A DNA stretch of 31,660 nt from Octopus sinensis (taxonomy: Eukaryota). A model generated the notes under the pieces. That model made no database searches, was not told where the DNA came from, and saw only the letters and a list, made by a program, of their open reading frames with translations. Where the stretch lies: contig NW_021832179.1 of assembly GCF_006345805.1 (NCBI RefSeq), positions 1-31,660 on the forward strand, read 5' to 3'. How positions within the stretch are numbered: position 1 is the stretch's first letter; every line of letters starts with the position of its first letter. A program made the position numbers and the translations under genes. Positions 1 to 31,660 of the stretch are shown here, one piece after another.

Positions 1-197
1 ACCGTATAAAAGATACTCTCTTCGCTGTTCCTTACACATCGGAGACGGCAGATTGTTGTGTAGGTGTGTGACAAGCATTTACATGTCACTGACAAGGCCC
101 CAACAAGGCCGGAAGGCGTCTGATGTCCTCTGGAATCGCTATTGGAATGATGTTCGTCTCGCTCCAATATATATATACATACATATATATATATATA

Positions 198-246
<49 letters not shown>

Positions 247-247
<1 letters not shown>

Positions 248-444
248 GTTAATCCAAACATGAAAACACAAAGAGAAAACACAACACGAGGACGTGGAAC
301 AAATATAGTATTATTGGACGCTCAGGAAGGAAGCGAAGAAGGAGGGTTTGACGTTTCGAGCGGAGCTCTTCGTCGGAAACATAGGAGAAGAAAAGATCCA
401 GAGAAGGGAAGACAGGAAAAAAAATCGCCAACGGTACACACGCG
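247..444 (-). mobile_element. Penelope-like pseudo-LTR fragment carrying a minimal hammerhead motif (copy 1)
   Basis: Closely similar to 18151-18350. The minus strand reads gttt CCGACGA a gagc-tcc-gctc GAAA CG TC aaac at 346-380, the minimal type-I hammerhead layout typical of Penelope-like elements. It is flanked by (TA)n. Confidence 0.7.
346..380 (-). ncRNA. Minimal type-I hammerhead ribozyme motif (core U4>C variant)
   Basis: Stem I gttt/aaac, core CCGACGA, stem II gagc/gctc, GAAA, palindromic ACGT stem III, cleavage triplet GUC. Confidence 0.6.
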
Positions 445-449
445 ATATA

Positions 450-487
<38 letters not shown>

Positions 488-800
488 GTGTTTTAACAGA
501 ATATCTCTATGACGAGATTATCTCCCTGACAACAACAGTAGCACCTTGTCTTTCATTGGTATATATACTGACATAAGTGTGTGTGCGCGCGCGTGTACAT
601 ACATACATACTATATATATTCATATATATTTATATATAAGCAGAAACACACACATGTATGCTTGTTTATGTGTATGATATGTGTATACACACACGCACGT
701 GCGCGCGCGCACACATACACACACATATATAGCCGCCATGATTGACCGTTAGCTCAAAAAGATTTTTTATTCTCTCTGTTTAATTCCTCGTATTCCTTTC

Positions 801-1015
801 TTACTTTTTTACTGCCCACAAGGGGCTACGCACAGAGGGGACAAACAAGGACAGAAAAAACGGATTAAGTCGATTATGTCGACCCCAGTGCGTAACAGGT
901 ATTTATTTAATCGACCCCGAAAGGATGAAAGGCATTTGAACTCAGAACGTAGCGGCAGACGAAATACCGCTAAGCATTTCGCCCGGCGTGCTAACGATTC
1001 TGCCAGTTCGCCGCT
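801..1015 (-). mobile_element. tRNA-derived SINE (family A: ggcgagctggcagaatcgttagc head), with internal deletion and 14-bp TSD
   Basis: Matches the copies at 5568-5789 and 13626-13840. It is flanked by ctcgtattcctttc (787-800) and ctcgtgttcctttc (1016-1029). Confidence 0.9.
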
Positions 1016-1150
1016 CTCGTGTTCCTTTCTGTTAAAGAGCGTACGCTCGAAACGTAAAAGATTTTCTCACGTTCCCGAGCGTTAAACTAATACACCTGCT
1101 TGTTGTTTATACACCTGTCTTCGTCTTTTGTTTTACTGCAAATTTCAACT
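1016..1150 (+). mobile_element. Penelope-like pseudo-LTR fragment (second family) with degenerate hammerhead; its 5' part at ~740-800 is split off by the SINE
   Basis: Reads cttt CTGTTAA a gagcg-ta-cgctc GAAA CG TA aaag at 1025-1060. A homologous motif lies at 22206-22243. Confidence 0.65.
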
Positions 1151-1167
1151 ATGCATACATACATACA

Positions 1168-1242
<75 letters not shown>

Positions 1243-1268
1243 ATATACACATACATATATGTATATAT

Positions 1269-1662
1269 AGCTTTCTTACCAACCACATGGTTCCGGGTTC
1301 AGTCCCACTGCGTGGCATCTTGGGCAAGTGTCTTCTGCTATAGCCTCGGCCCTACTAAAGCCTTGTGAATGGATTTGGTAGACGAAAACTGAAAGAAGCC
1401 CGTCGTATATATATATACATATATATGTATGTGTCTGTGTGTGTTTGCGTGTCTGTGTTTGTCCCCCCAACATCACTTGACAACCGATGCTTGTGTGTTT
1501 ACGTCCCCGTAACTTAGCAGTTCGACAAAAGGGACCGATAGAATAGGTACTAAGCTTACAAAGAATAAGTCCTGGGGTCGATTTGTTCAACTAAAAGCGG
1601 TGCTCCAGCATGGCCGCAGTCAAATGACTGAAACAAATGAAGGAATACAAGAATTAAAGAAT
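1269..1662 (+). mobile_element. tRNA-derived SINE (family B: ...accacatggttccgggttcagtccc...), 5'-truncated, with internal microsatellite
   Basis: Has a B-box-like ggttcagtccc and is near-identical to 6074-6493 (-) and 25404-25869 (+). Confidence 0.9.
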
Positions 1663-2214
1663 ATACGCGTATGTGCGCGCGCATACAAACACACCTGACC
1701 GCCACCGCAACCACTGCCCCTCCCCCACCAATTCTCCTCCTTCCCGCCACATCCCCGTTTAATTCGCACTTCCTGGTCATGCGGTCAAGCCGTTGGTTGA
1801 TCAAGCTACAACTAAAGAAACAAAAACAAAACCCAAAGGATCAACTGGAATCAACCAAGGCGACTTCCTCCGGACCATTGTACATATTTACACATATGTC
1901 CAGCATACTGATGAACCACCCGCCCACCCACCCACCTACCGTTCGTCCACCCCACCCCCGTATTCCCCCATCCCCCACTTCACCTGGTCTCATGAACAAT
2001 ATCGCAACCTGAGAGTCCTTGACAGTGGTCGTTATTATTTTTAGCAAGATCACAAGACTTTTGCGTCTTTTGTTAATCCGATGCTCTTGTCCATTGTGTG
2101 TGTGCGGGGGTGGGTGGGGGTGGGGGATTTATATAAACACACAAAATGGGAATCTGGCCGACACCCGCACCCTCCCCTTCTCTTAACACTTCTCTTCAGT
2201 TTCTTTACCAGCAC

Positions 2215-2309
2215 CTTCTTCTTCTTCTTCTTCTTCTTCTTCTTCTTCTTCTTCTTCTTCTTCTTCTTCTTCTTCTTCTTCTTCTTCTTCTTCTTCTTCT
2301 TCTTCTTCT
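2215..2309. repeat. (CTT)n microsatellite
   Basis: About 31 perfect CTT units; the source of the poly-F, poly-L and poly-E ORFs. Confidence 0.98.
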
Positions 2310-2719
2310 CTTCCTCCTCCTCTCCTTCTTTCTTCCTTCACTTCTTCTTTCTCTTCTTTCTCCACTTATCTACACCCTTTTCGTCCTGGGTTCTGCCATG
2401 CCGTGTGATTTGAGGTTTTGTGCATGCGAGCGTGTCTCTGTGTGTGTGTGTGTGTGTGTAACGTGAAAGCATACACATACTCGCAGACTCACACGAACAC
2501 ACACACACATATACATACGTATAGGTATGCAAATAGGTTATGTACATAGCCATACGCGCACCACGCGCACATATATGCGTAACAGACCAAAACTTCGGAG
2601 TCACTGTCCACACTTCTCTTGTAAAAATTTTCTACAAAAAGAGTAGTTCTTCAGTTAAAATGCAACATTTTTTTATCGCAATTCATCATAAATACAAACA
2701 TTAATGTAATTTTTATACG

Positions 2720-2946
<227 letters not shown>

Positions 2947-3667
2947 AAGTTTCTTTATTGGCCACACAGGGCTGCACACAGATGGGACAAGTTACAAGGT
3001 AGAGCTTTTCTTTTGGGGGATGAAAAAACAAAAAACAAAAAACAAAAGAAACAAAAAAAAGGTGGCGTAGGTTTTCGATCAAAAGGAATCGTAAAAGGGA
3101 AAAAAGAACAAAAAAAAAGGAAAAAAAAAAAGGAAAAGGAACAAAAGAAAAGAAAAATGAAAAAAGAAGAAAAAAGAAGAAAAAAGAGGAAAAAAGGGGA
3201 AGAGGGAAAAATACGATCAATAGGGATCGTGTATCACAGTATCATGATGTATGGTGTAAAGAGGAAAGCAAGTAAGGTTTATCCGTGGGAAGAAAAGCCT
3301 ACGAAAAAGACCACGGTAACCTTGGTCAATATTGTTATATGTTACCACATTTGTTTGCAAGTGGGTAACCCTCTGTTTTCAATTTCTGGGTTCATAGGAT
3401 TATGCTCAAGGTGGCTTCGTCATTCATACGTGCCATCCTTGCTACATTCACCCATCTTTTTTTAAAACATTCGCTAGACAAAACTTGCCTCTCTACTCTC
3501 ACTTTCCTTTTCAAGTGGTACTTGAAGAAATTGATGAGAGGTTGACCAGAGAGGAAAGTGTTTGTCTCCAATCCTTTCAGACGCGTCCACCAGATACATT
3601 CTTTCGCCATAGCCACAAGGATGATGAAAATAGCTCTTCCTTCCCGTTTGAAGGAAGGAGGCGTGAC
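2947..3667 (-). mobile_element. 5'-truncated L1/Tx1-clade LINE: ORF2 C-terminus (3392-3667) plus 3' UTR
   Basis: The peptide IILVAMAKECIWWTRLKG...LINFFKYHLKRKVRVE...FKKRW resembles Tx1/L1 ORF2 C-termini. The 3' end has AATAAA, and (GATA)n lies on both flanks. Confidence 0.7.
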
Positions 3668-3761
3668 AGATAGATAGATAGATAGATACGTACAAACATA
3701 CATACACACATTCTCTCTTTCTCTCACTTTCACACACCACACACACACACACACACATATT

Positions 3762-3890
3762 GATGGGTTTCTTTCAGTTTCCGTCTGCCAAATCCATTCG
3801 GAAGGCTTTGGTTGTTCCGAGGCTATAATAGGAGACATATACCCAGAACCACGTGGCTGGGAAGCAGACTTCTTACCCCATAGCTACGCC
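3762..3890 (-). mobile_element. SINE family B 5' fragment, degenerate
   Basis: The segment ttctttcagtttccgtctgccaaatcc...gaaccacgtggctgggaagc matches the family B head. Confidence 0.8.
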
Positions 3891-4443
3891 TCAGATTTAG
3901 ATTATTGGATTAAATACAAAAAGTGTCAAAACAAAACGAGATCAATGGAAGCAATGTAACCAAAACTGGAAAGAAATCATTTCTTTGTATTTAATGGAAA
4001 CTTAGATTGCAACATGGCGGATTTGGAAGAGCGGAGGACTCCTAGAAGACCATCGGTCAGGATCACCAAGTTCTATCTAGAGAGTTATTGCAATGCATCA
4101 ATATATGTGTGGCGTCCAGGGTTGTGCAATCAGCTAATGAAAGATACATTATGAAACACGATTTCACAACAAAATCCGGTTAAAATACATAAAACAGACG
4201 ATAAAACATTATAAGTTCATTAACTAAAATTCTTGGGTAATATTTACTGAAATTATGTGAGTTTAGATATTTTTAATGAATTGTGCAATACATTATTGAT
4301 GTGTGAAGCCATTTGTGGATACATAACGCTGCAGGTGTCCAAGACGCACAGACCGACGCTCAGTCGTGAAACCACGCAATAAAACATTGCAACACTGAAA
4401 TGATAAATAAATAAATAAATGCTATAGAGAAAGTTGATAACCA

Positions 4444-5100
4444 AAAATGCGAATAAAACTCGAAGAACCTAGTTCAGAATTGGTAATGAAAGTTTCATTC
4501 CTTAACTGACAACTTCCAACTCAATACCCAAAATTAATTGAATTCTTCCACTTGGATTCTTCGCAGGAATTTTACATTGTCAAACAAAAGCAACAGGTCA
4601 ATTATCAACAGTAACCAATAATGAGGTAATAATCTTTAAGTAACACACCCACCCACCGCCACCAGGCTCCACCCTACCCTATCCATACAGTGACGCTTGC
4701 CCTTTTATTCAATTAATTAAACCCCTGGGAATGTCTCAATTTAAATATCTAATTATTATTTTTTCCTCTCGGATGATCCCATTGGTTCCCCGAAAAGCGA
4801 AAAAAAAAAAAAGAAAAAAGGAGTGCAGGTCATTCTTTTCTCCTTAAAGATCTGCTCGACCAGAACTTACTTACTTACATGGTGGCAACACATCAACGAT
4901 AGCGCCCCCTGTACAAGTATTTCGTGGGGAGGTAAATCATAATGGAAGGAGCAGTGATAGATCGGCGGGGAAATAAGGAGTTTTTCTCCACAATTTAATT
5001 AAAAGCTAATCACTTCTGATTTAAACAAATACCTTTAAAATCTTTATTCTGAAGACAATTATTATAAAAAACACGAATAACATTACATACTTATGTCTGT
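4444..5100 (-). repeat. Left arm of a long, diverged inverted repeat
   Basis: The reverse complement aligns collinearly with 6636-7236. A 36-bp block is identical (4736-4771 vs 6932-6967) and a 34-bp block matches at 32/34 (4886-4919 vs 6814-6847). Confidence 0.92.
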
Positions 5101-5104
5101 GGTT

Positions 5105-5330
5105 TATTATCCTAATCTCCACGAAATTATCTTAATCTCTACTAAGATATATCATATCGTAATAATCACTAAGTATAACCGTTACAAATTGTCATAATCT
5201 CCACTAAATTATCTTAATCTCTTATAAGATATATCACAAATTATCATATTCTCCTCTAAGTTATCGTAATATTTACTAAGATACATCACAACCTCTGCTA
5301 AATATAATCTTTACAAGTTGTCATAATCTT
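5105..5330. repeat. Degenerate ~20-bp minisatellite (ttatcataatctccactaaa-like)
   Basis: Recurrent units such as ttatcctaatctccacgaaa, ttatcttaatctctactaag and ttgtcataatctccactaaa. Confidence 0.75.
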
Positions 5331-5402
5331 CGCAGTTGCATTCTTCATTAAATTAACATGGCCGACACCAATTTCTTGTAATCTTCACATTATCGTAATA
5401 TA

Positions 5403-5567
5403 GATTTCGAATTTTGGCACAAGGCCAGCAATCTCGGGGGGAGCGGTAAGTAGATCACATCGACCCCAGTGCTTAACTGGTACCTATTTTATCGACTTCG
5501 AAAGGATGAAAGATAAAGTCGACCTCGGTGTAGTTTGAACTCATAACGTAGCGGCAGACGAAATACC
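5403..5567 (-). mobile_element. SINE family A (ggccttgtgccaaaatt tail), 5'-incomplete
   Basis: Contains the core atcgaccccagtg...gaaaggatgaaag..aaagtcgacctcgg. Confidence 0.85.
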
Positions 5568-5789
5568 AATTTCTTTACTACCCACAAGGGGCCAAACACA
5601 GAGAGGACAAATAAGGACAGACAAACGGATTAAGTCGATTATATCGACCCCAGTGCGTAACTGGTATTATTTAATCGACCCCAAAAGGATGATGAAAGGC
5701 AAGTCGACCTCGCGAATTTGAACTCAGAACAGTAACGGCAGACTAAATAGCGCTAAGCATTTCGCCCAGCGTACTAACGATTCTGCCAG
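5568..5789 (-). mobile_element. SINE family A with Tx1-like 3' tail
   Basis: Full body similar to 801-1015. Confidence 0.9.
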
Positions 5790-5927
5790 CGTCTCTTATT
5801 GTTCTTAGGCGACATATCAGACCCGCTGGCCGGGGGCACATAACTTCTCTACTAATGAGGTTATGTTAAGAGTTTATTTGTCATCGGCCAACGAGTCTGG
5901 TTTGTCGTCTAAGAACAATAATAGACG
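5790..5927. repeat. 138-bp hairpin or MITE-like inverted repeat (43-bp arms)
   Basis: 5790-5832 matches the reverse complement of 5885-5927 at 37/43, and there is additional inner pairing. Confidence 0.85.
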
Positions 5928-6073
5928 TAAAAAAGAGAAACAATGACCACTTTCTGACCGGCCATAACCAACAACTACATATAGCACGCACACACACACA
6001 CACACACACACATACACACACACATACACAAGCAAACACACACATACAGGTATATATATTTGTGTGTGCGCAT

Positions 6074-6493
6074 ACTCTTTCTTTTACTCTTTTCAGTCAT
6101 TTGACTGCGGCCATGCTGGAGCACCGCCTTTAGTCGAGCAAATCGACCCCGGGACTTATTCTTTGTAAGCCCAGTACTTATTCTATCGGTCTCTTTTGGC
6201 GAACCGCTAAGTGACGGGGACGTAAACACACCAGCATCGGTTGTCAAGCAATGCTAGGGGGACAAACGCAGACACACAAACACACACACATACATATATA
6301 TATATTATATAATATATATATATAACATAATACGACAGGCTTCTTTCAGTTTCCGTCTACCAAATCCACTCACAAGGCATTGGTCGGCCCGGGGCTATAG
6401 CAGAAGACACTTGCCAAGATGCCACGCAGTGGGATGAACCCGGAACCATGTGGTTGGTTAGCAAGCTACTTACGACACAGCCACTCCTGCGCC
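6074..6493 (-). mobile_element. Full-length SINE family B
   Basis: Head ggcgcaggagtggctgtgtcgtaagtagc with A/B-box-like motifs; tail gactgaaaagagtaaaag. Confidence 0.92.
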
Positions 6494-6635
6494 TACACGT
6501 TCAAATATATATTTGTATTCATACATACATACTTATATACATACAAACACGTGTGTGTGTGTTGTGTATGTGTGTCTAAAACATTAAGCAGCAATTATTT
6601 TCGCATAAACAGGTAAAGTTATCAATGGATTTCGC

Positions 6636-7236
6636 CAGAGATTTATAAAGTAATTCTATTAGTGTTTTTGTAATAATTGTCTTCAGAATTAGACTTAACG
6701 AAATTTGTTTCAGTCAGAAGAGGTTAGCTTTTTAATTAAAATGCTGGGAGAAAATATTTATTTTACTGATGTACCACTGTTCTTTACATAATGATTCCCC
6801 CCGCAGCCTGAACTACTTGTATAGGGGGCGCTATCGTTGCTGTGTTGTTAGGAAATAAGTTCTGGCCGAGCAGATTTTTAAGAAGAAAGAGTGATCGCAT
6901 ATTTTGCCGTTCAGAAAGCAACAGGATCGTTCGAGAGGAAAAAATAATAATTAGATATTTAAATTGAAATATTCCCAAGAGTTTAATTGACTAAATAAAA
7001 GGTTAAAATGTCGTATGGCGAGCGAAAAGCGGAGGCATTTAAAGACTATTATTTAAATAGTTGTTAATCTTCTTTGCTCTTCGTAATTGACCAGTAGTCT
7101 CTGTTAAACAATATAAAATTCCTGCCGGGAATCCAAGTGGAAGAGTTCAATTAATTTGAGGCTACTGAGATGTCAATTGAAGAATGAGAGTTCCGTACCA
7201 TTTCTGACAGAGTTCTTATGGTTCTATTCGCATTTT
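6636..7236 (+). repeat. Right arm of the long, diverged inverted repeat
   Basis: Aligns collinearly with the reverse complement of 4444-5100. Confidence 0.92.
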
Positions 7237-7407
7237 ACCCCCAAGTTGTTTCATGGTGACTTGTCAAGGGAATCACTGGGGGTTTATTTAATCATCACTT
7301 TCCCTTCAGTTTCAAAACTTATGTCTATGTCACAAATCCTCCTCCTCCTCATCACCACCACCACCACCACCACCACCACCATTATTATTGTTGTTGTTTT
7401 TGTTGTT

Positions 7408-7552
7408 GGCGAAATGGCAGAATCATTAGCATGCCGAACGAAATGCTTAGCGATATTTCGTCCGTCTTCATGTTCTGAGTTCAAATTCCGCCAAGGTCGA
7501 CTTTACCTATCATCCTTTCAGGGTCCTCAGGCCTTGTGCCTATAGTAGAAAA
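7408..7552 (+). mobile_element. SINE family A, internally deleted, ending in (TAT)n
   Basis: Reads ggcgaaatggcagaatcattagc...gagttcaaattccgcc...ggccttgtgcctatagtagaaaa. Confidence 0.85.
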
Positions 7553-7625
<73 letters not shown>

Positions 7626-7626
<1 letters not shown>

Positions 7627-8780
7627 TATGTTTGACTTTTGCTTTATGTCTGTACAAGTTGGCTCCAAGTCTCACCCAGAGACCTCAAGAGACAACAGGT
7701 TAGAAGTTCTGTGCCATATATTTGGGGCTTTTTTTTTTTTTTGGTGTTGTACCAGTGAATGTCTAATGCATAAAAATAAAAAATAAACAAAAAAAAAATA
7801 AATAAAAATAAAAAATTTTAAAAAATTAAAAAATTTTTTTTTACCCTTTGGATTACATAGAGAGTATTTTGCGTAGGATATGAGCAGTTCCCATGAGCAC
7901 TATCTTTGAATTTCTGCCATTGGGGTTTCCTGGTATCTGAGTTAGGTAGCAATCAGTCCCTTTCGCTATCATTCCCAGGGCACCTATGACAACAGGTATT
8001 GTTTTGGTCTTCAGCTTCCACATTTTGCTGATTTCTATTTCAAGATCTTTATATTGCTCAGTTTTTGGTGGTCTTGACAGATACGTTTATATCGATTGGG
8101 ACAGTCATATCAATGAGGAGGCATGTTCTTTGTCTGAAGTCTTTCAATATGATGTCTGGCCTATTGCATCTATCTTCCTGTCAGTTGAATGGTGAAGTTC
8201 AGAGGAGTGAGATGTGGTCATTTTCAAGCACAGGAGGTGGATGTGTTCCCACCAGTTTTTTTCATGGGGCAATCCAGGTTTTTGCAAATTACCCAGTGAA
8301 TATATTGTGCTGCTCATACTACTGACCTACTGGGTACTCTGTAGGCGCTAGAAGACTGCATTTCGAGACAACATGGTCAATGGTTTCATTTTGTTGTCGG
8401 CATACACGACATGTTGGGCTACTGCCGTTCTTTAATATGTTGCCTGGTAGTTTCTTGTTGGTAGGCATTGATCTTGGGCTGCTATGATAAACCCCTCTGT
8501 TTCAGATTTTAAACCAGAGGCCATTAGCCATTGATGGGTCAGGGCTTTGTCGATATCTGCATTATTCGCTCTCTTTGGGTATTTGCCATAGAGAGGTTTT
8601 TCTTGCCATTTATTATTCAGAATATCTAAGGCCGCAGTTTTGGCACGGGTTTTCATGCGCTTAGCTTTTTCTGTGCTTGTTTCTTGTATGTCTATCTCTA
8701 ATTCCAAAATTGGTTGTATTCGGAATTCACTTAGATATTCCTTTGCCTGTTTTGTGACTGAGTAAGATGCTTTCTTGTTT
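7626..8780 (-). mobile_element. 5'-truncated R4/Dong-like non-LTR retrotransposon (RLE endonuclease), frameshifted; coding remnant 7853-8780
   Basis: Motifs include KWQEKPLYGKY, ETEGFIIAAQDQCLPTRNY, a CCHC finger CRVCRQQNETIDHVVSKC, RPDII...LIDMTVP (PD-D/E-xK type) and the C-terminus IVLMGTAHILRKILSM*. (TTA)n lies on both flanks. Confidence 0.9.
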
Positions 8781-8831
8781 TTATTATTATTATTATTATT
8801 ATTATTGTTATTCATTATTATATTATTATTA

Positions 8832-8879
<48 letters not shown>

Positions 8880-9469
8880 CCTCATTACTTATTTCTAAGT
8901 AACACGTACTTTACATTGCTCCTTAAATTCCGTGAATATTTATTTTTATTTGTCCCTCGTTTTGTGTCCCCTTTCGGTGTGGAGCCAACGACATCCCTAA
9001 AAAGGCTGATGGGTTTCTTTTGATTGTTTGCTTGTTTTTCAGCCCCTTTGGATTACAATGTAAATTTGAAAACTAATTATCGAAAAATAAGACGACTCTT
9101 TCCTGCATCAATATGGCGTCGATACTGTTGGCAATGAATAAAGTGGAGGTTTAATGAGTCGACTTAATCAGCGGAGGGGACTTTGATGTTTGAAACTCCA
9201 TATTTATTGATTTAATAAGTGGAGATTTCCACCTTCATAATCAACAGTTCTTCAGACAACACCACCACCAACAACAGCAGCCGTTCAAGAATTTGGACCT
9301 GGAGATCTCCATTTCCAGCGACTTCGAGGGCCACCTCCCAGTGGTGTCGGGCGTCAACGAAGAGCCCTCGACCACAACAAGACGACCAAAGTTTTTTTTT
9401 CCAAGGTCTGGGGTCTCCCGCCCCTAAGCCCTAGACCATCACCTAATCAGCCTTACCCGTCTTGTTGCG

Positions 9470-9885
9470 TAACAACAACAACAACAACAACAACAACAAC
9501 GACAACACTATCATCAACACTACCTGTACCGCCACCACTACCACTAACATCAATAGCACCAACAGCACCAACACCACCACAACCACCACCACCACCACCA
9601 CCACCATTACACTACCACCACTACCACCACCACCACCACTACCACTACCACCACCACTACCACCACGATGAGTGATAGTGACAACAACAGCAACAACACC
9701 CTCTCATCGTCAAGAGACAGCATCACCACATCACTGTTCATCAGATAGCACCAACAGCAGCATCATCATCACCGCTACAAGCTCAGTAATGAACAGGCGG
9801 ATATTTGTAGCACCGAACAACAACACCGCCACCACCTTTCCCACTGCGACCGTCCGTTCCATCAGCACCGAGGGCAGCAGCAGCA
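9470..9885. repeat. Low-complexity (CAA)/(CAC)/(CAG) trinucleotide region
   Basis: Directly visible. Confidence 0.9.
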
Positions 9886-10045
9886 TCCCGACTTCCTACG
9901 CAACCGCTGAGCCTGGATGCGCATTCATCCATCCGTCGATGCTCTCGGTGTCGGGGGGTTGGACCTGCTTTCTCTTCTGCGGGTCTTACGAATAGCAAAG
10001 GACCACGTTTCGGACTTCTCCCATCTTGCGAGCCCTGGGCCGATG
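9886..10045 (+). mobile_element. 5'-truncated copy of SINE family C (3' part)
   Basis: Near-identical to 10993-11142. Confidence 0.85.
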
Positions 10046-10109
10046 ACCGTTCGCTCAAAAGCAACAGCAGCTCAACATTAACAGCAGCAGTAGCACTAAC
10101 AGTGAAAGG

Positions 10110-10720
10110 TGCAGCCACACAACATAAGCCGGGTCTATTCCCGGTGCAGTGAAGGTCACAGAAAGACTCCAGCTGCAGAGGAAACAATTAAAAATAATAA
10201 ACCCGTCTTACTTGTCTATAAGAAAGGAAGGCAAGTCATTCTGGCCAATGCAATGCTGTCATCTTTCCGTACAGATGAATTCTTCACCTTCTGGAAGAAC
10301 AGTCTAAGCAGTGTTGAACCCCCGGGAACATCAGTGCAGTAGGTCCTATAGGATTTATTTATTGATAGCAAACCACAACATTCATAGATTAAAGTTAATC
10401 CTTTAGACCCACGAGACCCCCGCGCAACTGCTCACTGGGACTACTGCGTTCCGGAATGAAATAAAATTCCCAGTCTTTTACCAGACAAACAAAGATTTAA
10501 TAGAATATCTTTTCGGAAAACACCAACTCTTTGAAGATGAAGCGCTGATCCGGAAGAAGATGGGATCATATTTCATAAAGGAACAAAATATTAGTGAAAA
10601 TTATTTTTGACAGACAAACTTCCGAAAAGGTATCACCTGTAAATTATGGTTTAAAGTAGATGACCTAGGTGTCAGACACATGGTAGCACCAACCCACTAA
10701 AGGCCTTCCTACCACAGAAG
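10110..10720 (+). pseudogene. Heavily decayed gag-like ORF1 of a LINE
   Basis: Stop- and frameshift-ridden protein-like stretch. It ends in a degenerate zinc knuckle PRCQTHGSTN(H)LKAF at ~10664-10712, which needs one frameshift. Confidence 0.4.
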
Positions 10721-10796
10721 CTAAAATAGCATGGGACCGCTCTACTGCTGACACTGCAAACGCAACCACAACAACAGCAATAACAACAGCAGCAGT

Positions 10797-11142
10797 GGAG
10801 GCGCAATGGCCCAATGGTTAGGGCAGCGGACTCGCGGTCGGAGGATCGCGGTTTCGATTCCCAGACCGGGCGTTGTGTGTGTTTATTGAGCGAAAACACC
10901 TAAAGCTCTACGAGGCTCCGGCAGGGGGTGGTGGCGACCCCTGTTGTACTCTTTCGCTCCAACTTTCTCTCACTCTTTCTTCCTGCTTCTTGTCCCCGAC
11001 TTCCTGAGCCTGGATGCGCATTCATCCATCCGTCGATGCTCTCGGTGTCGGGGGTTGACCTGCTTTCTCTTCTGCGGGTCTTACGAATAGCAAAGGACCA
11101 CGTTTCGGACTTCTCCCATCTTGCGAGCTCTGGGGCGATGAA
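10797..11142 (+). mobile_element. tRNA-derived SINE family C (possibly tRNA-Arg-derived, OR-type)
   Basis: A-box tggcccaatgg and B-box ggtttcgattccc in a tRNA-like head, followed by a non-tRNA body whose 3' part recurs at 9886-10045. Confidence 0.88.
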
Positions 11143-11481
11143 AGATTAAATCATGGTATTGTGTTTCTTGGGAAAGGGTCAGTGGGGAAATAGCCAGTGA
11201 TCGTTGTTTCTAATGCAACAGGTGATATTTAAGGAATCCTGAAAACCGGATTGTTTGGTTGACCTGGGGTGTAGGATTTGTAAACCGTTGCAATTATTGC
11301 ACCCTGGACCTCTTAGTACTGAAATTCGGGTCGTATGGACTGGTGTGCCCTGGGGTCAGTGTGAAAGTAAGATCACTTGCTTAAGATTGGGTCACTAGAT
11401 TTAGATGTGGTAGACGTCAACTAGCTCAAGATGTCCGAGGTGTAGCGACACTTGCGCCTGCTCGACGTTTACGACTCTCTA

Positions 11482-11523
<42 letters not shown>

Positions 11524-11903
11524 TTTGTTTGTAGAGCTGGTGTTTAATTAAGAGCAGTACTGTGACATTGTCATGGTAACAGGCTGTTTCAGTCCAGTCT
11601 ATTGCTGTGCCAGAAATTGCAATAGCTTAATCTAAACCCAGGGAGAGAAGGACAACCGAGCGATGGTATAAGTCAGACGGAGAAAAGGACACACAATAAC
11701 TCTTACTAAGCGAAGGAAATTTGATTGCTTTTTCTAGCAAGTTTAATGACTGAGTAAAGGTTCTCCACTTGGCAGGGCTGTTTGTAGTTAAAACATTTGG
11801 ACGCATGGCTTAACGGCTAAGTTTTCTTGGCAATTACGAGGTCCTCGGTTCGGTCTCACCTGGCGGCACTTAGCGTAAGTTGCTTATTTTCTATTATAAT
11901 CTA

Positions 11904-12021
11904 GTAAAGCTATATGTAAACACAATACTAAAGTTAGATGAAGACACACGACTAAAGTTTGATGCAGAATGAAGACTGAAGATAGATGTAAACAGAAGAC
12001 TAAAGTTAGATGGAGACACAA
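11904..12021. repeat. 24-bp minisatellite, 5 degenerate copies (ctaaagttagatgaagacacacga)
   Basis: Units start at 11904, 11928, 11952, 11976 and 12000. Confidence 0.85.
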
Positions 12022-12515
12022 GTTTAAAATAACATCCACATCTGTGTTTTCTTCTCCCCAATAAATTCTCCCGCTGGTTTTGTCAAAGATTATAAATATA
12101 ATTGCATACATAAACAGTCTCTGATTGTATTAATTCTCTTTTTAATTATATATTAACTACATTTTTGTAAATGCATTATTAGTCCCCACATTTAGCTTTC
12201 CTTTGAACTTGTTAATTATAGAAAATAAAATTAAAAATCTCAGTTGTTTCAACAGAAATGACCTGCGAGGTTGCTGGGGGTGGGGGTCAGTTGATACTTC
12301 AAAGATTGGGGCTGAGTGGAAGTAGTTGACGAGCAACGAGAATATTGTTCGATTGTTTACTAACGTGAAGGGCACAAATCTATGATCTTTTTTCAGGACC
12401 TCCAACACGGGTAGGTGGTGCGGAGAAGAAAGAAGGTGTTCTTTGGCCAAAGGCCTGACCCGAACACCTGTAACGAAGAACCATGAGAGAAAGCTGTTGA
12501 ATGGGGTCACTCATC

Positions 12516-13120
12516 TACTGAGTCGAAAATTTAGGAATATTTTGGTAACATTTGCTTTATTCGCAAATAAAGGCAGCTTAGTGTTCAAAATGGAGACTAC
12601 CAAACCGCATCGTGTGGAGTCACCTTTCCGCAATTTCTTTTATTCCACGCTGATACCAGTAATTGTCATTCGAGGCGAACAGCTCTTTCACTGAGGCATC
12701 CACCTCTCCATGATTGGTGAAGCTTCGCGAGAGGAGGAAGAGGGCCATGGAAAGGACCTAGTAAAAACCCAAGGGAACTAGGCCCATATTACATGCTGGG
12801 TCTAGTATCATTTCGATTTCCTCAAGTTCACAGAATTTATTCCGGGTAGTTCGAGAGGTGTGAGGCCTTGCGTTGTCTTGTGTTGTCTTGCTGTAGAAAA
12901 GCTCGTTTTCTGTTAACCAATGCCGAAGTATTTTTCTTACATAATGGCATACACCCGCTCCAGCTGTTCGAACTACGGGTTGGCATCGAGGGTTCGACCG
13001 TCCAAAACAAATTCGTAGAGAATTATCCCCTTATAATTCCACCAGATGCAAAGAGTCACCTTGCGTTTGAAACGCCCATGTTTGGCGACAGGTTCTGCAA
13101 GCTGGTTCTTGCTTAACTAA
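12516..13120 (-). pseudogene. Decayed mariner transposase, C-terminal half
   Basis: Across frames: KVTLCIWWNYKGIILYEF...EQLERVY...ALVNRKR..LQQD...RPHTSRTTRNK...VKELFAS...WYQRGIKEIAER. Confidence 0.85.
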
Positions 13121-13519
13121 TGCTTATGTTGTGACTTGACGTATAAAGAAAAAAATTACCAAAATATTGCAAAACATCTGACTTCACAAAACAAGAATAG
13201 GAACGGGGCTTCAACACAGTTTTCTCCTACAAAATTTTACCCGTAAGGCTTTCGTCAAACCAATGGTAGAAGACTAGAAGGCAATTGCAGAAGGAACTGT
13301 GAATTGGAATCAAAACCAATGCCATTTAAATGCGAAGCGAACGGTTAAGATTGCTTACGTAGTGACTTGACTTACTTGGGTGGAGGACCTCAGTCGTTCG
13401 ACGACGAGGATTCATTTGTTTGATCAACTAAATTACCTGCTTTTAAATTAACGTGTAAGTGACTGAGTATTCCACAGATAGCACGTGTATTTTTAACAAT
13501 TCTTAAGCAGAAACAGCGT

Positions 13520-14320
13520 GAGTACCAGTCAAGTCAAGCACTGGGGCTGATGTAATCAGCTGACCCCGTTCACCAAGATTTCAGGCCTTGTGCCTAGAGT
13601 AGAAAAGAATTTAAGGCCCGTTGAAGACGGCGAGCTGGCAGAATCGTTAGCACACCGGGCGAAATGCTTAGCGGTATTTCGTCTGTCTTTACGTTCTGAG
13701 TTCAAATTCCGCCGAGGTCGACTTTACTTTTCATCCTTTCGGGGTCAATAAATTAAGTACCAGTTGCGAACTGGAGTCAATCTAATCGACTGGCCCCCTC
13801 CCCCCAAATTTCAGGCCTTGTGCCTAGAGTAGAAAAGAATATGTTTAGCAATATTTCTTCCGGCTCTTTACGTTCTGAGTTCAAATCACCACCGAGGTCG
13901 ACTTTACTTTTCCCCATTTTGTGGTCGATAAAATAAATACCAGCTTATCACTGGGGTCGATGTAATCGACCGCTCCTTCCAGCAACATTTCAGACCCTGC
14001 GCCTATAGAAGAAAATAATTTAAGTTGATGTGGGACCCTTGGTTACAACGATTTGTGCTCTCAAGTTGCGTTTCTTTGATCTGGGTTCGAGTCGACTTTA
14101 CCTTTCAATCCGCTGAAATTGATAAAATTAATTACCAGTCAAGTATAATCGACAAATCCTTTTCCTAAAATATGTAGCCTTGTGGCCCTTATTAAGGATA
14201 GTTAATATCATTCAAGAGGGGCTTTCATCCCTTCGGGGTCGACAAAATAAGTAGCAGTGAAGTACTGGGAGTCGGTAGAATCGACTTAACTCGTCTCTCA
14301 AAACTTCAGGCTTTAAAAGA
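13520..14320 (+). mobile_element. Head-to-tail cluster of SINE family A copies (best copy 13626-13840; partials ~13522-13610, 13841-14020, 14080-14190, 14220-14320)
   Basis: Repeated ggtcgacttt..tttcatcctttcggggtcgataaa..aagtaccag core and tttcaggccttgtgccta tail. Confidence 0.88.
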
Positions 14321-14324
14321 ATAT

Positions 14325-14505
14325 TGATTTCAAATGTTGGTACAAACGGGGGTAAGCCGATTGCATCGACCCCCGCTGCTCAAGTTGGTTCTTGAATGAA
14401 AAACAAAGTCAACCTTGGCGGAATTTCAATTCAGAACGTGAATACGGACGAAATGCCGCTGAGCATTTTGTCCGGCATGCTAGCGATTCTGCCAGCTTGC
14501 CGCCT
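14325..14505 (-). mobile_element. SINE family A, inverted relative to the adjacent cluster
   Basis: The segment ...ggcggaatttcaattcagaacgt...gattctgccagcttgccgcc is the reverse complement of the family head. Confidence 0.85.
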
Positions 14506-14589
14506 TAAAATAAGTATATATTTGTTTTTGAAGGATTCCGACCACCCCTCAAATGACTAAAAGGTGAACTGACTCCTTGTTATAAAGAT

Positions 14590-16395
14590 AAAGAACTGTG
14601 AGCGATTGGCGTTCGTGTTGCCAGCATTTTCTTTTTCGCGTTAATCATTATTTGATCCCTGTTAGACGTAAGTCACATTGTTGATTAATCGTTGAAGGTC
14701 TCCCGCAAGGGTGTACCTATTGTTTAACTACACTGTTGAATTTTTGAATTGCTAGGGGCTGTGTGTTTTTTTTCTGTTTTTTTTTTTTTTTTGCTGTGTT
14801 TTTATAATTGTTTTCTTTCCTATTTATGGGTGAAGTAGTGAAAAAAGGAAAGATGGAAAGCGAACCAGTCCCAGCCGGCAGCGGCTGGAAGAAGTTTAAC
14901 TGCAGAGATACAACAGGTTCGAGAGGTGAAGACGGAGAGAAAGACGGTAAAGGAGTTTAACAGACTGATCGAAAAGGAGGGAACCAGTTTGAGGTTGACC
15001 CCGCCACAAGAAATGACAGCTAGTGTGACGAGCGAACAGTGGTATATAGAACGCTGTCCACGGCAACGAAAAGAATTGAAATAGCTACGGTGGAAGCCAT
15101 GGAAGAGTGTTTAAAGGAGGTAAAGAGCCTCACAACATTCTATACCAGAGGGAAAAAATACGGCTCAGCGGAGGTAAGCTTCGCTAGCGAGCAACAAGCG
15201 ATAAACCACTCCACTGTGGCGCTAAGGACGCCAGAATGGGTACTACTGCCGACTTACTGTGGCAGACGATTGTCCAGGGTAAGGATAGGTAGAGTACCCC
15301 CGGAGACTGAGGAGGCGTGGCTGGTGGCTGCCATTATGTATAATACGGAGGAGGAAGCGAAAGTTTGAAAAGTAACGAGAAAAAAAGAGGTAAACTGATG
15401 GGGATACGGCCTCAAGGTGGCGCTTCAGGTCAGTTTTCAGGACCTACACAAGATAGCGGAGGAGGTGATACTGCCGGAGAAAGTGAGATTAAGAGTAGTG
15501 GTGGCGGGAAGACCTCCAACATGTGACCAGTGTGGAGCAAGGGTACACATGAGTGCAAGGTGTTCCCAGAATGACGAGAAAGGTGAACACGAACAGCAGC
15601 AACAGGGTGACGAGCAGGAGCAAAAATACCGAACTGGAGACCCCAGTGAGTGAGAAGTGTCCGGAGAAGGTGGAGGAGGAATATACGGTGGTAAATAGGG
15701 AAAAGAAAAGAAAGGAAAAGGTGGACTCATCGCCAAAGAGTCCACTAAAGAAGAGGAAGGAAAATAAAGAGGAAGAGACACAGAAGGAGATTCCAACAAC
15801 AACAACAAGGGAAGCCAACGTGGAAAATCAAGTGGAAATACAGGAACAAGTAACAAAAACAAAAAACGAAAAAAGAAATGGTGTATGGTGACATATTCGA
15901 AAAACACGGAAATTGAAAAGAGAATAACCAAAATGAAGTCGGTGGTGAGAGTGAAGTTAACAACGGAATATTATCCAGAGAACACCAACGCAATTGTGAT
16001 TGACCAAGAGAGATGTGCAAGATTGAGAGAATTGTTTGGAAATAAGAGAAACTCAGCAGGAGTACGCGAGGAGTTCGATGACTTGCTGCCAGTGATAGAT
16101 TATGAGGACCTAATACCGTACATAAAATGGTGAAAAAAAGTAAGAAAATATTTGGAATTTTAATGACAGTAAAACTGATACAAAAAGAGAAAAAAGAAAA
16201 AAAGATATAAAAATATTTAACTAAAACATTTAAAATGATATTGCTTGCGAGTGGGGAGCATGCAGCCATTTCACTTCCATTATTATAATTTATTCTTCAT
16301 TCATTCGTTTTATGTTTTATGTCCCCACTGTAGTGTCCTGTTTGTCCTTGTGCTGTCCCCTCTGCGTTACGGCCGTAGTGCTAAAAAAAAAAAGA
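14590..16395 (+). mobile_element. ORF1-only (HAL1-like) non-autonomous retroelement; decayed gag-like ORF ~14826-16288
   Basis: ORFs 15039-15368 and 15417-15653 share a frame and contain a CX2CX4HX4C knuckle (CDQCGARVHMSARC, 15522-15563), followed by a K/E-rich tail. No endonuclease or RT motifs were seen. A short 3' UTR with a tgtccttg..tgtcccctctg motif precedes a poly(A) at 16383-16393. The 5' boundary is approximate. Confidence 0.65.
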
Positions 16396-16865
16396 ATCAT
16401 CGTGTTGGTAGCAGTTCATTGTGAGTCTTTGATATAGAGTGTGGGTCTCGTGCAATAGATAAAATGTTAATCTTGCAAAGTACCAAAGTGTCGGGCAAAA
16501 GACATTTGGGAGACATTTTGGTAATGACCTGAGCAAAGTTCAAATCGCGCTGTGGTAGATTTTTGCCTTCTTTTATATCTGGGGGTCGGTAAAATATTAA
16601 CCTCATTAAGTACCAGGCTAATTTAAATCCCTGATAAACTCTCTAATAAGCGGAATGTTTGTTGTTGCTCCAGTTAAGATTACGTCATAACTATTAAAAT
16701 TATTAGATTAACATTAAATTATCGCATTAAATCTACATTAACCGACTAGATAATTGCTTCGTTAATTAACTAACTCAATCGGTTAGGATTGTAGGAGTGG
16801 TGGTTTCGATTGGATTGACGTGCGTGATGTCATCATCATTTATCTTTCATATTGTTTTCTTCCCC

Positions 16866-17045
16866 CCTTGTTACAGTCATTGGGCTGCGGTCATGCTGGG
16901 GCACCGCATCGCAGCGTTTAGTCGAAACAAATCGACATCGGTGTCAATTTTTATATTTTTTTGCCGAACCGATTACTCAGTGACATGAACAAATCAGCAC
17001 CAGAGGTCAAGCGGTAATGGTGGTGGGACAAGCGCAACACAAAAC
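16866..17045 (-). mobile_element. Degenerate SINE family B, 3' half
   Basis: Reads cagtcattgggctgcggtcatgctggggcaccgc...tttagtcgaaacaaatcgac. Confidence 0.75.
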
Positions 17046-17139
17046 AAACATAGAGAAAAACCTACATATCACCGAAGGGGTGGTTGTGTATATGCATAAA
17101 TATATATATATATGTGCATATATATATATATGTATATGC

Positions 17140-18060
17140 ATTTTTACTGTCTTGTTCTCACTATCCTGTTCTTGTTACCACTTTCACCCTCCGCAAAAAA
17201 TCTCAAATTTTATTTAATATTGCTTTGCGAGGAGGACTGTTTCAACGAAGCCGCGTATTGTCCTTGCCTTTGTAACGCGGAGTAGATGAAACAGGGACAA
17301 TTGAAGAAAGGGGAATATTCTTTATGTTGCATGTCTCGTTTCTCTGTTTGTTTTTTTCGTTGTTCGAAAAATGTTTTTTTTATGTTTTCGTTCCTCATTG
17401 TTTTCAACTTTTTTTTTATGTCCTGTACCCATATATATGTAGGTATGTACATATATGTATGTATATATGCATATATTATTATATTATTTATATCATTATA
17501 TGGTCGAACGTCACACAGCCTTTTCCAAGTAAGTTTTATCTTAATAATTACGATGCGCACTCTTCTATCTCTACTATCTCTTACTATCTCTCTCCCTCTC
17601 TTGTTCTACACACTTTCTGGTTTTCTCTCCCACCTTTCCCTATTCTTCTCCTCTCCTCTTCACCGTTCCCTCTCTCGTCGCTGACACGCCAAGAAAGAGA
17701 ATCTATCTTTCTGCTCATTACCTTCCTAAAGACAAAACGTGCTTATACTGTCTCCTCTCATAAACTCGTCTTCCTAGCGTTCAGAATAATTTTTCTATCG
17801 TCTTGGCTTAACAGCCGTCACCGTTTGTTTTTACTGTCTTGTTCTTGTTACCACTTTCACCCTCCGCAAAAATCCCAAATTTTATTTAATTGGCTTTGCG
17901 GGAAGGACTGTTTCAACGGAGTCGCGTATTGTCCTTGCCTTCGTTGCATGTCTCGCTTTTCTATTTATTTTTTTCGTTGTTCGAAAAAAGTTTGTTTTTA
18001 TGTTTTCATTCCTTATTGTATTTAACGTTTTTTTGATGCCCTGTACCCATATATACATGT
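17140..18060 (+). mobile_element. Partial-tandem Penelope-like repeat (direct repeats ~17140-17445 and ~17828-18060)
   Basis: The block ttgttaccactttcaccctccgcaaaaa...cctgtacccatatata is duplicated, and the second copy lacks ~17271-17325. The first copy contains permuted hammerhead-like segments. Confidence 0.65.
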
Positions 18061-18087
18061 ATATATACATACATATGTACGTATATA

Positions 18088-18150
<63 letters not shown>

Positions 18151-18155
<5 letters not shown>

Positions 18156-18400
18156 ATCCAAACATGAAAACACAAAGAGAAAACACAACAACGCAAGGAC
18201 GTGGAACAAATATAGTATTATTGGACGTTCAGGAAGGAAGGGAAGAAGGAGGGTTAACGTTTCGAGTGGAGCTCTTCGTCAGAAACATAGGAAAAGGAAA
18301 GATCCAAAGAAGGGAATACAGAGGAAAAAATCGCCAACGGTACGCACGCGGTCACATTTTGAATGACCGGAAGGAAATAGGTGAAGAAAAAGTTCTTTCA
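18151..18400 (-). mobile_element. Penelope-like pseudo-LTR fragment (copy 2) with canonical hammerhead core
   Basis: The minus strand reads gttt CTGACGA a gagc-tcc-actc GAAA CG TT aac at ~18253-18286. It is flanked by long (TA)n. Confidence 0.7.
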
Positions 18401-18409
18401 AAGACATAT

Positions 18410-18497
<88 letters not shown>

Positions 18498-18799
18498 ATT
18501 GTACACCTTATTGAATAAACATTGATTTCCCTGTGATCATCCACTCGTCGACAAGTTTTGTTTTTCATCCTGCGGAGATGCACAATCACTCTCCTTACCA
18601 AAGCTTGCTTAAGGGGTTACCGGTTGTTCAGTCGCCGATGCCCCGAATAGGCAACAGGTTGTACTGAATTATATCTTAACTACAGCGCTCACAAGCGACA
18701 CACACACATACACACACACACACACGCGCGCACACACGCACGCACACACGCACACGCACACACACGCACACACACACAGTGTGTATACATAATCTATGA

Positions 18800-18947
18800 G
18801 CCATAAGATCATAAGGTCAGTTTCCTGGGTTCCGTGGCGTATAGATTCTCCAGTGGACAGGACACTGACCCGTCGCAGGGTTACTCATTTTTGCCAGCTG
18901 AGTGGACTGCAGTAACGTGACATGAAGTGTTTTGCTCAAGAACACAA
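18800..18947 (-). mobile_element. SINE fragment (family D: tgttcttgagcaaaacacttca...ccactcagctggcaaaaatgagta...)
   Basis: The reverse complement shows the typical post-tRNA SINE body tcttgagcaaaacactt and cctgcgacgg. Confidence 0.65.
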
Positions 18948-19254
18948 AATCTGAGAGGAACATCGAAGTTTTATTTTGCCCACAATCATCGATCTAATCG
19001 ACTCCCCACTCTCCCAAAATTTCGGGCCTTGTGTCTAGAGTAAAAGAAAATATTTACTTTCATTTATTCGTTCATTAGTCAAGCGGAAGTTACGATAGAA
19101 AATACTTTTTATCTCAGGTGTAAGCAGCGGCGGGATTGAACCTGCAATCACGAAGTTTCGAAGCAAACTTCTTAACCATACAACTATTATAACAGAAATA
19201 TTCCTGTCGACTTCTTTGTTTTATGCAGTTCTGAATTTCTGTACGTTTTTTAAA

Positions 19255-19385
19255 GTTTTTTGTCTGTCTACCAAATCCATTCACAAGGGTTTGGTAGACA
19301 AAAGGCCAAACTAGAAGACGCTTGCCCCTGGTACTGTGTAGTGGGACTGAACCCAAGACCAGATGGTCGGGAAGCAAGTTCTATT
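19255..19385 (-). mobile_element. Degenerate SINE family B head
   Basis: Reads gtctaccaaatccattcacaaggg...gtgggactgaaccc...ggaagcaag. Confidence 0.75.
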
Positions 19386-19655
19386 ACTTTATATTTATTA
19401 ACAAAAGTTAATCAATCAATCAGCTCCCATGAAGAAATTCGGATGAAGACGAACAAACCGAAACTTGGAAATCAGTCAACCATTTCTTCGTAAAAGTTCA
19501 TAAGTATGTACTCTGCTAAAAAGTATTGATTAATCTGAAATTGTTTTTATTTGTAAATTGACAAACCCCTCCCCCCAATATTTATGTGTATTTGTGTGAG
19601 TGTACGTAAATATAATAACATGCTAAAAGACTTACATAAAATTTACTGAAAGTTA

Positions 19656-20050
19656 AATTATCTCTGAGAGATTTAGAAGTGCAATATTTCTAATTTTGTA
19701 GATCAGTGAATATATTTCACTTGAAATTCTATAAGTTTTCAACAGCGATTTAGCACCGACGGCTGGCAGAGTCAGGCTACGTCAGACTGATGAAGGGTAG
19801 CTACCCTGAAACTAGTCACTGGGTGCTGGTTTTGTTGGGTGGAAGTACTTATCTCTCTTGTTTGAAAACTTAAGGATACAGAGCGCTTGTGTCACGTAGC
19901 CAACTAGAAACGGTATTTCTTGAGTCTAAATAGCAGTAGCATTCTTCTCTTTCCTGGGATTGACATGTTAAGTTGGCAGCAAACCATCACTTTATCGTGC
20001 TACTACTGTGTAATTCTCTCTGAGAAACTTAGAAATGTAATATTTCTAAT
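19656..20050 (+). mobile_element. 356-bp unit with 39-bp terminal direct repeat enclosing a hammerhead (retrozyme or pseudo-LTR-like)
   Basis: 19656-19694 and 20012-20050 match at 34/39. Confidence 0.6.
19775..19830 (+). ncRNA. Type-I hammerhead ribozyme motif with intact core
   Basis: CTGATGA (19787-19793), stem II AGGGTAGCTACCCT, GAAA (19808-19811), palindromic CTAG and TC cleavage site (19816-19817). Stem I is tcag/ctgg with a first-position A-A mismatch. Confidence 0.75.
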
Positions 20051-22129
20051 AAGTTATTTAGTTTTACAGAAAAGATGTATTTGAGATGCTGGCAACACCG
20101 GATACCTTAGCCTTTTTTTTTTTACTTATGTCCTCTTTAAACACAGTTGACAACCTTTACAGCAATGAGAGACGACTACAATATTTCTATGGGTACAGGA
20201 CTATCAAAATGAGAACTTAGTAGAACTTGTAACAACGAACTATCCACTTTTCAAGTGTTACTTTTGATTTGCACGCAAATAATTCCAGTCGTTACGGAAA
20301 ATGTCATGAAAAGCTTATGTACATTGCCATAAATTCTAACCACCCTCATATCACCTCTAAAGCCCTAATTAAAGGTATCAATGAATAAATTCCTAATATA
20401 CCTTCACACAAGTAACATTCGACAGAGCATCCAGTAACCACAATAGAGTCATAAAAATAGCAGTTTCAAAGTAAACAAAGAGTTTCACATGCAAAGGGAA
20501 ACAACCTACAAACGATGAAAGCACACGTACGCACACGTCTATGAGAACTACAAATCCAAACAAGAACAACATATCAGTTCTGTCGAGAAATGTTTGGTAT
20601 CTGAAATGGAAACACTGAATTCAAAATATTGTGGTATATTTTAGCCTGTAGTAATAGCTATTTCAACGGAACAACAGTCTGTAATGCCTGTTTTTAGGGA
20701 AAAAAACTCCGAATGAGAACTAAAATAACATTCATTCTAAATAGGAATTCCGAGTTTTTGTCCAAATGTCGTCACAAGAAAAAATTTTAACTGTTTAACT
20801 AAAAGACAGGACTAATCTGCCAAATAAAGATCACCACCTCACTGAATGTGTGTATGTTATGTGAGTGCCATCGTGCACGAGCGTGCGTGTATGCTTATGA
20901 GTGTATGTGTGTAAATATCAGCGAGAGAATCGATAATGTTCAAACGAATTCCCTTGTAATATTTTGTTCTGCACCGATTTACAAACACTCCATTTTTTCA
21001 CTATTGTAAGGTTTTTGGGAAATCTGCAAGAAGCCATATGGGATATATTTCACATGTAGAATATAATAAAGAAATCAGAAAACCCTGGAAGAATTGAGTT
21101 GAGTAAAAGAAAAAGGAGGGAAGAAACCAATTATTTTCGATTAAGTATCGAAAATAAGATTTTGAGAAAGAACTAATGAGTTAATTAACTCTAACCTATG
21201 ACGTTTGACTTTGAAATGGAAGCAGCGACATCTGTTGGGCGGGGTCACGAGAGGCTATGCTAGAATGTTTATGTAAATGATCCAGCTAATGAATTATATA
21301 ATAGGGTTAATTAATATTAATTTAAAGCCTGAAAATTAAAATAATTACAGTTAGAGATTAATCCTTAATAGAAAACAGTAATCACTCGGGCAGGATTATT
21401 GCTGTGTTAGAGTCAGAAAAGGAGAGACGAGAAGGGAGAGGTGAGGGGGTAGGAAAGGGAGAGGAGGAGGAGGAGAGCCTTGGCCTTTATGCACCCCCGC
21501 TGCTGCCGCCACCGCCACCACCTACACCACCATCATCAATTATTGCAGGGCGGACGAGTTGATCAAATGATCCATCCTCCATATGGACTTTAGACTTGCA
21601 GGAAATAGCAACCAAATCTCTCTAAAACTCACCTTTTACTGTCTTGAAAATGGAGGAGATATATATTCGGAAATAGAGTCTTATATATTGAAAGCGAGGA
21701 ATAGTCACGACTGGAACGTCCTTTATTATAAGTTTGTTCAATCTTTTTCTCAAATCGAGGAAGCATTCGTTATAGCATTCGACCCAAGTACTTCACGGGT
21801 ACTTTATTTTATCGACCCCAGAAGAATAAAAGGTAAAGTTGACCTCGGCAAAACTGAAATTTAGTCCGACGCACTAACGTTTTTGCCAATCCACTGTTTT
21901 AAAAGGGAAACATGGATTCCATCAAGATTTGAACTCTACGGTTTCATTCTTGCAGTCGGCGACCAAAGCCTTCCACTGCAAGAAGCAACAGAAGATAACC
22001 CGAATGGAACAGACATTAAATACGGGTTTCACAGTTTTGACACAATGCCAACAATTTCGGGCGAGTGGCTAAAATCGATTACATCGACCTCGGTGATCAA
22101 CTGGTATTCATTTTATCATCTTTCATCAC

Positions 22130-22250
22130 GTTAAACCGTTAATCCATACACATATTTTTCTCTCTTCGTTTTCTTCTCTCGCTCGCCATATTTTTCCCTC
22201 TCATCCTTTTCTGTCGAAGAGCATAGGCTCGGAACGCCAAAGACATATCC
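22130..22250 (+). mobile_element. Penelope-like pseudo-LTR fragment with degenerate hammerhead
   Basis: Reads ctttt CTGTCGA a gagc-atag-gctc GGAA CG CC aaag; homologous to 740-800 plus 1016-1060. Confidence 0.55.
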
Positions 22251-22254
22251 ATTA

Positions 22255-22955
22255 GTGACCGGACAATTTACCGTAAACAAATTAACCGTAGGACAATTGG
22301 CCGTAGGGCTATTCACCGTAAGACAATTCGCTGTACGGATATTTCGCTGCAAGGACCTTTTTCCGACGAAAACAGAATGTTGATTTTTGGTACGATTGCA
22401 GGGTTGTACGATCTAGAAATACATAAGAACTGGGCACGCGATGGAACAGTTAAGGTTTGTCCTGAAATTTATTATCAGTTATACGCTCTACATGTCAACA
22501 TAGGGCATGCATCCCACAAATTTACCATCTCCTTCTGAATAGGACTCTTGACATATACAAAGGTCTTTTCAAAAGGTTAAAGATTTGTTCGAATCCCTAA
22601 GACCCAGAAATATAATGATTGATTTTGAACAAGCTAGTTCTCTAAGTTTTTCTGACAATTTTCCACCTACAAATGTTAACAAGATGGGTTTTTTTTAATT
22701 TTTGTAAAAATGTTTACAGAAAGGCGACAGATTTTGGTCTTAAGGTGCGATATCAAACGGATTGTGATTTTAACAGAAAAGTAAAGTGCTTTATGGCAAT
22801 TACATTCATCCCGCCTCCAGACACCATCGATGCATTTATGGAGTTTATGGGTGACGATGACTTGCCACAAAAACTGGTGGTATATTTTGAAAAGCATTAC
22901 ATTGGTGGCGAGAGAGGCAGGGAAGCTCGTAGACGTAGAGTTTCTCCTACTTTTC
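22255..22955 (+). mobile_element. Decayed MULE (Mutator-like) transposon: 15-bp subterminal repeats (22260-22360) plus transposase remnant
   Basis: About 6 copies of ggacaattcaccgta-like units. Peptides include DGTVKVCPEIYYQLYALH, IMIDFEQA, FNFCKNVYRK..GLKVRY...MAITFIP and VYFEKHYIG. Confidence 0.85.
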
Positions 22956-23640
22956 GAAGTGTGGAATTCAATTGTTTTGGTTCAGAGACGGTGGCGTGCA
23001 TGGAAAGGTAAGCATGCAACACTACGTCCGGAGACAATAAGAAGTTGTCATGCAAAGCTGATGACTACGGGCAAAAAGAAGTGGCCGTCCAACCACGTCC
23101 CGATGGGTGGAGAACGTGACAACAGTGCAGAAAATGTTTAATCGCGGCCCGAAAAAAATCAATACGTTAAACAACTCGTGAAAGTGGACTAACAAGATAC
23201 ACAATACGTACGGTGTTGCATAAAGAATTGAATTTCCGTCCGAGGAAACCCCATTACGTGTAGGAGGTAAAACCTGAAGACTGTGATCGCAAAAGTCCAG
23301 AAGTTCAGAACTCCAAGAAGTCCAAATCTCACTCCATGTAATTATTTTTATCTGTGGGGTTACACAAAAGAGGTAATGTACAAGACAAAACTTCGTACCC
23401 TGGAGGACTTGGAGACACGAATCGGGAGGTTCTCGGTGATATCCGAGACAATGTCCTTCAGAAGGTTGTTCATTCCATCCGTGGCCGTTTGTAGAAACTA
23501 GTTGGTACCACTGGTGCTTACGTTGAAATATGAAGATATACTTTCATTGACCCATATAATAAAGAACATGGATCATTTTATTTCACTAAATTTGTAAAAG
23601 GAACATGGGTTTTATTACCAATTTTTAATGCCTACTCACT
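22950..23640 (+). pseudogene. Decayed, internally deleted Tc1/mariner-superfamily transposase (DUF4817-type N-terminus)
   Basis: Peptides NSIVLVQRRWR...PETIRSCHAKLMTTG and TPRSPNLTPCNYFYLWGYTKEVMYKTKLRTLEDLETRI, which is WPPRSPDLTPCDFFLWG-like. Confidence 0.85.
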
Positions 23641-24007
23641 CCCCCCCCCCACTAATTTAGTTTTGCTTCCCGACAATGAAAATTACAATCATTTTTCCTA
23701 GAAATTAATTATAAAACAGTTACAAGCTTTTAAAATTATCTAATTTTAACCTATCGACATCCTCGATTGCCTGATATACCGGTGTTTGTGACTGTTTGTC
23801 CCCTTTGGAACAGCACATGGAACCTTTACGTGGTCTTGGGACCAGCTAGAAATAACAACCAAATCTTCCTTAAACTACACTATGACGTCTAAAAAACGCG
23901 AGTGGGGCGAAACATTGTACCGCGTATAAATTAAAGTCAATCTTCACGGCTGTAGCCTTTTATCGAACTCACGCCCCTTTAATCGCTTACACTGATGGAT
24001 TGATACT

Positions 24008-24150
24008 AGTTTCAAATTTTGGCACAAGGCCAGCAATTTGGGGGAGGGAGTAAAGCGATTACATCGACCCCAGTGTTCAAATGGTACTTATTTTATCGAC
24101 CCGGAAACGATGAATGGCAAAGGCAACCCTGACGGAATCTGAATTTAGAA
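24008..24150 (-). mobile_element. SINE family A fragment
   Basis: Reads tttcaaattttggcacaaggccagc...atcgaccccagtg...ggtacttattttatcgaccc. Confidence 0.8.
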
Positions 24151-25089
24151 CACAAGGTATCATTTTGCTCGGTGGTGGTGGTAGTGGTGATGGAGAAAGA
24201 GTTGCTTTTTGGAGAAAGAGTTGCTTACCAATGCTGTCATTGTATGAAGTGCAGTGTTGTTGATGACGATGCTGATGATGATTATGGCATTGATGGTATT
24301 TTCTCTCCACCAACAAACCTTGTAAAACAACTTTCTTATAAGAAAACAGAAAATACATTTAACATCGATCTGTGCGGTCCAGTAAGTGTTTTACGAGTTG
24401 TGAGATCGATAAGCGAGGAGATCAACTTTTGTTTTGATGTGAAACAAGGAATCGTTCCCACTTCTTTAGACCTTATGGCGTAGTTTAAAGAAGGTTTGTC
24501 TGTTATTTCTAGCTGGTCGAGACCACATAATGGTAACTTGTGCGCTCTTCCCATAGGGTCAAACAGTCGCGACTTCCGGCATACCAATTGAGGCTTCCGG
24601 TAGGTTAAAATTGTATAATTTTATATGTTTGTAACATTTATTATTAATTTCTAAGTAAAATGATTGCAAGTCATCAGCTAAACAAGATCAAAACCACGTT
24701 TTTTTCTCAATATAATCTGTTGAAAATTTGAAAAATTCACGTGGTTGGAAGAAATTTAACAAGAACCTCAAAGTTCATTAATGTTCTGCGATTCCTTAAG
24801 GAATGACCGAAACTTTTGTGTAGTATTGGAGTAAGGATATGAAATACCTAAAGAATTCACATAGGTTTCGTAATTTCGCTTAAATATCCACTAAACAATG
24901 TCTTCATATCAAAGAATGGTTCTTTGACACGCCCACTTTCTTGGAGAAGCTCCGCCCATTTCACCAAACTTTCAAATAATAGAGAAATGTTTTTTGTATG
25001 TTTATTTAATTATTTCCCTTTATATACATCTCCACATTCACTCCGTATAAAGTCTCTTCATTTCTTTCTTTCTTTCTTTCTTTCTCTTA

Positions 25090-25869
<780 letters not shown>

Positions 25870-25878
25870 ATATATATA

Positions 25879-26272
25879 TCTTTATATATAAAAGTCAAGT
25901 TGTGTGTCTGTCTCCTACGATTTAGATTCCTAACTACTCCCACATTTTGCGGTGCAGTGTGACCAAAAGCGGGTATCTTATAGTCGTGATTCATATCGAG
26001 CCCTTCTGGGTATTAGCGCGCGTCTACGATGAGTCTACGATTTAAAAAAAAAATTACCATCATTTTTTCCCATTTTAAATGCATTTTTTGCTATTATATA
26101 AGGGAAGTAACTCTCTAAAAATGTATTATTAAATTTCAGAACGTAAAAAGCTACAGTAACACCCACCTTTGTGGTTAGCCATATTGAGATGGCTATTATA
26201 CTTTACATCTCTGAAAATGCTTATATAGTTATTTCCCTTACAAACCCGAGCAACGCCGGGTGATACTGCTAG
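25879..26272 (+). mobile_element. Non-autonomous Helitron
   Basis: 5' TC (tctttatatata), 3' hairpin cccgagcaacgccggg (26245-26260) followed by CTAG (26269-26272). It is inserted between A and T with no TSD. Confidence 0.9.
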
Positions 26273-26382
26273 TATATTATATATCTATTATATATTATAT
26301 ATCTGTTATATATTATATATATATATTATATGCATGTTATATATGTGTACATATGCTTGAATATATATATTATAATATATAT

Positions 26383-28320
26383 AGGAGATAAATAAAAATA
26401 TATGCATACATACAAACATATATGTACGTACCTACATCTACATGTATATATACATGCATAATAAATAATTATACGGAAGTACAGGACATCACAATAAGAC
26501 GTAGAGAAACAAAAAAGCCAAAAAACAAAAAACAAAGAAAAAACGGAAAACGAAAAACAAATACAGGACAGGTTACACAAGGCAAAACCCCCGTCATCAG
26601 CTGTCGCTAGAGGAGTCAGGCATGTTCGAAGGCATAACAGAACACTAATCCAATAGGCCTTCCTGCGAGAGAATAAAAATAAAATTTCAAGCAGCGGGGC
26701 ACAATGAGTACGAACACAACAAGACGTAACAATAAGACTGCAAAATTAAAATACATGTACAAAAACACACAAGAGGACGAACGAAAAAGCCTTTTTTCTG
26801 GCATAGACAAACAATAAAACTGCAAAAATAAAAATACATGTACAAAAAGTACAATTAGTTACAAAACGAGAAAATAACAAGAATACATACAGGAAATTAA
26901 CCACACAAGGGGACGAACGAAGAAAAGCCTTTTGCTGGCAAGGACGAAAGGTGTAGTAGCAGCGCGTGGAGGCAGTCTTTTCAATAGTGGTAAGTGGTAC
27001 ACGTGTAAAGGAATTTGTTTTATAGGCAAGGAAGAGGAAGGAGGAGGGGGACACGCGGCGAAGAGAGAGGAGGAGGGGGAGGGAGAAAGATTGAAGAGGT
27101 TAAAGCAAAGGGAGAGAGTACCGCATCTTCAATATAATAAATTAATATAAAAAAGGGGACCAAGAAGTGGATCGAAACGACGAATCGGAACGAACCTGAT
27201 GCGGGGCGCTGTCAGACAATAAGGAGATAAATAAATAAAAATATATGCATACATACAAACATATATGTACGTACCTACATCTACATGTATATAACATGCA
27301 TATATAAATAATTATACGGAAGTACAGGACATCACAATAAGACGTAGAAACAGAAAAAAGAACCAAAAACAAAAAACAAAGAAAACGGAAAACGAAAAAC
27401 AAATACAGGACAGGTTACACAAGGACAAAACCCCCGTCATCAGCTGTCGCTAGAGGAGTCAGGCATGTTCGAAGGCATAACAGAACACTAATCCAATAGG
27501 CCTTCCTGCGAGAGAATTAAAATAAAATTTCAAGCAGCGGGGCACAATGAGTACGAACACAAACAAGACGTAACAATAAGACTGCAAAATTAAAATACAT
27601 GTACAAAAACAAACACAAGAGGACGAACGAAAAAGCCTTTTTCTGGCATAGACAAACAATAAAACTGCAAAAATAAAAAAACAAAGTTAATCCAAACAAG
27701 AAAACACAGAAAAAAAGAGAAAAAAAACACAGCAACGCAGGACGTGGAACAAAAATGGGACAAGAACACAAAAACATCCACACAATTAGATGATACAAAA
27801 AAGGGACAACAAAACACTTAGATAGACGATACAAATAAGGCAAGGATGGGGCATTCGGAGTTTTCTTTCCTCAGTCGAGTTCCATATTATCTTTTCAATT
27901 TCGGCAGGTTATACTCGAGTTTGCTCTAATCTACCCAGCCCCAAGGAAAACTAAGCTAAGAGTATTAGATTCCTTGGAAGAAAGCAGTGAATTTATACGA
28001 AAACAAGGACGAAAAAAAGAAACGGAGAACGTTACACAAATACAAATAACAGGACATAACAACAGGTGTCTTTCGACTAAGGACGAATTAAATTAAGCTG
28101 GCATATGTTGAAATAAAGCCTTACGGCAGGGATACAAGATTTCACAGGCACAGGGAGGAAAATAGATGTTGCACGGACGACGGCCGAACCAAGAAAGAAA
28201 GATCAGGCTTGGCCGAACACCGGTAACTTGGGGAGAGAAGAAAGAGGGAGAGGAGAGAGGTAGAGGCAGAGGGACAAAAGAATTAAGGAGGGGCAAGAGA
28301 AAATGACAGGGACACAGTGA
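26383..28320 (-). mobile_element. Non-coding Penelope-like composite repeat with ~450-bp direct repeats (26383-26835 and 27222-27680)
   Basis: Two highly similar blocks lie ~840 bp apart. 27684-27750 shares agttaatccaaaca.gaaaacac...ggacgtggaacaaa with the pseudo-LTR family at 247 and 18151. Hammerhead-like segments are present. Confidence 0.65.
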
Positions 28321-28419
28321 AATTAAAAGAGAAGGGAAAGTGAGCAAGAAGAGAAGGCAGACACACACACACACACATGCACGGTTGGTGCGCAAAGTAC
28401 TGTTGGGAAACAAATCTTT

Positions 28420-29118
28420 CGATCATTAGGGGGTAACAATTCAAAGAGAATTACTCCTTTGCAATCCCACCAGATAGAGAGAAGAACCTTTTTCCCATGA
28501 AGTTCCCTTCTCGGTTGTGGTTGAGCCTTTTCCCTTTTACCAAGCCACTGTTTACGACGTTTAACATTTCGATAGAAGATCCATTTTTCGTCACCAGTCA
28601 CAAGTCAATCCAAAAAGGGCGAAATGCGTTCGCGAGAATGGAGAGAAGAGCAGATGTCAACTCGGGATTTGCGGTTGCTTTTGGACAATTCATGAGGCAC
28701 CCATTTTCCAAGTTTAGGAACCTTTCCAAGTTGTTGAGGATGACGATGAACAGTTGTATGGTTTGAAATCTCCACTTCTGAATTTTGCAAACCATATTCT
28801 GCAAGTTCTTTCATTCAAGCATTCTTTTCCATAAACTGAGTGCATGTTTCGAGTCGCTTCGGCTGCAGAGTTTTGTTTTTTGTACTCATAAAGCATTATG
28901 TGCCTTAAATGCTCTTTGGATACTTCCATGTTAGAAAGGGTTTTAATGAAAGAAATTTTAATTTTATTATTCTGTAAAATTATATTTAATTAGTTTAAAT
29001 GTACACAAATGTATAAAAATCATTTTTAATTCCATTAGACATTCTAAAATACTATTAAATTTCATTCAATTTTTTTTTAAATGGTAAAATCAGACAGAAC
29101 TTATGGGATGACCTGATA
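28420..29118 (-). mobile_element. Mariner transposon, 5' half, with 5' TIR; transposase pseudogene from 28929
   Basis: TA plus tcaggtcatcccataa TIR ending at 29118. Peptides MEVSKEHLRHIMLYEY..., WVPHEL, VTGDEKW and KKVLLSIWWDCKGV, with a frameshift, a stop and an internal deletion. Confidence 0.93.
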
Positions 29119-29188
29119 AAAAAAAGTACTGATTCATTCAGCATGGCCGCAGTCTAGGTAAACGATAAAAGATATATATATATATATG

Positions 29189-29282
<94 letters not shown>

Positions 29283-29298
29283 ATATATATATATATAA

Positions 29299-29633
29299 TA
29301 GGTGCAGGAATGGGTGTGTAAGAAGCTTGCTTACCAACCACATGGTTCCGGGTTCAGTCAAATGGATTAAGTTGATTATATCGACCCCAGTGCGTTACTG
29401 GTACTTATTTAATCGACCCCGAAAGGATGAAAGGCAAAGTCGACCTCGGCGGAATTTGAACTCAGAACGCAGCGGCGGAAAAATACCGCTAAGCATTTCG
29501 CCCGGCTTGCTAAAGAGACCGATAGAATAAATGCCAGGCTCACAAAGAATAAGTCGTGGGGTCGATTTGCTCGATTAAAGTCGATGCTCCAGCATGGCTG
29601 CTGTCAAATGACTGAAACAAATAAAAGAATAAA
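29299..29633. mobile_element. Chimeric SINE: family B head (+), family A body (-, ~29360-29510), family B tail (+)
   Basis: Sequence switches at ggttcagtc|aaatggattaagt and again at cccggcttgcta|aagagaccgatagaat. Confidence 0.8.
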
Positions 29634-30210
29634 ATGTGTGCGTGTGCGTGCGTGCGTGTCTGTGTGCGTGTGTGTGTATGCGTATATAATTACAAACACA
29701 CTCATAACCCCACATTAGAATCGCCCTTCGTATTTGAGAGCGCACGTGCCGTCTGACCCGTGGTTAATAGGGGTACTTTTGACAAGCAGCTAAAACCAAA
29801 AAGCAAGATTCCTATTTGAAGAAACTATCTGCCAATCACATTTTCAGTTTGGTTTGAATAGTTCTCCAAGAGAAAGTGGGGCAGCAGTGAAGCTGGCAAA
29901 TCAGAACAAGCGAACACAGATCAGGTTCCTCAAGAATTGGAGGGGGTGACGGGTGGGAGACGAATTTGTCTTTTCCTTATATTTTGTTATTTTATTCAAA
30001 TGCAGCGATTATTGTTTTTTTTAGCTTGACGAAAAGTTTAGCCAGAAAACAATCAACAGATGGTTAATTCTTAACAATGAAAGAATAACGAGACACTTAA
30101 ACGTCATCAGAAATCTTAATTGTTGCAGTCGAAAACCGGTATTTATATTTTTCAGCAATAAGTTCATGTTTCTTTCGCTATTTATTTATGCACACCACAC
30201 GGTTGAATTG

Positions 30211-30211
<1 letters not shown>

Positions 30212-30276
<65 letters not shown>
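30212..30276. repeat. (CA)n microsatellite
   Basis: Directly visible. Confidence 0.97.
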
Positions 30277-30282
<6 letters not shown>

Positions 30283-30739
30283 TACATACACACACACATA
30301 TGTATATATGTATATATGTATGTATAGCAATTTGTGTTGAAAAATTCTGAAAGTTACACGCAGCAGTGTTTAGGAACGATTTAACGAAGATTATTTGTGG
30401 ACACTAAAAAAATACCAATAATATATATATATATATATTATATATATAATATATATATATAGTGTGTGTGTGTGTGTGGGTCTGTTTAAATAGTTATAGG
30501 AGCGATTATATTGGGTCAAAAGAATTCTTCGACTACTTTGAGGAAACTGGAAATACACCAGCAGTTGAACAAACATATGCATATATGCAAGCGTATATGC
30601 GTTATATATGTATATATATACATGCATTATATATATTTATATGTATTTATTTAGCAACATGTCTTTGATATGAAAGCAAAATTTGTTTGAAAACGAAAGT
30701 CAAATGTTGAAGAACGACGTCACAGAAAACAACAACAAC

Positions 30740-30740
30740 A

Positions 30741-30799
<59 letters not shown>
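30740..30799. repeat. (TAA)n microsatellite
   Basis: Directly visible. Confidence 0.97.
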
Positions 30800-31660
30800 C
30801 AACAAGAAAACGGAATTTACCAGGAATAACCAAACAAGGAATGGAGGAAAGGAATAAAAAACAAGGCATCAGGTTTAAGTGAAAGCCAGCCTTGGAAGGT
30901 TCTCCTGCATTGTTATATATTTTATTGTGAAACATTCCAGTTGTCTTCAGAGCAATATGTATAGAGGCGACACAATTTATTAACTGGAAAGAAGGAGAGA
31001 GAGGGAGAGAGAGAGAGAGGGACCAACCGCCGGGTTAATAATTGACACGGATGGGAATGCCCTTAAACACACATAGAAACACTTAAAACCCGACATTAAA
31101 ATATATATACACACTCACACATCTATATATTTACGTATGTGTATATATCATCGTCCGACTTGTAATTAATAATAAACTTGTACACCAACCATTATTTGTT
31201 CTACATACCGCTTGTAAACAAAAAAAGTTGTATACTTTCAAATATACACGCGTTAACACCCACGGCACAAAGGTTTCTACTAAGTATAAACTCTGCGCCA
31301 GGTATTGAGTACTCTTTTGTTTGTAAGCAAGTTTGTAAGCAAAATCTTGTATTCTGCACATACATACGCGCATACACACACACACACACACACACACATA
31401 CACACATGCACAGATATATGTATATACACATATACGTATTCATACACAAGCACACTCACACACACACATATGGTTTAACTGGCCGACACTTCGAAGTCAC
31501 TGTCAACAATATTCTTGTTTAAGAATGAACTTGTAACCTACAAATGTATAGAGTAACCCGTTAGATTGATATAAAAATTGCTTTATATTATAGCTAAGCA
31601 TAAAAAAAAACATTAGCAATTATATAATACACACACACACATACATATATACATATATAC

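Follow-up and report, generated by a model that had tools for sequence, protein, structure and literature searches.

The inverted arms and their spacer

The window (the whole stretch of Octopus sinensis DNA that was analyzed, 31,660 nucleotides) contains no long ORF, and SINEs, microsatellites and fragments of transposons abound in it. Two non-coding arms lie in it, a left arm at 4444–5086 (+) and a right arm at 6650–7236 (−), and the locus is a real, old, local inverted duplication of non-coding sequence. The pair 4444–5086 versus 7236–6650 appeared in self-BLAST as one inverted match, with 649 columns, 70% identity when gaps are counted and E = 1e-69. In a global alignment 453 of the 572 aligned columns are identical (79%), and the arms differ by 67 transitions, 52 transversions and 19 gaps, 11 of them of one base. 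The original prediction described the arms as diverged reverse complements with inner ends at 5100 and 6636; the relationship is borne out by both alignments, which place these ends at 5086 and 6650 instead. Two islands that it listed were recovered exactly in the global alignment, one with 36/36 identical bases (4736–4771 versus 6967–6932) and one with 32/34 (4886–4919 versus 6847–6814). The homology has sharp ends and the flanks share none, as none of five flank extensions rose above shuffled controls (P 0.25–0.84). Within the 31.7-kb window no further match to either arm was found except for A-rich runs.

Analysis of the arm sequences gives no coding signal. Stop codons occur in 12 of 12 block-frame tests and a synonymous excess is absent. 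One coding frame, ending in IQVEEFN and a stop codon in both arms, was tried and rejected; its best case gives 3 synonymous versus 6 non-synonymous codon changes and a shared splice acceptor is absent. At the gathering score Rfam has no match in the whole window, and its nine sub-threshold matches in the window are all outside the arms, the best of them (33 bits versus 80) being on the hairpin at 5790–5927 described below. Self-folding of the left arm gave no signal (z = 0.75). The absence of SINE insertions in the arms is expected by chance (P = 0.45) and therefore unremarkable. The 36-bp island has no match in JGI metagenome contigs, as animal DNA should give.

The spacer consists mostly of SINEs and satellites, as predicted. 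It contains a 52-bp minisatellite at 5106–5330, seen by self-comparison, followed by two abutting SINE pieces at 5397–5790, which are of very high copy and which we assign to the minus strand by what we take to be a tRNA-like head. A second SINE type occupies 6079–6543 (SINE piece 6079–6480), with CA/TA microsatellites inside and flanking it. In run X5, which is from organism A, the SINE bins reach a summed depth of 1e5–1e7, i.e. 10^4–10^6 times the depth of the left arm.

Between the SINEs there is a 138-nt hairpin (5790–5927) that was absent from the original prediction. Its arms are identical at 43 of 53 positions (81%), close to the 79% of the outer arms, and together with its flanks it is predicted to form a long stem of −80 kcal/mol (z −7.9, reached by 0 of 200 shuffles). 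The outer arm ends are centred on 5840 and the inner ones on 5868; the hairpin has its centre at 5858, between these two points and no more than 20 bases from the middle of the large repeat. Such centring may be due to chance, because SINEs of unequal length inserted on either side. Neither of two sequence comparisons between the hairpin and the arms rose above shuffles. At 80% likeness the hairpin is low copy, with its middle bin at ~2 times the baseline depth in X5; the adjoining stretch 5915–5980 has a cover of ~15 times the baseline and is another low-to-moderate repeat. In a comparison with known octopus microRNAs, two hairpin motifs had no match in 24,410 characters of the PMC9699675 supplements, too little text to be informative. 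The hairpin could be a fold-back seed, an unrelated old MITE or a small-RNA precursor.

Several other features were found outside the inverted pair. Just left of the left arm, 4025–4164 is a short, moderately repeated element with a summed depth of 2400–3400 in X5, and a THAP-like reading of this left flank was dropped because the stretch is that element. What we take to be a YY1-like word stands near it, at 4011. A second inverted pair (23683–23896/24462–24669) is 80% identical, is not patchy and has partial copies at 21584–21650 and 11713–11763; it is probably the termini of a dispersed repeat. Two direct duplications, at 26388–26838/27231–27683 and 9907–10046/11004–11141, are young, with 96% identity in each, and there is also a broken mariner transposase at 28323–28989 (−) with the Pfam domains Transposase_1 and HTH_48 in separate frames. 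Pfam, run on 18 of the 73 window ORFs, gave mariner domains only, far from the inverted pair. The ORF fragments at 8000–8833, 14820–16130 and 22227–23543 are matched by none of the Pfam domains and presumably resemble LINE and DNA-transposon proteins.

Copy number and occurrence in other organisms

Copy number was assessed from the genomic contigs of 4 of 24 listed runs, which were placed on 3885–5980 at 80% likeness and covered 894 of 1563 spacer bases; the right arm was assessed solely through its cross-match to the left arm. Summed contig depth is not a copy number, and contigs were silently dropped, with two of the four predicted right-arm blocks and the left arm of organism G missing; cover-free bins in X14, X11 and X20 were not counted as absence. 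In X5 the cover of the left arm is that of a single contig, with two contigs, 4041–4765 and 4736–5425, tiling it at a depth of 9.97 and then 12.8. The break between them at the 36-bp island is expected if a second locus carries the same island. Once these tiling contigs are subtracted, a surplus depth is left in 4 of 10 arm bins (+10.0, +2.5, +3.0 and +10.2), and the surplus bins coincide with the outer blocks predicted for the right arm (4531–4604 and 4701–4779). The residual cover that is unaccounted for is ~3 in bin 4515 and ~5 in bin 4725.

We infer from these data that the arms are low-copy. The original prediction had named as its own counter-case that the arms are two members of a high-copy dispersed repeat; what was found instead is a left-arm cover made up of the left arm and the right arm (X5 and X14, 80% likeness). 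In simulations each further copy at 79% identity is detected with a probability of 0.56–0.78 before filtering loss, and, assuming that half of the contigs are lost, further arm copies of this age would roughly number fewer than ~10.

These numbers bear on a different explanation, in which the arms belong either to one ancient transposon of the foldback or Mutator-like kind, as its long TIRs, or to an old repeat family of low copy number, as two of its members. Long-TIR foldback transposons such as FB, Galileo and Mutator-like elements consist of a spacer between inverted arms that are several hundred bases long, and the octopus locus is alike in this respect. The sharp arm ends with non-homologous flanks would fit such an element, as would the hairpin of similar age at the centre and a 6-bp direct repeat (AAGTTG), whose copies are 7 and 6 bases away from the arm ends on the outer side. 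However, a 6-bp direct repeat so near is found in 19% of random end pairs, and the bases between the repeat and the arms mismatch. Families diverged past ~75% would mostly be missed by contig placement (simulated detection 0.23–0.54 before filtering), yet at 79% identity, where detection per copy is higher, the arm in X5 is left with no more than one or two small pieces that are unexplained. Between the arms no transposase remnant was seen, and the sole spacer ORF of at least 90 aa is inside a SINE, although non-autonomous copies need no transposase. Unlike FB, Galileo and Mutator-like elements, the locus showed no dispersed family at 80% likeness; a convincing target duplication and a transposase remnant inside are both absent, and the arms have no subrepeats. 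The low copy number, together with the want of a convincing target duplication, makes a multi-copy family behind the foldback transposon of the original prediction less likely; a lone relic is possible, and we consider the transposon explanation as a whole to be unlikely.

The left arm is present in organisms A–G. In the best runs its word share (66 sampled words) is 0.68–0.97 for organisms A–D, 0.36 for E and 0.35 for F, and in organism G a share of 0.32 was found in 6 runs from 3 studies; the shares of E, F and G correspond to ~3.3–3.6% divergence (F 3.3%, G ~3.6%). None of the listed runs that contain the arm is recorded as RNA, which says nothing about expression. Three bins of organism G (X14) have values of 6.79, 2.51 and 3.02, which convert to a depth of 8.80, 8.79 and 8.81 for one contig lying over the exact bases predicted for right-arm blocks; this depth pattern suggests that organism G also carries the right arm, and with these blocks in it. 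The distance between the arms (0.244) is 4–7 times that between the sampled species (0.037–0.065), and therefore the duplication is old, well before the sampled species split.

Between-species divergence can also be compared between arm and spacer. For organism F, 9/135 and 8/153 sites of the spacer pieces are different from those of the window. When the arm divergence of F taken from the word share (3.3%) is set against 16/257 in the spacer, part of which is minisatellite, the predictive P is 0.047–0.06. One arm piece of F was placed directly (run X20, chosen for containing the arm; it is guessed to be RNA but may be DNA, and is not counted as a sign of expression); it is 126 nt long (4659–4784), has a depth of 3.5 and shows 4 differences, and 4/126 versus 16/257 in the spacer pieces gives no difference (P = 0.33).

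The window differs from X5 of organism A at no more than 4/643 positions in the arm, 14/339 in the spacer and no more than 2/403 in the left flank. To the left of 4966, X5 is almost the same as the window; to the right (4966–5425) the two differ by ~4%, and there arm and spacer divergence are alike (P = 0.58). The low difference in the arm is common to the left flank, and therefore it reflects a haplotype switch near 4966 and not constraint; arm polymorphism as a sign of constraint was ruled out by the equally low left flank. At 5065–5066 the X5 allele is the right-arm sequence, and therefore the window holds the derived state.

Conserved blocks and CTCF-like cores

The similarity between the arms is concentrated in four blocks on the plus strand of the left arm. 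Block 1 (4531–4604) is 84% identical and ungapped, with its partner at ~7157–7084. Block 2 (4701–4779) is 89% identical, ungapped, partnered by ~7002–6924, and contains the 36/36 island, which is AT-rich. Block 3 (4837–4923) is identical at 89% of the aligned columns and block 4 (4994–5086) at 86%. The blocks are interleaved with four stretches of 76, 67, 69 and 66% identity, and the five gaps of at least 7 bases are all outside the blocks save one of 8 bp, with the blocks having been defined after the alignment. Blocks other than block 3 are AT-rich with what we take, by resemblance only, to be homeodomain-like and TATA-like words.

The patchiness was compared with 600 uniform-rate simulations, matched in identity and re-aligned. 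The longest identical run of 36 has a P of 0.008 and the three longest identical runs a P of 0.003, whereas block dispersion alone is not significant (P = 0.063); in a separate run the P values were similar across five settings. As a control, 12 other repeat pairs of the window were taken through the comparison, and P ≤ 0.05 was reached by 3/12 for the three longest runs, by 2/12 for the longest run and by 2/12 for dispersion. The patchiness of the arms is real, yet it is within the range that ordinary repeats sometimes reach, and the excess over the uniform model is modest. The original prediction suggested selection on paralogous cis-regulatory modules; the patchiness (P 0.003–0.06) and an arm divergence below that of the spacer (P ~0.05) point weakly to such selection, but 3/12 neutral pairs are patchy likewise.

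One explanation for the blocks is that the same local inverted duplication is functionless, and that they reflect mutational heterogeneity, alignment artefact or occasional gene conversion between the nearby arms. The modest patchiness and the borderline or null results of the arm-versus-spacer divergence tests agree with it. Moreover, the window contains two more inverted pairs of similar identity (the hairpin, 81%, and 23683–23896/24462–24669, 80%), and therefore such scars are common here. The longest-run statistics (P 0.003–0.008) argue against this explanation, and so does the location of nearly all gaps of 7 bases or more outside the blocks, although the blocks were drawn after alignment. 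Gene conversion would leave the between-species divergence unlowered, yet the word share of organism F hints that it is lower (P ~0.05). We see a functionless duplication as possible but on the doubtful side.

Another hypothesis, also raised in the original prediction, is that selection on a long RNA duplex, ADAR-edited or Dicer-cut, holds the arms complementary. One transcript over both arms could, according to folding prediction, pair ~490 bases with −533 kcal/mol. However, the two strands are equal in duplex energy (−533 versus −536 kcal/mol), and G-U-compatible mismatches number 32 versus 35 by strand, with no bias. Inverted SINE pairs that lie closer together (87% over 240 nt) would be better substrates and therefore the pairing ability of the arms is not special; in addition, the blocks read better as identical motifs than as stems. 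Selection on a duplex finds no support here and is highly unlikely.

Block 3 contains a CTCF-like core in both arms. The candidate core in the left arm, CAGGGGGCGC, is at 4902–4911 (−) and points left, and the candidate core in the right arm, TAGGGGGCGC, is at 6822–6831 (+) and points right, so that the two are 1.9 kb apart and diverge, facing outward by the usual strand convention. Both correspond to YAGRKGGCRS, which we take to be the last 10 of the 14 letters of the CTCF consensus; they are without the 5' CC of this consensus and match it at 10/14 letters, the comparison being with a consensus string and not a coleoid matrix. In the 31.7-kb window the 10-mer has two matches, one per arm, with 0.63 expected, and 11 of 100 shuffles had as many. 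The motif was spotted post hoc, and the two sites represent one ancestral site. For any inverted duplication the outward orientation has even odds.

CTCF-like motifs are reported at squid TAD boundaries (Schmidbaur et al., 2022; PMC9023564) and for the loop anchors of coleoids (PMC13652810), and the TAD boundaries of vertebrates are described as having divergent pairs of CTCF sites (Ghirlando and Felsenfeld, 2016; PMC4840295). Like the vertebrate pairs, the two sites of the octopus locus, which are 1.9 kb apart, point away from each other. Unlike them, the octopus sites match the consensus at 10 of 14 letters, and according to a review, orientation-dependent loop extrusion in invertebrates is without direct evidence, the squid boundary-motif enrichment being the only spiralian hint at that time (PMC10658181). 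It may be that the inverted duplication turned one CTCF-containing element into divergent sites that form a two-way chromatin boundary kept by octopods; this is quite unlikely. A gene to be regulated was not found in the window.

Origin of the duplication and its meaning

The explanation that we prefer, tentatively and a little short of calling it probable, is an inverted duplication with partly constrained paralogous DNA elements that serve as protein-binding modules. One DNA-repair or replication event, either a staggered-break micro-inversion or a template switch, would have copied a unique ~640-bp element nearby in inverted orientation. The copying would predate the split of the sampled species, and the spacer would later have been filled by SINEs and satellites. 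The element probably works as DNA, in the form of paired paralogous protein-binding modules, in which the four blocks would change more slowly than the intervening sequence and one block would retain the outward CTCF-like core in both copies.

For the origin, the closest model is the staggered-break model, in which inverted duplications of non-repetitive sequence arise at inversion breakpoints (Ranz et al., 2007; PMC1885836). By self-BLAST and contig depth the arms are inverted copies of non-repetitive sequence, and like the cases of that model they are two copies of otherwise unique sequence around a segment; their ends are sharp and they bear none of the hallmarks of a transposon. Unlike these cases, the bracketed segment is 1.5 kb long (less before the SINEs) and holds no gene, and the inversion of the spacer relative to an outgroup is only presumed.

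For the function, the arms can be compared with the coleoid conserved non-coding elements (PMC9023564; PMC13652810). Like them, they are non-coding, non-repetitive, low-copy, longer than 100 bp and present in related species, and have a CTCF-like core. The coleoid elements, however, were defined by cross-species alignment together with Hi-C or Micro-C, whereas the signal here is paralogous, comes from sequence only, and its conservation above neutral is borderline. In the full-text literature that was searched, which is not searchable by sequence and excludes most subscription papers, there was no account of the locus or of a mollusc boundary born by inverted duplication.

If the arms are neutral, they are a common genome scar, of little consequence. 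Given constraint on the blocks, the two paralogs would mark functional motifs base by base, in a lineage with a regulatory code that has hardly been mapped. The divergent CTCF-like pair lies in a compact 2.8-kb unit that would be easily compared with the Micro-C and ATAC data already available, and the boundary reading, if true, would represent the birth of a boundary at the level of sequence and would put orientation-dependent loop extrusion directly to the test in a mollusc.

What the first reader, a model, noticed from the sequence alone, without database searches (positions are those of the whole stretch)
17251..17313. Non-circularly permuted (C-B-A, pseudoknotted) hammerhead-like RNA, instance 1
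Seen: the + strand reads ccgcg TA ttgtcc | ttg | ccttt GTAA cgcgg | 14-nt linker | ggacaa TTGAAGA aagggg. These are the three hammerhead segments: C (stem III-UH-stem I), B (stem II-GAAA-stem III) and A (stem I-CUGANGA-stem II). All three stems pair: ccgcg/cgcgg, ttgtcc/ggacaa and ccttt/agggg. Established: types I, II and III are the circular orders ABC, BCA and CAB, so C-B-A is none of them and forces a pseudoknot. Inference: the short C-B linker and long B-A linker fit the hammerhead fold, where stems I and II lie side by side and stem III points away. This copy has two core changes (C3>U, GAAA>GUAA) and is probably dead. Non-circular hammerhead permutations have been reported (Weinberg lab, recalled as 2023); I cannot tell whether this cephalopod retroelement-borne family was among them.
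Basis: partly seen in the sequence, partly recalled or inferred. Interest (0 to 1): 0.9.

Follow-up and report, generated by a model that had tools for sequence, protein, structure and literature searches.

The report
Knotted hammerhead ribozyme in animal retrozymes
This 63-base stretch is a damaged copy of a rearranged, knotted hammerhead motif that thousands of repeats in this animal genome carry; intact copies likely cut their own RNA, using a wiring so far reported only from environmental RNA samples.

Summary
Here it sits in every unit of a non-coding, tandem, (TA)n-inserting repeat superfamily: 2,391 exact GAAA..CUGAUGA matches against 1 control.

Across subfamilies, stems I and III show compensatory changes, and the cleavage base is U, C or A, never G (74 of 74). 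An unnoticed 10-bp helix joins the 5' flank to the long linker. Stem II is weak and invariant.

In three subfamilies, 5' ends of truncated copies pile up just 3' of the predicted cut (57 versus 17), a likely fossil trace of self-cleavage.

The flagged copy is probably dead (C3U, A13U). In its subfamily GAAA is a lesion hotspot: intact in 5 of 46 site-spanning copies, against 35 of 39 in sister subfamilies. This is unexplained.

Best reading: non-LTR retrozymes, likely moved by Penelope-like elements, that use an SGC hammerhead instead of type I. Cleavage, expression and the autonomous partner are untested. New variant of a known kind.

The parts
17142..17828 (+). Unit 1 of a 5'-truncated, non-coding tandem repeat (subfamily A1, ~687 bp); begins right after a TA-rich microsatellite
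   Evidence: 86-90% identical copies genome-wide, 4173 first-look candidates, 40 scored
17237..17246 (+). 5' strand of extra helix P1 (5' flank), pairs with 17285-17294
   Evidence: 7 of 10 P1 pairs show double changes in 74 copies
17251..17263 (+). Block S: stem III strand, U16.1 (17256), H17=A (17257), predicted cut 17257/17258, stem I strand
   Evidence: H17 = U43/C24/A7/G0 and U16.1 74 of 74
17267..17280 (+). Block G: stem II strand (C11.1U in this copy), GUAA (A13U lesion), stem III strand
17285..17294 (+). 3' strand of helix P1 inside the G-to-C linker
17295..17313 (+). Block C: stem I strand, UUGAAGA (C3U), two extra A (one extra base in the family), stem II strand GGGG
17314..17337 (+). 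3' tail that can fold back on block C (predicted inactive hairpin); its UUC(C/U)U may instead pair with the 5' flank (P0, tentative)
   Evidence: MFE folds of 10 copies; P0 92.7% paired with almost no double changes
17829..18090 (+). Unit 2, ends in (TA)n; lacks ~53 nt from A13 through block C
27431..27488 (-). SGC motif of the young sister subfamily B, first unit of a tandem pair; one A of GAAA missing
26588..26645 (-). SGC motif of subfamily B, second unit; same missing A

Best explanation
The stretch is a mutated copy of a hammerhead motif in S-G-C block order that lies in each unit of a non-coding tandem repeat superfamily, and intact members likely act as pseudoknotted type-SGC ribozymes that cut the repeat's transcript after the NUH triplet. 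Shown: block order, core, stems I and III with compensatory changes, extra helix P1, tandem units of 680-840 bp with a fixed 3' end in (TA)n, and excess 5' ends just 3' of the predicted cut. Inferred: during transcription P1 and stem III form a long hairpin whose loop shows the stem I and stem II strands; block C docks into that loop before the 3' tail appears, and the RNA cuts. Afterwards the tail would fold back on block C and switch the ribozyme off, so that a ligated circle or an uncut multimer survives as template. A Penelope-like reverse transcriptase would prime at a nicked (TA)n site about 255 nt after the cut and copy through the units to give tandem insertions; on a cut linear template it would run off at or near the cut. 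This copy is likely inactive.
For: Abundance: 2,391 exact block-G..block-C matches vs 1 reversed control. 61 of 87 such loci complete the SGC fold with an S block that was not in the pattern, vs 0 of 119 chance matches from metagenomes. Covariation in 74 copies: stem I 1.1-2.1 CG56/UA17/other 1; 1.4-2.4 UA66/CG5/UG2/other 1; stem III 15.3-16.3 UA56/CG12/UG1/other 5; P1 17-72 AU39/GC28, 18-71 GC37/UA15, 19-70 UA60/CG6, 23-67 GC30/AU17/GU12. Cells paired 87.4% vs 38-53% when slid; 125 double-change cells vs 45.9 shuffled, 0/500. By eye the double changes fall on six branches of the tree. H17 is never G, and in this alignment N7 (U70/A4) is the only CUGANGA position with a recurring alternative base. 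Core intact where not selected: 72 of 82 B units; GAAA 18 of 19 (D1) and 17 of 20 (F). 5' junctions in A1, D1 and F: 57 in -2..+18 vs 17 in -44..-3 of 153 copies; A1 has 11 at -2..+1 vs 1 at -6..-3; the excess holds without the GAAA spike (35 vs 17, p 7e-10) and without TA-microhomology positions (17 in 9 nt vs 17 in 42 nt, p 2e-5). Element: 54 of 55 assessable B arrays end at one place in (TA)n and their 5' ends are spread around the unit; units within an array differ by 0.53% vs 1.16% between arrays; divergent inverted pairs occur, as described for Penelope-like elements.
Against: No cleavage, expression or circle data. Stem II is only G-C, G.U, G.U, G-C, is invariant, and has perfect rival partners: the upstream GAAGG pairs with CCUUC in 92.9% of cells and the 3' tail hairpin in 91.9%. 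The count of pairs with double changes is not above shuffles (14 vs 12.0, 104/500 for the whole structure; 5 vs 4.8, 294/500 for the core alone), and two of the three core double changes lie on one long branch. RNAalifold returns neither P1 nor the core stems. The young B family mostly has the slower GUU triplet (recalled) and shows only a weak junction excess (4 of 59 in -2..+12, p 0.02). The one autonomous Penelope-like family tested shares no sequence with the units. The 74-copy alignment was chosen for intact GAAA and CUGAWGA, and 14 of 87 candidates were dropped by eye as truncated or duplicated.
Confidence: 0.75

Rival explanations
1. The fold is real but works only in trans or as a dimer: block C of one unit docks into the S-G loop of another unit of the multimer, because P1 ends directly at stem I and would strain a monomer.
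For: P1 plus stem III make ~15 bp between the loop and the start of block C, with no unpaired spacer. Minimal hammerheads of Penelope-like elements are described as dimers. The element is tandem.
Against: Published SGC ribozymes with 4-7 nt, fully paired, between stem III and stem I were active. A 4x5-nt internal loop between stem III and P1 could act as a hinge (inference).
Confidence: 0.25
2. The motif is a conserved but non-catalytic structure (or a fossil ribozyme kept for packaging or RT recognition), and the junction pile-up comes from RT stalling in the P1/stem III hairpin and from TA microhomology.
For: Stem II is weak and invariant; MFE folds favour two nested hairpins with block C hidden. 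Subfamily A1 amplified although 41 of 46 site-spanning copies lack GAAA. Hammerhead cleavage was dispensable for an anole Penelope-like element in vitro.
Against: H17 varies among U, C, A and never G in 74 copies, and stem I covaries at the pair next to the cut. The core is intact in the youngest family (72 of 82). The junction excess starts at the predicted bond and survives removal of TA positions.
Confidence: 0.12
3. The sequence is a misparsed circular hammerhead: a type I ribozyme made of block C, the 3' tail hairpin and a downstream GUC, or a type II form.
For: The 3' tail forms a stem II-like hairpin and carries a GUC(C/U)UGU that can pair with the stem I strand (92.2% of cells).
Against: No GAAA lies between that hairpin and the downstream GUC in the 74 aligned copies. 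The only GAAA lies 5' of block C. Tandem repetition cannot turn S-G-C into a circular order. The D1 change at 2.4 is matched by the upstream, not the downstream, strand.
Confidence: 0.04
4. For the A1 GAAA hotspot only: a modified base (m1A-like) at A13 of the template RNA blocks the ribozyme and makes the reverse transcriptase stop or misread, so each new insertion gets its own lesion. Alternatives are that only uncuttable transcripts give copies across the site, or that an endonuclease scars the DNA there.
For: GAAA intact in 5 of 46 spanning A1 copies vs 35 of 39 in D1+F (p 4e-14), while block C decays at background (34 of 48 intact). About 30 different lesion spellings are scattered over the tree. 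16 of 92 copies stop inside block G. Changes are mostly A to T or G plus indels, the pattern reported for m1A. Only lineage A has the -6/+4 pair of the TRMT6/61A hairpin.
Against: The G at -5 and the -5/+3 pair of the TRMT6/61A motif are absent. A2 has the same local sequence but 8 of 15 spanning copies are intact. Truncated A1 copies that keep the stem II strand are more often intact (11 of 22, p 7e-4), which also fits selection for dead templates. Part of the loss is ordinary CpG decay of G12.
Confidence: 0.25

Closest known systems
Type-SGC hammerhead ribozymes (HRIMA-1 and SGC variants; Eckert et al. 2023, PMC10085705)
   Same: Block order S-G-C; core CUGAnGA, GAAA, UH; ~3-nt link from stem I to stem II; one extra nucleotide between A9 and G10.1; G10.1-C11.1.
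   Different: Published examples come from soil and spruce metatranscriptomes beside hairpin ribozymes, none from a known genome. Their stem II is 5 Watson-Crick pairs; here it is 4 pairs with two wobbles. Their linker pairs with the 3' tail (helix I); here it pairs with the 5' flank (P1). The extra base is U there, A or C here, so only 3 of 228 distinct copies fit the published descriptor. Stem sequences are unrelated by eye.
Metazoan non-LTR retrozymes (Cervera and De la Pena 2020, PMC7229834; Li et al. 2026, bioRxiv 10.64898/2026.07.22.740005)
   Same: Dispersed non-coding tandem repeats, monomers to multimers, one hammerhead per unit, low GC, no LTRs.
   Different: Defined by a type I hammerhead and searched for with type I/III models only. 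Units here are 680-840 bp (typical 150-450, reported up to 972). A self-pairing off state is predicted here, whereas most animal retrozyme circles were predicted to leave the ribozyme free. Circular RNA is not shown here.
Penelope-like elements and their pLTR hammerheads (Cervera 2014, PMC4209133; Craig 2021, bioRxiv 10.1101/2021.04.23.441226; Frangieh 2024, PMC11167929)
   Same: Partial tandems, 5' truncation, inverted 5'-truncated partner copies, (TA)n targets, fixed internal start of reverse transcription, unpaired base 5' of stem II.
   Different: No ORF; ribozyme is SGC with a real 4-5 bp stem III instead of a minimal dimeric type I; no sequence link to the one autonomous family tested.

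Membership tests
Type-SGC hammerhead | Blocks in 5'-3' order S, G, C | tested here: met
Type-SGC hammerhead | Conserved core CUGAnGA, GAAA, UH in the family | tested here: met
   72 of 82 B units; GAAA 35 of 39 and block C 37 of 39 in D1+F; H17 never G in 74
Type-SGC hammerhead | Conserved core in the flagged copy and its subfamily A1 | tested here: not met
   C3U and A13U; whole core intact in 2 of 48 spanning A1 copies
Type-SGC hammerhead | Stems I and III supported by covariation | tested here: met
   three pairs with double changes on two branches; few independent events
Type-SGC hammerhead | Stem II supported by covariation | tested here: inconclusive
   pairs possible (G-C, G.U, G.U, G-C) but invariant; rival partners pair equally well; no stem II subfamily variant among 48 U11.2 mutants
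Type-SGC hammerhead | Helix 'I' between the linker and the 3' tail | tested here: not met
   candidate 65.1% paired; the linker pairs with the 5' flank instead, 86.2%
Type-SGC hammerhead | Site-specific self-cleavage, lost in core mutants | not testable with these tools
   indirect only: junction excess at and after the predicted bond
Non-LTR retrozyme | Non-coding tandem units, each with a hammerhead | tested here: met
   arrays of 2-6 units at ~830-840 bp; no shared coding ORF among 105 long frames in 194 loci
Non-LTR retrozyme | Type I hammerhead | tested here: not met
   SGC order
Non-LTR retrozyme | Expressed as monomeric linear and circular RNA | not tested
   no read-level data were obtained; within-array identity above between-array identity fits template re-use
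Non-autonomous Penelope-like derivative | Partial tandem / inverted insertions, fixed 3' end, microsatellite target | tested here: met
Non-autonomous Penelope-like derivative | Sequence shared with the pLTR of an autonomous element | tested here: inconclusive
   one family tested, no shared sequence in 30 loci; other families not examined
TRMT6/61A m1A site (for the A1 hotspot) | G[AUC]UCNA motif with -5/+3 and -6/+4 pairs | tested here: not met
   C at -5, no -5/+3 pair; -6/+4 pair only in lineage A

The most novel reading that the evidence does not exclude
An animal genome carries thousands of retrozymes built on a non-circularly permuted hammerhead with its own scaffold (a 5' strand stapling the linker and the 3' tail), the first such ribozyme in a cellular genome, and the insertions record its life in the germ line: 5' ends mark the self-cleavage site, and in subfamily A1 a host base modification at A13 silences the ribozyme and is written into each new DNA copy as a reverse-transcription error.
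Probability: 0.22. Interest if true: 0.92.

Novelty: new variant of a known kind. Interest (0 to 1): 0.8.

Why it matters
Type-SGC hammerheads were known only from environmental RNA of unknown hosts, and their discoverers left open how non-circular permutations arise and whether they matter in cells. A family with over 2,000 intact copies, many subfamilies of different age and a neighbouring supply of ordinary type I hammerheads gives a host, a job (processing a retroelement transcript) and a dated series for testing origin by rearrangement versus convergence. It also shows that animal ribozyme surveys with type I/III or U-only descriptors miss whole families. The junction and lesion patterns offer a rare in-vivo readout of hammerhead cleavage during retrotransposition, a question still open for Penelope-like elements.

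Tried and rejected
Rfam: no hammerhead among the listed matches for the window or for an intact copy. Single-strand folding and RNAalifold do not show the knot; z-scores -1.6 to 0.1. A helix between linker and 3' tail like the published helix I was tried and rejected (65% paired). A type I or II parse was rejected (no GAAA in the needed place). A search for stem II variants found only scattered mutants and truncations. Autonomous partner: a Neptune-like Penelope ORF beside one copy led to an abundant 781-aa family, but its flanks share nothing with the units, and my scanner found one candidate hammerhead in eight 5.5-7 kb loci, on the strand opposite the ORF. Pfam gave nothing useful for 11 flanking frames. 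Metagenome scan: the 119 matches are chance, none completes the fold. Sequencing runs: no RNA holder listed; 20 rows hold part of a B unit, unlaid, so they count for nothing; read-level evidence on expression, ends and circles stays open. Earlier scan notes: nothing on this family. General selection for dead ribozymes as the sole cause of the A1 hotspot is disfavoured because block C is not over-mutated. Tandem A1 twins could not test per-pass errors: two pairs are recent identical duplicates and the others are old or mixed.

Full report
OBSERVATION. A scan for all six block orders on both strands returns only this site, and 0 of 40 shuffled windows give an SGC hit. The window is a whole contig (G000:C8650) of a 2.72-Gb, microsatellite-rich genome. 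The taxon was not tested.

WHAT THE ORDER IS. Five SGC RNAs cleaved at the predicted site. All 583 came from metatranscriptomes, and no RNA except one GCS candidate was found in a genome of a known organism, although RefSeq was searched. Their descriptors allow only U or nothing between A9 and G10.1. Here that base is A or C in 208 of 228 distinct copies, and 3 of 228 fit my re-implementation of the published descriptor. With any extra base 60 of 228 fit; subfamily B likely still fails on its shorter stem III.

THE FAMILY. The site lies in a repeat with thousands of candidates. A second, young subfamily (B, 97-98% identity) is also in the window on the minus strand. An exact pattern for block G followed by block C gives 2,391 matches against 1 control. 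61 of 87 such loci complete the fold with an S block that the pattern did not contain, against 0 of 119 chance metagenome matches. Copies fall into at least seven subfamilies by eye. Where the core was not selected it is intact in 72 of 82 B units, and GAAA is intact in 18 of 19 D1 and 17 of 20 F copies that span the site.

STRUCTURE. The alignment holds the window copy and 73 of 87 non-redundant candidates; 14 were dropped by eye as truncated or duplicated, and all 73 were chosen for intact GAAA and CUGAWGA. U16.1 is invariant and H17 is U43, C24, A7, never G. Double changes keep stem I (1.1-2.1 CG56/UA17; 1.4-2.4 UA66/CG5) and stem III (15.3-16.3 UA56/CG12). On a tree built from the motif plus 130 nt of 3' flank, the double changes fall by eye on six branches, four of them on the long branch to lineage A, so independent events are few. 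The number of pairs with double changes is not above shuffles (104/500; core alone 294/500), while cells paired and double-change cells are (0/500). Stem II is G-C, G.U, G.U, G-C and never covaries; each of its strands has an equally good rival partner. Most of the ten MFE folds show the 3' tail folded back on block C, and six show P1 with stem III as one long hairpin. I read this as an off state, with the knot forming during transcription; that step is inferred.

THE ELEMENT. B units are ~838 bp, without a shared ORF, in arrays of up to six. 54 of 55 assessable arrays end at one place, ~255 nt after the predicted cut, in (TA)n, and 59 5' ends are spread around the unit. Units in one array differ by 0.53% (59 pairs) against 1.16% between arrays (2,086 pairs). 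Divergent inverted pairs occur. These traits match Penelope-like insertions (Craig 2021, passages; Frangieh 2024, passages) and animal non-LTR retrozymes (Cervera 2020, passages and Discussion; Li 2026, parts 1-2 of 5), all defined with type I hammerheads (Cervera 2014, part 1 of 4). An abundant Neptune-like element with intact 781-aa frames exists in the genome but shares no sequence with the units, so the partner is unidentified.

A TRACE OF CLEAVAGE. Copies of A1, D1 and F were collected by the linker alone (93 of 271, 30 of 210 and 30 of 332 matches). Their 5' junctions number 57 in the 21 nt from -2 to +18 of the predicted bond and 17 in the 42 nt before it; A1 has 11 at -2..+1 and 1 at -6..-3. 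The excess stays without the GAAA spike and without TA-microhomology positions. B shows only 4 of 59 (p 0.02). A template that ends at the bond explains the step; stalling inside the hairpin is the rival.

THE FLAGGED COPY AND ITS SUBFAMILY. It has C3U with G8 kept, A13U, C11.1U and one more A; any core change disqualified candidates in Perreault 2011 (passages). Its neighbour unit has lost ~53 nt from A13 on. In A1, GAAA is intact in 5 of 46 spanning copies against 35 of 39 in D1+F (p 4e-14), while block C is intact in 34 of 48 and most other columns change in 0-11% of copies. The lesions are diverse and scattered over the tree, and 16 of 92 copies stop inside block G. A2 is intermediate (8 of 15). 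Stops plus misreads at one A resemble an m1A signature (PMC6191711, passages), but the TRMT6/61A motif is not met. Selection for uncuttable templates and DNA scarring remain open.

NOVELTY. A 2026 paper cites only Eckert for such forms (passages). Subscription papers, repeat libraries and bioRxiv supplements were not seen. Verdict: a known ribozyme type in a new scaffold, host and genetic role; likely active in young subfamilies, likely dead at these coordinates.

Noticed in passing
window 346-376 (-), 18253-18282 (-), remnant 27852-27874 (-): Ordinary minimal type I hammerheads of the Penelope-like kind (C-G-S order, extra A after A9, palindromic stem III) in a different repeat that also ends in (TA)n; one copy lies tail-to-tail with unit 2 of the flagged element.
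   Followed up: partly
window 26383-27700 (-): Tandem pair of the young subfamily B; both units lack the same A of GAAA, so the change predates the tandem or was copied twice.
   Followed up: yes
L424-L431 (e.g. G000:C3:65733000-65738500): Abundant Neptune-like Penelope family with many near-identical copies, intact 781-aa RT/GIY-YIG frames, an upstream 479-aa frame in two loci, and a 3' UTR of short tandem repeats; no hammerhead found on its sense strand by my scanner.
   Followed up: partly
window 858-934, 5439-5515, 5623-5699, 24043-24119, 29360-29436: Five copies of a 77-nt dispersed repeat core, SINE-like; not identified.
   Followed up: no
window 8432-8833 (-): 133-aa frame that resembles the C-terminal part of R4/Dong-type non-LTR elements (recalled); no Pfam match.
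   Followed up: partly
window 15024-16133 (+): Purine-rich stretch with several 110-120-aa frames that look like a broken retroelement ORF1; only weak Pfam matches below cut-off.
   Followed up: partly
L136, L523 (same place), L449: Internal deletions that join the 5' flank directly to nucleotide 1.1, i.e. end at the predicted cut, through a short microhomology.
   Followed up: partly
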